A DNA stretch of 64,000 nt from NCBI GenBank assembly GCA_965204735.1, contig OZ242008.1:2048001-2112000 (forward strand), read 5' to 3'. This document shows, one piece after another, positions 1 through 64,000 of this stretch. Position numbers and translations under genes: made by a program. The stretch's first letter is position 1, and every line of letters starts with the position of its first letter. Source of the stretch: Longimicrobiales bacterium. Its GTDB lineage: Bacteria > Gemmatimonadota > Gemmatimonadetes > Longimicrobiales > Gaopeijiaceae. The notes under the pieces are model-generated. The model saw only the letters and a program-made list of their open reading frames with translations. It did no database searches and was not told where the DNA came from.

Positions 1-9
1 GACGCCCGT

Positions 10-2481
10 ATGAGCAAGTACGCCTTGGCGCTGGCGGCGGCGGGCGTCGTCGGCATCGGCTTCGCCAGGCCCGCTCCCCAGGGAGGCCCGTCAGGGCCGG
101 CGAGCGTGTCGTCCTGGGCCGACGAACCCGTGGCGAACGAGGTCGTCGAGGAGTACTGCCTGCGCTGCCACAGCGAGCGGCGGCAGGTCGGCGGCTTGGT
201 GCTCGAAGGCTTCGACGTCGCCGAGGTCGAGGGGCGGCGCCCGACGGTCGAGAAGATGATCAGGAAGCTTCGGGCCGGGATGATGCCGCCCCGGGGAGTT
301 CGTCGGCCCGAGGCGGACGTGCTCTCGGCGATGGCCGTGGAGCTGGAGGCCGAGATGGACCGGATCGCGGCCGAGAACCCCGATCCGGGCCGGCGCACCT
401 TCCAGCGCCTCAACCGCGCCGAGTACGCCGCGGCGGTCAAGCACCTGCTGGGAATCGACGTGGACGTGGGCGCCTTCCTCCCGCTGGACACCAAGAGCGC
501 CAACTTCGACAACATCGCCGACGTGCAGATGCCGTCGGCGACGGTCATGGAGGGCTACCTGCGGGCCGCGGGCCGGATCAGCCGCCTGGCGCTGGGCGAC
601 CCGGAAGCCGAGGTGGGCTCGACGATCTACCGCATTCCCCGCGTGGCTTCGCAGAAGGAGCGCGCGGAAGGCGCCCCGGTCGGGACGCGAGGCGGACTCT
701 CGGTGGTGCACAACTTCCCCGCCGACGGCAAGTACGTCTTCCACGTCATGCCCTACGCCGCCGTCGAGGGAGAGGTCTTCGGCCGCACCTTCGGCTTCGA
801 GCAGATGGAGGTCTCGATCGACGGCGCCCGGACGGCGCTCCTGGACGTGGACCGCTGGATGTCCGAGTCCGAGCCCACGGGCCTCAACATCCGGAGCGAC
901 TCGATCTACGTGACCGCCGGACCCAAGCGGGTGTCGGTGGCGTTCGTCCGCCAGTTCGAGGGGGTCGTGGACGACCTGATCCGGCCGATCGACCACACGC
1001 TGGCCGACGGGCAGATCGGGATCGGCCTGGGCGTCACGACCCAACAGCACCTTCAGCGCGTCACGATCCTGGGACCCTTCGGCGTCACGGGCGTCTCCGA
1101 CACCCCGGCGCGGCGCTCGATCTTCACCTGTCGGCCCACGGCGCCGGAGGAGGAAGAGCCCTGCGCCCGCGAGATCGTCGAGCGGCTCGCGTCGCGGGCG
1201 TACCGGCGCCCGGCCGTCGCAAGCGACGTGGAGGGCCTCTTGGGCTTCTATCGGAAGGGAGCGGCCGACGGCGGCTTCGAGGCCGGAGTCCGCACCGCCC
1301 TTCAGGCCGTGCTGGCCAGTCCCCACTTCGTCTTCCGCCTGGAGAAGCAGCCCGAGGGGGCCGAAGGAGCGTACAAGATCGCGGACTTGGACTTGGCGTC
1401 GCGCCTTTCGTTCTTCTTGTGGGGGGCGCCGCCCGACGAGGCGCTGATGGAAGTCGCCCGGACGGGAGCGCTCTCGGAGCCCGCCGAGCTGGAGCGTCAA
1501 GCACGTCGAATGCTCGGCGACCCGAGGGCCGAAGCGCTCTCCACCCGCTTCGCCGCCCAATGGCTTCGCCTGCAGGACCTGGAGAAGATCCACCCCGACG
1601 CCCTGACCTACCCCTACTTCGACGAGACGCTGGCCGACGCCATGCACCGGGAGACGGAGCTCTTCTTCCACCACCTGGTGAAGGACGACCGGCCCGTCAC
1701 CGAGATGCTCACCGCGGACTACACCTTCGTGAACGAGCGGCTGGCCCGGCACTACGGGATCGCCGGCGTCACCGGCCCCGACTTCCGGCGGGTCTCCCAC
1801 TCCGCCGGCCACCGACGGGGGCTGCTGGGCCACGCCAGCATCCTGACGCTCACCTCCCACCCGGACCGGACCTCGCCCGTGCTGCGGGGCAAGTGGGTCC
1901 TGGAAGTCTTCCTGGGCGCGCCGCCGCCGCCGCCGCCACCGGACATTCCCGCCTTCGAGGAAACGGCCGCGGCCGAGGAAGGGCGCTTCCTGACGGTGCG
2001 GGAGCGAATGGAGATGCACCGGGCCAACCCGGCGTGCAACTCGTGCCACTCGGCGATCGACCCGCTTGGGCTGGCGATGGAGAACTTCGACGTGACCGGC
2101 GCGTGGCGGATCCGGGACGGGGGCAACCCCGTGGACCCGGTGGGCGTGATGTACGACGGCGTGGAGCTGGCCGGGCCCGACGATCTTCGCGAAGCCCTGC
2201 TCCGCTACCGGGAAGTGTTCTACCGCACCTTCGCCGAGAACCTCATGGCCTACGCCCTGGGGCGGCGCGTAGAGTACTTCGACATGCCCACGATCCGACA
2301 GATCACCCAGGACGCGTCGGCCAACGACTACCGGATGTCGTCGTTCGTGCTGGGCGTGGCGACGAGTCCGGCGTTCCGCATGGCCAGGGCCTCGGCCTCG
2401 GCCGAGGAGCAAGCCGGAGTCGGTCCCGATCCCCGGTCCCACGGCCTTCCTTTCCCGAGCTCTCTGCCCCAACAACCGTAG
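10..2481 (+). CDS. DUF1592/DUF1588/DUF1587/DUF1595/DUF1585 (planctomycete cytochrome c-type, PSD/PSCyt) exported protein
   Basis: Signal peptide; two CxxCH motifs (CLRCH, CNSCH); family motifs RLNRAEY, LASRLSFFLW, TSPVLRGKWVL, PPPPP. Confidence 0.9.
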   Translation: MSKYALALAAAGVVGIGFARPAPQGGPSGPASVSSWADEPVANEVVEEYCLRCHSERRQVGGLVLEGFDVAEVEGRRPTVEKMIRKLRAGMMPPRGVRRPEADVLSAMAVELEAEMDRIAAENPDPGRRTFQRLNRAEYAAAVKHLLGIDVDVGAFLPLDTKSANFDNIADVQMPSATVMEGYLRAAGRISRLALGDPEAEVGSTIYRIPRVASQKERAEGAPVGTRGGLSVVHNFPADGKYVFHVMPYAAVEGEVFGRTFGFEQMEVSIDGARTALLDVDRWMSESEPTGLNIRSDSIYVTAGPKRVSVAFVRQFEGVVDDLIRPIDHTLADGQIGIGLGVTTQQHLQRVTILGPFGVTGVSDTPARRSIFTCRPTAPEEEEPCAREIVERLASRAYRRPAVASDVEGLLGFYRKGAADGGFEAGVRTALQAVLASPHFVFRLEKQPEGAEGAYKIADLDLASRLSFFLWGAPPDEALMEVARTGALSEPAELERQARRMLGDPRAEALSTRFAAQWLRLQDLEKIHPDALTYPYFDETLADAMHRETELFFHHLVKDDRPVTEMLTADYTFVNERLARHYGIAGVTGPDFRRVSHSAGHRRGLLGHASILTLTSHPDRTSPVLRGKWVLEVFLGAPPPPPPPDIPAFEETAAAEEGRFLTVRERMEMHRANPACNSCHSAIDPLGLAMENFDVTGAWRIRDGGNPVDPVGVMYDGVELAGPDDLREALLRYREVFYRTFAENLMAYALGRRVEYFDMPTIRQITQDASANDYRMSSFVLGVATSPAFRMARASASAEEQAGVGPDPRSHGLPFPSSLPQQP

Positions 2482-2504
2482 CCACCACCCACGAGGCACC
2501 CTCG

Positions 2505-3893
2505 ATGGAAATCCTCACCGGCAAGCACGTCTCCCGTCGCGCCATGCTCAAGGGCGCCAGCGCGGCCATCGGCCTTCCCCTTCTCGACGCCATGATCCCG
2601 GCGGGGCGCCGCTGGGCGACCACGGAAGCCGGAAGGGCCGCCGGCAGCACGCGCCTGGTGTGCATCGAGCAGGTGCACGGCGCCGCGGGCTGCAACGACT
2701 GGGGCGCGTCCCAAAACCTGTGGGCGCCGGCCGCGACGGGGAGGGAGTTCGACCTGTCGCCGACCAGCCTCAAGCCGCTCGAGCCGTTCAGGGACTACCT
2801 GACGATCGTCAGCGACACCGACGCCCGGATGGCCGACGCCTACGCGCCCAGCGAGATCGGCGGCGACCACTTCCGCACCAGCGCGGTCTTCCTGACCCAG
2901 GCGCACCCGAAGCAGACCGAGGGCTCGGACGTCCACGTGGGCACCTCGCTCGACCAGATGTACGTGCAGCGGTTCGGCCAGGAGACGCCGATTCCCTCGC
3001 TGCAGCTGTCGATCGAGAACGTGGACCAGGCCGGCGGATGCGCCTACGGCTACGCCTGCGTCTACACCGACACGATCAGCTGGGCGTCCCCCACGCAGCC
3101 CTTGCCGATGATCCGCGACCCCCGGGCCGTCTTCGAGCAGCTCTTCGGCGCCGGAGGGACCGCCGAGCAGCGGGCGGAGCGCCTGGACACGGACCGGAGC
3201 ATCCTGGACTGGGTGATGGGCGAGATGTCGTCGCTCCGGCGCCAGCTGGCGCCCGCCGACGCGCACCGGCTGGACCAGTACGCCGGCAACATCCGGGAGC
3301 TGGAGCAGCGCATCCAGCGGATCGAAGCGCAGAACGCCAGCGGCGAAGAGCGGCAGATCCCCGAGGCGCCGGTGGGCGTGCCCGACTCCTTCGAGGAGCA
3401 CGTGAAGCTGATGTTCGACCTGCAGGTCCTGGCCTTCCAGTCGGACGTCACGCGGGTCTTCTCGTTGAAGCTGGGCCGCGACGCCTCGCCCCGGGTCTAC
3501 CCCGAGTCCGGCGTCGACACGCCCTTCCACGCGGCGTCCCACCACGGCGGCCGCGAGGAGCGGGTGCGGGAGTTCGCGAAGATCAACGAGTACCACGTGT
3601 CGATGGTCCCCTACTTCCTGGAGAAGCTTCAGAACTCGGTCGAGGGCGACGGGAGCCTGCTGGACAAGACGATGGTCGTGTACGGCTCGGCCATGGCGGA
3701 CAGCAACCTCCACAACCACGCCCGCTGCCCCCTCTTCCTGGTGGGCGGCGCCAACGGCGCGCTGGAGGGAGGCCGGCACATCCGGGCCACGCCGGGCACG
3801 CCCATGGCCAACGTCATGCTCGCCATGCTCCACAAGCTGGGCGCGACCGACGTGGAGAAGTTCGGGAACAGCACCGGCCACTTCGCCTTCTAG
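2505..3893 (+). CDS. DUF1552 (HXXSHH) domain protein with Tat-like signal
   Basis: ATG at 2505; SRRAMLKG twin-arginine motif; FHAASHH motif; usual partner of DUF1592 genes. Confidence 0.9.
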   Translation: MEILTGKHVSRRAMLKGASAAIGLPLLDAMIPAGRRWATTEAGRAAGSTRLVCIEQVHGAAGCNDWGASQNLWAPAATGREFDLSPTSLKPLEPFRDYLTIVSDTDARMADAYAPSEIGGDHFRTSAVFLTQAHPKQTEGSDVHVGTSLDQMYVQRFGQETPIPSLQLSIENVDQAGGCAYGYACVYTDTISWASPTQPLPMIRDPRAVFEQLFGAGGTAEQRAERLDTDRSILDWVMGEMSSLRRQLAPADAHRLDQYAGNIRELEQRIQRIEAQNASGEERQIPEAPVGVPDSFEEHVKLMFDLQVLAFQSDVTRVFSLKLGRDASPRVYPESGVDTPFHAASHHGGREERVREFAKINEYHVSMVPYFLEKLQNSVEGDGSLLDKTMVVYGSAMADSNLHNHARCPLFLVGGANGALEGGRHIRATPGTPMANVMLAMLHKLGATDVEKFGNSTGHFAF

Positions 3894-3906
3894 CCGGAGG
3901 CAGCAG

Positions 3907-5820
3907 ATGAGGAAGACGACCGCAGACGGGTTTCGCACCGCGTTTCGGCTCGCGGCGTTGGTCGGAGCCGTGGTCGGGACGGCGGCGCTCTCGGCGCCGG
4001 TTGCCGATTCCCCGGTCGCCGACGCTGCGGAGCGGGGCGACGTGGAGGCGGTGCGCACGCTGCTGCGCCAAGGCGCCGACGTGAACGCGGCCCAGAACGA
4101 CGGCATGACCGCGCTCCACTGGGCGGCGTCCCGCAACGACGTCGAGATCGCGCGCGCCCTGCTCTACGCCGGCGCCACGGTCCGGGCCGCGACCCGCCTG
4201 GGCGGGTACACGCCGCTGCACTTGGCCAGCCGGGCGGGGCATGTGGAAGTAGCCGAGCTTCTCTTGGAGACGGGCGCCGACCCGAACGTGTTCACGGCCA
4301 CCGGCGTCACGGCCATGCACTTCGCCGCCGAAGCCGACGCGGCCGAGGTGGTGGAAGCCTTGGCGGCCCGAGGCGGCGACGCGAACGCACGGGACGGGTT
4401 CTCGGAGCGCACGCCTCTCATGTTCGCCGCGGCGCGGGGCGCGGACGGAGCTGTCGGGGCGCTGCTCGACGCGGGCGCCGACCCGTCGCTGGCGACCCGG
4501 GTCAAGGACTACGAGGCGCTGGACCAGAGCCTCCGCGCCGAGCAGCGGCAGCGGGCGCGGGTGCGGGCGGCGGCCGAGGAACCGGAGGAACCGGAGCAGC
4601 AGCCGGAGGCGCCGGGAGCGCAGTCCGAACCGCCACCGGGAGCGCCGCAGCAACCCGGTGCGCAGCGACAAGCTCCCGGGGCGCCCCAGCCGGCTGCTCC
4701 CGCTCGCCCGCAAGCGGATCCGGCGAAGCCGTCCCAGGGGCAGGCCGCCGAGACCGTGGAGCCCGAACTGCCGCCGGAGCCCCCGGTCAAGGCCCTCACC
4801 TCGGCCCAGCAGATCGGGAAGCAGGGCGGCTTCACGGCGCTCCACTACGCGGCGCGGGAGGGCTACCGCTCCACGGCGGCGCTGCTGGCCGACAGAGGCG
4901 CAGAGATCGACCAGCCCACGGAGGGCGACGGTTCTTCCCCCATGCTGGTGGCCGTCGTCAACGGCAACTACGACTTGGCGCGGGACCTGCTGGAGCGAGG
5001 CGCAGACCCGAATCAGGTCAGCGACGACGGCGCCGGCCCCCTCTTCGCCACGCTGAACATCGAGTGGTCGCTGCGGACCTGGTATCCCCAGCCCCAGGCG
5101 TTTCGCCAGCAGGAGACCGGGTACCTCGACTTCATGAGGCTGCTGCTGGAGGCCGGGGCGGACCCGAACCAGCGGACCACCACCCACATCTGGTACGCCG
5201 CCTACAACGCCGGGCGGATGGGCGTGGACTTCACGGGCGCGACGCCCTTCTGGCGCGCCGCCTACGCGACGGACGTGGACGCGATGCGCCTGCTGGTCGA
5301 GCACGGCGCCGACCCCGAGATCTGGACGATGCGGCTTCCCGACCGACGCCGCTTCCGCGACCCCAACTTCCCCGACACCCGGCCCGAAGATGCTCCCCTG
5401 GACCCGTCGGGGTTGCCGCCCGTCCCGGTGGGCGGCCCGGCGGTGCATCCGCTGCACGCGGCCTCCGGCGTCGGCTTTGGCACGTCGCGGGTCGCGCAAC
5501 AGCACCGTGCCGTGCCCGACGGCTGGCTGCCGGCCGTGCGGTACTTGATCGAGGAGGTGGGCGTGGACCCGAACCTTCGCGACAAGGACGGCTACAACGC
5601 GATCCACCACTCGGCGGCCCGGGGCGACAACGAGACGATCCTGTACTTGGTCTCCCAGGGCGCCGACGTCCACGCGATCAGCCGGCGGGGCCAGACCACG
5701 GCCGACTTGGCCAACAGCCCCGAGCAGCGCGCCCAGCCCCATCCGGCGACGGTGGCGTTGCTGGAGAAGCTCGGCTCCCGCAACAGCCATGAGTGCCGGT
5801 CGTGCGGGGGGAGCCTCTAG
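3907..5820 (+). CDS. Exported ankyrin repeat protein
   Basis: Many GxTALHxA/GADPN ankyrin motifs, signal peptide, Pro/Gln/Ala-rich insert; GGAGG RBS upstream. Confidence 0.9.
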   Translation: MRKTTADGFRTAFRLAALVGAVVGTAALSAPVADSPVADAAERGDVEAVRTLLRQGADVNAAQNDGMTALHWAASRNDVEIARALLYAGATVRAATRLGGYTPLHLASRAGHVEVAELLLETGADPNVFTATGVTAMHFAAEADAAEVVEALAARGGDANARDGFSERTPLMFAAARGADGAVGALLDAGADPSLATRVKDYEALDQSLRAEQRQRARVRAAAEEPEEPEQQPEAPGAQSEPPPGAPQQPGAQRQAPGAPQPAAPARPQADPAKPSQGQAAETVEPELPPEPPVKALTSAQQIGKQGGFTALHYAAREGYRSTAALLADRGAEIDQPTEGDGSSPMLVAVVNGNYDLARDLLERGADPNQVSDDGAGPLFATLNIEWSLRTWYPQPQAFRQQETGYLDFMRLLLEAGADPNQRTTTHIWYAAYNAGRMGVDFTGATPFWRAAYATDVDAMRLLVEHGADPEIWTMRLPDRRRFRDPNFPDTRPEDAPLDPSGLPPVPVGGPAVHPLHAASGVGFGTSRVAQQHRAVPDGWLPAVRYLIEEVGVDPNLRDKDGYNAIHHSAARGDNETILYLVSQGADVHAISRRGQTTADLANSPEQRAQPHPATVALLEKLGSRNSHECRSCGGSL

Positions 5821-5822
5821 CG

Positions 5823-6365
5823 ATGGCCGGCGTCTATCGCTTGAGCGCAGCGGTGGTTGTAGTCGCGGTTGCGGCTGCGCTTCCGGCCTTCCCCGCCCCG
5901 GCGGCCGCCCAGGACACGGAGTGGAACCGCTACACGCTGGAGGGGCTGGAGGGCGTGCACGTCCGGGCCGAGACCAACGAGGCGTGCCAGGGCGCCGGCT
6001 TGTCGGCCGAGTCCGTTCGAGCCGACTCCGAGGCCGCGCTGAGCGAAGCCGGCGTGCCGTTGCTGACCCGCGAGGAGATGCTGGCCGCGCCGGGCCTCCC
6101 GGAGCTCCGCGTCACCTTCGAGTGCGGCGGCGGGGTTGCGGGCGTGGTGGGCTACTCCGTTTCCGTCCGGGTCCAGCAGGCCACCCAGATGATCCGCGAC
6201 ACCCAGATCACCCACTCGGAGGCGGTGACCTGGTACGCGACCGCGGTGGGCGTTTCCGAGGCTGCGGGCACGGCTGCGGCCATGGGGACCGCGCTGGGTG
6301 CGAAGCTGGCGGAGTTCGCCGAAGCCTTCGAGGCGGCGAACGCGGAGGAGGAGGGTTCCGGCTAG
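5823..6365 (+). CDS. Hypothetical exported protein
   Basis: ATG 2 nt after the ankyrin stop, AxA-type signal peptide, GC3-rich codon use. Confidence 0.7.
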   Translation: MAGVYRLSAAVVVVAVAAALPAFPAPAAAQDTEWNRYTLEGLEGVHVRAETNEACQGAGLSAESVRADSEAALSEAGVPLLTREEMLAAPGLPELRVTFECGGGVAGVVGYSVSVRVQQATQMIRDTQITHSEAVTWYATAVGVSEAAGTAAAMGTALGAKLAEFAEAFEAANAEEEGSG

Positions 6366-8170
6366 TCGGTTGGCGACGACGGCGCCTGGTCCCACAGGCG
6401 CCACCTTTCCATCGCCCAAGACGCGAGCCGCTCCGTCCTCTCGACCAAGGCAGCCTTGTCGAATGTGCCTCCGTACCTCGGACAACTTGCGAATTTTCTG
6501 ACACTGACATAGCAAGATGCTTTGTACAACTCCGTTGCCGCCATCTTCTCCTGCGGACTCTTGTGGCCACACCTTGAGTTCATCCTGCTTGTCAGTGGAA
6601 GGATGTTGCCAAGTCGGTCGACGTGTTCCCAGTATTCGTACTGGTCGGCGAATCCGTAGCTAGTCACATCAAACAGGTCGGGGTCGGAAGGCAAGATGTG
6701 CTCTCTAGTAATCTTCTTCCGAACCAATTCTCTCAGTTGGTCCAAGGTATGCGGCCTGCCTTGGCGGTACTCGTCGTACCTTATCACCAGGTGACCCAGT
6801 CCGGCGTCGCCGAATGTCGAGGCGGTCAAGACTTCCCGTAGAACATGCTCAGGCATGAACTTTAGTGAAATCCACCTAAGCCAGTTTCCGATACTTGGTG
6901 CCTCCATGGTTCGTGACTTATGCGACAGCTTCCCAATGTCCGCAGCCGAGCTGCTCCTCCCTATCTTGTACACCCGCATGTCGCAGACCTCCAGGCATTT
7001 TAGCAAATCCGGCCCGTCATCAATGAATGCCTTCTCCAGAATTCTTCGCTGATGAAGACGGATCAAGAGTGGATACAGCCTTGCGGAGAAGCCGAGCACG
7101 ACAAATAGCCTATACAGCCTTGCGTCGGTCTCGATCCGTTCCACCAATTCTCGGAACGCCCGAAAAAACTCGCAGAGATCGTGAGTATAGTCATCGATAA
7201 ACGACTTGAGAGTGCTACCGTCGTCGCGATGCTTGAGCATCGTCTGTTTCAGAAGTCCGTCAAGCACGGTGCGGTCAGAAACCTTGTACTCCCCACCACC
7301 TATAATTGCAACCTCTGGATGGTCGTAGGCAAGGTAGTGGTATCGAAGAACCTCATCCTCCAAAAAGTTGGCTGCGTATATGTGATCTACTCGGTACTCT
7401 TCATTCCGAACGAGTTCCTTTATGCGGTCAAAGGCAACAAAGCATTCTCCAAACCGCCGATTGATCGCCTCGTCCAGCTCGCCGTCCAGGTAGCGATTGG
7501 AGTAATAGATCAGCAGGGCCTTCGCCTTGTCCATTGCAGACAGCGCCAGGCCTCGGTCGTTGATCGTCTGGAACATGCGGATGGCACGGCCTGTGTCGTT
7601 GGCGCTGAACTGGATGACCTCCATTCTTGTGATGGTCTGGATCCACCGCCGCACCCGGTCGTCGCCACCATCCTCATGCAGAGATTGGGCCCGGTCACAT
7701 GCGATTTGATAAGCGTCACGAAGTCGTCGCCTGCCACCGGTGAGCTCGAACGGGTCGCCATCCGCAGTTTGTCGCCGGATCCGGCGGACGGGGCGGCAAT
7801 CATCGTCGCTCAGCAGCTTGGCCACGAAATCGTTGTTGGCTCCAAAGTGCAGCCTAAGGTCGTCCGTGAACATGCCTTTGATCAAGATGGCAGCAAACTT
7901 TCCTTGCTCGGGTTTCGGTAGTTGCTTCAGGAGTGCGCTTACGACCAGGACGAGCGTCGTGAGCCGCTGCTGACCATCGACGACCTCGAATGGTCCGTCG
8001 TCTTCCGCTCGCGATAGTACAAACGTCCCCAGGTAGTGCGAGAGTTTGCCCTGCACAGCCTCGTCGATATCGTTGAGCAAGTCGTCGACCTGGGTGCGTC
8101 CCCAGGAGTAGTCGCGTTGATACGACGGTATCCTGAACGTCTTGTCGGCCAGGAACTCCAGGAGCTTCAT
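6362..8170 (-). CDS. GmrSD-family (DUF262 + DUF1524 HNH) modification-dependent restriction nuclease
   Basis: DUF262 motifs IPSYQRDYSW, VVDGQQRLTT, FQTINDRG; C-terminal EHILP...LGNILPL HNH-like motif; visibly lower GC than flanks. Confidence 0.88.
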   Translation of the reverse strand: MKLLEFLADKTFRIPSYQRDYSWGRTQVDDLLNDIDEAVQGKLSHYLGTFVLSRAEDDGPFEVVDGQQRLTTLVLVVSALLKQLPKPEQGKFAAILIKGMFTDDLRLHFGANNDFVAKLLSDDDCRPVRRIRRQTADGDPFELTGGRRRLRDAYQIACDRAQSLHEDGGDDRVRRWIQTITRMEVIQFSANDTGRAIRMFQTINDRGLALSAMDKAKALLIYYSNRYLDGELDEAINRRFGECFVAFDRIKELVRNEEYRVDHIYAANFLEDEVLRYHYLAYDHPEVAIIGGGEYKVSDRTVLDGLLKQTMLKHRDDGSTLKSFIDDYTHDLCEFFRAFRELVERIETDARLYRLFVVLGFSARLYPLLIRLHQRRILEKAFIDDGPDLLKCLEVCDMRVYKIGRSSSAADIGKLSHKSRTMEAPSIGNWLRWISLKFMPEHVLREVLTASTFGDAGLGHLVIRYDEYRQGRPHTLDQLRELVRKKITREHILPSDPDLFDVTSYGFADQYEYWEHVDRLGNILPLTSRMNSRCGHKSPQEKMAATELYKASCYVSVRKFASCPRYGGTFDKAALVERTERLASWAMERWRLWDQAPSSPTD

Positions 8171-8185
8171 CCCGGGTCGCCCCTG

Positions 8186-10525
8186 CTACCCGCCGAACAC
8201 GTTCAGCTGGCGGGTGAACTTCAGGAAGACCGAACGGCCTACGGGTCCCTTGATCCCTTCGATTCCGTGGACGTTGTTGAAGACGACGAAGAGGCCCGTG
8301 CCGGCGGTGTTGAGCCAGCCGAAGCGGATGTTGGCCGACCACTGGTCGATCTGGTTCGAGTACTGGATCAGCGACTGGACGTATATCCTCGGCGTGAAGA
8401 AGTAGCCCAGGTTGACGCCCGCCAGGGTGGTGGTGAAGTCGCCCTGGGGCAGGTGCACGTCGTTGTAGGCCACGCGGAACGTCGCGCTGGAGCGCGCGCC
8501 GCGACGGATCGTCACGTCGCCGCTGGTGGTTCGCTTGCTGCCGGAGAGGAAGCCGCCCCAGTTGAAGCGCGTGCTCAGGGAGAGCGCCCGGGACCGGTCG
8601 GTGAAGAACACGATCTGGGATTCCCATCCGCTGTAGTCGCCTTCGGGCACCACCACGTCGGTTCCGGGTATCCCGAAGGATTCGTACAGGCCCTCGGTGA
8701 CGTAGTTGGCGCCGGTGTGGAGTTCCATCCCCGAAGGCCAAGCCCAATGGCTGTCGATGTGCCAGCGCGACGACTCGTTGAAGCCGCGCGCCACCCCGTC
8801 CCTGATCGTCCGGTACGTGAAGTAGGAGACGTGCGGGCGCACCTCCCGGAGGAAGCTGGAGGGACGCCAGTACCACATGCCGAAGAACTGGTAGTAGCGG
8901 TGGCCGTTGCGGGGCAGGAAACCGACCTCCGGGTTGAAGTTCTCGCCGATCTCGCGAGCAGTCGCGTTGGCGCGCCAGTTGCGGCTCGACCAGCCTGCCG
9001 TCACGTCCCAGGCCATGTCGGCGCCGTCCAGGCTGGGCGTCTCGGTGCGGGCCAGGAAGGAAGAGACGGTGAACTGGTCGCCCAGGCCGAGGCGGCCGTC
9101 CACCGCGTAGGTGCGGTTGTAGTCGCCGTCCACGTTGCTGCCGCGGTTCACGAAGATGCCGCCGATGCGCGAGCGGCTGGGCAGCTCCTTGGCCACGCGA
9201 GCGACGGAGTAGTGGTTCTCCGGGTCGCCGGCCACGTCGGTGCCCGTGCGGATGTGCAGGAGGCCCAGGTTGAGCCCGGCGGTTCGGCCCGAGAGGCGGC
9301 CCCCGCCCTTGATCGGAACCGGTTGTCCGCCCGAGATGCCTATCCTGCGGCTGAAGAAGAGGTCGGCGCCTCCTCCCCCTACGGCGAAGAAGCCCGCGTT
9401 CTCCAGGAAGAAGGGGCGCTTTTCGGGGAAGAGGAGCGAGAAGCGAGTCAGGTTCACCTGCTGGTCGTCCACCTCCACTTGGGCGAAGTCGGTGTTGACG
9501 GTCATGTCGAGCGTCAGGCCCTGGGTGACTTGAACCTTGGTCTCGCCGCCGAACTCGGCACTCTGGTCGAACCCGCCCTGGTCGGCGTCCCGGTAGTCGC
9601 GCACCGTCGAGCCCAGCACGTAGGGCGTGATCGTTCCGGAGAGGCGGAACGGCGGCTCGACTCCGGTCAGCTGCCCCGCGAAGTCCAAGCGGTAGAGGTT
9701 GAACTCCCGAGGCACCGCGGACCAGAAGTCCTCTTCGTTGAGACGGCGGATGCGACGAGAGACGTTGAAGCCCCACGTGTCGGTCTCGGAGCCGTAGCGG
9801 AGGGTGCTGAAGGGGATTCGGAACTCGGCGTACCAGCCGTCTTCGTCGCGAGAGGTGGCGACGGTCCAGCTGCCGTCCCAGTTCTTGTTGAAGCCGCCCC
9901 CCGCCCCGGCCTGGAAGCGCCGTTGCCGGTTTCCGCCGCCGCCCAGGAAGAAGCCGCCGCCGCTTCCCGCCGACGCCACCTGCCCGTCGTACTCGATGCC
10001 CGCGGGCGTGGTGCCGAAGACGAAGCCGTTCTGCTGGTCGTTGAAGGTGTCGAAGATCATGAGCACGGCGTCGGCGTCGCTGATCTCGTAGTCGCGGATC
10101 GACTCGCCGGGGACTATGGCGTCGGCTCGGGAGTCGTAGGCCCACACGGCCACGTAGACGGCCTCGTCGTCGAAGAGGATGCGCACCTCGGTCCGCTCCG
10201 AGGCGGGCTGGCCGTCGGCCGGCTCGCGCTGCACGAAGTCGGTCAGAGGGGCGGCCGCCAGCCACGCCTGGTCGTCGGGCACGCCGTCGACGACCGGGGG
10301 CGCGGCGGTGCGGGCGGCGACGGCCGTGCCGGGCTCGTCGTCGGCGGTGGCGCGCTCGCCGGCGGGGGTCGGGTCGGCGAGGGCCTCCTGGGCACGGGCG
10401 GCGCCGGCCGCGGGAAGCAGGGTCGCGATCGCCAGAAGAAGGGCCGTTGGCACCAGCGGAGTCGTCGCGAAAGTCGCGAACACACTTCTGGTCGGGGATG
10501 TGGGCCGCGTCACGCGGTCGTTCAA
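8186..10525 (-). CDS. CBM9-like/DUF5916 outer-membrane protein
   Basis: TTG at 10525 with AAGGAGAG RBS; motifs GWYAEFRIPFSTLRY, TVNTDFAQVEVD, FPEKRPFFLEN, LFFSRRIG. Confidence 0.85.
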   Translation of the reverse strand: MNDRVTRPTSPTRSVFATFATTPLVPTALLLAIATLLPAAGAARAQEALADPTPAGERATADDEPGTAVAARTAAPPVVDGVPDDQAWLAAAPLTDFVQREPADGQPASERTEVRILFDDEAVYVAVWAYDSRADAIVPGESIRDYEISDADAVLMIFDTFNDQQNGFVFGTTPAGIEYDGQVASAGSGGGFFLGGGGNRQRRFQAGAGGGFNKNWDGSWTVATSRDEDGWYAEFRIPFSTLRYGSETDTWGFNVSRRIRRLNEEDFWSAVPREFNLYRLDFAGQLTGVEPPFRLSGTITPYVLGSTVRDYRDADQGGFDQSAEFGGETKVQVTQGLTLDMTVNTDFAQVEVDDQQVNLTRFSLLFPEKRPFFLENAGFFAVGGGGADLFFSRRIGISGGQPVPIKGGGRLSGRTAGLNLGLLHIRTGTDVAGDPENHYSVARVAKELPSRSRIGGIFVNRGSNVDGDYNRTYAVDGRLGLGDQFTVSSFLARTETPSLDGADMAWDVTAGWSSRNWRANATAREIGENFNPEVGFLPRNGHRYYQFFGMWYWRPSSFLREVRPHVSYFTYRTIRDGVARGFNESSRWHIDSHWAWPSGMELHTGANYVTEGLYESFGIPGTDVVVPEGDYSGWESQIVFFTDRSRALSLSTRFNWGGFLSGSKRTTSGDVTIRRGARSSATFRVAYNDVHLPQGDFTTTLAGVNLGYFFTPRIYVQSLIQYSNQIDQWSANIRFGWLNTAGTGLFVVFNNVHGIEGIKGPVGRSVFLKFTRQLNVFGG

Positions 10526-10635
10526 GTAGGGCCTCTCCTTGCGGTTGGTCCTGCTCTCGCGTTCGGGATGGTAGGCGCGCAAGAGCCGCCGGTCAAGCGC
10601 AGAGACGCGGCTTCCCCGCCGGCGCGTTTCGCCAT

Positions 10636-13581
10636 TCAGCCGACCGGCCTGCCGTGGCGGTCCAGCATGATCGGCGCTCCCAAGCCCAGCGACGAGAGGC
10701 GAGCCGCTTGGGTGTCGGCGTCGCCCACCACGAGCCATACCATGCCGGCCGGGTCGAGGTGCCGGGCCGCCAGCTCGCGGACGCGCTCCACCGTCATCTC
10801 GCGGACGATCCGTTCGCGCTGCAGCACGTAGTCGGGCTCGAAGCCGTAGACGCTGACGGCGCGGACCACGCCGAGCTTGGCGCCCAGGGTCTCGAAGGCC
10901 CGGGCGTTGGCGCGGAGCAGGAAGCCCTGGGTGGTCTCCAGGTCCTGGGCGTCGAACTCGGGTCCGTGGCGCTCGACGATCTCCTTGATCAGCTCCAGCG
11001 ACTCCAGGGTGACGTTGGAGCGCACCGAGGAGCGGATCGAGAAGGGGCCGGGCAGGTCGGTGCCCTGGAAGCCGGAGCCGATCCCGTAGGTGTACCCCTT
11101 CCCTTCCCGCAGCTCCAGGGTCAGCTCGGACGCGAAGCCGCCGCCGCCCAGGCGGAAGTTCATGACGGTGGCCGGGTAGTAGGCGTCGTCGGTCTGGGCC
11201 AGCGCGAGGCGGCCGATCGCCAGCACCGACTGGCTGGAGCCGGGGACGTCGACGAAGTAGACGCCGGCGCGGTCCGGAGACCACATGGGCGGCGGCGGGA
11301 AGTCGGGGGCGGGGGCGGGCGTCCAGCGCTCGGCCAAGCGGGCGAGAGGGGCCGTCGCTTCCTCCTGGGAGACGGCCCCGGCGACGTGGAAGGCCGCCAG
11401 CGAGGGCACGAGGGCCGTCCGGTGGTACGCCCTCAGATCGTCCAGGGTGACGGCGGCCACCGACTCCAGGGTGCCCGCGGCGGGCTCGGCCAGGACCTGG
11501 TTGCCGTAGAGCAGTCGAGCGAAGGCGCGGGCGGCGATGCCGTTGGGGCTCGCTTCCTGTCGCCGGATGCCGTTCTCCACCCGCTGGCGGGCGAGGGCGA
11601 AGCGCTCCGGGTCGAAGCGGGGCTCCAGCAGGACTTCTTCCACCAAGGCGATCGTCTCGGCGTAGTTGCGGGCCAGCACGCTGCCGGAGACGGTGAAGCT
11701 CTGGGAGCCGGAGGACACGCTGATCGAGGCGCCCAGGAGGTCGATGGCGTTCTCCAGCTCCTCGGGGGTGCGATGGGCGGTGCCTTCCAGCATCGTCTCG
11801 GCCAGCAGGTTGGCGACGCCGAGGCGGGTCGGGTCTTCCAGGAGCAGGCCGCCGCGGAAGCGCAGCTCGAAGGCGACGACGGGGATCTCGCGGTCCTCGA
11901 TGCCGAGGGCGGGAACTCCGGTCGAGGCGGCGGACGAGGCGCCGGCAGCGGGGGGCGGTTGGCTGGCGGTCGAGGCGGGCTCGCCGGGGACGCCCACGAC
12001 GGTCCGCCAAACTTCGGGCGCCCGCAGCGTGGGGGACGGGCCGAAGGGAGGCTCGATCGAGCGGTCGAAGGCGCCCTGGGGAGTGCGCTCCTCGCCTCGG
12101 ACCACCGTGAACTCGGCTTCGGCGCCCTGGACGATCGGCTCCTCGACCACTTCGGCGCGCTGGGACCCGTCAATGGCCAGCGGGGCCTCGCCTCTGGGGA
12201 CGAAGCTCGTCGCCACGTAGGGCTTGCCGGCGACATAGGTCTCGTACACGCGCATCACGTCGGCCTCGGTGACGGCCAGGGTCCGGCGCAGGTCCTCCGC
12301 CGCGTACCCGGGGTCGTCGGCGAAGATCGCGTACTGGGCCAGCTGGAACGCCTTGCCGAGCACGCTCGAGAGCCGCTGGTAGAACGCGGTCTCCGTCCCC
12401 GCCTTCACCCGCCTCAGCTCGGCCTCGGGGACGCCTTCCTCCTCGAAGCGACGGAACGCCGTCTCGACCGCTGCCCGCACGTCGTCCAGGTCGGTTCCGG
12501 CGAAGGCGCCGGCCTGCAGGGTGAAGCGGCCCGCCAGCTCCTGCGAGGCGTTGAAGGCGGACACCGACGGCGCGAGCTGCTCTTCCTCCACCAGGACCCT
12601 GTGCATGGGGGTGGACTTGCCGTCGGTCAGGAGGGCGGCCAGCGCCGCCAGCGGGTAGGAGTCGGGGTGGTAGAGGGGGACGGTGGGCCACGCCATGGTC
12701 AGACGGGGCAGGCGGGCGAAGTTGTCCTCGTGGAAGAGGAGCCGGGTCTCGGCGAGCTCGACGGCGGGCGGGTCCAGCGTCGGCGGCGTCTCGCGGGCCG
12801 GTATCTCGCCGAAGTACTTCTCGATCCACTCCCGGGTCCGTCCCACGTCGACGTCGCCGGCCACCACCAGCGTCGCGTTGTTGGGGCCGTACCAGAGGGC
12901 GTGGAACTCCTTGGCGTCGGCGAGGGTCGCAGCGTCCAGGTCCGCCAGCGAGCCGATCACCTGCCACCGGTAGGGGTGCCCTTCGGGGTACAGCGCTTGG
13001 TCCACGACGAAGTTGGTGTGGCCGTAGGGTCGGTTGTCCACGCCCTGGCGCTTCTCGTTCTTGACGACCTGCTTCTCCTTGGCGACCACCGATTCGGTGA
13101 CGGTGTTGATGAAGAATCCCAGCTTGTCGGCCTCGGCCCACAGCGCCTTCTCCAGCCCGTCGATCGGCACCACTTCGAAGTAGTTGGTGCGGTCGCGGCT
13201 CGTGGAGCCGTTGGTGGAGCTGCCGATGCGGGTCATGAGGCGGTCGAGTCCGCCGGCGCCCAGGTTCTCCGAGTCCAGGAAGAAGAGGTGCTCGAAGAGG
13301 TGGGCGAACCCGGTGCGCCCCTCGATCTCGCGGGCCGAGCCCACGTGGAAGGTCATCGCCACGGCGGCCACCGGGTCGGAGCGGTCCACGTGGAGGACGA
13401 CTTCCAGTCCGTTGTCCAGCTCGTAGCGCTCGAAGTCGATGGAGACCGGAGCGTCGCCGCGGGGAGAGAGGTCGCAGGCGGCGGCCAGTAGGGGGAAGAG
13501 GAGGCTGGAGGCGGCCCGGCCGGTGCGAACCAGTGGGCCGGGCCAGGAGGTGGCGCGGGAACGGGAGCGGCGTGCGGTCAT
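10636..13581 (-). CDS. M16 family (pitrilysin/insulinase) zinc protease, probable lipoprotein
   Basis: Inverted zinc motif GFAHLFEH, NGSTSRDRTNY, duplicated M16 halves, lipobox-like LAAAC. Confidence 0.92.
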   Translation of the reverse strand: MTARRSRSRATSWPGPLVRTGRAASSLLFPLLAAACDLSPRGDAPVSIDFERYELDNGLEVVLHVDRSDPVAAVAMTFHVGSAREIEGRTGFAHLFEHLFFLDSENLGAGGLDRLMTRIGSSTNGSTSRDRTNYFEVVPIDGLEKALWAEADKLGFFINTVTESVVAKEKQVVKNEKRQGVDNRPYGHTNFVVDQALYPEGHPYRWQVIGSLADLDAATLADAKEFHALWYGPNNATLVVAGDVDVGRTREWIEKYFGEIPARETPPTLDPPAVELAETRLLFHEDNFARLPRLTMAWPTVPLYHPDSYPLAALAALLTDGKSTPMHRVLVEEEQLAPSVSAFNASQELAGRFTLQAGAFAGTDLDDVRAAVETAFRRFEEEGVPEAELRRVKAGTETAFYQRLSSVLGKAFQLAQYAIFADDPGYAAEDLRRTLAVTEADVMRVYETYVAGKPYVATSFVPRGEAPLAIDGSQRAEVVEEPIVQGAEAEFTVVRGEERTPQGAFDRSIEPPFGPSPTLRAPEVWRTVVGVPGEPASTASQPPPAAGASSAASTGVPALGIEDREIPVVAFELRFRGGLLLEDPTRLGVANLLAETMLEGTAHRTPEELENAIDLLGASISVSSGSQSFTVSGSVLARNYAETIALVEEVLLEPRFDPERFALARQRVENGIRRQEASPNGIAARAFARLLYGNQVLAEPAAGTLESVAAVTLDDLRAYHRTALVPSLAAFHVAGAVSQEEATAPLARLAERWTPAPAPDFPPPPMWSPDRAGVYFVDVPGSSQSVLAIGRLALAQTDDAYYPATVMNFRLGGGGFASELTLELREGKGYTYGIGSGFQGTDLPGPFSIRSSVRSNVTLESLELIKEIVERHGPEFDAQDLETTQGFLLRANARAFETLGAKLGVVRAVSVYGFEPDYVLQRERIVREMTVERVRELAARHLDPAGMVWLVVGDADTQAARLSSLGLGAPIMLDRHGRPVG

Positions 13582-13682
13582 GACGGCTTTCTCCGGCGTG
13601 TGTCGGCTGGCTGGCGAGTCCCGTGAATGAAAGGTACCAACTCGGTCCCATCCAGCCATGTAGACGCCCATCGGCGGTCGCA

Positions 13683-14843
13683 ATGGTTAAGGACCAGCCC
13701 ACCTTGCACACATACGGACCGGAGATGGAGAAGTTGCCCGACCGAACATCTTCCCCGGAGGAAGTCCGCCGCAAGGCGATCCATCAGCCCAAGGACAAGA
13801 ACGCCAAGGAGTTCTACGGCGACCCCGCCATGACGCGGGAGTTCCTCGACAAGCACCTCCCGCGCGATCTGCTGCCCAAGGTCGACGTTTCAAGAGTCGT
13901 CAAGGCGTCGACGGAGTACATCGATCCCAAGTTCCGGACCGCCCGCTACGTGGACTTGGTGTGGAGGGTGCCCTTCCGCGAATCCTGGCTCTACCTCCTC
14001 GTCCTCTTCGAGGCCCAGTCCACCGTGGACTGGCAGATGCCGGTCCGGATCCTCCTCGAGGTGGCTCTCTTGTACCAGGAGGCTCTCAAGGACCCGCAGG
14101 TACAGAGGAAGAAGCGGCTGCCGCCGGTGCTGCCGATCGTCGTCCACGTGGGAACGGAGCCGTGGAACGTGCCCACCAGCCTCGAGGCGCTCCTGCCGAA
14201 CGAGGCGGCCTCCTTCCTGCCCTTCGCCCTGGGCGGCAGGTTCCTGCTGGTGTCGGAGGCCGATGAGGCGAGGACGCTGGAGCGGGCGGACACTCCCCGG
14301 ACGGCGGCGCTAAAGTTGCGCTACGCGCGGAACCGTCGAGAGTTTCAGGAGGCGCTGGAGACATTGCAGCAGCTGTTGCCCGAGGACAGCCCGTCGCGAC
14401 AGGCCCTGGTCGCGTGGGTGCGGAGTTCGCTGATCGACTACGGAGCCGAGGAGGAATACATGGCGGAGTTGCGGAAGCTGGAGGACCTGGGGCGCCCAGT
14501 AGTGGAGGCGTTCTGGGCCACCGAGTGGCGGGAGGCACGGCAGATGGGTCGGGAGGAAGGCCGCGAGGAGGGACGGGAGGAAGGCCGCGAGGAGGGACGG
14601 GAGGAGGGCCGCAAGGAGGGTCTCCGGGAAGGCGAGGCGCTGGCGCGACATCGGCTGCGGGCAGTGCTGGTGCGCCAAGCGCGGCAGAAGTTCGGGGCAG
14701 AGACGGCGGAGGCGATCGAGGCGGTCTTGGAGAGCGTGTCGGACGGGGAGCGCGTCGACGAAGGAGCCGACTTGGTTGTCGACTCCGACAGCGGCCGCGA
14801 CCTGCTGCCCCGGGCAGCCGGCGACGATCCCGGCTCGGGCTAG
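13683..14843 (+). CDS. Rpn family recombination-promoting nuclease / YhgA-like PD-(D/E)XK protein
   Basis: RYVDLVWRV...YLLVLFEAQS, LPPVLPIVVH.G..PW, C-terminal (GREE)n repeats; start codon uncertain (13683 or 13725). Confidence 0.85.
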   Translation: MVKDQPTLHTYGPEMEKLPDRTSSPEEVRRKAIHQPKDKNAKEFYGDPAMTREFLDKHLPRDLLPKVDVSRVVKASTEYIDPKFRTARYVDLVWRVPFRESWLYLLVLFEAQSTVDWQMPVRILLEVALLYQEALKDPQVQRKKRLPPVLPIVVHVGTEPWNVPTSLEALLPNEAASFLPFALGGRFLLVSEADEARTLERADTPRTAALKLRYARNRREFQEALETLQQLLPEDSPSRQALVAWVRSSLIDYGAEEEYMAELRKLEDLGRPVVEAFWATEWREARQMGREEGREEGREEGREEGREEGRKEGLREGEALARHRLRAVLVRQARQKFGAETAEAIEAVLESVSDGERVDEGADLVVDSDSGRDLLPRAAGDDPGSG

Positions 14844-14920
14844 CACTGGCCCGGCTCAGGGCCGCCTGGACCGTGGGCCGGCCGCTCGCCCGACGACGGC
14901 CTGCGACCATGTCCCACAGC

Positions 14921-16123
14921 CTACCTGACCGCCGGCAGGATTCGTTCTTGGAAAGCCGTCCAGCTGGAGAGCTCGGGCTGGTCGTGGAGGGTCCAGCCGT
15001 TGAAGACCGAGATCAGGTCGTGCTCGGGGGAGACGTGGAGGAACTGGCCGCCGTAGCCGTTGGCGGCGTAGACGACGGGCTCGCCGTCGCGGTGGACGGG
15101 GACCCACCACTGGTAGCCGTAGCCGGTGTCGGGGCGGTCGTTGTCGGGGGCGACGTCGGGAACGACGGGAGACGTTGAGGCCCGCACCCACGCTTCCGAG
15201 ACGATCTGCCGGCCGTTCCACCGGCCGCCGCGCAGCATGAGGTAGCCGATCCGGGCCAGGTCGTGCGGCGCCAGGTAGAGTCCCCCTTCGGTGTCGGCCT
15301 CGCCGTCGGGGGTGACCTTCCAGTAGTGCTCGTCGATCCCGATGGGGCGGAAGAGCCGCTCCGCCGCCCATTCGTCCATCCTCGTGCCCGTGGCTTCGCG
15401 GACGATCTTGCCCAGCAGGACGCTCACGCCGTCGTTGTAGTCGAAGCGGGTTCCGGGCTCTTCCGCCATGGGGCGGCCGGCGGCGTAGGCGATCCACTCG
15501 TCGCTGGCCTCGAGGACCACCGTGGGGTGGGTGGCGTCGTCGTAGGTCTGGCCGGGGGCCGCCCACTCGATCCCGCTGCGCATGGTGAGGAAGTCCTCCA
15601 GCGTCGCGGCGTCGCGCCTCGGATCCGACGTGTCGGGCTGGTAGGCCTGCAGGTAGGGCCACGCCGGGGACTCGACGCCGGGCAGGTGGCCCTCGTCCAC
15701 GGCGATGCCGAACGCCACGGACGTCACGCTCTTGGTGACGGATTGAAGGGTGTGGAGGTCGGTGTCGCGGTAGAACGGGTGCCAAGCGGGGTGGTCGTAG
15801 TTGTACTGGTGGGCGGTGGTGTCCTCTTGGGCTGCGAGGAGCTCGGCGTAGCGTTCGGCGTGGTCCCAGCGGCGGTCGGCGACGACGCGACCGTTGCGGA
15901 TGAGGAGGAAGTGGTCGATCAGGCCGTAGCGCCCGGCGTCGATGTCGGCCAGGAGGGAGTCGATGGCGGCGGGGTCCAGGCCTTCGGCTTCGGGGGTGGA
16001 GACGGGCCACTCGGCGCCGGGCCATTGGGCGGCGGGCTGCTGGGCTGGTGGGCGGCAGGCGAGGGTCGTTGGGGCGAGGGCGAGCGAGCAGGCGAGCGCG
16101 GAGGGGACCAAGTTGCGGGTCAC
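14921..16123 (-). CDS. Serine hydrolase, beta-lactamase class C-like family, probable lipoprotein
   Basis: SxxK (SVTK), FDYND, GYGYQWW, ANGYGGQ motifs; GTG start at 16123. Confidence 0.88.
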   Translation of the reverse strand: MTRNLVPSALACSLALAPTTLACRPPAQQPAAQWPGAEWPVSTPEAEGLDPAAIDSLLADIDAGRYGLIDHFLLIRNGRVVADRRWDHAERYAELLAAQEDTTAHQYNYDHPAWHPFYRDTDLHTLQSVTKSVTSVAFGIAVDEGHLPGVESPAWPYLQAYQPDTSDPRRDAATLEDFLTMRSGIEWAAPGQTYDDATHPTVVLEASDEWIAYAAGRPMAEEPGTRFDYNDGVSVLLGKIVREATGTRMDEWAAERLFRPIGIDEHYWKVTPDGEADTEGGLYLAPHDLARIGYLMLRGGRWNGRQIVSEAWVRASTSPVVPDVAPDNDRPDTGYGYQWWVPVHRDGEPVVYAANGYGGQFLHVSPEHDLISVFNGWTLHDQPELSSWTAFQERILPAVR

Positions 16124-16125
16124 GA

Positions 16126-16539
16126 CTAGCGGCGGGCGTCCAGTACGCGGACATGGCCTTGAAGGCCGTAGGCGAGGATGGCTCTGTCGGCGGTCACGAG
16201 CGGCACGCCAAGGTGTCGCGCCGTGGCGACGATGAAGCGGTCCGCGGGATCGGCGCCAAGGTCTCCCGGCAGGCCCACGCTTGCCACGGCGATGGAGGGG
16301 TCGATGGGGATCAAGCGCAATCCGGGCAGAGCGAGAGCTTCGTCCAGCCAAGCGGCGACGTCGCGCCCCAGCCGGAGACGGCCCTTTTCCGCCAGCAGGG
16401 CAACTTCCCACGGCGTGATCGCCGAAAGGCCGACGCCTCCGGCGCGCGCGGCTTGGTTGACCCGATCGCGCGCAGTTGCTCCCAGTCGCCTGCTGCCGTC
16501 CACAACCCACACGAGCACATGGGTGTCGAGGACGATCAA
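16126..16539 (-). CDS. vapC: VapC PIN-domain toxin
   Basis: IVLDTHVLVW, SAITPWEV, DPADRFIVATA, LVTAD; TTG start overlaps the antitoxin stop. Confidence 0.9.
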   Translation of the reverse strand: MIVLDTHVLVWVVDGSRRLGATARDRVNQAARAGGVGLSAITPWEVALLAEKGRLRLGRDVAAWLDEALALPGLRLIPIDPSIAVASVGLPGDLGADPADRFIVATARHLGVPLVTADRAILAYGLQGHVRVLDARR

Positions 16540-16778
16540 CGAAGCGCGGTCCAATCGGCCGGGTCGGCGGCGGGCTCGAACGGATCGTCGTAGCCGAGCA
16601 CCGATCCCCGCATGGCTCCGACCAAGAGCGGACTCCCGGCGTCGGCCGGCGCCGGCGACACGACGGCGACGGGCCGTCCGTGCCTCGTGACGACGACCGA
16701 CTCCCCGTCCCGGTTGATCTGCTTGATGACCCGAAGGCAGGTCGCCTTGAATGCCGCGGCTCCGATGGTCTTGCTCAT
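16536..16778 (-). CDS. Phd/YefM family antitoxin
   Basis: IGAAAFKATCL...VVVTRHGRPVA; translationally coupled to the PIN toxin. Confidence 0.9.
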   Translation of the reverse strand: MSKTIGAAAFKATCLRVIKQINRDGESVVVTRHGRPVAVVSPAPADAGSPLLVGAMRGSVLGYDDPFEPAADPADWTALR

Positions 16779-16824
16779 CTTCGGGTTGACCTCGCGTTCG
16801 CAGGAACGAAAAATGGACACGATA

Positions 16825-16854
16825 AAGGTACGTAACGTTTCCGTCGAAGGTCAA
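16825..16854 (-). promoter_or_regulatory. Putative sigma70 promoter of the TA operon
   Basis: Minus strand TTGACC-N18-TACCTT with a TACGTA palindrome overlapping the -10 region (possible antitoxin operator). Confidence 0.5.
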
Positions 16855-17021
16855 TGGGGGCGTCGACCTGGGCCGCGCAGGACGACCGGCGAGAGGGGGC
16901 GCGGCAGCCGCGCGGCAGTATGGGAAGTGCGCCGTCGCTCGGTCGACCATAGCTTTACGGGACTCGCGTGCGTCCGCACGCCGCCGACCGCATCGCTTCC
17001 AGAAGGAGTTCGACCCGAAAG

Positions 17022-17669
17022 ATGAAGATCCGACACGCGTTCCCGTCCCCCGCCCTTCTCCCGTCCCTGGTCGCGCTGGCCAGCTTTGGCTGGGCGTGCG
17101 CCCCGGCCGCCGAGGAAGCCTCCGAAGCCGGAGAGGCCTACGGCGAGGCGGGATCGTCCGCCGACGAGCACCCCGCCCCGCCGTCCGTCTTCGCCGAGAT
17201 CGAGACCGATCTGGCCACCGTGGAGGAGAAGCTGGTGGGGTTGGCGGAGGCCATGAGCGAGGAGCACTACGGCTGGCGGCCCATGGAGGGCGTGCGCTCG
17301 ACCGGGGAGCTGTTCATGCACGTCACGGCGGACAACTACCTGCTGCCGGCGATGGCGGGAACTCCGGTGCCGGAGCACACCGAGATCGTGGCCACCGACT
17401 ACCAGTCGGTCCTAGCGTTCGAGGCCAGCATCACCGACCGGCAGGCGATCATCGACGAGATGAAGGCTTCGTTCGTCCACCTGCGGGAAGCGCTGACCGC
17501 CGTCGACCCCGCCATGGCGGGCCACGAGCTGGAGTTCTTCGGCCGGACCTCCACCGTCCAGGGGCTGTGGTTCCTGACCACCGTCCACCTCCACGAGCAC
17601 CTGGGCAACGGGATCACCTACGCCCGGGCGAACGAGGTGGTGCCGCCGTGGAGTCGGGGGGAGGGGTGA
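17022..17669 (+). CDS. DinB superfamily exported protein
   Basis: WRPMEGVRSTGELFMH and HLHEHLG...YARANEVVPPWS motifs; AAGGAG RBS. Confidence 0.85.
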   Translation: MKIRHAFPSPALLPSLVALASFGWACAPAAEEASEAGEAYGEAGSSADEHPAPPSVFAEIETDLATVEEKLVGLAEAMSEEHYGWRPMEGVRSTGELFMHVTADNYLLPAMAGTPVPEHTEIVATDYQSVLAFEASITDRQAIIDEMKASFVHLREALTAVDPAMAGHELEFFGRTSTVQGLWFLTTVHLHEHLGNGITYARANEVVPPWSRGEG

Positions 17670-18886
17670 GGGTGGCAGCCTGACAGCGCCCTACGGCTTG
17701 GCCGGCCGTCTGAAGCAACGCCGGTGAGCTCGCCGGATCCGGGTGTCTCGAAGGGTGCAACGAACCCGTCCCCAGGAGTTGCCCAGTTTCTGCCGACACA
17801 CCGGGGACGGGTTCGCCACATCCAGTATCAGATCAGAATTCCACCGCGTTCCGCGGGAGGAGAGGATCTTGGGCCGTTCCCTGCGCCGTAGCGGAGCATC
17901 AACCTCATACGCAGCGGCAACGGTTCCATCGGGTATCCGTTCGGATATCTGCTCACCTTCTTTCCTTTCTTTTTAGGAATATCTTGTCTATTTTCATATT
18001 GAAAAACTGATTATTTGATAACATATGGAGTCGTACGCTAGCGTCCATTTTTTCCTTTCGTCGAAATGGATGGTTGTTATTGTCTTGACATCCAGACTGC
18101 TTTACAGCTCGATTACTAGTTCGATTCAGCCATGATTGCTCTTGTATCTTCAGAATTCTTTACCACAAACACACGACACAGTAACGAAACATCCAAACCC
18201 TACTACTACTACATCATCGCTCCAGATACTCTACTCTACTCTTGTGGAACTCGTGTCGTTCTCAGCGCGTCGTCTGACACAGCGTCTACTACTCGGTGAC
18301 TTCTACCTCCCCTTCTGGCCAACCTACCTCTCCGCTACGGGACTGCCGGCGCAACGCGGGTCTCCGGTGCGACCGTACCTGAATCATGACCTCCTACGCT
18401 CGCTCTGTCAACCCCCCGGCATCCACGCCATTGCCAAGCGTTCGGTAGGGCCGCAACCTGGGAGGGCGAGGTGCGAGGGTCGGACGTCTCGGGGCTCGTG
18501 TGCGAACTACGACTATCGGCGACGATAGGATTCAATTCGACCGCAGTGGAGGCCGGGACCATGGACGCAGTGAAGGCCGGGATCATGGAATCCTCGCGGC
18601 ACCCGTCAATCAGTTCCGAGGCGCGGGGCTCTCGGGAGAACCACGAGGCCATTCCCTCCTCCGTTCGCCAACCGTCGGAACGGACCGGAGCCGTGGGATG
18701 CGGTGAACACTCCCACCGGCAACGTGTTCGGCGCGCTCACGGTGAGCGTCCGTCGCTTCGGGTCGGCTCGGCGGTCCAGGGAGCCGCGGGTCCTGGCCCT
18801 GCACCTCCCCGGTCGCCCGGGCAACCGGTTCTTCTGGCCCTGGACCAGCCAGACGGTTGCCACCGTGGAGCGGCAGGAGACGTGAG

Positions 18887-21499
18887 GTGAGGGGCAAGCA
18901 AGCCGTCCTGCCCTGGGGGAAGCACGACGAGGAGTTGGGGCAATATCATCGGTTGGAGCACCACTGCGCGGACGTGGCCGCCTGCTTCGAGGCGTTGCTG
19001 GACGATCGCGTGCTGCTGGATCGCTTTCGGAAGGCGGCTGTACAGGCGGACGCCCTCGGCGACGTAACGCGGGCGCGGTTGACGGTCCTGGCGTTCCTGC
19101 ACGACTTCGGCAAGCTGAACGCAGGCTTTCAGTTCAAGCTCGAGTCCGACAGGACCGGGCTCCCGCCCAGAGCAGGGCACATCCGTGAGGCTTTCTGGTG
19201 TTTGGAGCGGCCAGGATACATGACGGCCTTGGGACTGGACGAGATGGCCCAGGCGTGGGGCTGCGGCCCCTTCGAACAGCTCCTGCGGGCGTCCTTGGCA
19301 CACCACGGAAGGCCGGCTGTCCGATACGACGGCAACCCCCCAGCCCTCTGGAGAGAAACCAACGGCTACAACCCCCTGGACGCCGCAAGAATGCTGGGCG
19401 AGAAGTGCCGATCCTGGTTTCCCACTGCCTTCACGGACGGACCGGAGTTGCCGGACGCTCCTCAGCTGGCTCACCTCTTCGCGGGGACGGTGGGCGTCGC
19501 GGACCAGATCGGATCGAACGAGCGGAGCTTCCCGTACGAGCCCATCCGCGACCCGACCTACATCGAGCGTGCCCGAGAGCTGGCCCAGAAGGCCGTGTCG
19601 GAACGGGGATTCGGCCGGGACGGCCGGTCCTCGCGGCTGGCGACGATCGATGTGGGCGCACTGTTCGGCTACGACAGGCCCCGACCACTCCAAACGGCGA
19701 CGCTCGATGCATCCCTCGACCAGAGACTCTTGATCCTCGAGAGCGAGACGGGTTCGGGCAAGACGGAGGCAGCCATTCTTCGCTTTGCCGCCCTCTGGAG
19801 TGCTCGCCGAGTGGACGGTCTCTACTTCGCGGTGCCCACACGGGCGGCGGCGAAGCAGCTGCACCGGCGGGTCCACGAGGCCCTGTTGCGCCTCTTTGGG
19901 GATCGATCGTGGAACGAGACGGTGCTTGCAATACCGGGATACCGGATCGTCGTCGGGACCACGGAGGGACGCCGGAAGGGCAGGTTTGAGGTCCAATGGC
20001 GAGACACGCCCGACGAGGAGACGCTTCGGGCCAGGTGGGCGGCGGAGGCGGCCCGCAAGTTCCTCTGCGCTACCTCTGCCGTTGGGACGGTCGACCAGGC
20101 CCTGCTGGCTGGGCTTCAAGTCAAATGGGCGCACTATCGAGGCGCGGCCCTTGCTCGCAGTCTGTTGGTGGTGGACGAAGTGCACGCGAGCGACGCCTAC
20201 ATGACGGAAGTGTTGCGGGGTGTCGTGCGGGACCACTTGGCCGTCGGTGGGCACGCCCTGTTGATGTCGGCGACGCTGGGTTCGGTGGCTCGCGTGGACC
20301 TGACGAGTGCGTCTACTGGGCGAAGGCGAGTTCGCCCGCCGGCGCGGTCGGAGGCCGAGCGGTATCCGTACCCCGCCCTGACACTCGCCGGCAACGAGAA
20401 GCCCCCGGTCGTCGACGCCATCGAAGACTGCGGCGTGGAGAAGTCGGTATCGGTGTCAGCTGCTCCCTTCTTGGACGATCCGGGCCGAATCGCTGTCGAG
20501 GCGTTGAGTCGTGCCCGGGACGGCGCCAAGGTCCTCGTCGTCCGCAACACGGTCAGGAGCGCGGTGCAGGTCTACGACGCGATTCGGACTCAGGGCGGAG
20601 GACATCTCCTGCTCCAAGTCGGCGGTCGGGAGGCGGTTCATCACAGCCGCTTTGCGGCAGAGGACCGGGAACGCCTCGACGAGGCTGTCGAAGGCTCGCT
20701 GGGGAAGTCGCGCCCCACCGGAGGGCGCGTGGTAGTTGGCACGCAGACCCTCGAGCAGTCCCTGGACATCGACGCCGACTACTTGATCTCCGACCTGTGC
20801 CCCATGGATGTCCTGCTCCAACGGATCGGTCGCTTGCACCGCCACTCCGAGAACAGGGACCGGCCCGACTCGTGTTCGACGGCCCAGTGTCTGGTGCTGA
20901 CGCCGGCAGAGGGCCTTGAGTCGGGCCTGGACGGACGCTTGACCCGATATGGCCTGGGGGCCGCGAGAGGCATAGGCGTGTATCGCAATCTGCTGGTCCT
21001 CGAAGCGACTCGCCGACAGATCGGGAGCGGCGCGGACTGGAGAATTCCCGCAATGAACCGGCAACTGGTCGAACGGGCCACGCACCCGGAGGTGGAGGAC
21101 GAACTGGCGAAGAGCCTCGGTAACCGCTGGATCACGAACGAGCAGGAGGAGTTCGGGCGCAGGGCTCAGGAGAGGCGGGTCGCCTGCGAGAACGCCCTGG
21201 ACCGGCACCAGCGGTTCGACGATGCCTTGGCCTTCCCGGGGACGGACGAGAAGATCGCTACGCGACTCGGAGAGGATGCCTGCCGGATCCGCTTGCCGGA
21301 TTCCGCCATCGGTCCGTTCGGGACCCGGGTTCGGACGTTTAGCCTTCCGGCCCACTTCTTCCGGGGCGGAGCGAGCCTGCCCAGCCGGGAGGAGGTGGAA
21401 CAGGCTTTGGTAACGGAGGTGGACGGGGTGCTGGTCCTTCGGGTGGGAGATCGTTCCTTCAGCTATGATCGTTGCGGAATCCGTCGGATCCGGCGCTGA
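18887..21499 (+). CDS. cas3: Type I-E Cas3 (N-terminal HD nuclease + SF2 helicase)
   Basis: HRLEHHCADV, LHDFGK, ETGSGKT, DEVH, MSAT, HHSRF, QRIGRLHRH. Confidence 0.95.
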   Translation: MRGKQAVLPWGKHDEELGQYHRLEHHCADVAACFEALLDDRVLLDRFRKAAVQADALGDVTRARLTVLAFLHDFGKLNAGFQFKLESDRTGLPPRAGHIREAFWCLERPGYMTALGLDEMAQAWGCGPFEQLLRASLAHHGRPAVRYDGNPPALWRETNGYNPLDAARMLGEKCRSWFPTAFTDGPELPDAPQLAHLFAGTVGVADQIGSNERSFPYEPIRDPTYIERARELAQKAVSERGFGRDGRSSRLATIDVGALFGYDRPRPLQTATLDASLDQRLLILESETGSGKTEAAILRFAALWSARRVDGLYFAVPTRAAAKQLHRRVHEALLRLFGDRSWNETVLAIPGYRIVVGTTEGRRKGRFEVQWRDTPDEETLRARWAAEAARKFLCATSAVGTVDQALLAGLQVKWAHYRGAALARSLLVVDEVHASDAYMTEVLRGVVRDHLAVGGHALLMSATLGSVARVDLTSASTGRRRVRPPARSEAERYPYPALTLAGNEKPPVVDAIEDCGVEKSVSVSAAPFLDDPGRIAVEALSRARDGAKVLVVRNTVRSAVQVYDAIRTQGGGHLLLQVGGREAVHHSRFAAEDRERLDEAVEGSLGKSRPTGGRVVVGTQTLEQSLDIDADYLISDLCPMDVLLQRIGRLHRHSENRDRPDSCSTAQCLVLTPAEGLESGLDGRLTRYGLGAARGIGVYRNLLVLEATRRQIGSGADWRIPAMNRQLVERATHPEVEDELAKSLGNRWITNEQEEFGRRAQERRVACENALDRHQRFDDALAFPGTDEKIATRLGEDACRIRLPDSAIGPFGTRVRTFSLPAHFFRGGASLPSREEVEQALVTEVDGVLVLRVGDRSFSYDRCGIRRIRR

Positions 21500-21565
21500 G
21501 GTCATCCCCAGGACGCTTTTAGCCAAGTGTCTAAAGGTGTGGTTTGCAGCGTCTGGGGTGTGGGG

Positions 21566-21594
21566 TTGACCTCTGCGAGCCGGTTCGCTATGGA
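21566..21594 (+). promoter_or_regulatory. Putative promoter upstream of the small ORF, mini-array and Cascade operon
   Basis: TTGACC (21566-21571), 17 nt spacing, TATGGA (21589-21594); the -10 match is imperfect. Confidence 0.5.
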
Positions 21595-21641
21595 TTCTTC
21601 ATCCGTTTCGGTCCCATAAACCACAGGGGGGAGAACAAGAG

Positions 21642-21890
21642 ATGATCGGCGAAACGAAAACGAAGATACCTGACGGAATCCGATTCCAGGTCGGGCTGGA
21701 AGGTGCCTATCGTGGGCTGGGCTTTCGAGCCGGACTGGGCGCGGAAGTCGTCCGCCATGACAGCGACAGGCCACGGCGCACTCCGGAAGGGCCGGAGATA
21801 ATCCCGTGTGGTGTGCCGCGTCTGGGGTCGAAGAGCCTCCTTCCCCGCCGGAGCGGGGGCACCGTCGCCACTGGCGGCGACCATGAATGA
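21642..21890 (+). CDS. Small ORF (82 aa) spanning the mini-array; candidate CRISPR-repressed peptide or leader ORF
   Basis: GGGGGGAG SD 8 nt before ATG; stop overlaps the cas8e start (ATGAATGA); no recognisable homology. Confidence 0.3.
   Translation: MIGETKTKIPDGIRFQVGLEGAYRGLGFRAGLGAEVVRHDSDRPRRTPEGPEIIPCGVPRLGSKSLLPRRSGGTVATGGDHE
21775..21864 (+). CRISPR. Cryptic one-spacer mini-array (CreR/CreA-like regulatory crRNA)
   Basis: Degenerate repeat 1 with stem CTCCGG/CCGGAG and 8-nt handle ATAATCCC; 32-nt spacer 21806-21837; repeat 2 TCCTTCCCCGCCGGAGCGGGG; spacer matches 21537-21559 (21/23) next to AAG. Confidence 0.8.
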
Positions 21891-23472
21891 CCTTCTCCGC
21901 GACCCGCTGATTCGGGTTCGGCTGGACACGGGCGTCGTCGAGGGGATGTCGTTGCCCGCCATCTATGCGGCCCTGGTAGAGGACCGGGTGGCCGCCTTCC
22001 CCGCTCTGCGGCCGCACCAACGCCACGGGTGGCACGCGTTCTTGGCCCAGCTTGCCGTGGTCGCCCTTCATTGGGCAGGACGCCGGCCACCCCCGAACGA
22101 GGCGGAATCGTGGCGAGCCCTGCTTCGGAGCTTGACCTCGGAGTGGGAGGCGGACGAGCCGTGGCAGCTGGTCGTGGAGAACCCGACGCGGCCCGCCTTC
22201 ATGCAGACGCCAGCACCCGAAGGGCTGGAAGCATACCGGAAACGGAGGGAAACGCCCGACGATTTGGACCTGTTGGTCACGTCCAAGAACCACGACCTCA
22301 AGCAGCAGGTCGCCGAGTGGGCGAGTCCAGAGGACTGGATCATGGCCCTGATCAGCCTCCAGACGATGGCTGGCTTCGGGGGCGCGGGGAACTACGGCAT
22401 CGCTCGGATGAACGGAGGGTACTCGTCGCGACCGTGCCTGGGGCTCGCCCCCAGTGGAGGAGGACTTGGGGCTCACGTGTTCTTCGATGTCGACAGGATG
22501 CTCCAGCACCGGGACCGCCTCCTGGAGGACTTTCACCACTATTACCAACCCGAAAATGGGCTGGCTCTGCTCTGGGCCGAGCCCTGGGACGGCAAGACCG
22601 CCCTCCGGCTGAAAGACCTCGACCCCTATTTCCTCGAAGTCTGCCGCAGAGTCCGACTGGTGTGGGAGGGTGGCCGCATGGTGGCCCGAACTGCGACCTC
22701 AACCACGGCGCGGGTCGCCGCCAAGACAGCCAACGGCAACCTGGGTGACTTCTGGACACCAATTCGGCGGGAAGACTCAGCGGCTCTCTCCGTCTCGGTT
22801 GTAGGGTTCCGATACGACCGCCTGGCAGACTTGATTCTCAGGAACCCCAAGCTCTTCAAGCTCCCAGCAGCCATGAAGGTCCCGGCCGGAGACGGGAATT
22901 CGTGCGCTCAATGGAAGTTGGTCGCCCGGGGGATGGCGTCCGGCCAGGGAAAGACCGAGGGCTACCATGAGCGGACTGGCGTCGTCCTCGCCGGCCGAAC
23001 GGCAAGAGCACTCATCGGCGGGGACACCAGCGTGACGCTCGCGAAGATCGCGGAAGACTTGATCAAGGAAATCGCCGAAGTCCAAAAGGCCCTTCGGTTC
23101 GGCGTCGCGACCGCCGCCAGTGGAGGCAAGGAGGCAAGCGAGATCACGAAAGCGGATCGGGAACAGGCATATCCCTTCGGTCGTCGGCTTGACGGCATCG
23201 CCGACGCATGGTTCTTTTCGGAGCTTCAAGATCGGTACCTCGCCACCGACGGCGAGCGGCCCGCCGTCCGGGCTAGGTTCGCCAGGTACCTCATAGCCAC
23301 AGCAAGGAAGTTGCTGAACGAAGCAGTTGATGCCGTGCCGGGCTCCACGATCCACCGTCACCGGGCGCGTGCCAGGGCGTTCCGCAGCTTCGAAGGCCAG
23401 TTGCGGCGCCTGGGCAGCCAGTTCGGAGATCAGCCCGAGATACTCGAACACAAGGAGGAAACCCATGACTGA
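21883..23472 (+). CDS. cas8e: Type I-E large subunit Cas8e (Cse1/CasA)
   Basis: MNDLLRDPLIRV, LRPHQRH, GAGNYGIARMNGG; first gene of the Cascade operon. Confidence 0.88.
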   Translation: MNDLLRDPLIRVRLDTGVVEGMSLPAIYAALVEDRVAAFPALRPHQRHGWHAFLAQLAVVALHWAGRRPPPNEAESWRALLRSLTSEWEADEPWQLVVENPTRPAFMQTPAPEGLEAYRKRRETPDDLDLLVTSKNHDLKQQVAEWASPEDWIMALISLQTMAGFGGAGNYGIARMNGGYSSRPCLGLAPSGGGLGAHVFFDVDRMLQHRDRLLEDFHHYYQPENGLALLWAEPWDGKTALRLKDLDPYFLEVCRRVRLVWEGGRMVARTATSTTARVAAKTANGNLGDFWTPIRREDSAALSVSVVGFRYDRLADLILRNPKLFKLPAAMKVPAGDGNSCAQWKLVARGMASGQGKTEGYHERTGVVLAGRTARALIGGDTSVTLAKIAEDLIKEIAEVQKALRFGVATAASGGKEASEITKADREQAYPFGRRLDGIADAWFFSELQDRYLATDGERPAVRARFARYLIATARKLLNEAVDAVPGSTIHRHRARARAFRSFEGQLRRLGSQFGDQPEILEHKEETHD

Positions 23473-24004
23473 CCCTGCTTCCATGCCGCTGGAGCGAATC
23501 GTTCCTAGGGTGGCGCAGAGAATCGCACGCCTCGGTCCCGGCCCTGCCGCGGCCTTGCGACGCAGTCCAAAGAAAGGGTCCGGTACGGCGGCATACTGGC
23601 AGCTGGTGGCGCAGTTGGAGCAGGACGGGCTGCGGGGTGAGAGTGAAGCCTGGAAGACGATCATCCAATCGATAGCCGTTCTGACCCCTCGCGGCCAAGA
23701 TCCCAAGAAGCAGTCGAGCCATGACCGGACCGTGCCGATGGGCGTGGCGCTTCTTGACGCCGGACTATCCGAACTTCGGTTGGCGCATCTGCTGAACGCT
23801 CGGACCGATGCGCGCCGGCGACTGATCGTTCGCACCTGCCGCAGGCTGGCATCCTCTGGACATCACCGCTTCGACCTGACGACGCTGGCTCGCTTCGTGC
23901 TGTACCAGAACAGCGACAAGCCTGCTCAGGACATCGCCAGAGAGTACTACCGCGCCGAGGCCCGGCAATCCACCCCACACCGGCAAGAGGAAACTTCGAC
24001 ATGA
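23465..24004 (+). CDS. cse2: Type I-E small subunit Cas11 (Cse2/CasB)
   Basis: GPAAALRR, LSELRLAHLL, IAREYY motifs; located between cas8e and cas7. Confidence 0.88.
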   Translation: MTDPASMPLERIVPRVAQRIARLGPGPAAALRRSPKKGSGTAAYWQLVAQLEQDGLRGESEAWKTIIQSIAVLTPRGQDPKKQSSHDRTVPMGVALLDAGLSELRLAHLLNARTDARRRLIVRTCRRLASSGHHRFDLTTLARFVLYQNSDKPAQDIAREYYRAEARQSTPHRQEETST

Positions 24005-25143
24005 GCGACACCCGGTTCCTTCAGATCCACACGCTCCATGGCTACTCGGCAGCCCTGCTCAACCGCGACGACGCCGGACACGCCAAGCGAATGAACTACG
24101 GCGGTGCGATCCGGACGCGCATCTCGTCCCAGTGTCTGAAGCGACACTGGCGCGTGGCAGACAGCTCGGACGCACTTGACAGGATCGATGGTGCCGTAGC
24201 TGCCGTCCGCTCCAGGGAAACGGTGACGCGGAGGGTCATCCAACCGCTCCGCGACCACCACGACGGCCCGGTGGTCGACGCGATAGAGGGAGAGTTTCAG
24301 AAGGCAGTATACGGCGAGAAGGGGGACCACAGGTCCAATCGCCAGCCGCTGCTCTTGGGCGATCCCGAGATCGACTACCTGGCTAGGGAAGCGCAACGGC
24401 TTGCGGAAGAGCACGCCGGCGACTCCACGGCCGCGGGCAAGGCCGCGAAGGCGTGGGTCAAGGATTCCAGGGCGAACCTGAAGGCCCTTCGCGAGAGCAC
24501 GACGTTGCCCGGCGGGCTCGTCTCGGCCCTCTTCGGTCGCATGGTCACCTCCGACCCGGAGGCGAACATCGACGCGGCTGTTCATGTGGCGCACGCGTTC
24601 ACCGTCCATGCCGAGGAGAGCGATAGCGACTACTTCACGGTCGTGGACGACTTGGCACGGGTCGAGGACGATCCCGGTGCGGACCACATCGGCGAGACGG
24701 AGCTGACCTCCGGCATCTTCTATGGCTATGTGGTGGTCGACCGGGCCATGCTGTTGGCCAACCTCGGTGGTGACGAAGCCATGGCCGGAACCGTAACGGA
24801 GCGGCTCGTTCACCTGATCGCCACGGTATCGCCGGGCGCCAAGCTAGGCTCCACGGCACCATACGGCTACGCGTTGTGGATTCTGATCGAGGCCGGAGAG
24901 CGCCAGCCACGTAGCTTGGCTGAGGCGTTTCGGAGACCGTCCCGACCAACGATGAAGCACGCCGAGAAGGCGGCTCGAGATCACCTCGCATCGGTCGACG
25001 CGGCGTTCGGCGCTGATGAGAGCCGGCGCTGGATGAGTGTCTCGGGACACGCAGATGTGCCGAAAGGCGAGAGGCTGTCGCTTCCCGACCTTGCCGTCTG
25101 GGCGGGCGGACAGATCGCGGATGCGACGCGGGACAACCGCTAG
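24001..25143 (+). CDS. cas7: Type I-E Cas7 (Cse4/CasC)
   Basis: LLNRDDAGHAK, RTRISSQCLKR, ALFGRM, DYFTVVDDL. Confidence 0.96.
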   Translation: MSDTRFLQIHTLHGYSAALLNRDDAGHAKRMNYGGAIRTRISSQCLKRHWRVADSSDALDRIDGAVAAVRSRETVTRRVIQPLRDHHDGPVVDAIEGEFQKAVYGEKGDHRSNRQPLLLGDPEIDYLAREAQRLAEEHAGDSTAAGKAAKAWVKDSRANLKALRESTTLPGGLVSALFGRMVTSDPEANIDAAVHVAHAFTVHAEESDSDYFTVVDDLARVEDDPGADHIGETELTSGIFYGYVVVDRAMLLANLGGDEAMAGTVTERLVHLIATVSPGAKLGSTAPYGYALWILIEAGERQPRSLAEAFRRPSRPTMKHAEKAARDHLASVDAAFGADESRRWMSVSGHADVPKGERLSLPDLAVWAGGQIADATRDNR

Positions 25144-25887
25144 ATGCGTTGGATGCATCTGCGCCTCGTCGGTCCAATGGCGTCGTTCGGCGGCGAGTCC
25201 GTCGACGCCCGTGGGGTCATTCGCGACTTCCCTGCCCTGTCGATGATGACGGGGTTGCTGGCAAATGCCCTGGGATGGACTCGGGCGATGGCCGACGAGC
25301 ACCAGGGCCTCCAAGATCGTCTCGTCTTCGGAGTTCTTTGGGAAGACGACGGAACCCTTCGTCGGATGACCGACTATCAGACGGCGGCGCTGCGCAAGGA
25401 CGATCGAGCGTGGACCACCCGCGGCTCCGTCTTTTCTAGGGACGGCGGGCCGAAGACCTACGACGGGTCGCACCAGCGCTATCGCGACTATCACGCCGAC
25501 CTGCGCATGTCCGTCGTGGCGCGCCTCGAACCCGAGGCCGACGATCCAACTCTGGACCAGCTTGCCGAAGCCGTTGCCCGGCCGGTCCGCCCGTTGTTCA
25601 TTGGGCGCAAGTGTTGCTTGCCGGCCGGTCCAGTGTTCTCTGGGTTCGTCGAGGCCGGCGACGTCTGCGCGGCCCTTGAGAAGTGCACGCCTGCAGACGG
25701 TCCGCCCGACATGGAGTACCGGGCGTTTTGGCCTTGGTCGGCGGAACATCAGGATCGGACGGTGACGGACGGCACTCGGGACGTGACTGTTCGAGACGTG
25801 ACGGACGAACGAAGCTGGCGCACTGGGCTCCATGGTGGCTCCAGACGCATCTGCGAGGGTAGGATCAAGGCGCGTGGAGGAAATTGA
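25144..25887 (+). CDS. cas5: Type I-E Cas5 (CasD)
   Basis: LRLVGPMASFG, GLLANALG, RYRDYHAD, PLFIGRKCC. Confidence 0.95.
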   Translation: MRWMHLRLVGPMASFGGESVDARGVIRDFPALSMMTGLLANALGWTRAMADEHQGLQDRLVFGVLWEDDGTLRRMTDYQTAALRKDDRAWTTRGSVFSRDGGPKTYDGSHQRYRDYHADLRMSVVARLEPEADDPTLDQLAEAVARPVRPLFIGRKCCLPAGPVFSGFVEAGDVCAALEKCTPADGPPDMEYRAFWPWSAEHQDRTVTDGTRDVTVRDVTDERSWRTGLHGGSRRICEGRIKARGGN

Positions 25888-25888
25888 A

Positions 25889-26680
25889 ATGGGCACGCAT
25901 ATGGTTAGCGCACCGATCAACGTCCACGCTCTGATGAAGTGGGCGGCGGGCCAGCGCGGACTCATGCGACGAGGAACGTTCGACGACGGATGGGCGCTGC
26001 ATGTGCTCTTGTCGGGCATGTTCGGAAAAGGGGCACTGCAACCATTCAGAATGTTCTGGTCCGACCGACGCCGCACCGGCACGCTCTATGGGTACGCGTC
26101 CGACGACGGGCGTGTCCTTCGTGAGACGGCCACCACGGTCGCACCTCCAGAATTCTGTTCAATCATTCGACCCGTAGAGATTCGCACCAAGCTGATGCCC
26201 CCAGCCTTTCGGCCCGGCCAGTTGCTGGGTTTCGATTTGCGAGCGCGCCCGGTTCGCCGAGTCTACGAGGACATTCGAGATGCCAAGCACAACAAGGTGG
26301 TGAAGAAGGGATCCGAGGTGGATGCGTATTGGCTGGATAAGCTTCGGAGCTCAAGGGGCGATGCTGCCGCCTCGCCCTCACTTCCTTCAGGAGGCGTTGC
26401 CCAACGTGAACACTGTTACCGAGAGTGGCTGGTTGCCCGACTGTCGAGCGCAGCCCAGGTGAAGGTGTGTCGACTCACGTCCTTCCGACGCGTCAAAGCC
26501 CTGCGGGGGCCAACGGTTGTGGAGGGTCCCGACGCCATCCTTCAGGGCGAGCTGGAGATTGGAGACCCTGTGCGGTTTGCGCAGGCGTTGCGACAGGGCG
26601 TTGGTAGACACAAGGCTTATGGCTACGGGATGCTTCTCCTTCGTCCCGCAAACCGGCGTCAGAGAAATGCAGGCACGTAG
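25889..26680 (+). CDS. cas6e: Type I-E Cas6e (Cse3/CasE)
   Basis: FDLRARP and C-terminal G-loop GVGRHKAYGYGML. Confidence 0.93.
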   Translation: MGTHMVSAPINVHALMKWAAGQRGLMRRGTFDDGWALHVLLSGMFGKGALQPFRMFWSDRRRTGTLYGYASDDGRVLRETATTVAPPEFCSIIRPVEIRTKLMPPAFRPGQLLGFDLRARPVRRVYEDIRDAKHNKVVKKGSEVDAYWLDKLRSSRGDAAASPSLPSGGVAQREHCYREWLVARLSSAAQVKVCRLTSFRRVKALRGPTVVEGPDAILQGELEIGDPVRFAQALRQGVGRHKAYGYGMLLLRPANRRQRNAGT

Positions 26681-26740
26681 TTGGTTCCGCCGCATTGCTT
26701 GGTAGCGGCCGGAGCCGGCGTAGCGTAGGGCCATCTCCGA

Positions 26741-27631
26741 GTGTTGCTGGGTCGGCTGGGGCTTGATACCGCACGAATTCCCCATACAGATCGCGCCGGG
26801 CTCTTGTGGCTTGCACGTGGAAGCCTGACAGCGAAGGACGGCACCCTTACGTTTTCTCGGCGAGCCCGCAAGACTCCCGACGACCCACTGAGTCCTGGTG
26901 TCTTCGCAGTTCCGTTCCAAAGCGTGTCTATGATCCTGCTTGGCCCCGGTTCTACCGTGAGTCACGACGCCCTCAGGCTCTTGGGGCGACACGGGACCGC
27001 GCTAGCGGCGGTCGGCGAGGACGGGGTTCGGCTGTATACGGCCCCGCCGTTAGTAGTGGCTCGGCGATCGGAGCTTGCCAGGCGACAGGCAGTGGCCTGG
27101 AGCGACATTGATACTCGTGTGGCACTGGCTAGACGCATGTACGCATGGCGTCTTGGGGAAGTTGTTCCGCATAGGAGCATAGCGGCGTTGCGCGGCATCG
27201 AGGGAGCACGGATGCGCGAGAGCTATAGGCTCATTGCTTTGCGGGTTGGAATCGAATGGAAGGGGCGCCGCTACGACCGGTCACGGCCGACGGCGGCGGA
27301 CTTGCCTAACCAAGCTCTGAACCATGCGGCGACCGCCGTGGAGGCGGCGGCAGCGATTGCGGTTACGGCTACCGCGACGATACCTCAGCTTGGATTCGTG
27401 CACGAGCATCCAAGTCAGTCTTTCGTCCTGGACATTGCTGACTTGTTCCGGGACTCGGTGACGATCCCCGTTGCGTTCAAGGCCGCGAAGAAGGTCGATG
27501 CCCAGCCGGCACTGAGCATTGAGCGCGTGACGCGCCGGGGAGTAGGGCGGACGCTCGCGAAGAGCCAGACGATTCCGAAGATGATTGCTCGAATCAAGGA
27601 CCTCTTGGCGTCCACGGAGCTACCCAGCTGA
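26741..27631 (+). CDS. cas1: Type I-E Cas1
   Basis: LLGPGSTVSHDA, LRGIEGARMR, NQALN, LGFVH, FVLDIADL. Confidence 0.96.
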   Translation: MLLGRLGLDTARIPHTDRAGLLWLARGSLTAKDGTLTFSRRARKTPDDPLSPGVFAVPFQSVSMILLGPGSTVSHDALRLLGRHGTALAAVGEDGVRLYTAPPLVVARRSELARRQAVAWSDIDTRVALARRMYAWRLGEVVPHRSIAALRGIEGARMRESYRLIALRVGIEWKGRRYDRSRPTAADLPNQALNHAATAVEAAAAIAVTATATIPQLGFVHEHPSQSFVLDIADLFRDSVTIPVAFKAAKKVDAQPALSIERVTRRGVGRTLAKSQTIPKMIARIKDLLASTELPS

Positions 27632-27924
27632 TGGCCATGACGGTGGTCGTGACGAGAGACGTGGAAGCCCGCTACCGTGGCTTCTTGGCGTCCGCGATGC
27701 TCGAGATCGCTCCGGGAGTCTACGTCGCGCCGACGCTGTCGAAGGCCGTCCGGGACCGCATCTGGGATGTCATGGAAAAGTGGTACACATTCTTGGGCCG
27801 AGGCTCGGTGTCAATGGCGTGGCGAGACAGTGCGATGCCCGGTGGACTCAGCCTGCTGTTCCTGGGCGAGCCGCCAAAGGAGATTTGCAACGCCGACGGC
27901 GTTCTGCTGGTGAAGAGGCTGTAG
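27631..27924 (+). CDS. cas2: Type I-E Cas2
   Basis: RYRGFL...LEIAPGVYV...RDRIW. Confidence 0.95.
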   Translation: MAMTVVVTRDVEARYRGFLASAMLEIAPGVYVAPTLSKAVRDRIWDVMEKWYTFLGRGSVSMAWRDSAMPGGLSLLFLGEPPKEICNADGVLLVKRL

Positions 27925-27980
27925 TAGGGGGGCTCATTTCTGGCTGATGTATATAGAGGAACGTGACAGCACTGTAAAGA
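27925..27980 (+). promoter_or_regulatory. Very short type I-E leader (56 bp)
   Basis: AT-richer gap between the cas2 stop and repeat 1, ending in AAGA. Confidence 0.6.
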
Positions 27981-30900
27981 GGCTTCCCCGTGTGGGCGGG
28001 GATAGACCACTTGAATGTGATCTCGACGAGCTTGCGGTCGCGGCTTCCCCGTGTGGGCGGGGATAGACCGCTGCACGCCTCCGGGCTGCCCGAGTAGACC
28101 GGGGCTTCCCCGTGTGGGCGGGGATAGACCGTTGTCGCCGTGGCGGATCATCGCGTCACCACCGGCTTCCCCGTGTGGGCGGGGATAGACCGCCCAAGTC
28201 GTCGGGCTGGTTGGGACAGCCGTTGGCTTCCCCGTGTGGGCGGGGATAGACCCGCCCGCCGCCTGGCCAAGGCGCGCGCGCGATGGGCTTCCCCGTGTGG
28301 GCGGGGATAGACCTCCGTCGTGGGTGGGACAGGGCATCGCCCACGAGGCTTCCCCGTGTGGGCGGGGATAGACCCAGCCAGTCCTCCGCCACATCGGCAA
28401 TCGCGGTGGCTTCCCCGTGTGGGCGGGGATAGACCCATGCAAAGGCGCGGATCAATGTCTTCCCCCTGGGCTTCCCCGTGTGGGCGGGGATAGACCGCGT
28501 GGCGCGATGCGGAGAGCATCGGCATCCACGGCTTCCCCGTGTGGGCGGGGATAGACCTGATCGAGTACCCTGTGACCGCGCGCGGCACGAGGCTTCCCCG
28601 TGTGGGCGGGGATAGACCGGCGTCGGACATGGACGAGGACGGCTGGGGCCGGGCTTCCCCGTGTGGGCGGGGATAGACCCAGGCCGTCGGGCATCGCTTC
28701 AGGCCAGGCAGCGGCTTCCCCGTGTGGGCGGGGATAGACCTGGACCCCGTGGACCGGCAGGAGGCGAACATCGGGCTTCCCCGTGTGGGCGGGGATAGAC
28801 CGTAGCGCGCGCTGAACCGTGCGGCCGCGACGGCGGCTTCCCCGTGTGGGCGGGGATAGACCCCAGCGTCGCGCCAGGCTCACGGCGCGGCTCGTGGCTT
28901 CCCCGTGTGGGCGGGGATAGACCCAAGGCGCGACCGACGGCGGCGCCGATGAGTTCGGCTTCCCCGTGTGGGCGGGGATAGACCGAGGACGAGATGACTG
29001 GACGGACCGAGACCCTGGGCTTCCCCGTGTGGGCGGGGATAGACCGCGGATCGCGTCACGCAGCGACCGCCGCACCGTGGCTTCCCCGTGTGGGCGGGGA
29101 TAGACCGGGACCCCCGACGGACCCCCGACGGGTCGGCGAGGCTTCCCCGTGTGGGCGGGGATAGACCCCGTGCGCGGGCGTGCGATCCGGACGCGGCGTA
29201 GGCTTCCCCGTGTGGGCGGGGATAGACCGTCGACGGGCGTGCAGACCTCGAGCTCTGCCCCGGCTTCCCCGTGTGGGCGGGGATAGACCGCGGTGAAGGC
29301 GGCAAGCGGGCGGGCGTACATCGGCTTCCCCGTGTGGGCGGGGATAGACCGCTCGCCTACGGGCTGACGTTCAGCGCCGCCGAGGCTTCCCCGTGTGGGC
29401 GGGGATAGACCGTGCCAGCCCTTCTTGTCCACCAGCCGCGCGCGGGCTTCCCCGTGTGGGCGGGGATAGACCCTGGAGCTTCCAACTGCGCGGCTGTCTC
29501 GCGCTCGGCTTCCCCGTGTGGGCGGGGATAGACCCTCGGTCGTGTCGCGGTGCAGGTCGTTCGGGTTGGCTTCCCCGTGTGGGCGGGGATAGACCTCCGA
29601 CCGGGCCGCGCATCTACGATCCGGACACGGCTTCCCCGTGTGGGCGGGGATAGACCGCAGGCGGCCATCGACAAGTTCGGCGCCGACGTGGCTTCCCCGT
29701 GTGGGCGGGGATAGACCGAAGACCTGGCAGTGCCCGTCGGACCGGCGGATGGCTTCCCCGTGTGGGCGGGGATAGACCCCGGCCGTTGCCGAAGCGGAAG
29801 TCGCGGGCCATGGCTTCCCCGTGTGGGCGGGGATAGACCGCGAACCAGCCAGCTGGGCATGGGGCAGTCGGTGGCTTCCCCGTGTGGGCGGGGATAGACC
29901 CTTCATCCGTCGGCGCGTGATCCGCGACCGCGAGGCTTCCCCGTGTGGGCGGGGATAGACCGCTGACCAAGGCGATGGCGACGGCGATCCGGGAGGCTTC
30001 CCCGTGTGGGCGGGGATAGACCCCCGCCTGCTCGGCGCATCGCGGAGCACGGGCCGGCTTCCCCGTGTGGGCGGGGATAGACCGTCCGTAGATCGCTGCT
30101 GCTGTGGTACCGGTACGGCTTCCCCGTGTGGGCGGGGATAGACCGTCCGTAGATCGCTGCTGCTGTGGTACCGGTACGGCTTCCCCGTGTGGGCGGGGAT
30201 AGACCCGTCCCCGGCCGAGACCGGGGCACAGGAGAGCGGGCTTCCCCGTGTGGGCGGGGATAGACCGCTTCAGATGCGCGGCGGGCGGACCGGCCCGTCG
30301 GCTTCCCCGTGTGGGCGGGGATAGACCCCAACGGAGCAGGGACTGACGGACCAGCAGGAGGGCTTCCCCGTGTGGGCGGGGATAGACCGTAGGCGGGGAA
30401 CGCCTTGGCTGCGCACCGCCGGGCTTCCCCGTGTGGGCGGGGATAGACCGCCGGGGAGGCCCGGCGTCCTCGATCCCCGACCGGCTTCCCCGTGTGGGCG
30501 GGGATAGACCCAGCGCGTCGTGGGCCTCGACCTTGGCCCAGTCGGCTTCCCCGTGTGGGCGGGGATAGACCGTAGGCGCGCCGGGGTACGCCGTGGGCGC
30601 GTGCGGCTTCCCCGTGTGGGCGGGGATAGACCCATGGAAGATGCGCCCATAAAGCTTATTGCTTGGGCTTCCCCGTGTGGGCGGGGATAGACCCGATTCG
30701 GGTCATGATGACGGACGCTCGGACCAGGCTTCCCCGTGTGGGCGGGGATAGACCATAACTCGTTTTCCTCGCCGCCGCCGCGAGACCGGCTTCCCCGTGT
30801 GGGCGGGGATAGACCCTTCGTGGGCATCACGCTTCGGTCTCCGCTGACGGCTTCCCCGTGTGGGCGGGGATAGACCCCACATCGTCATATGGGGGCCGGC

Positions 30901-31593
30901 TCCTGACGCGGCTTCCCCGTGTGGGCGGGGATAGACCTGCAGTGGGCGGCACGGGCGCGCTGAGCTACGAGGCTTCCCCGTGTGGGCGGGGATAGACACC
31001 ACGTCCCCGGCGGCAGCCTCGATGCGCACGAGGCTTCCCCGTGTGGGCGGGGATAGACCCGAGACGAACCACGCGGGCCACAGACCCCACTCGGCTTCCC
31101 CGTGTGGGCGGGGATAGACCCGGCCCGACGTGGGCGCGACGGTCGAGGTGGACGGCTTCCCCGTGTGGGCGGGGATAGACCCGCGATTCGCCTTCTACCT
31201 GGCGGCCGGCGGTCGGCTTCCCCGTGTGGGCGGGGATAGACCCTTGGCGTCCGTCGCCCGCTCGCCCCGCTTGGCGGCTTCCCCGTGTGGGCGGGGATAG
31301 ACCCTGGTCATCCCAGAGGTCGAGCCCCCGGCAAGAGGCTTCCCCGTGTGGGCGGGGATTGTTACCGGCCACTGAAAATTGCACACTTCTGGCCGTCGAA
31401 AATTGCACACTTCCGGCTCCTGACGAAGCGGTGGCGCGAGCCCCTTGGGCTGCCGTCCTCTTCGACCAGATGCGGGCGGTCGTCGTGAGCCATGGGCGAG
31501 CGACCCGGCTTCCGTGTGGGCGGGGATAGACCCGAGGGCATGCTGGACACCGAGGCTGCGGCCCGGGCTTCCCCGTGTGGGCGGGGATAGACC
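27981..31593 (+). CRISPR. Type I-E CRISPR array, repeat GGCTTCCCCGTGTGGGCGGGGATAGACC (28 nt), 58 repeats by manual count, mostly 33-nt spacers
   Basis: 61-bp periodicity; repeat 56 truncated by an insertion at 31360; repeat 57 lacks two C. Confidence 0.98.
31360..31506 (+). mobile_element. IS21-family remnant (terminal sequence plus istA fragment) inside CRISPR repeat 56
   Basis: Starts TGTTACCGGCCACTG; motif GAAAATTGCACACTTC twice (31374, 31398); encodes LFDQMRAVV, resembling the IstA catalytic-Asp motif. Confidence 0.7.
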
Positions 31594-31715
31594 GTTGGCC
31601 GACGCCGCCGTGACGGCCGGGGTCGTCCGCCTCATGGGGGAGGAAGGGACCGAAGGCAGCGAGCCGGCACCGCAGGGCGATCACCACGGTGCGGGACGCC
31701 GACGCCCCCCCCCCC

Positions 31716-31826
31716 CCTAGCAGGAGACCATCTGCGGGCCGAACCCTCCGACTCAAGTCGATGCCCACCCAGCGCCGCCCAAGCTCCTGCCTAGCAGGAG
31801 ACCATCTGCGGGCCGAACCCTCCGAC
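31716..31826. repeat. Two perfect 37-bp direct repeats separated by a 37-bp unique sequence
   Basis: CCTAGCAGGAGACCATCTGCGGGCCGAACCCTCCGAC at 31716-31752 and 31790-31826. Confidence 0.9.
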
Positions 31827-31919
31827 ACCACCACTGGAGCGATGTCACCGGAGAGGGTTATAGTAGTAGCAGGCACTCTAGCTTCCTCGCCCCTCACCCC
31901 GGCACTTCAGACGGCGGCA

Positions 31920-34437
31920 ATGGACACCCGGCAAGTCTATCGATACGCGTTCGGCCCCAGCCGTTGTGCCTATCAGTGGCAGGTTGCACTTGCGTCCAAC
32001 GACTGGCCGCGGGTCCTGATCGCCCCGACTGGATCGGGCAAGACCGCCGCCGTGACGCTCGGGTGGGCGGCACACCGCTTGAATCGGCCCGCCGAAACAC
32101 CGCGACGGCTCATCTGGTGCCTTCCGATGCGCACGCTGGTCGAACAAACGGCCGAGAAGGTCAGGGACTGGTTCGACAAGCTGGCCGAAATTGACGAGGC
32201 GAGGCAGCTGCCGAGGCCCGCGGAGGTCCATGTGCTCATGGGCGGGACCACCTCCGCCGACTGGCTGGAGGCACCAGAACGGCCCGCCGTGGTCGTGGGC
32301 ACCCAGGACATGTTGCTGAGCCGTGCGCTGATGCGCGGTTATGCGTCGTCCAGGGCGCTTTGGCCGATGGAGTTCGCACTGCTCCACGAGGATGCCCAGT
32401 GGGTTTTCGACGAAGTCCAGCTGATGGGGGCCGGCCGGGCGACTTCCGCCCAGCTTGAGGCCTTCCGCAGAAGCGAAACGGCTCGGGGGGAGAAGCCTAG
32501 CATCGGTCGCGGCCGGCCTTCCCGCAGCCTCTGGCTCTCTGCGACGCTTGATCCCAGTTGGCTGGCCACCGTCGATCATCCCGCGCCGCCGGCAACGTCG
32601 GTGTGCACGGTTGACCCAAGAACTACCCGAGACGACAGGCTCGCACGGCTGGCGCGCGCCACCAAGAGGCTGCACCGCTCACCAGTGGCACCTGCGTCCT
32701 CGAAGAAGACCAATATCGACAACTACGTTCGTGAACTCGCCGATGCGGTTCTCCGGGGACGTCGGTTGGGGTCAATGACACTGGCCATCGTCAACCGAGT
32801 GGACCGGGCCCAGGAGCTCTATCGGGCACTTGACACGCAGACCGCGAAGCTGGGACAGTTGGCACCGACGCTGGTCCTAATTCATTCGCGGTTTCGCCCG
32901 GCAGACCGCCAGCGCGAGATGGATAAGATCAAAACGGACACGAACGAAGCTGGGCAGATCGTCGTTGCCACGCAGGCGGTGGAGGCCGGAGTCGACATCT
33001 CTGCCGCCGCATTGTTCACCGAAATCGCGCCGTGGTCTTCAATGATTCAGCGTTTTGGTCGCACCAACCGCTATGCGGAGGTGCCTGACGGAGCGGACGT
33101 TCATTGGATTGACCTGCTTGGTGCCGTGGACGACGGCGTAGCGTCGGACAAGGAAGCTGAGAAGTTGGCGTTGCCCTACTCCGTCGACGAGCTTCGATTG
33201 GGGCGCGAGCACCTTGCCAAGTTGACGGATGTGGCTTCCGTACATCTCGTCGCGCCGGACAGTCCCGAGCCACCGCGCCGAGTCATTCGACGCAAAGACC
33301 TTGACGATCTCTTCGACACCGATCCGGACCTGACGGGCTTCGACGTCGACATCTCGCCCTACGTACGCGACGCGGACGACACCGACATTCGCGTGTTTTG
33401 GCGCGATCTCCCCGTCGAAGGAACCGAACCGCCACGTCCAACGAGGGAAGAGATATGCGCCGTGTCTATACGGTCTGCCGCGACGTGGCTCCAGAAGGTT
33501 CACAAGCATGCCAACGGCCGGGTCTTCCGACGGGACCCGCAGGCGACGCAAGGACGAGGATCGGAAACCACCCCACCAGGATGGATGGTGTTTCGCGAGA
33601 AGCCTTGGCCGGGGCTGGTGCTGCTTGCAGATCGGAGTGCTGGCGGCTACTCGGCAATGACTGGCTTCACGGGCAATCCGAAGGACGTCCCGAATCCGGT
33701 CGTGGAGCCGGCCGACTCCTCTTCCCCAGCTCCTACCGAGACGGAGGGGCATGACGAGGACCAACTGAGCCAGATCAACGCGGTGGTTTCCCTCGCCGAC
33801 CATCTCGGGCACGTTGTGCAAGAAGCGGAAGGGCTTTGCGATGCGCTCGACGTCGACCATGGCTTGCGGGCCATGGTCAACCGCGCCGCCCGCTGGCACG
33901 ACCTCGGTAAGGCCCACGAGGTCTTCCAGGACACCATGCGTCGCGGTCTTGGCGACCGTGACGTTCCTGAAGCACTGCTCGCCAAGACCGTCGGACACGC
34001 CCGCCACAGCCGCCCGTACTTTCGCCACGAACTCGCTTCTGCCCTGGCGTTCCTTGGCCACGAGAGATGGTCGAGGGACGCCGACCTAATCGCCTACTTG
34101 ATCGCTGCCCACCACGGCAAGGTACGGATGAACCTCCGGGCACTGCCCCTCGAACGGGCACCAGACGGCGACCGTGCCGGAGCACGCTTCGCCAGAGGCA
34201 TCTGGGCGGATGACGAACTGCCTCAGTTTGACTTGGACGACAACGAGCGCTGGCCAGGAGGGCCGCTCCACTTGTCGATCATGGAAATCGGCTGGAACGA
34301 AATCACGCGCGAGAGCTGGACGGAGCGCACCCACGAACTGCTGTCCCGAATCGGGCCCTTCCGCTTAGCTTGGATGGAGACCCTCCTGCGGGTCGCCGAC
34401 TGGCGCGCATCCAAGAAGGAACGAGAAGGGGGCTACG

Positions 34438-34448
<11 letters not shown>
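31920..34448 (+). CDS. cas3: Type I-G (I-U) Cas3, helicase with C-terminal HD domain (module 1)
   Basis: APTGSGKT, DEVQ, LSAT, QRFGR, C-terminal LADHL, WHDLGK, RHELAS, AHHG. Confidence 0.93.
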
Positions 34449-37732
<3,284 letters not shown>

Positions 37733-37736
37733 GCAC

Positions 37737-39413
37737 GTGTTCGCCCTATCTTTTCGCTTTCCCGCGGGCCGCTACCACGCGACGCCATGGGGACGCAACG
37801 TCAACGAAGCCGACGTAGCTTGGCCGCCGGAGCCATGGCGGGTGCTGCGCGCCCTCATCGCGACCTACTGGCGGAAGGGCGACCACTCGCGCTGGTCTGA
37901 AGGGGACCTCGCAGGCCTGATCGATGCCCTGGCGACGTCGTTGCCGGAGTACAGCCTGCCAGAGGGCGCAATCCACGCCCATACGCGCCACTACATGCCG
38001 ATCAGCGGGTTGGCCAAGGACGGCCGCGCGAGGACGACGCTTGTCTTCGACGCCTTCCTTCGGTTGCCTGTGGACGCGACCCTGGTCGCTTGCTGGCCGG
38101 ACGTGACGCTCGATCCCACCTCCTTCGAGCTCGCCCAAGATCTCGCGTGCGCCATGGGATACCTTGGCCGCGCGGAGAGCTGGACGGAGTGCGAGGCGCT
38201 GGCGGAGTGGCACGGCAACCGGAACTGCTGTCCAGCGTCCACGGCCTTCGACGGCGACCCCGTGCGACTGATCGCCCCGCTCAGCCCAGGTGCGTATTCG
38301 GTGGAACGGCAACGGATCATCGACGAGAGGACGCGGGCAGTTCAGGAGAAGGCCAACCGACCGCTGACGGCGCGACGGGCTACCGCGCTGCTCGCGAAGG
38401 AATTCACCAGCAAAGGTCGTAAGGCGCACACGCTACCTGTGCGTCTCGTCGACGCGCTCACCCTGGACACGGCCGACTATCAGGACCGTGGATGGAGCCA
38501 GCCCCCGGCCGCCCAGGAGGTCATTTACGCTCGTGCCCCGACAGCCGCTCCAGGTGTTGTGCCTCGACGGTTTGCCAAACGCCAATCGTCTCTGAGGGGA
38601 CAGAAGTTGCCTACCGTAGCACGATTTCTCTTGGCAGGACGACCGCTCCCGCGCATCGAGGACGCCGTGAAGATCGGCGAACTGATGCGTCTCGCCGCAC
38701 TCGCGCAGTTCGGCTGGGAAGCGGACGAGACCGCCGGAGGCCGGAGACGGCCCAGGGCGCCCTCGGAGATATCTGGCCGAGGGGCCGACGGGAAACCCCT
38801 CAAGGATCCATCGCACTCGCACGCGTTTTGGCTGCCGGAAGATGCTGACGGGGACGGCTTGATCGATCACGTGTCGGTGTACGTCGCTTCTGGAATCACC
38901 GACGACGTTCGGGCGAAGCTCGACCGCATCACGCGCCTGTGGCTGACATCGAAGCCAGCCGAAGGTGCCGAGGCCGACCCGCGGGCGCGCAAGGAATGGC
39001 GGCTCGCGCTCGAAGGCTTCGGCCAGCCGGCCGACTTCGCCGGTGGCGCACGCATCTTCGGGAGATCTCGTCGCTGGGTCAGCAGCACGCCCTTCCTGGC
39101 CAGCGGTCACCTGAAGGGCGCCGGGTATCTCGGCGAGGTCCGCCGATTGTTGGCACGTCGCGGCTACGAATCGACCGGAGTCGAAGTGGCACCAATCAAG
39201 AAGATCGTAGTCGGTGGGACCGAGCGACGTGCGATCCACTTCCACCGCTTTCGTTCCCGTGGCCGGGAAGTGCAGCCCGACGCCGCCGGCACCCTGCTCA
39301 AGATTCGCTTTCCAGAACCAATCGAGGGTCCGCTGGCCATCGGCTACGGCAGCCACTTTGGCCTCGGCCTTTTCACGGCAGCATCAGCTTGCGGCGAACA
39401 GCCTGAATGCTAA
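37737..39413 (+). CDS. csb2: Type I-G Csb2 (Cas5-Cas6 fusion), module 1
   Basis: [29 protein letters not shown]-terminal [11 protein letters not shown]. Confidence 0.93.
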
Positions 39414-39550
39414 CGAGCTGCGGCGCATGACGCTGGACGCGATCGCGCGGCTTCGGCTGGCCGCGTCGGCTCGCCGGCGTCCCCCGCCCCTGGAGAACAG
39501 CCGGAAGTGTCCGCGGTGCTCGCTGGCGGGGATCTGCCTGCCGGACGAGA
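39413..39550 (+). pseudogene. Internal fragment of cas4(-cas1)
   Basis: 135/138 nt identical to 49414-49551; encodes [15 protein letters not shown]. Confidence 0.9.
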
Positions 39551-39606
39551 GTAGGGGGCCCCCCACTTCCTTGCGCCGCCCCGTCGCGTGAGCGAAGTTT
39601 GACGCC

Positions 39607-40142
39607 ATGCGCTTCTTCAACACGACGGGACCCGCCAAGCTGGCGTGCCCCTACCACATACCGTCGCTGGACCGCATGAACCTTGCGGAGTTCCGGCGGC
39701 TAGTGGACGAGGAGCGGTACTTCGTGCTCCACACGCTCCGTCAGACGGGCAAGACGTCGGTGCTGTGGGCCCAGACATGTGGCCAGCCGTCGCTGGTCAA
39801 CGCGCTTGCTTGTTACGAGGCTTGCTTCGAGGGGAAGGTACGATGGATCGCAGGCGGCGGATCGAGGAGGCCGACGTGATGACCGTCAGCGAGGCCCTGT
39901 CCCTGCGCCGCGACCCCCATCTGGACCAACTGGCGGACAATCTTCAGGAAGAGCGGGTGCGGCAGGTGGTCGAGCCGTTGCTGGCGGGCGCTCATGCGCT
40001 GGGACTGTCGGAACACGACTTGGAGCACGTACGACACTTGGGGCTGGTCGCCCGCGACAGGCGGCTTCGGATCGCCAACTCGACCTACGCCGAAGCGGCA
40101 CCTTGGGAGCTGAGTTCGGTGACGGGTGGGTGCCGCCCATGA
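39607..40142 (+). pseudogene. Degraded AAA/P-loop ATPase gene (internal deletion and frameshift)
   Basis: MRFFNTTGP...YFVLHTLRQTGKTS joined directly to downstream segments GQPSLVNAL and HLDQLADNLQEERVRQVVEPLL in another frame. Confidence 0.75.
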
Positions 40143-41284
40143 CCCGCGCCGACGTTGATCCGAAGCTGTTGACATGGGCGCGCGAGCGGGCTGGAATCAG
40201 CCAGACCGACCTGCTCCGCAAATTCCCGAAGCTCATCGAATGGGAGCACGGCGAGCTGTCCCCCACCTTCAAGCAACTGGAGGACTTCGCCAGAGCCACG
40301 TTCGTACCCTTCGGATATCTCTTTCTGGCTGATCCGCCCGAGGAGAAGATCCCGATCCCGCACTACCGTAGCGAACGCGACGCCGCGCCTCGCAACCCTA
40401 GCCCCGACCTGCTGGACACGATCTACATGCTGGAGAGACGCCAGATGTGGATGCGACGCCACTTGATCGAACAAGGCTGCGCTCGGTTGCCGTACGTTGC
40501 CTCGGCCACAGTTCACGATTCTGTCGAGGTAGTGGTCGACAACATGCGCGACGTCCTCGACATCGACTCGAACTGGGCCGAAGGACAGCATACCTGGCAA
40601 GAAGCGTTGGCTCGCCTGCGAAATCGCATGGAACGCGCTGGCGTCTTCGTCGTTTCCAACGGCGTCGTGGGCAACAATACCCGTCGTAAGCTCGACGTAT
40701 CGGAGTTTCGCGGATTCGTGCTCGCCGACGAGTATGCGCCGTTCGTATTCGTAAACGGCGCCGACGCCCAGGCAGCCCAGATGTTCACGCTCGCTCACGA
40801 GCTGGCGCACGTCTTCTTCGGAAGCAGCGCAGCCTTTGACCTCCGCCAACTCCAGCCGGCCGCAGACGCCACCGAGAGGGCCTGCAATCGCGTGGCCGCG
40901 GAGTTCCTTGTGCCGTCGCAGGCATTGCGACAGCAATGGGAGCGGGCGAAGCGCACAGACCATCCGTTCGAATTCCTAGGACACCGCTTCAAGGTCAGCG
41001 TAGTCGTCGCCGCCCGTCGCGCGCTGGACTCCGGCCTCATCGACAAACCGGCCTTCCGCACGTTCTACGCGGATTGGCAGAATAGAGAACACCAGACTAC
41101 CTCGGCCGGCGGCGGCAACTTTTACGGCACGCAGAACATGCGTGTCGGCATCACCTTTGCCGGTGCGGTCATCGCCGCCGCCAGGAGCGGCAAGTTGCCG
41201 TACTTGGAGGCATACGAACTCACTGGTCTGTACGGAAAGACCTTTGAGAAATTTGCTCACCAGTTGGGTATTGACGAGGCGTAA
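40139..41284 (+). CDS. XRE-HTH + ImmA/IrrE (COG2856) metallopeptidase
   Basis: LLTWARERAG...WEHGELSPTFKQL HTH; FTLAHELAH HExxH motif; ERACNRVAAEFL. Confidence 0.92.
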   Translation: MTRADVDPKLLTWARERAGISQTDLLRKFPKLIEWEHGELSPTFKQLEDFARATFVPFGYLFLADPPEEKIPIPHYRSERDAAPRNPSPDLLDTIYMLERRQMWMRRHLIEQGCARLPYVASATVHDSVEVVVDNMRDVLDIDSNWAEGQHTWQEALARLRNRMERAGVFVVSNGVVGNNTRRKLDVSEFRGFVLADEYAPFVFVNGADAQAAQMFTLAHELAHVFFGSSAAFDLRQLQPAADATERACNRVAAEFLVPSQALRQQWERAKRTDHPFEFLGHRFKVSVVVAARRALDSGLIDKPAFRTFYADWQNREHQTTSAGGGNFYGTQNMRVGITFAGAVIAAARSGKLPYLEAYELTGLYGKTFEKFAHQLGIDEA

Positions 41285-41794
41285 ATGTACAACGGTCCAG
41301 CATTTGTTGTGGACGCCAACGTCTTCATCGACCTTGCTCGGTACTACCCCGATGACATTGCGCCAACATTTTGGTCCCAGCTAGTCGAGTGCGCGAAGTC
41401 CAAGCAATGGCTGAGCATAGATCGTGTTCAAGCGGAGATCGCCAAGAAGGAAGACTGGATATCGGAGTGGACGGACAATCACGCAAGATTCTTTATGTCG
41501 ACGGAGAGGAACGACGTGGCCAAGGAATATCGCCGGATCCAGGTATGGGCCTCGCGTCAGGAGTATCGGCAAACGGCACTGGACAGGCTAGGTCGCGGGG
41601 CCGACGGGTGGCTTGTCGCATATGCAATCGTTGAAGACCTTCGCGTTGTGACGAACGAAGTATCGCAACCGAAAAGTCACACAAATGTCAAGATTCCGGA
41701 CATTTGCAAGGCGAAGGACTTTCGCGTCGATTGCGTGAACATGTTCGACATGATGAGGGCTCTCGGGATCCGACTCGGCTCGGCAGCCGGATAG
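41285..41794 (+). CDS. DUF4411 family PIN-domain protein
   Basis: VVDANVFI, YYPDDIAPTFW, ADGWLVAYA, VVTNE, KIPDIC; abuts the ImmA gene. Confidence 0.88.
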   Translation: MYNGPAFVVDANVFIDLARYYPDDIAPTFWSQLVECAKSKQWLSIDRVQAEIAKKEDWISEWTDNHARFFMSTERNDVAKEYRRIQVWASRQEYRQTALDRLGRGADGWLVAYAIVEDLRVVTNEVSQPKSHTNVKIPDICKAKDFRVDCVNMFDMMRALGIRLGSAAG

Positions 41795-41860
41795 AGGCGG
41801 GAATATCGCCTGCGCTCGACGGTGACTGGACGGGGCGCGGGGCGGGGCGCAACGGGCTAG

Positions 41861-42018
41861 CCGCCGTCGACCTTGTCACGGCGGGCCACGAGCTGGAGTT
41901 CTTCGGCACGGACCTCCACCGTCCAGGGACTGTGGTTCCTGACCGCCGTCCACCTCCACGGGCACCTGGCAACGGGACCACGTACGCCCGGGTGAGCGAG
42001 GTGGTTCCGCCGTGTAGT
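41861..42018 (+). pseudogene. Degenerate duplicate of the 3' end of the DinB-family gene (17497-17654)
   Basis: Colinear match (e.g. GGCGGGCCACGAGCTGGAGTTCTTCGGC) with substitutions and single-base indels. Confidence 0.9.
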
Positions 42019-42143
42019 AGCCGGACGGAGTGGGCGGTACGGGGGCCAGCCCCGTCGGGGAACTCATGGCGAGATGTCACCATCTCGGTTATCTTGGTGG
42101 GAAGATTCTTGCCCCATTCCCTCCCTGACGAGGACGGCAACCG

Positions 42144-43394
42144 ATGGCGAAACTGACGTTCGAACGGCTCCGCGACGCCGTGGCCGGAAACGCCGTGGCC
42201 CTGCGGTCGCGGCTGACTCTGCAACCGGCTGGCGGCGACGGCGACAAGGTCTTCCCGCCCTCGTACGCCGTGGACGGGCGCGCCGACCACAAGTATGCGG
42301 TCGAAGACCGCCAAGTCGGGGACGCGAACGAAGCCACCACTACCGTTCTGCTGGATTCCGTCGCGTCCCAGGCGAATCGCGCCGAGCTGGCCCTGCTTGC
42401 GGGATGGGAAGACCGCGAACTCAGCTTTCCTGTTCCGTACGTCGACTTCTCCGAAGACGGTGGCGTGACGGACTACGACAAGCTCACGGTGCTGGAGGCA
42501 CCCCATAGGCTCGCCGACGCCATCTTTCGCGACAGCCTACTGGACGGCACGCTGTTCCGCCTGTCCGACATCGGGCGTGCCATTACCGACGCCAGTCCGC
42601 GCAATGCCACTGACCTCTACCGGTACTCGCCCACAGCCCTGCTGTTCGGTCAGTGGGACTCGACAGGTCCGAAGGGTGGGCTCGGCGCCAAGTTTCAGCG
42701 TGCGTACGTCTCCGAGATCGTGGGCTTCGACGCTTCGGTCGGCAAGAAGGTCGGCAGCCGGATCGACCCACTTCAGATCGAGAAGGTCGCGGCGGACGAC
42801 CGCGTGTTCAACAGCAAGGACCCAGCCGAAGTCTGGACGCACGACCCTGGTTCTGCCGAGACCAAGAAAGGGAAGCCGGTCCCTGCTTCCAGGGGCAGCG
42901 AGAGCGGGCAAGCTGGCCAGCCCTCCAAGATCAACCACGGCAACGTCGCCCCGACCATCGACGCAGCAGCAGGCGGCGTGACCATCTCCAGTGCGTTGCA
43001 GACTGCGGTGATTTCGCTTGCAGCACTGCGAAAGCTTCGGTTCAAGGGGCATGATCGAGACACTCGGACCGCAGCATGCACGGCCGTCGCAGCCTTGGGA
43101 GTCGCGGCGATCGCGTACCAGCACGAGATGGACTTCGATCTGCGCTCCCGTTGTCTACTTCTTCCCACGCACCCGCCACGCCTGGAGTTGCTGGGCCGGG
43201 ACGGCTCGACTCACGAGCAAGTGGAGGTGGACCGCGAGAGCGCTGCGCGGATCCTCAAGGAAGCCGCCCTCCACGCCAAGCAGATGGGAATCGGCTGGGA
43301 GACTGCCGAGATTCGGCTGATGCCGGCACCAAAGCTAATCGAGCTGATCCGCAGGAGCCGCAAGGTCGCGGCCACCAAACAGCCGGGCGAATAG
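42144..43394 (+). CDS. csb1: Type I-G Cas7 (Csb1), module 2
   Basis: LQPAGGDGDKVFPPSY, LLDSVASQANRAE, APHRLADA, LFGQWDS, DLRSRCLL. Confidence 0.93.
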   Translation: MAKLTFERLRDAVAGNAVALRSRLTLQPAGGDGDKVFPPSYAVDGRADHKYAVEDRQVGDANEATTTVLLDSVASQANRAELALLAGWEDRELSFPVPYVDFSEDGGVTDYDKLTVLEAPHRLADAIFRDSLLDGTLFRLSDIGRAITDASPRNATDLYRYSPTALLFGQWDSTGPKGGLGAKFQRAYVSEIVGFDASVGKKVGSRIDPLQIEKVAADDRVFNSKDPAEVWTHDPGSAETKKGKPVPASRGSESGQAGQPSKINHGNVAPTIDAAAGGVTISSALQTAVISLAALRKLRFKGHDRDTRTAACTAVAALGVAAIAYQHEMDFDLRSRCLLLPTHPPRLELLGRDGSTHEQVEVDRESAARILKEAALHAKQMGIGWETAEIRLMPAPKLIELIRRSRKVAATKQPGE

Positions 43395-43404
43395 CAGCCC
43401 AGGA

Positions 43405-45126
43405 ATGGAGGCAAGTGGCTTCGGTATTGAGGTCAACTTCCTGACGGGTCGATATGTGGCCACGTCGCACGATGACCGCCGTCGGCCGGAGTGGCCTCCT
43501 CATCCGGCGCGCCTTTTCTCGGCTCTTGTGGCGACATGGGCCGATTCGGACGAACCCCGTCAGGACGAGAGACGTGTCCTAGAGTGGCTGGAAGCCCTGG
43601 GGCCGCCAGCGATCGCAGCCAACTTGGAAGTCGTTCCGCGGAAAGTTGTGTCGCACTTCGTACCGGTGAACGACACGGCCATCGTGGGCAGGAAGTGGCA
43701 ACAACGACAGGCCGAACGGATCCGTCAGACGACGAGGAGGCTTGACGAGGCACTGACCGCGTCCGATGGCGAAACGACCCGGAACGTAGAGCGGATGCGG
43801 AGGGAGCTCGCGAAGCTAAGAGACGTTGGCTCGCAAGTTTCGGATCCAGGGAACACCAACGTTGAAATGGCCCAACAACTATTTCCAGAGGGTCGACAGA
43901 AACGAGAACGGCACTTTCCTTCGATGACGGTTTGTGTTCCCGTGGCGGGCGACTCAGGCACCACGTCTCCTCGCGTCACGTTCACATGGGATCGCGACCT
44001 AACCGAAGAAGCGCGCGAGGTTCTTGATGGGCTGGCGGCGCGGTTGACTCGCTTGGGGCACTCCTCGTCCCTGGTATCGTGTCGAGTCGTGCGAGCTGTT
44101 CCCGATGCGAATCTGCTACCTTCTCCGACCGGCACCAACAACCTTCGCCATGTTCAGCGCGGCCAGCTTGCCGAACTTGAGCGCCGGTTTGCTAGTCACC
44201 AGGGCATCTTGCCGAGAGCGCTCCCTTACGTGGAAGTCCGGTACAGTGAAGCACAGCCTCGTGCTTCTACTACGGCCGAAGACGAGCCCAACACAGCGGG
44301 CGACTGGCTCGTATTCGAGTTCCTTCACGGCTCGCGCGCCTTTCCCGCCATGCGAACGGTCGAGGTCGCTACGGCCCTGCGGTCTGCGATATTCCGCTTC
44401 GCGGACGAGCCCATTCCCGAGGGACTCAGCGGCCACACGCCCGATGGACGTCCAACGTCAGAACCTCACGTTGCTTTTCTGCCTCTTCCGTTCGCTGGCC
44501 GGGCTCACGGTGACGGGCGGCTACTGGGGGTTGCCGTGTCGGTACCCAACGGCGTGAACCAAGCTACCCGCCACTCCTTGTATCGGGCCGTAGGGAAGTG
44601 GGAGCGCCAAGCCCGCGGCCGAGACCTCAAGTTGGTCTTCGGTCGTCAGGATGAAATTGGGTTGAGGAGGTTGCGGGGGCGTGGTTTGGCCACCCTGGGT
44701 CGCCATAGTTGGCGTGGCCCCAGTAGGCACTGGGCTTCGGTCACGCCGATTGCTCTGCCGCGACACCCCGGGAGACTTCGCGGCGGCACGTCATCGGCCC
44801 GGGCCAGAGCGTGGCTGGCCGCTGAGACTTCCGTTCGGGCGGCGGTCATGCATGTGGGTCTGCCGGAACCGTCGGGTGCGCAAGTCAGTCTCGCGCCATT
44901 CGTCACGGGCGTTCGAGCGACTCACGCATTTCCGCCCTTTCGTCAACCGGGCAAGGACCGGATGCCCGTGCGGCGGCAACTCGTGCACGCGGCGATCACC
45001 TTTGATCACGAAGTCCTCGGACCGCTGATGCTAGGTGCTGGCCGGTTTGTGGGACTGGGACTCATGTATCCGGTTAGAAGGCATGAAGCTGGAGGTGCCG
45101 GTCGGGACGGTGGCGATGAACAATAA
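43405..45126 (+). CDS. csb2: Type I-G Csb2 (Cas5-Cas6 fusion), module 2
   Basis: GRYVAT, EWPPHPARLFSALVA, LGHSSSLV, C-terminal GAGRFVGLGL. Confidence 0.93.
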   Translation: MEASGFGIEVNFLTGRYVATSHDDRRRPEWPPHPARLFSALVATWADSDEPRQDERRVLEWLEALGPPAIAANLEVVPRKVVSHFVPVNDTAIVGRKWQQRQAERIRQTTRRLDEALTASDGETTRNVERMRRELAKLRDVGSQVSDPGNTNVEMAQQLFPEGRQKRERHFPSMTVCVPVAGDSGTTSPRVTFTWDRDLTEEAREVLDGLAARLTRLGHSSSLVSCRVVRAVPDANLLPSPTGTNNLRHVQRGQLAELERRFASHQGILPRALPYVEVRYSEAQPRASTTAEDEPNTAGDWLVFEFLHGSRAFPAMRTVEVATALRSAIFRFADEPIPEGLSGHTPDGRPTSEPHVAFLPLPFAGRAHGDGRLLGVAVSVPNGVNQATRHSLYRAVGKWERQARGRDLKLVFGRQDEIGLRRLRGRGLATLGRHSWRGPSRHWASVTPIALPRHPGRLRGGTSSARARAWLAAETSVRAAVMHVGLPEPSGAQVSLAPFVTGVRATHAFPPFRQPGKDRMPVRRQLVHAAITFDHEVLGPLMLGAGRFVGLGLMYPVRRHEAGGAGRDGGDEQ

Positions 45127-47884
45127 GCCGTTGACAGCCGACCATTTTCCGGAGTTCTTCCGCCAACTCCACTGCCAAGAACCGTTTCCGTGGCAGAGAC
45201 GACTGACGGAACAGGTGCTTCGGGACGGCCACTGGCCCGCGGTGATAGACCTTCCCACCGGAACCGGAAAGACAGCAGTCCTAGACACGGCTGTTTTTAC
45301 TCTCGCCGCAAGGCCGGAGACATTCCCCCGGCGCGTCGTCTTTGTTATCGACCGCCGAATCGTGGTCGACCAGGTCTGCGAACGTGCGTTGCATATCGCC
45401 AAAGAGTTGAAGGTCGCTGATGCACCCCTCTTGGGGTCTGTAGGCAGGCGACTACGGGCACTGAGTGACGGGGGCAATGCCCTGGGCGTGGCTGCGTTGC
45501 GGGGTGGCATCCCCATCGACAACGCTTGGATTCGCCGACCCGATGAGCCGTGGGTACTGGTGTCGACCGTAGACCAGTTCGGGTCACGACTGCTGTTTCG
45601 CGGGTACGGCGCAGTGAGTCCACGAATGCGCCCAATACACGCTGGATTAGCGGGAAACGACTGCTTGGTAATACTGGACGAGGTACACCTGAGCGTCCCC
45701 TTCGCGGAAACCCTCGGCCAAGTACGCGCATTTGAGCCCGAGAACGAGCTTCCGAGACGTTTCGCCGTTGTCGAGATGTCTGCCACGCCGAGTAGGGCCG
45801 ACGCCCGTCGATTCCAGCTAGATCCGATGGATGACCTAGAAGAATGCGCGGAGCTCGGCCGACGGGTTCGGACAAAGAAGGAAGCTGCGCTCATCGATGT
45901 CCAGAACCACAAGGTGATGCCCGCCCGAATTGTGAGAGAGGTGAAGTCGATGGCAACCTCCAAAACGGACTCCGGTGCGTCAAGTATCGGCATCGTCGTC
46001 AACCGCGTTCGGACAGCACGCGAGACCTTTGTTGCGCTCAAGGACGCGGGCTACGTTGCCTATTTGATTACCGGACGGATGCGGCCACTTGACCGGATCA
46101 AGGCCCTGAAGGAGATCGCACCCGCTGTCGATCCTAGCCGCGACCATGGTCCAGGGGAGACCACCGTAGTAGTCGCGACGCAGGCCATTGAAGTCGGTGC
46201 CGACTTCAGCTTCGACGCTCTCATTACCGAGTGCGCGGCAGTTGATAGCTTACGGCAGCGGTTCGGCCGTCTAGACCGACGCGGCACCTACTCCCAGCGG
46301 ACCGGTCACGCCGCGCCAGCGGTGATTCTGGGGCCGAAATCTGTCGTTGCGGCAGAGAAGCCCGACCCAATCTACGGCGAGTCTACGAAGGTCACCTGGG
46401 AAGAGCTGGGTAATCGTGTTCGTGACGATCGTGTAGACGTCAGCCCCCTGGCCTTGGCCGACTTTCCGAAAGGAGCGACCGCGCCAAAAGACAAAGCACC
46501 TCTTCTTCTTCAGACGCATATGGACGCTTGGATTCAGACGAATCCCGAGCCCCTAGTGCAACCAAGGGTCGATTGGTTTCTTCATGGCATGGAATCCGCC
46601 GTCTCGCCGGAAGTGTCGATCGTATGGCGGAAGGACATGTCAACAGAAGTGCTACGGCTAGTTCCGCCACGTCAGTTGGAATATCTTCAGGTTCCACTAG
46701 GTGCCGCTAGGGCTTGGTTACGGGGAGAAGACGAGGCCGACATCAGTGACGTCCCATCGTCGTTCCCGGACGACGGCGGCGTCTCGTATGGGTCAAGTGC
46801 CCGGAGGTGCATTCGCTGGAAGGGGATGGACACCGACTTTACTCCCGTATCGGCCGACGGCCTTCGGCCGGGAGACGTCTTAGTTGTCGAGGCCACAGAA
46901 GGAGGCATACGGGCGGGCACCTGGGACCCAGAGTGCAAAGAGGATGTGCCCGACCTTGGCGACGAGGCACAGATTGCGCACCGTCGGCGGGCAACGTTAC
47001 GACTAGAACCTGACCTCATCTCCCGCCTGGCACCTGACTGGCCATCCCCACCCAGACCTAGCGACGAGGTTGAGGCTGTTGATCCACGACGCGACCGGAT
47101 CGACAAGTGGCTCAGGAGGCTGCGGCGAAAGTCAGATGCCGAGTCCGGTGTTTCGATCGCGACCGCGCTGGGAGAAAGATATGCGATCGATTCGGTCGGC
47201 ACTGGGGATGACGCCTACTACATTCTGTCACAGCTACGCGTGGACGACGGGACTATGGACGGTTCCGACGAGTCCAACTCTATGCAAGGCAGCGGAGCTT
47301 CGTTGCGGTCCCACCTGGAAGGCGTTGCCCGGCGAGCGGGTGGATTTGCAGAAGCGCTTGGATTGCCTCTCGAACTTGTGGAGGACCTTCGCCTGGCCGG
47401 ACAGCTTCACGATATTGGTAAAGTGGACTCTCGGTTTCAGGAACAGCTGGTGGGTGGCGATCCTGTCGAGTTGGCAATGCTTGAAGAACCGTTGGCCAAG
47501 TCGCGACCCGGAACAAGACGTGTCCGTCGGTACCCAACCGGAATGCGGCACGAGGTTGCAAGCTTGGCCATGGTCCAGTCAGACCAAGCGGTGCTGGACC
47601 AAGCTCATGACCCCGAGCTTGTTCTTCACCTCATTGGCACTCATCACGGCTACGGGCGTCCTCTGCTGCCAATACAAGAGGATATCCCGCCGCAGTTGCT
47701 ACAACACACGTGGCGTGAGCACGTGTTGACAGCCGAGTCCAATTGGGTCGACACGTCGCTTGCTTCCGATATGGCGGACCGCTTCTGGCGCTTGGTCAAG
47801 AGGTACGGCTACTACGGCTTGACTTGGTTGGAGACGATTCTTCGCCTTGCCGACCATCGAGAGAGCGAGGCCGCATCAAGATGA
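45116..47884 (+). CDS. cas3: Type I-G Cas3 with C-terminal HD domain (module 2)
   Basis: PFPWQ, LPTGTGKT, DRRIVVDQ, DEVH, QRFGRLDR, C-terminal HDIGK, RHEVAS, THHG. Confidence 0.94.
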   Translation: MNNKPLTADHFPEFFRQLHCQEPFPWQRRLTEQVLRDGHWPAVIDLPTGTGKTAVLDTAVFTLAARPETFPRRVVFVIDRRIVVDQVCERALHIAKELKVADAPLLGSVGRRLRALSDGGNALGVAALRGGIPIDNAWIRRPDEPWVLVSTVDQFGSRLLFRGYGAVSPRMRPIHAGLAGNDCLVILDEVHLSVPFAETLGQVRAFEPENELPRRFAVVEMSATPSRADARRFQLDPMDDLEECAELGRRVRTKKEAALIDVQNHKVMPARIVREVKSMATSKTDSGASSIGIVVNRVRTARETFVALKDAGYVAYLITGRMRPLDRIKALKEIAPAVDPSRDHGPGETTVVVATQAIEVGADFSFDALITECAAVDSLRQRFGRLDRRGTYSQRTGHAAPAVILGPKSVVAAEKPDPIYGESTKVTWEELGNRVRDDRVDVSPLALADFPKGATAPKDKAPLLLQTHMDAWIQTNPEPLVQPRVDWFLHGMESAVSPEVSIVWRKDMSTEVLRLVPPRQLEYLQVPLGAARAWLRGEDEADISDVPSSFPDDGGVSYGSSARRCIRWKGMDTDFTPVSADGLRPGDVLVVEATEGGIRAGTWDPECKEDVPDLGDEAQIAHRRRATLRLEPDLISRLAPDWPSPPRPSDEVEAVDPRRDRIDKWLRRLRRKSDAESGVSIATALGERYAIDSVGTGDDAYYILSQLRVDDGTMDGSDESNSMQGSGASLRSHLEGVARRAGGFAEALGLPLELVEDLRLAGQLHDIGKVDSRFQEQLVGGDPVELAMLEEPLAKSRPGTRRVRRYPTGMRHEVASLAMVQSDQAVLDQAHDPELVLHLIGTHHGYGRPLLPIQEDIPPQLLQHTWREHVLTAESNWVDTSLASDMADRFWRLVKRYGYYGLTWLETILRLADHRESEAASR

Positions 47885-48846
47885 TGACCGACGGAATTCG
47901 GCTGGACGGCTTGGAGGGAACAAATCCCCTCGGGCACCTTGCGGCTCTAGGCATACAGGTTGTATTTGCCTGTGACGAAAGATCACCTTGCCTGTGGTGG
48001 ACCGACGACGTCACGCCCCGGGCAGTGGTCGATGCCGACTTTGGTATAGATCGGATCGCGGAACGAGCAATGCAAGTATGTCGGGAGTGGCAGCACAGCA
48101 AAGCCATGAACCCGACAAGGAACGACGGTACATCGATGCCAAAGGCAGATTCGTTGAAGCTATCTCCCGATGATTTGCGTGAGTACCTAGGCCAGTGTCA
48201 AGATCATGCGAGACCACAGTTCCCACCAGCCGTAGTCGCAGAAGGCAGTGTCGATCGCGGTGGGGCAGCGAAACCATCGGACCTGTACTTTGCCGCAGGT
48301 CAAGTGGTCTTCTTGAGGGAAGCTCGCAAAATTCTAGGACACGTCACCCAAGATGATGTGGTTGCCGATCTTCGGGGGCCGTGGGCGTATCACAGCAAGC
48401 TTCCGTCCATGGGATGGGACATAGTGGACGACCGGGTCTATGCACTTCGGCCGGACGATCCATCGAAGGAAAAGAAGCAGACCAATCCCGGTGCTGAGGC
48501 ACTTGCGATACTGGGGATGAGCCTCTATCCAGTGTTTGCCGATCGTAAAGCCGGCCGGGATCGGACGTTGACGCAGAGCTGCTCTGGCGACTGGAAACGA
48601 GGCCTATTCTCGTGGCCACTGTGGACGAGGCCGATGTCGCTCAATTCGGTACGATCAGTGCTTGCACAGATAGGGACGGACGCTGCCGGCGAGCAGAGAG
48701 GGGCAAGCTGGTTACGCTCGTGCTCTGTGCGTCAGGTCCTTACGTCCACGATCCGACGGTCTTCTCATGGAGGGTATGGTTCCTTTGGTCCCCCGAGAGT
48801 AACTTGGACCAATCCGTCCAACCCTGTTGGCTGGGACATGGCATGA
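47881..48846 (+). CDS. csb3: Type I-G Csb3-type large subunit (short Cas8u/Cas8g)
   Basis: LDGLEGTNPLGHLAALG, FAAGQ, NPGAEALAILG, FSWPLW; follows cas3 in csb1-csb2-cas3-csb3 order. Confidence 0.75.
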   Translation: MMTDGIRLDGLEGTNPLGHLAALGIQVVFACDERSPCLWWTDDVTPRAVVDADFGIDRIAERAMQVCREWQHSKAMNPTRNDGTSMPKADSLKLSPDDLREYLGQCQDHARPQFPPAVVAEGSVDRGGAAKPSDLYFAAGQVVFLREARKILGHVTQDDVVADLRGPWAYHSKLPSMGWDIVDDRVYALRPDDPSKEKKQTNPGAEALAILGMSLYPVFADRKAGRDRTLTQSCSGDWKRGLFSWPLWTRPMSLNSVRSVLAQIGTDAAGEQRGASWLRSCSVRQVLTSTIRRSSHGGYGSFGPPRVTWTNPSNPVGWDMA

Positions 48847-48989
48847 GTCCCCAGAGCCCCACGGGAGCGCAGTCCCGGAGCCGATAGGAAACCGGAGGCA
48901 ACCGCCATGGGGTAAGCCAGAACGACCAGCTCACTCTTCCCCTTCCCCCTCCTCCGGCGGACCACGGCCTTCCTCTGACGCCGGCCCGG

Positions 48990-50621
48990 ATGGTCAACGA
49001 ATGGACCTACTGCCCGCGCTTGGCGTACCTGGAGTGGGTCGAGGGCGAGTGGGCGGACAGCGCGGACACCGCCCAGGGGAAGAGGGCACACGCGCTCGTG
49101 GACAAGGGCGGCGGCAAGTTGCCCGCGCCGGACCAGCTGGACGAGGACAGAGCCAAGGCTCGCTCGGTCATGATGTCGTCGGACCGGCTTGGGGTCATCG
49201 CCAAGATGGACGTGGTGGAGGCGTCGGACGGAGTGGCCGTGCCCGTGGACTTCAAGAAGGGCAAGCGACCGCACGTGGCGGCCGGCGCCTACGACCCGGA
49301 ACGGGTCCAGATTTGCGTGCAGGGCATGATCCTGGAGGACAACGGGTACCGTGTCGAGGAGGGGGCACTCTGGTACGTCGGGTCGAGGGAGAGGGTGCGG
49401 ATCGAGCTGGACGACGAGCTGCGGCGCATGACGCTGGACGCGATCGCGGGGCTTCGGCTGGCCGCGTCGGCTCGCCGACGTCCCCCGCCCCTGGAGAACA
49501 GCCGGAAGTGTCCGCGGTGCTCGCTGGCGGGGATATGCCTGCCGGACGAGACCAACATGTTCCGCAAGGGATACCCCCCGCGCCCGCTGAACCCGGCGGA
49601 CGACCCGGCCCTTCCCCTGCACGTGCAGGCGCCGGGGTCCAAGGTTCGCAAGCGAGGGGACTCGTTGCTGGTGGAGACGGAGGACGGCGTGCTTGAAGTG
49701 CCGATGATTCATGTCTCGCAGGTGTCCGTCTACGGACCGGTCTCGGTGACCACACCGGCCCTGCACGCGTTGATGCGGGCGGAGATTCCGGTGTCGTGGT
49801 TCTCGACGGGCAGCTGGTTCCTCGGGCACACGGTCGGCACTGGCCATGGGAACGTGGACGTTCGGCAGGCGCAGTACAGGACCGCGTTCGACTCAAGACG
49901 GAGCCTGGAGTTCGCCCGCTCCCTGGTGGCGGCAAAGGTTCGCAACTCTCGCACGATGCTGCGCCGCAACTGGCGACCGGAGCGCGGATCGGAAGACAAG
50001 ACGGACGCGCTGACGGGGTTGAAGCGGATCGCCCGGAAGGCGCAGTTCGCCAAGGACGTGCCCGAGCTGCTGGGGATGGAGGGAGAGGCGGCGGCCGTCT
50101 ACTTCGCCCACTTCGGGCGGATGATGGCGGAGGCGAAGTCCGGCCAGCTGGCGTTCTCCTTCGAGACGCGGAACCGTCGTCCTCCGACGGACCCCGTGAA
50201 CGCTTGCCTTTCGCTGGCCTACGCCGTGCTGACGCGGGTCTTTGCGGTCGCGCTGTCCACTGTCGGCCTCGATCCGTACCTCGGGATGTACCACCGGCCT
50301 CGGCACGGTCGGCCGGCCCTGGCGCTGGACCTCATGGAGCCGTTTCGGCCCATCGTGGCCGATTCGTGCGTCATTCAAGTCATCAACAACGGCGAGGTGA
50401 GCCTTGCGGACTTCGTGTTCAACGGTCCGGCCTGCTCCCTCAAGCCCGGCGGCCGAAGGACGTTCCTGAAGGCGTTCGAGCGGCGCATGGACCAGGAGAC
50501 CACGCATCCAGTCTTTGGGTACAGGGTGTCCATGCGGCGCATGATTGAAGTGCAGGCGCGGCTCTTGGCGCGACACTTTCAAGGCGAGGTGTCGCCCTAT
50601 CCGCACTTCCTGCCGAGGTAG
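48990..50621 (+). CDS. cas4-cas1: Cas4-Cas1 fusion
   Basis: YCPRL, KMDVVE...PVDFKKG, CPRCSL..IC Fe-S motif, LGMEGEAA, NRRPPTDPVNA, LALDLMEPFR; the true 5' end probably lies upstream (see findings). Confidence 0.95.
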   Translation: MVNEWTYCPRLAYLEWVEGEWADSADTAQGKRAHALVDKGGGKLPAPDQLDEDRAKARSVMMSSDRLGVIAKMDVVEASDGVAVPVDFKKGKRPHVAAGAYDPERVQICVQGMILEDNGYRVEEGALWYVGSRERVRIELDDELRRMTLDAIAGLRLAASARRRPPPLENSRKCPRCSLAGICLPDETNMFRKGYPPRPLNPADDPALPLHVQAPGSKVRKRGDSLLVETEDGVLEVPMIHVSQVSVYGPVSVTTPALHALMRAEIPVSWFSTGSWFLGHTVGTGHGNVDVRQAQYRTAFDSRRSLEFARSLVAAKVRNSRTMLRRNWRPERGSEDKTDALTGLKRIARKAQFAKDVPELLGMEGEAAAVYFAHFGRMMAEAKSGQLAFSFETRNRRPPTDPVNACLSLAYAVLTRVFAVALSTVGLDPYLGMYHRPRHGRPALALDLMEPFRPIVADSCVIQVINNGEVSLADFVFNGPACSLKPGGRRTFLKAFERRMDQETTHPVFGYRVSMRRMIEVQARLLARHFQGEVSPYPHFLPR

Positions 50622-50626
50622 TCGCG

Positions 50627-50920
50627 ATGGCAAAGGAACGTCTGTACGTGGTCGCGTACGACATCGCCGACCCCAAGAGGTGGCAGCGAGTCTTCTCGGC
50701 GATGAAGGGCTACGGGTACTGGTTGCAGTTGTCCGTCTTCCAGTGCAGACTAACGGGACGGCGACGGGCCGAGATGGCGACTCGGCTGAACGACATGATC
50801 GATTCGTCCGAGGACCACGTTCTGATCCTTGACATGGGACCGGCGGACAAGGTGGAACCGCTGGTCGAAAGCATGGGAAGGACCTACGAGGCTCCAAAGC
50901 GGCAGGCGACCGTTGTGTAG
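50627..50920 (+). CDS. cas2: Cas2
   Basis: YVVAYDIADPKR...LQLSVF. Confidence 0.95.
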   Translation: MAKERLYVVAYDIADPKRWQRVFSAMKGYGYWLQLSVFQCRLTGRRRAEMATRLNDMIDSSEDHVLILDMGPADKVEPLVESMGRTYEAPKRQATVV

Positions 50921-51138
50921 GCCGCGTCGCTGTCTGCCGTTGCCTGCGCGACCGCTCGGGCGCGGACGAAACGACCGACAGCGGTCGCAAACGCCGCCTC
51001 GCGTGTGGTTCCGCAGCCGTTTCTTGACAACACAGGTGTCCGGGCCGTACTGTCCGGTGCCCGCGGGGGCAAGCCGACCAGGGCCGCTCGCAAACGGGGC
51101 TGGAAGTTCTTGTCCTGGAAGGACTTGCGGGTAGGTGT
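50921..51138 (+). promoter_or_regulatory. Leader of the type I-G array
   Basis: Non-coding gap between cas2 and repeat 1; contains TTGACA. Confidence 0.6.
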
Positions 51139-53952
51139 CTCTTCCCCGGCCACCGAGCCGGGGCCTCATTGAAGCCCGCCCGGCCCACGGAGCCCCCACT
51201 CTTCCCCGGCCACCGAGCCGGGGCCTCGAAGCGCACCCTCTTCCCCGGCCACCGAGCCGGGGCCTCATTGAAGCGCCCGCGCCGGGGGAGACGCCGGGGA
51301 AGGGCGGGGCTCCTCTTCCCCGGCCACCGAGCCGGGGCCTCATTGAAGCGCGTCTCCGTTGCGCCGTCTCTATGCGGGAGGCTACCGGGCTCTTCCCCGG
51401 CCACCGAGCCGGGGCCTCATTGAAGCCCAGCCCCGCTCGTCTGCAATCCCAGCCGCCCTCTCTTCCCCGGCCACCGAGCCGGGGCCTCATTGAAGCCGCG
51501 CGGCGGGCATCAGCGGCTGATCGACCCATTCCGGTCTCTTCCCCGGCCACCGAGCCGGGGCCTCATTGAAGCCACTCGCCATGGAGCTTCCGGCCCGTGT
51601 CGGTCGTCGGTCTCTTCCCCGGCCACCGAGCCGGGGCCTCATTGAAGCCGGCGGGCGAGGCCCCGGAGGACCTTGCGGACGCCCCGGTGCTCTTCCCCGG
51701 CCACCGAGCCGGGGCCTCATTGAAGCATCTACGCCCGGAGGCTCGCCTTCCGCCGGGCGCGGTCTCTTCCCCGGCCACCGAGCCGGGGCCTCATTGAAGC
51801 CATGTCGAGGCTGGCCCACTTTCGCCACGTCCTCCCTCTTCCCCGGCCACCGAGCCGGGGCCTCATTGAAGCTCAACCTACAATCTAATGGTACCAAGAT
51901 CGGGGCTCCTCTTCCCCGGCCACCGAGCCGGGGCCTCATTGAAGCGTCAATATTGCGGCCAGCGTCTCCGCGTTGCTTGCGCCTCTTCCCCGGCCACCGA
52001 GCCGGGGCCTCATTGAAGCAGGCAGGGGCTTTGGACCCCGCGACAGCACGGCAACTCTCTTCCCCGGCCACCGAGCCGGGGCCTCATTGAAGCACGGTGG
52101 CGCGCCGGTACCGCATCATGCGCTTCGCCCTCTCTTCCCCGGCCACCGAGCCGGGGCCTCATTGAAGCGGCTTTCTCCCGGCTTCGCCAGCCTCGACACG
52201 TAATGCTCTTCCCCGGCCACCGAGCCGGGGCCTCATTGAAGCGTCTTGTGCGTGCTCGCGTCGCTGCTCGGAGGCGTGAACTCTTCCCCGGCCACCGAGC
52301 CGGGGCCTCATTGAAGCGACGTCCATCGTCGCAAAGACCCTCAATCCGTTCGCATCTCTTCCCCGGCCACCGAGCCGGGGCCTCATTGAAGCGATGCGAT
52401 GTGCCTGGCGTTTGCGATGGACAGCGCCGCTCTTCCCCGGCCACCGAGCCGGGGCCTCATTGAAGCCGGCTGGCGCTGGCCGTCGCAGGCGACACGGGCG
52501 GCGAGCCCTCTTCCCCGGCCACCGAGCCGGGGCCTCATTGAAGCGCCTCGACGATCTCGTCCGCGGCGGCGGCCAGCTCCTCTTCCCCGGCCACCGAGCC
52601 GGGGCCTCATTGAAGCTCCGGCGGCAAGCCGGAATCGATGACGACACGGAGACTCTTCCCCGGCCACCGAGCCGGGGCCTCATTGAAGCGGCCCGGGCGT
52701 AGTGGGCGGGCATCCGCGCCGACTTCCCTCTTCCCCGGCCACCGAGCCGGGGCCTCATTGAAGCGTCGGTGTCGCTGTCCAGCATCGCTTCGGCGAACGC
52801 GCCGGGCTCTTCCCCGGCCACCGAGCCGGGGCCTCATTGAAGCCTGGACGCGCAACGCCGACTCGCCGACGCCGACCGTCCTCTTCCCCGGCCACCGAGC
52901 CGGGGCCTCATTGAAGCCCGGCCCTATTGCCGACCGACCGACACTTCACTCCACTCTTCCCCGGCCACCGAGCCGGGGCCTCATTGAAGCAGTAGCTTCA
53001 GCACCAGGAACCCATTCATCTTCCATCCAGCTCTTCCCCGGCCACCGAGCCGGGGCCTCATTGAAGCGCCGGAAGTGACGTTGCCGCGCAACGCATTGCT
53101 TTCCCTCTTCCCCGGCCACCGAGCCGGGGCCTCATTGAAGCATGAGTTAGCGGGAAGGCTTTATGAGTTAGCGGGAAGCTCTTCCCCGGCCACCGAGCCG
53201 GGGCCTCATTGAAGCCGATATGCGGAAGTTATGGACGCTGGCGAATATCCTGTCTCTTCCCCGGCCACCGAGCCGGGGCCTCATTGAAGCCCGCCGACGT
53301 AGCGGATGACGTGGCGCGCAAGCTCGCCTCTCTTCCCCGGCCACCGAGCCGGGGCCTCATTGAAGCTCAACTACCTACCAACCGAATAGATACCGAAGTA
53401 CGCTCTCTTCCCCGGCCACCGAGCCGGGGCCTCATTGAAGCTTGTACCGTAAGACAACGGTTGCGAACGTAAATACGCCTCTTCCCCGGCCACCGAGCCG
53501 GGGCCTCATTGAAGCCATTGTCGCCCCAAGACAAGGGCGAAGTTGGAAGCCCTCTTCCCCGGCCACCGAGCCGGGGCCTCATTGAAGCCCTACTCGTTCT
53601 ATGTATGTACTACCGGGTTCTTCTTCTCTTCCCCGGCCACCGAGCCGGGGCCTCATTGAAGCGACCGCGCCCGACGAGGACGCCGGGCGGTGACCGCCCT
53701 CTTCCCCGGCCACCGAGCCGGGGCCTCATTGAAGCCCTTCCGGAAGACGAGGGGCTTCAACTTCCGAAGTCTCTTCCCCGGCCACCGAGCCGGGGCCTCA
53801 TTGAAGCTCGCGATACAACTGGGCCCGGTCATCGTACGCGTCGCTCTTCCCCGGCCACCGAGCCGGGGCCTCATTGAAGCCGTCCGTCATCGTCTCCTCC
53901 TTGGTGGTCTGCGGCGCTCTTCCCCGGCCACCGAGCCGGGGCCTCATTGAAG
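51139..53952 (+). CRISPR. Type I-G CRISPR array, repeat CTCTTCCCCGGCCACCGAGCCGGGGCCTCATTGAAGC (37 nt), 39 repeats by manual count
   Basis: CCCCGGC/GCCGGGG stem, ATTGAAGC 3' end, spacers mostly about 33-42 nt; last repeat cut by IS3. Confidence 0.98.
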
Positions 53953-55222
53953 TGGAATGGCCCCGATTTTGCGGACATCTCAGATTGGTCGGAAAGGAGG
54001 ACGCACGATAGTGGAGAACCGCACCCGATACACGGCCGAGTACCGGCGGGACGTAGTCGGTATGGCGCACCGCACGGGTCTGTCGCCCGATGCGCTGGCC
54101 CGCGACCTCAAACCCTCGGCGGGAACGATCCGACGATGGATCAGGCAAGCCGAGCTTGACCATGGACAGCGGACCGACGGCATCACGACTCAGCAGCGGT
54201 CGGCAGAGCGTCAGCTGCGGAACGAAGTCCGGCGCCTCCGGCAGGAGCGCGACATCCTGCTTGCGGCGGCAACTTGGTTTCGCGGCGGAGCAAAGACCGC
54301 TCCACAAGACGCGTTCGTATTCATGAAGGCTCACAGCGAAGTCCTCCCCGTCCGCGCCATGTGTCGGTTGCTCAACTCTTCGCCAAGCGGCTACTACGCC
54401 TGGCTGAAACGGCCGCCGTCCGCTCGGGCACGTCGCGACGCCGTACTTCGGCAACAGATACACCTCATCTGGAGGAACAGCCGGCAAACGTACGGTCGCC
54501 GCCGAATCCACGCCGATCTGAAGGCACGGGGCGAGAAGGTGTCGCCGAAGCGCGTCGCCAGGCTCATGAGAGAAATGGGCATCAGCGGCTCCAGCGCACG
54601 GAGGAGGACAGCAACCCGGTCACGCCGCCGCCCGGCCGCTTGCCCGGCACCGGACTTGGTGAATCGGGATTTCCGAGCCGCGGGCCGTGACGAACTGTGG
54701 GTCGCCGACATCACCCAGGTGTCCACTGAGGCCGGGCGCCTCTATGTCGCCGTCGTTCTCGACGCCTGGAGCCGCTTGATCGTGGGTTGGGCTGCAGAGA
54801 CCCACGTCCGATCCGAGCTGGTCGAGCGTGCGCTCGCCATGGCCGTCCGGCGTCGGTGCCCGATGGACGTCGTGCACCACTCCGATCGGGGGACGCAGTA
54901 CGCCTCCCACGCATTCGGCCAACGCTGCCAGACCTCACGTGTCCGACTCTCCATGGGCACCCCGGGCAACCCCTACGACAACGCCATGTGCGAGAGCTTC
55001 TTTGCCACGCTGGCACGCGAGCTGCTGAGCCGACGCATCTTCTCGAACCCAGACACGGCCCGGAGAGCGATCGCCGACTTCGTCGAGTGCTTCTACAACC
55101 GTCGGCGACGTCACTCCGCCCTGGGCTACGACTCCCCCGCGGCATACGAAATCCGCCATGCGACGTAGGAGGCCGTGGCCAAGCTCTGGCCGGGTAGAGG
55201 TCAACGCGGACGGGTCCAGACA
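53953..55222 (+). mobile_element. IS3-family insertion sequence
   Basis: Left end TGGAATGGCCCCGATTTTGCGGACA; imperfect right end ...CGGGTCCAGACA; right boundary approximate. Confidence 0.8.
54011..55168 (+). CDS. IS3-family transposase (OrfA and OrfB in one frame)
   Basis: N-terminal HTH, YGRRRIHADL, WVADIT, HHSDRGTQY, YDNAMCESFF, YNRRRRHSALGY; AGGAGG RBS. Confidence 0.93.
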   Translation: MENRTRYTAEYRRDVVGMAHRTGLSPDALARDLKPSAGTIRRWIRQAELDHGQRTDGITTQQRSAERQLRNEVRRLRQERDILLAAATWFRGGAKTAPQDAFVFMKAHSEVLPVRAMCRLLNSSPSGYYAWLKRPPSARARRDAVLRQQIHLIWRNSRQTYGRRRIHADLKARGEKVSPKRVARLMREMGISGSSARRRTATRSRRRPAACPAPDLVNRDFRAAGRDELWVADITQVSTEAGRLYVAVVLDAWSRLIVGWAAETHVRSELVERALAMAVRRRCPMDVVHHSDRGTQYASHAFGQRCQTSRVRLSMGTPGNPYDNAMCESFFATLARELLSRRIFSNPDTARRAIADFVECFYNRRRRHSALGYDSPAAYEIRHAT

Positions 55223-55258
55223 CTGTTGTATCCCAATGGCTCGCAGGGAGCAACCGCA

Positions 55259-55430
55259 ATGCCCGAGAGACGCCGTTCGACGACGACGGGGCGGCCAGCC
55301 GCGACGCCGGCCGCCTCCGCGTCGCGGGCCGTGACCTGCCAGAAGGGGTTCTCGAAGCGCACGGTGAAGTCGCGGGCCACGACCCGCGTGTCCGTCTCGG
55401 CGAAGAGGGCTTCAAGGTCGATGTCCTGAG
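55259..55430 (-). pseudogene. C-terminal fragment of an ISNCY (IS1202-like) transposase
   Basis: Minus-strand translation DIDLEALFAETDTRVVARDFTVRFENPFWQV...VVVERRLSG. Confidence 0.55.
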
Positions 55431-55449
55431 GCAGCGGGGCGATGGACGG

Positions 55450-56152
55450 GCCGAGCTACTCCGCATTGGCTTCCTGCGCTCCACGAACCAGGAGCGATAC
55501 CTGAAGCTAAAGGGGCGCGCCGTCCGAATTTCGGCCACTGGGATCACAACGCGAAACTTGTCCTGATGATCGTCTCCCAACTCATCGAGATGCATCAGTA
55601 ATGCTTTGGCATAGTTCGTCGTGAGCACCAGTTCCTAGGTCTCACGATCACGATAGCCGCTATAGAGCGGAAAGATCTCGACAAATTTGCGTTCGGGCTT
55701 GGCTACCTTGGCTTCCAGCGCCCATCCGACATACACCTTATTGCTTGCAAGCGTTAACTCTACCAGCTGCGTTGGCTTCATGGAATCCAGGAAAACGGCT
55801 TCAAGGTAGTTGCCCGTGGTGCGCACCGCTCGCTCCGCCCCGCTATTCCTGTCATACAGCAGATTGATAACAACCGCTATGAGTGGACCGAGCACAAACG
55901 CGACAAACAATGTACCGGAATATGGAAGCGGCGCAAGTCATCCCAGTTCGCAAGTCGGCTTTCGAGAACATGCTTGTGCAGAATGCAATATACAAGAAGT
56001 CTGGCCAATACGAGGAGAATCAACCCCACAGCGGCAGACTCAAAAACCAACCTGTATCCGCTCTCGCGACCAATGGAAAATCGTGTGTAGTTGCAGTATC
56101 GTAGAAAGAGATAGCCGCTAACAAGCGGCACAAAGAAGAAACCAAACCCCAT
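55450..56152 (-). pseudogene. Low-GC membrane protein gene broken by a frameshift (~55900-55950) and an in-frame stop (55635-55637)
   Basis: Three consecutive fragments read as one protein (MGFGFFF...; ...LTLASNKVYVGW...PLYSGYRDRET; ELVLTTNY...FRVVIPVAEI); 3' end approximate. Confidence 0.6.
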
Positions 56153-56200
56153 GTCACTGCTCCTTGTATCTTATGGTGATGCAGATCGTTTTGTCTGCTG

Positions 56201-56416
56201 TTATGACTGCCCCTGCGCGTCGACCGATGAAGGTGTCCGACTCCTTCTTCCCGCCAACGGTTGAACTCTCACCGCACCGGCAGCTTTGGCGATCATGTCA
56301 CGCCCCTGCTTGCTCTGGAGGAATGCTCTGAACTCCTGCCGGTCTACAGAGTGTCCACCGTCCGTCGTGTGATGGATCGTCCATTCTGTGACCTTCTCCC
56401 TCCCATCTTTGGCCAA
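56201..56416 (-). CDS. Small hypothetical protein
   Basis: 71 aa ORF with GGAGG upstream; same strand as the membrane pseudogene. Confidence 0.4.
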   Translation of the reverse strand: MAKDGREKVTEWTIHHTTDGGHSVDRQEFRAFLQSKQGRDMIAKAAGAVRVQPLAGRRSRTPSSVDAQGQS

Positions 56417-56607
56417 TCTAGAGCCTCCTCTACATTTGGGATCTCTGGTGCGTGCGAGCCCTCCGGTGCGGCGGCACGCTGAATCATCGCCTCTCTCCGG
56501 TCACGTGTCAACTCCATCGGCGTCCGCAGCAGCCCCCGAGTCGGCGTAGCGATCGGTTGGGCCGTGGCGTGGAAAGCCTTCAACATGCATGCCGCCGCCC
56601 CCACCCC

Positions 56608-57432
56608 TCAATCGCCCCTGGGATACGAACCCAGAACCTTGAACGACGCGGCGGGCCGGGCAATGTCCGCAAGGGCGTCGTGGACGGCGGGGTCGGTCCG
56701 ATGTCCTTCCACGTCCAGCAGGAAGTAGTAGCGGCCCGGGCTTCGCTTGTCGGGGCGGGACTCGATCTTGAGCATGTTGATCCGCCGCGACGCCAGCGCG
56801 CCCAGGGCGTTGTGAAGGATCCCGGGGCCGTCGTGGCTGAAGTCGAAGCAGACGGACGTCTTGTCGCGGCCCGTGGGCTCCGCGTCGGCGGCCGCCAAGA
56901 CCACGAAGCGGGTCTGGTTGTTCGGAGCGTCCTCGATTCCGGACGCGGCGACTTCGGCGCCGAAGAGCTCGGCGGCGCGACGGCTGGACACGGCGGCTGC
57001 GGGCCGGTCGCTGCGCAGCATGTCCCCTACCGCGGCGGCGGTGCTGAGCGAAGCCGAGAACCCCGCCTCGGGGAAGCGCCGCCCCAAGTAGCCGCGGCAC
57101 TGCGCCGTCGCCTGGGGATGGGAGAAGACCACGGCCACCTGGGCCGGGTCGGCGCCCGGAGGCAAGACCAGGCAATGGCGGATCGGGACAACGATCTCGC
57201 GCTTGATCTTCAGCGCCGTCTCGTGGATCAGAAGGTCGGTCGTCGAAGTGACGGCGCCCTCCAAGCTGTTCTCGATGGGCACGACCGCCTCGTCCGCCTC
57301 GCCGCCGCCCGCCGCCCGGATCGCCGCCGGGATGCTCCCGAAGGGCACCCGGCGAGCCTCCGGACCGTACCCAAGCGCCGCCTGCTCGCTGTACGTGCCC
57401 TCGGGGCCAAGGTAAGCAAGGGTGAAAGCCAT
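56608..57432 (-). CDS. pheA: Prephenate dehydratase
   Basis: AYLGPEGTYSE, VPIENSLEG, SHPQATAQC, NQTRF, KIESRP (ACT domain). Confidence 0.95.
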   Translation of the reverse strand: MAFTLAYLGPEGTYSEQAALGYGPEARRVPFGSIPAAIRAAGGGEADEAVVPIENSLEGAVTSTTDLLIHETALKIKREIVVPIRHCLVLPPGADPAQVAVVFSHPQATAQCRGYLGRRFPEAGFSASLSTAAAVGDMLRSDRPAAAVSSRRAAELFGAEVAASGIEDAPNNQTRFVVLAAADAEPTGRDKTSVCFDFSHDGPGILHNALGALASRRINMLKIESRPDKRSPGRYYFLLDVEGHRTDPAVHDALADIARPAASFKVLGSYPRGD

Positions 57433-57550
57433 GACGGGAAGAATCGCCTTGCGGTCTCGCATGTCAACAGTCTCGCGGGCTATCTTGCCGCCGCCCGAGC
57501 AGCCTGCCGGGGCCGAAGCGTGAACCAGCGCAGGAACGGAAGAGGCCGAC

Positions 57551-58858
57551 ATGGACCGGAAGTACGACGCCATCGTGATCGGAGCCGGGATCATCGGCGC
57601 TTCCGTTGGCTTCCACTTGGCGAAGGCGGGCCGCCGTACCCTGAACGTGGACAAGCGCGCCGCTGCCGGCTTCGGCTCCACGAGCAGCAGCTGCGCCATC
57701 GTTCGCTTCCACTACTCGACGCTCGAGGGCTGCGCCATGGCCCGGGAGAGCTACTTCCACTGGCTGGACTGGGGGCGCTGGCTGGGCGCGCCGGACGAGA
57801 AGGGCTTGGCAAAGTACGTCAACACCGGATGCTTGGTCGTCAAGAACGAGCGGAACGGCCGGCTGGCGCGCGTCATGCGCTGCCTGGACGAGCTCGGCGT
57901 CCCCTACGAGGAACTCACGGCGCGACAGACGGGCGAGCGCTTCCCGTGGCTCGACGCGGCCGCCTACGGTCCCCCGGTTCCCATCGACGACGAGCGCTTC
58001 GGACAACCGACGGGCGACGCAATAGACGGAGCCGTGTACCTGCCGGAGTCGGGCTACGTGGACGATCCGACGCTGGCTTGCCACAACCTGCAGCGCGCGT
58101 GCGAGCATCACGGCGGACGGTTCCGGTTCGGCGTCGAGGTCGTGGAGGTCCTTCGGGAGGCGGGACGGGTCGCCGGCGTGCGGCTGGCCGGGGGCGAAGA
58201 GATCGAAGCGCCGGTGGTGGTGAACGTCGCGGGTCCCCACTCGGGCGCGGTGAACGCCCTGGCCGGCGTGACGGGCGGCATGAACGTGGGAACCCGCCCC
58301 CTCAAGGTGGAGGTCTGCTACGTGCCGGCGCCGAAGGAAGTGGAGTACGAGCAGGTGGCGCCCCTGGTCTCCGACGGCGACGTGGGCTGCTACTCCAGGC
58401 CGACGACGGGCAACCACGTCGTCATCGGCTCCGAAGACCCGGAGTGCGACGCCCGCGCCTGGGTGGACGACCCCGACGACTACAATGCCAACTTCACCCG
58501 CCAGTGGGAGACCCAGGTCATGCGCGAGGCGCAGCGGATCAAGGGACTGGGAATCCCCGGGCAGCCCAGCGGCGTCGTGGACCTCTACGACGTGTCCGAC
58601 GACTGGCTCCCCATCTACGACAAGTCCGACCTGCCCGGGTTCTACATGGCCGTGGGCACGTCGGGCAACCAGTTCAAGAACGCTCCGGTGGCGGGCCGCG
58701 CAATGGCCGAGCTGGTGGATGCGGTGGAGGCGGGCCGCGACCACGACGCCGACCCGCTGGCCGTCCCGCTGCCGCGCACGGGGCGCGTCTGCGACCTGGG
58801 CTTCTTCAGCCGCCGGCGGACCGCGAACTACGAGTCGTCGATGTCGGTGATCGGCTGA
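57551..58858 (+). CDS. FAD-dependent oxidoreductase (DAO/sarcosine oxidase beta-like)
   Basis: GAGIIG Rossmann motif, GYVDDP, VVNVAGP, YDVSDDWLPI, GTSGNQFK. Confidence 0.9.
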   Translation: MDRKYDAIVIGAGIIGASVGFHLAKAGRRTLNVDKRAAAGFGSTSSSCAIVRFHYSTLEGCAMARESYFHWLDWGRWLGAPDEKGLAKYVNTGCLVVKNERNGRLARVMRCLDELGVPYEELTARQTGERFPWLDAAAYGPPVPIDDERFGQPTGDAIDGAVYLPESGYVDDPTLACHNLQRACEHHGGRFRFGVEVVEVLREAGRVAGVRLAGGEEIEAPVVVNVAGPHSGAVNALAGVTGGMNVGTRPLKVEVCYVPAPKEVEYEQVAPLVSDGDVGCYSRPTTGNHVVIGSEDPECDARAWVDDPDDYNANFTRQWETQVMREAQRIKGLGIPGQPSGVVDLYDVSDDWLPIYDKSDLPGFYMAVGTSGNQFKNAPVAGRAMAELVDAVEAGRDHDADPLAVPLPRTGRVCDLGFFSRRRTANYESSMSVIG

Positions 58859-59021
58859 CGGTCACGCCGGACGGGTTGGGGTGGGCGCCGCGTGGCGCCG
58901 AAGGCCGACGGTCGATGTCGATGATCGGCTGACGGTCACGCCGGACGGTTGGGGTGGGCGCCGCGTGGCGCCGAAGGCCGACGGTCGATGTCGGTGATCG
59001 GCTGACGGTCACGCCGGACGG
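58837..59021. repeat. Tandem repeat, ~74-bp unit x2.5, containing the oxidoreductase 3' end
   Basis: Units start at 58837, 58911 and 58984 with GTCGATGTCG(G/A)TGATCGGCTGACGG. Confidence 0.92.
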
Positions 59022-59030
59022 AGCCGGGGG

Positions 59031-59093
59031 TTGACCTGTCGTTTCCGTTCCTTCATACTCCGTCGCCTTCGTTCTAGTTGAGAACGATTCTCA
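59031..59093 (+). promoter_or_regulatory. Promoter plus Fur-box-like operator of the heme-uptake operon
   Basis: TTGACC-N17-CATACT (59031-59059); inverted repeat TGAGAACGATTCTCA (59079-59093) resembling the 7-1-7 Fur box. Confidence 0.75.
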
Positions 59094-59118
59094 TTTTCAT
59101 CGAGAAGGTAGATCGCCA

Positions 59119-60114
59119 GTGTCGGAGTCGAAACGGTCCAGCCGCCGGTGCGTCGCCCGGCGTCCCGCAGCCCTGCTCGCCGCCTTCGGAGCCCTTTCGG
59201 CAGGCGCCTGCGTCAGTGCGCCCATCGTCGAACGGCCGGTTTCCGCAGCCGGCGACGGCCCCGCAATCGGCGTGCTCGTCATGGCACACGGCGGCGGGGC
59301 CGAGTGGAACGCCGCAGTCGCCGAAGCGGTCGCTCCGCTCCGAGACCGCATCCCCCTCGTCCTGGCCCTTGGCATGGCGGACCCCCGCACGCTCCAGGCG
59401 GGACTGGACAGCCTTGCGGCACAAGGCGCGAGCAACGTGGCCGTGATCCGTCTCTTCCTGTCCGGGGCTTCGTTTCTGCACCAGACCGAGTACCTCTTCG
59501 GGCTGCGCTCCGATCCGCCTCCCTGGGGGATGATCGGACACCGCATGACCGCCGGAACCGACCTTCGGCCGCTGGCCACGGAGGCAAGGGTCCTCGTGGA
59601 CCCCGACGGCTTGGCAGGCTCCAGGGCGGCCACGGGAATCTTGGAGCAACGGGCAGAGGCGGCGGCCTCCGAACGAGACGCCGGGCTGCTTCTGCTGGCC
59701 CACGGCATGGGCGCAGAGGACGAGAACGACCGGCTCCTCGCCGCCATGGAACGCACCGCGGAGAAGCTGCGGACGGCCGGGCATCCGGAGGTTCGCGTCG
59801 CCGCCCTGCGGGAGGACTGGGCCGAGGCCAGGACGGCGGCGGAACGGAGCATCCGAGCAGCCGTGGACGAGATGCGGAAGAGGCACGGTCGGGTCGTCGT
59901 GCTGCCCTACCGTCTCCACGGCTTCGGCCCCTACGCAAAGGTGCTCCGGGGGCTCGCCTACGACAGCGGTCCCGCTCTCCTTCCCCATCCCTTGATCACC
60001 GAGTGGGTCGCCGAACGGGCCACGGAGCGCTTCTGCTCTGCCGGCCTGCCGTCGCCGCTCGCTTCCTGCGCCCTTTCCGCCAATCCGGCACGGGGGCGCG
60101 AGCCAACCTTCTGA
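59119..60114 (+). CDS. CbiX/SirB-like chelatase-fold protein, probable lipoprotein
   Basis: VLVMAHGG and LLLAHG motifs, ALGMAD, LREDW, LLPHP; lipobox-like LSAGAC. Confidence 0.75.
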   Translation: MSESKRSSRRCVARRPAALLAAFGALSAGACVSAPIVERPVSAAGDGPAIGVLVMAHGGGAEWNAAVAEAVAPLRDRIPLVLALGMADPRTLQAGLDSLAAQGASNVAVIRLFLSGASFLHQTEYLFGLRSDPPPWGMIGHRMTAGTDLRPLATEARVLVDPDGLAGSRAATGILEQRAEAAASERDAGLLLLAHGMGAEDENDRLLAAMERTAEKLRTAGHPEVRVAALREDWAEARTAAERSIRAAVDEMRKRHGRVVVLPYRLHGFGPYAKVLRGLAYDSGPALLPHPLITEWVAERATERFCSAGLPSPLASCALSANPARGREPTF

Positions 60115-60133
60115 ACCGAGGGTCTTCAAGACC

Positions 60134-61219
60134 ATGCGCAATAGCATCCAGTACCCCTGCTACGTCGCGGCCATGGCCGCCGCGACGGTGATCTCTCTCG
60201 TTCCCGCCGCCTGCGAGGACACGGTGGCCACGCCGGACGAAGTCTTCGAGGAAGGCACGATCACGATCGACGCCTCCTCCCTCGACGGCCCCGCCTACCT
60301 GAGCTTGGCCGACGGCGGAACGCTGACGAACTCCCCCGACGCCGCTTCCACGGCGTGGCACATGAGCTTCCGACGCTTCGCCGTGCGCCTCAACGGCGGA
60401 GTCAGCGGACCGGGTTCGGTCGCGGGCGCCAACCTGGGCAACAACGCCATGCTGACCCAGGAAGAGGTGGCGGCTCTCGACGAGGCCGACGGCGACAGCG
60501 CGTTCCAGGCGGTCACGGCGGACGACATTGCCGGCGCGACCTTCGTGGAAGACGACGTGGTGCCCGACCCCGGCGCCAGCTGGTTCCGGTTCGACGGGCG
60601 GGCGGGCACGGTGGTGGCCAACCCCGGGGCGGCGTGGAAGGTGCAGGAGGGATCGGGCCGGGGTCACGCGGTCTTCCGTGTCGCGGAGCTGACGATGCAG
60701 GGGCAGAGGCCCGTCGGGCTCGTCGTGGAACATCGGCGGCAGGACCCGGGCGGCGCCCTGGGCAACCCCCGGACCGTTGCGGTGGACCTGACGCGGGGAC
60801 CCGGATACGTCGCTCTCGCCGAAGGCCGGGCGCTTGGTCCCGGACAGGTGCAGGGCCCGAACGCCTGCGCGTGGGACCTCGGGGCGACGCCGGCGCTGGC
60901 AATCGAGGTCAACGCCGATTGCGGAGCGGGCACCTTTCCCCTTGCCGCCACCGAGGACTTCACGGCCCTGACGACAGCCGCCGACGCGCCCAAGTACGGA
61001 GGCTTCCTGTCCGCCGTCGGCGGGGCGTTCCCGGCGACCGTGGAAGACGCGAGCGGGACCTTCTGGTACAACATCAACGGCGGCAACCGGCTCTGGCCGA
61101 CCTACAACGTCTTCCTGGTGCGGACCGACCAAGAGGTCTACAAGGTCCAGGTCGTCGGCTACTACTCCGCAGGCGGCGAGTCGGGCTTCCCCACCGTGAG
61201 GTTCCTGCGACTCCGGTGA
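60134..61219 (+). CDS. HmuY family heme-binding lipoprotein
   Basis: IDASS...YLSL, WHMSFRRFAVRLNGGVSGPG, WYNING, VFLVRT...YKVQVVGYY. Confidence 0.85.
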   Translation: MRNSIQYPCYVAAMAAATVISLVPAACEDTVATPDEVFEEGTITIDASSLDGPAYLSLADGGTLTNSPDAASTAWHMSFRRFAVRLNGGVSGPGSVAGANLGNNAMLTQEEVAALDEADGDSAFQAVTADDIAGATFVEDDVVPDPGASWFRFDGRAGTVVANPGAAWKVQEGSGRGHAVFRVAELTMQGQRPVGLVVEHRRQDPGGALGNPRTVAVDLTRGPGYVALAEGRALGPGQVQGPNACAWDLGATPALAIEVNADCGAGTFPLAATEDFTALTTAADAPKYGGFLSAVGGAFPATVEDASGTFWYNINGGNRLWPTYNVFLVRTDQEVYKVQVVGYYSAGGESGFPTVRFLRLR

Positions 61220-63594
61220 CTGGAGTCGGCCCAGACCGTCTTCGCGCAGGGCCGGGCCCAGACCGTCTTCGCGCAGGACGGGAGCAAGGCTCTCTCGCAC
61301 GCGGCGGGGGGCTTCGCTGGATCGCCCTCGCCGGTGTCGGGGCGGCGGCTTGGGCGGGCGCCGTCGCTCCCGTCCGCGGCCTCGAGCAGCGACGGGCGGA
61401 GGCGGAGGAGGTCCGTGGCCTCGAGCAGCGACAGGCGTCGGCGGAGGGGGTTCGCGGCAGGGTGACGGAGGCAGAGACGGGCACTCCGGTTCCCGGCGCC
61501 TTGGTGGCGTGGATCGGGCCCGGAGCCCGCTCGGCCGAAGCGATCGCGGACGACGGCGGCTGGTTCGAGCCGGAAGCGTCGTGGGGACCCGGCGGAAGCG
61601 TCGAGGTTTCAGCGCTGGGATATCGAACCCGGGCGCTGCCCCGGCAAGACGCGGAGGCGCTGGAGTGGCGGATCGTCCTCGTTCGCGACCCTCTTGCGCT
61701 GGACGAGATCGTCGTCACCGCCGACGGCCGCCGTCGGCGCCGCTCCGAAGTCGCCCTGCACGTAGAAAGCGTCGGCGCCGCCGAGATCCGCGCCGCCGGC
61801 GCAGCGTCCGCCGACCGACTCCTGGCACGGTTGCCGGGCTTGCAGGTGACCGGGGGAACTCCGACGGGCTCCAGCATCTCGATCCGGGGCATCGGTGGGC
61901 CGCGGGTGCTGGTGCTGGTGGACGGGCAGCCGGCCGGCGGCGCGTTGATCGAGAACCGGGACTTGAGCCGCGTGTCGATGACCGGAGTCGCTCGGATCGA
62001 GGTGGTGAAGGGTCCACTGTCTTCCGTTTACGGCTCCGACGCCGTGGGAGGCGTGGTGAACGTCGTCACAAGCGCGCCGGCGCCGGGCTTTCGCGTGGAC
62101 GCACGCGCGTCGTCGGGCGGCGCGGGCCGACTCGAGGCGGAAGCGACAGCCAGCGGGGGCGGTCGGCCGACCCCGGGCAGCAGCCTCGCCTACCGAGTGA
62201 GCGGAAGCTGGCGGCAGGAGGACCGGGTGGCGGGCGTCGTCGACCGGGAAAGCGCCTTCGCCCGGGTGTGGGACCTTCGGTCGAGCATCCGGTTCGCCGC
62301 CGAAAGGTGGGTGGTGCGCGGCGACGCGAGCCTCCTCCGCGAGCGACAGCGGTGGCCTGTGGGCGCCGGCTTCTCGGGCTTCAACGACAACACCGGAGTC
62401 GCCGGGTGGATCGAAGCCCGACGCCGGACGGACCGGGGCGAGTGGACGGGGCGAGTCTTCGCTCACGACTACGACCACCTCTACCGCAGCGCTCGGGGCG
62501 ATGCGCCGATCGCCGGGAGCGGCGCTCCCGAGCAGCAGGAACGCCTGGCCAAGGCGACGGCGGCCTACTCGGCGACATGGGGCGACCATCGCTTCGACGC
62601 CGGCGTGGAGGGCGCCCTTCGGGGGATCCGCTCGCCGGAGAAGCTGCTCGAGGACCGGGCGGAGGACCGGCAGGTCGAGCTGTACGTGCAGGACGCCTGG
62701 CGGTTGAGCGGCCCGGAGCGGTCGGCGGCCGGGACCGTCGCGGCCGGGAGGGCGACGGTGCTGACCGCAGGCGCGCGAATCACCCGGAACAGCCGCTGGG
62801 GCTCCACCGCTTCCCCTTCCCTGGGGGCCGTCGCAGCGGTGGGGGACCGGGTCCTGGTGCGGGGCGCGGTGGCTCGCGGCTTCCGCGCGCCGTCGTTCAA
62901 GGAGCTGGCGTGGAACTTCGTGAACCTGGGCGGCGGGTACGTGCTTCGGGGCTTTGCCGACTTGGAGCCCGAGCGGTCGTGGAACCTCTCCGGGGGCGTG
63001 GAGTGGCAGCCGCTTCCAGACGTTCGGGGTGGCGTCGAGTTCTTCGCCAACCGGATCGAGAACCTGATCGAATCGGGGCTCGTGGGACACGCGCCCAGCG
63101 GGCTGGCGATCTATTCGCCGCGCAACGTGGCCGATGCCGTAACCCGAGGCTTCGAGCTCGACTTGCGCGCCGTTGCGGGCGCCGGCGAGTTCGTCGCCGC
63201 CTACGCCTACTTGGACGCGCGCTCCCTTCGACCCGACCTTCCGCTGGACCGGCAGGCCAAGCACTCGGCTCGCGTTCGGGCCGCGTGGACCGCCGGACGC
63301 CTCCAGTTGGACGCGACGGGCCACCTGACCGGCAGCGCCCCGATCGTCGGCGTCGGCCCAGAGAGCGCGTTCGAGCGCGTCGGCACCCAAGGGCGGTTCG
63401 CGGCCCTGGACTTGGCCGCGGCCCTGGAGATCGGCGGCGGGCACTTCGCCCTGATCGCCGGAGTGGACAACGTCTTCAACGCGCAGCCCGACGGCTGGCA
63501 GGGCTTCGTCGAGCGCCGCTTCCGCGTGTCCGGCGAGGTCGGACAATCGTTCGGGCGGACGGCGGCGCGGGCCCGCGAGCCGTCGGGAGGCTGA
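61216..63594 (+). CDS. TonB-dependent receptor (heme/iron)
   Basis: LDEIVVTA, plug motif IEVVKGPLSSVYGSDAVGGVVN, GFRAPSFKEL, GVDNVFN; start codon uncertain. Confidence 0.92.
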   Translation: MTGVGPDRLRAGPGPDRLRAGREQGSLARGGGLRWIALAGVGAAAWAGAVAPVRGLEQRRAEAEEVRGLEQRQASAEGVRGRVTEAETGTPVPGALVAWIGPGARSAEAIADDGGWFEPEASWGPGGSVEVSALGYRTRALPRQDAEALEWRIVLVRDPLALDEIVVTADGRRRRRSEVALHVESVGAAEIRAAGAASADRLLARLPGLQVTGGTPTGSSISIRGIGGPRVLVLVDGQPAGGALIENRDLSRVSMTGVARIEVVKGPLSSVYGSDAVGGVVNVVTSAPAPGFRVDARASSGGAGRLEAEATASGGGRPTPGSSLAYRVSGSWRQEDRVAGVVDRESAFARVWDLRSSIRFAAERWVVRGDASLLRERQRWPVGAGFSGFNDNTGVAGWIEARRRTDRGEWTGRVFAHDYDHLYRSARGDAPIAGSGAPEQQERLAKATAAYSATWGDHRFDAGVEGALRGIRSPEKLLEDRAEDRQVELYVQDAWRLSGPERSAAGTVAAGRATVLTAGARITRNSRWGSTASPSLGAVAAVGDRVLVRGAVARGFRAPSFKELAWNFVNLGGGYVLRGFADLEPERSWNLSGGVEWQPLPDVRGGVEFFANRIENLIESGLVGHAPSGLAIYSPRNVADAVTRGFELDLRAVAGAGEFVAAYAYLDARSLRPDLPLDRQAKHSARVRAAWTAGRLQLDATGHLTGSAPIVGVGPESAFERVGTQGRFAALDLAAALEIGGGHFALIAGVDNVFNAQPDGWQGFVERRFRVSGEVGQSFGRTAARAREPSGG

Positions 63595-63685
63595 TCTCAG
63601 CTGGGCCCCGGCGCGGGTCACTGGCGGCCGAAGAGTTCCTCCACAAGGTCTAGCTTGTCCTGGACTTCGCGGGAGATCATCTCCG

Positions 63686-64000
63686 CTAGGCTAAAGGCTC
63701 GAAGTCCTCCCCACTCATCGGCTCGCAGCCGACCCAGCGGCCGCTTAGTTCGATCAAAAGGCGCTGGCTGGACGGTGCCGGTACGTCGTTGATGCGGACG
63801 ACAGCGGCCCGATACGTATCGCTGACATTCGTAGGCGGGGTGTCCTCGACAAGATCGGACGACACGCGACTCCCCTCGATTAGGTCCGCGACAAGGTACC
63901 GAGGCGTCCACCCAAGCAAGCCGCCATCTCTCGACCGAACTTGCACCGCCTCACCGGTTTCCGGATTGTCGAATTCCACAAACATGTCGAGAGCCTCGCC
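63686..64000 (-). CDS. 3' part of a probable HIRAN-domain-like protein, cut by the window edge
   Basis: DNP...AVQV...LLGWTPRYLV motif resembles a HIRAN domain. Confidence 0.5.
   Translation of the reverse strand, partial: GEALDMFVEFDNPETGEAVQVRSRDGGLLGWTPRYLVADLIEGSRVSSDLVEDTPPTNVSDTYRAAVVRINDVPAPSSQRLLIELSGRWVGCEPMSGEDFEPLA

Follow-up and report, generated by a model that had tools for sequence, protein, structure and literature searches.

A putative Cascade-autorepression mini-array embedded in a leader reading frame upstream of type I-E cas8e

Between cas3 and cas8e of a type I-E CRISPR-Cas locus we observe two degenerate repeats around a single spacer, a mini-array that is probably a cas-regulating CRISPR unit carried on the mRNA of the cas8e operon itself and used by Cascade to repress that operon. 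The guide mechanism is already known; the new part is that the mini-array is embedded in a leader open reading frame (ORF) that would be coupled to cas8e. The anatomy of the unit, a unique spacer match, spacer/target covariation, the PAM and a conserved open frame are all read from sequence comparison. These features are consistent with a guide that would be processed and bound by Cascade to repress the operon, and with a leader that would be translated and coupled to cas8e.

The window, by which we mean the whole stretch of 64,000 nt that was analysed, contains a complete type I-E system made up of the following parts.

18857 to 21499, forward strand: cas3 (type I-E), above the cut-offs of TIGR01587 and TIGR01596; the start is that of the longest ORF, uncurated
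21883 to 23472, forward strand: cas8e (cse1), with the ATG start placed by aligning relatives
3' of cas8e, up to 27924, forward strand: cas11, cas7, cas5, cas6e, cas1 and cas2
27981 to 31360, forward strand: main type I-E array, 56 repeats of 28 nt

The cas6e product scores 44.7 against a cut-off of 45.2. In the main array 53 of the 54 spacers are 33 nt long, and their first base is variable (C in 24, G in 23, T in 5 and A in 2). Natural protospacers, sought with the main-array spacers in a phage collection and in the genome itself, gave no confirmation of the PAM: the phage collection returned no match, and two 26/32 self-matches in the genome, which lack an AA PAM, were judged to be chance. 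An insertion-sequence end, presumably IS21-like, interrupts the distal part of this array at 31360-31510 and leaves array remnants at about 31507-31593; similar ends occur in six other places in the genome.

The gap between cas3 and cas8e holds the mini-array, its presumed target and the leader ORF.

21534 to 21536, forward strand: PAM, AAG
21537 to 21559, forward strand: paired part of the target protospacer, 21 of 23 nt matching; the full 32-nt target ends at 21568
21566 to 21594, forward strand: candidate sigma-70 promoter, TTGACC-17-TATGGA, weak and putative, with a predicted start site at about 21601
21624 to 21641, forward strand: purine-rich Shine-Dalgarno (SD) region, the strongest of 7 candidate starts
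21642 to 21890, forward strand: leader ORF of 82 codons, in frame through repeat 1, spacer and repeat 2
21781 to 21805, forward strand: degenerate repeat 1, with a 6-bp stem CTCCGG/CCGGAG (21781-21797) and an 8-nt 5' handle (21798-21805)
21806 to 21837, forward strand: pseudo-spacer of 32 nt
21838 to 21858, forward strand: degenerate repeat 2, with a 6-bp stem (3' handle) in a hairpin at 21843-21858

Re-read from the sequence, the AAG, the stem, the handle, the 32 nt and the second hairpin all lie where a first-pass annotation of this DNA had placed them. The whole unit (21781-21858) reads repeat, 33 nt, repeat, and ends 24 nt upstream of the cas8e start. Exactly 33 nt separate the 7-nt handle from repeat 2, as in the main array, and this common spacing fixes the register, with the PAM at 21534-21536 and spacer position 1 opposite 21537. 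The mini-array handle is identical to the main-array handle at 5 of 7 positions. The stability of both hairpins is unremarkable on its own (z -0.6 and -0.15), and an Rfam scan of 21300-22100 gave no relevant family, with one chance match (E 0.55). A related strain, compared over one contig, shows a single change across 21781-21858, at spacer position 18 (21823). The sequence shows these features of a CreR unit: two degenerate repeats around one spacer adjoining the cas operon, an 8-nt 5' handle kept in repeat 1 and a hairpin in repeat 2, and a PAM-proximal partial match. A CreR is by definition free of an associated toxin; the unit of the window does carry a cargo ORF, which might encode one.

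The match between spacer and target is not due to chance. Mismatches occur at positions 8, 12, 24-27 and 29-32, the same reading as before, when a 21/23 match directly after AAG had been described with mismatches at 8 and 12 and with pairing largely lost from position 24. Within the window, the next-best site for the first 23 nt of the spacer has 8 mismatches, compared to 2 at the target. Over the whole genome (4.14 Mb), the target agrees at 19 of the 20 non-flipped positions among 1-23, compared to 16 at the next six sites; AAN together with the seed is found at 16 genomic sites, and apart from the target a single one of them scores 13. The mini-array's own DNA follows CCC rather than a PAM, and a search of viral_contigs gave no viral copy of the spacer/target pattern.

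Searches with Cas8e yielded 32 distinct loci besides the window, two of which lack cas3 and were left out; the others were sorted by eye and by pattern, after their sequences were known. The layout of the window recurs in 15 related loci, namely 13 of the 20 whose Cas8e is at least 48% identical, plus two at 40%, and these include several unrelated spacer/target pairs. The rest comprise loci with short gaps, loci that retain a lone remnant of repeat 2 (L003, L012) and loci whose mini-array directly follows cas3 (L006, L010, L042). In the window and 12 relatives, no site in the entire locus matches the spacer better than one on the same strand, 15-48 nt past the cas3 stop. The target of L032 comes from a search of the intergenic region only; for L011 and L046 the target was placed by its position and PAM and scores no better than background, and the targets of L004, L038, L039 and L045 exceed background by one base. 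Where the mini-array directly follows cas3, its target is further downstream, within the cas8e promoter; L006 and L010 (Chromatiaceae) have it on the opposite strand, L042 on the same strand.

The first-pass annotation had proposed covariation across homologous cas3-cas8e gaps as a check, and the result is positive: a locus's own spacer and target are identical at 11-15 of 15 positions, compared to a mean of 6.5 for swapped pairs, which reach 12 or more only inside two groups of kin. Over the 16 loci, mismatches amount to 42/48 at positions 6, 12 and 18, where about 75% would be expected by chance since these positions were ignored in target choice, compared to 26/240 elsewhere, with none at positions 4, 5 and 10. 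Judged from these counts, positions 6, 12 and 18 drift freely while the remaining spacer positions are held. The mismatch at position 8, which we take to be inside the seed, is present in 3 of the 16 loci and counts against the guide reading. The PAM-equivalent site is AAC in eight loci, AAT in five, and AAG, AGG and AGT in one each. AAN is thus found in 14/16, and the earlier designation of AAG as the PAM holds for the site itself, but the PAM of the lineage looks like AAN rather than strictly AAG.

The repeats show a similar pattern of conservation. At the second pair of the repeat-1 stem, 11 loci have C-G and 5 have T-A, a switch that probably arose by a single compensatory change on the tree. 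Perfect pairs in the repeat-2 stem number 6-7 in each of the 16 intact loci, compared to 2-3 in the two loci without repeat 1. The base 3' of the repeat-2 stem varies among loci, which makes cutting at repeat 2 uncertain. Taken with covariation and PAM conservation, the loss of stem pairing in repeat 2 of loci without the guide argues, at the level of sequence, for the Cascade-guided repression put forward in the first-pass annotation. One of these losses is seen in a genome of the same genus, G001 (L003:9864-10001), where a deletion equivalent to about 21580-21823 of the window takes the -10 box together with the start of the leader, repeat 1 and the greater part of the spacer, and leaves the target-like site and a decayed repeat 2. 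The module was lost several times on the Cas8e tree and is dispensable, since eight intact cas genes remain in L003 and L041.

The exact promoter is less certain. TTGACC-17-TATGGA, at the place proposed before, is the top-scoring pair in the region, but it is weak and falls below the threshold of a consensus scan of 21300-22100, which returned 0 promoters. The full 32-nt target does overlap the -35 box, as had been claimed, through the TTG of TTGACC (positions 30-32), but these positions are unpaired and pairing stops 7 nt short of the box; the target in the window would instead cover the UP-element region. Several relatives have good sigma-70 boxes at the target or just upstream, and in many the target extends over the -10 box or the start site, with a good -35 box lying across the cas3 stop. 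In 16/16 loci the PAM side faces the oncoming polymerase. This is the blocking side for dCas9 and dCas12a, according to the part of the source available to us (PMC9758054), and by analogy we infer that it may also be so for Cascade. A terminator search in the region found none.

The leader ORF had been missed in the first-pass annotation; its presence gives the layout a resemblance to CreTA and hints at a second level of control. Its SD scores -9.8 kcal/mol against the genome's own 16S tail, compared to -9.2 for the second-best start, and its TGA overlaps the cas8e start by 8 nt. The ORF with the best SD was picked regardless of frame, within a range of start positions chosen once the data were known. 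It ends on the cas8e start in 10/16 loci, a count inflated by shared ancestry, compared to 1.23 expected when the mini-array is fixed and the flanks are shuffled. With clades collapsed, the figure is 7/11 compared to 0.98 expected (P about 3e-6), whereas control loci give 1/8 compared to 0.62 expected, a ninth control having no start. The six failures are L032, with a stop 13 nt inside cas8e, L034, L046 and three Terriglobia-class loci; L034 and L046 were counted as failures although a lower-ranked start in each opens an ORF of this kind, and the three Terriglobia-class loci carry a tRNA-like cargo in place of the ORF. Overlaps of 8 nt and of 4 nt with cas8e both recur, and repeat 2 lies 24, 27 or 30 nt from the start in the loci with 8 nt. 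Five gene-called homologs, 65-84% identical, stay open in this frame across the mini-array; one shifts near the end, and the other four end like the ORF of the window. The SD, the conserved frame and these homologs point to a translated ORF behind the target site.

Translation itself appears better conserved than its peptide product. In a single clade of four members, with transition bias uncorrected, pN/pS is 0.52-0.69 in frame compared to 0.82-2.5 out of frame, which suggests weak purifying selection on the peptide. Between clades the leader peptides show hardly any resemblance (profile comparison probability 0.2%), and homology across clades was mostly not significant, with p 0.003 for the window and L034 in an uncorrected 12x12 table. 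The segment before repeat 1 has 30-44 codons in 11 of the 12 lineages examined, and six codons in L039. A profile search of 1.84 billion representatives returned only 2 close homologs of the leader; the L036 leader gave 4 close homologs, and an atlas search gave matches of 0.76 only, which are leads at best. For the window leader, AlphaFold predicts a beta-hairpin at residues 12-37 (pLDDT about 77 there, pTM 0.27), a fold that was not reproduced in the leader of the second group (mean 55.6).

We propose that one transcript, starting shortly after cas3, would carry the SD, the leader ORF, repeat 1, the spacer, repeat 2 and cas8e. Cas6e would cut below the repeat-1 stem, and possibly the repeat-2 stem too, to give a guide of about 61 nt; we assume that the first cut falls at the base of the stem, at the position used by E. 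coli Cas6e, leaving the 8-nt handle. Cascade loaded with this guide would bind the AAG site with about 23 bp of pairing, which is too short to license Cas3, and would lower transcription, either by occluding the upstream flank of the promoter or as a roadblock to RNA polymerase coming from cas3. Ordinary crRNAs or anti-CRISPRs occupying Cascade would relieve this repression. The leader would be translated up to the cas8e start and, since the guide lies inside the coupled ORF, a Cas6e cut would free the guide and sever the ORF from cas8e, thereby stripping that mRNA of its upstream ribosome supply. By splitting the leader RBS from cas8e, such a cut may also act as a second and faster brake, though this is less likely than not: several relatives have a strong cas8e SD, so that coupling need not be essential, and the cas8e start is not generally occluded. 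Equally tentative is an mRNA with two locks, in which Cas6e alone would silence existing cas messages and assembled Cascade would silence the promoter. Here, the Cas6e cut would abolish coupling and leave a truncated leader without a stop, and ribosome traffic over the hairpins would set the amount of guide, tying autorepression to the translation state. The leader peptide, if toxic, would be disarmed by the same cut, and a tRNA-like RNA would occupy the cargo slot in a sister lineage.

Other explanations differ mainly in the role given to the ORF. It is quite possible, if not our preferred reading, that the mini-array is a plain CreR guide and the ORF mere filler, the translated 280-nt leader coupling polymerase and shielding the mRNA while the cut has no regulatory role. 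The frame and the stop position are indeed conserved and the peptide is not, and cas8e has its own SD in several loci (-9.5 to -14 in L034, L037, L038 and L040). The opening energies of the cas8e start region span 4.5-26 in loci that have the module and, overlapping this range, 9.7-12.4 in loci that lack it; we rejected occlusion of this start as a general feature. Nevertheless, an ORF that is mere filler has no need to end precisely at the cas8e start, whereas the 8-nt and 4-nt overlaps recur, and the cas8e SD of the window is weak (-4.8) and sits in a predicted hairpin, which a close strain breaks. We regard as highly improbable that the unit is a non-functional relic, left by a local duplication or by a self-spacer in a dead mini-array. 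G001 does keep eight intact cas genes and its array after the deletion, but distinct spacer/target pairs with a PAM and position-specific mismatches occur across the Cas8e tree, and the stem decays only where the guide was lost.

A CreTA/CreP-type addiction unit, with the guide as antitoxin to a toxin that is either the leader ORF or its RNA, is unlikely but compatible with cas autorepression; repression of the promoter and the Cas6e cut within the ORF would keep the toxin off until Cascade is lost or inhibited. The order of promoter with target, cargo and mini-array resembles the Halobacterium hubeiense creTA operon, Cascade-repressed toxin ORFs lie between cas3 and cas8 in the I-E locus of Citrobacter rodentium (96 bp) and in Acinetobacter I-F, and the near-constant length before repeat 1, the weak purifying selection and the tRNA-like cargo at the same place in three Terriglobia-class relatives would all suit a toxin. 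By contrast, the peptides are weakly alike between clades, L039 has only its six codons, and the predicted beta-hairpin is not shared by the other group. The leader peptide has no hydrophobic segment (window maximum 0.46), and no tandem rare codons follow its start, the rarest codons being single at positions 6, 9, 23, 53 and 56. The window leader and three homologs have no Pfam match at E<=1, NCBIfam gave none, and neither collection indicated KilAC or another known toxin domain. Among the marks of a rare-codon CreT, which are a strong SD, consecutive rare codons and a stem-loop, only the strong SD is present. These negatives are not decisive against a toxin, because known CreTs are also poorly conserved, and dispensability of the module does not separate toxin from non-toxin readings.

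As a Cascade-autorepression unit, the mini-array would work like CreR/CreA, and the core idea is already known. Autorepression has been demonstrated for Salmonella enterica type I-E CreR (Liu et al., bioRxiv 10.1101/2023.03.10.532045) and, in the accessible part of that preprint, repression by Cascade is relieved by crRNA and by AcrIE8. As described there, Salmonella CreR is likewise a degenerate two-repeat mini-CRISPR at an I-E locus, with repeat 1 giving the 5' handle and repeat 2 the 3' handle, and it has a partial match beside AAG, upstream of casA. Unlike Salmonella CreR, the mini-array of the window is predicted to be part of the cas8e mRNA, lies 3' of the target and inside a putatively coupled ORF, and ends 24 nt from the start codon, with pairing of 21/23 rather than 15 consecutive nt; the same part of the preprint describes no ORF through the Salmonella mini-array. 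The available text of Shmakov et al. (bioRxiv 10.1101/2023.03.03.530964) places mini-arrays in about 19% of bacterial I-E loci, and the window agrees with these in its position between cas3 and cas8, its PAM-flanked target in the cas8 promoter region and its sixth-position mismatches. However, the cases examined in that text run opposite to cas3 with the better repeat upstream, whereas the mini-array of the window is co-directional, has its better copy in repeat 2 and is embedded in a leader ORF.

The creTA of H. hubeiense (type I-B) is a self-repressed operon upstream of the cas genes (PMC8501985), whose cargo, in the part of the article available, is a separate RNA toxin of six codons with rare codons and a stem-loop, with a termination site after creA. 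The window differs in having no tandem rare codons and no terminator found, and in an ORF that continues through the guide. In the I-E system of C. rodentium, CreT is a peptide and creA is on the opposite strand (PMC12055562, available part). Like this unit and, from what is accessible of its description, the A. baylyi I-F CreP/CreA (bioRxiv 10.1101/2024.01.05.574328), the window has, between cas3 and cas8, a small ORF preceded by a strong RBS and by a promoter that Cascade would target; the C. rodentium target overlaps the UP element, as that of the window would. Toxicity is shown for the C. rodentium and A. baylyi cargos, whereas in the window the leader ORF is at most a candidate toxin. The literature covered was mostly open-access articles and the main text of preprints, whose supplements may list co-directional I-E cases; in it we found neither a regulatory mini-array lying within a translated, cas8-coupled ORF nor a report of Cas6 cutting cas mRNA there.

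Another case of RNA-guided Cas autorepression adds little. The leader-ORF layout recurs in two distant Cas8e groups and, if true, it would add a post-transcriptional layer in which the nuclease that matures crRNAs cuts the message of the cas operon within a coding region, and translation would compete with guide production. The layout also indicates that some short 'hypothetical' genes upstream of cas8e are codes overlapping a guide RNA, and the loci provide candidate type I-E CreT cargos (peptide or tRNA-like) outside enterobacteria.

In Terriglobia-class loci, the cargo between the target promoter and the mini-array consists of a long hairpin and a tRNA-like gene, at L031:2551-2621 (forward strand), L004:9723-9796 (forward strand) and L044:3397-3467 (reverse strand). 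ARAGORN assigns all three to Ala (TGC in L031, TGC in L004, AGC in L044), and Rfam scores only that of L031 (55.8 bits). These genes lack the G3:U70 pair of alanine tRNAs and end in U73, as tRNA-Cys does. They may be mismatched or pseudo-tRNAs and candidate RNA toxins under Cascade control. The L044 gap also contains a third repeat-like hairpin 3' of its leader-type mini-array, with 143 nt in all before cas8e.

The window contains further repeats. A type I-G system (cas3g, cas8g1/csx17) occupies 31689-54000, with 38 repeats of 37 nt from 51139. Just upstream of its cas3, at 31716-31826, two identical 37-nt repeats flank a 37-nt spacer; these repeats are unlike the others of the window and occur nowhere else in the genome, and the best genomic match of the spacer is 18/22. 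A 36-nt repeat in three copies is found at 58837-59019, and a 138-nt repeat at 39413 and 49414. Finally, a coding segment of about 190 nt is duplicated at 17483-17668 and 41847-42032, 24.4 kb apart and with 82-95% identity.
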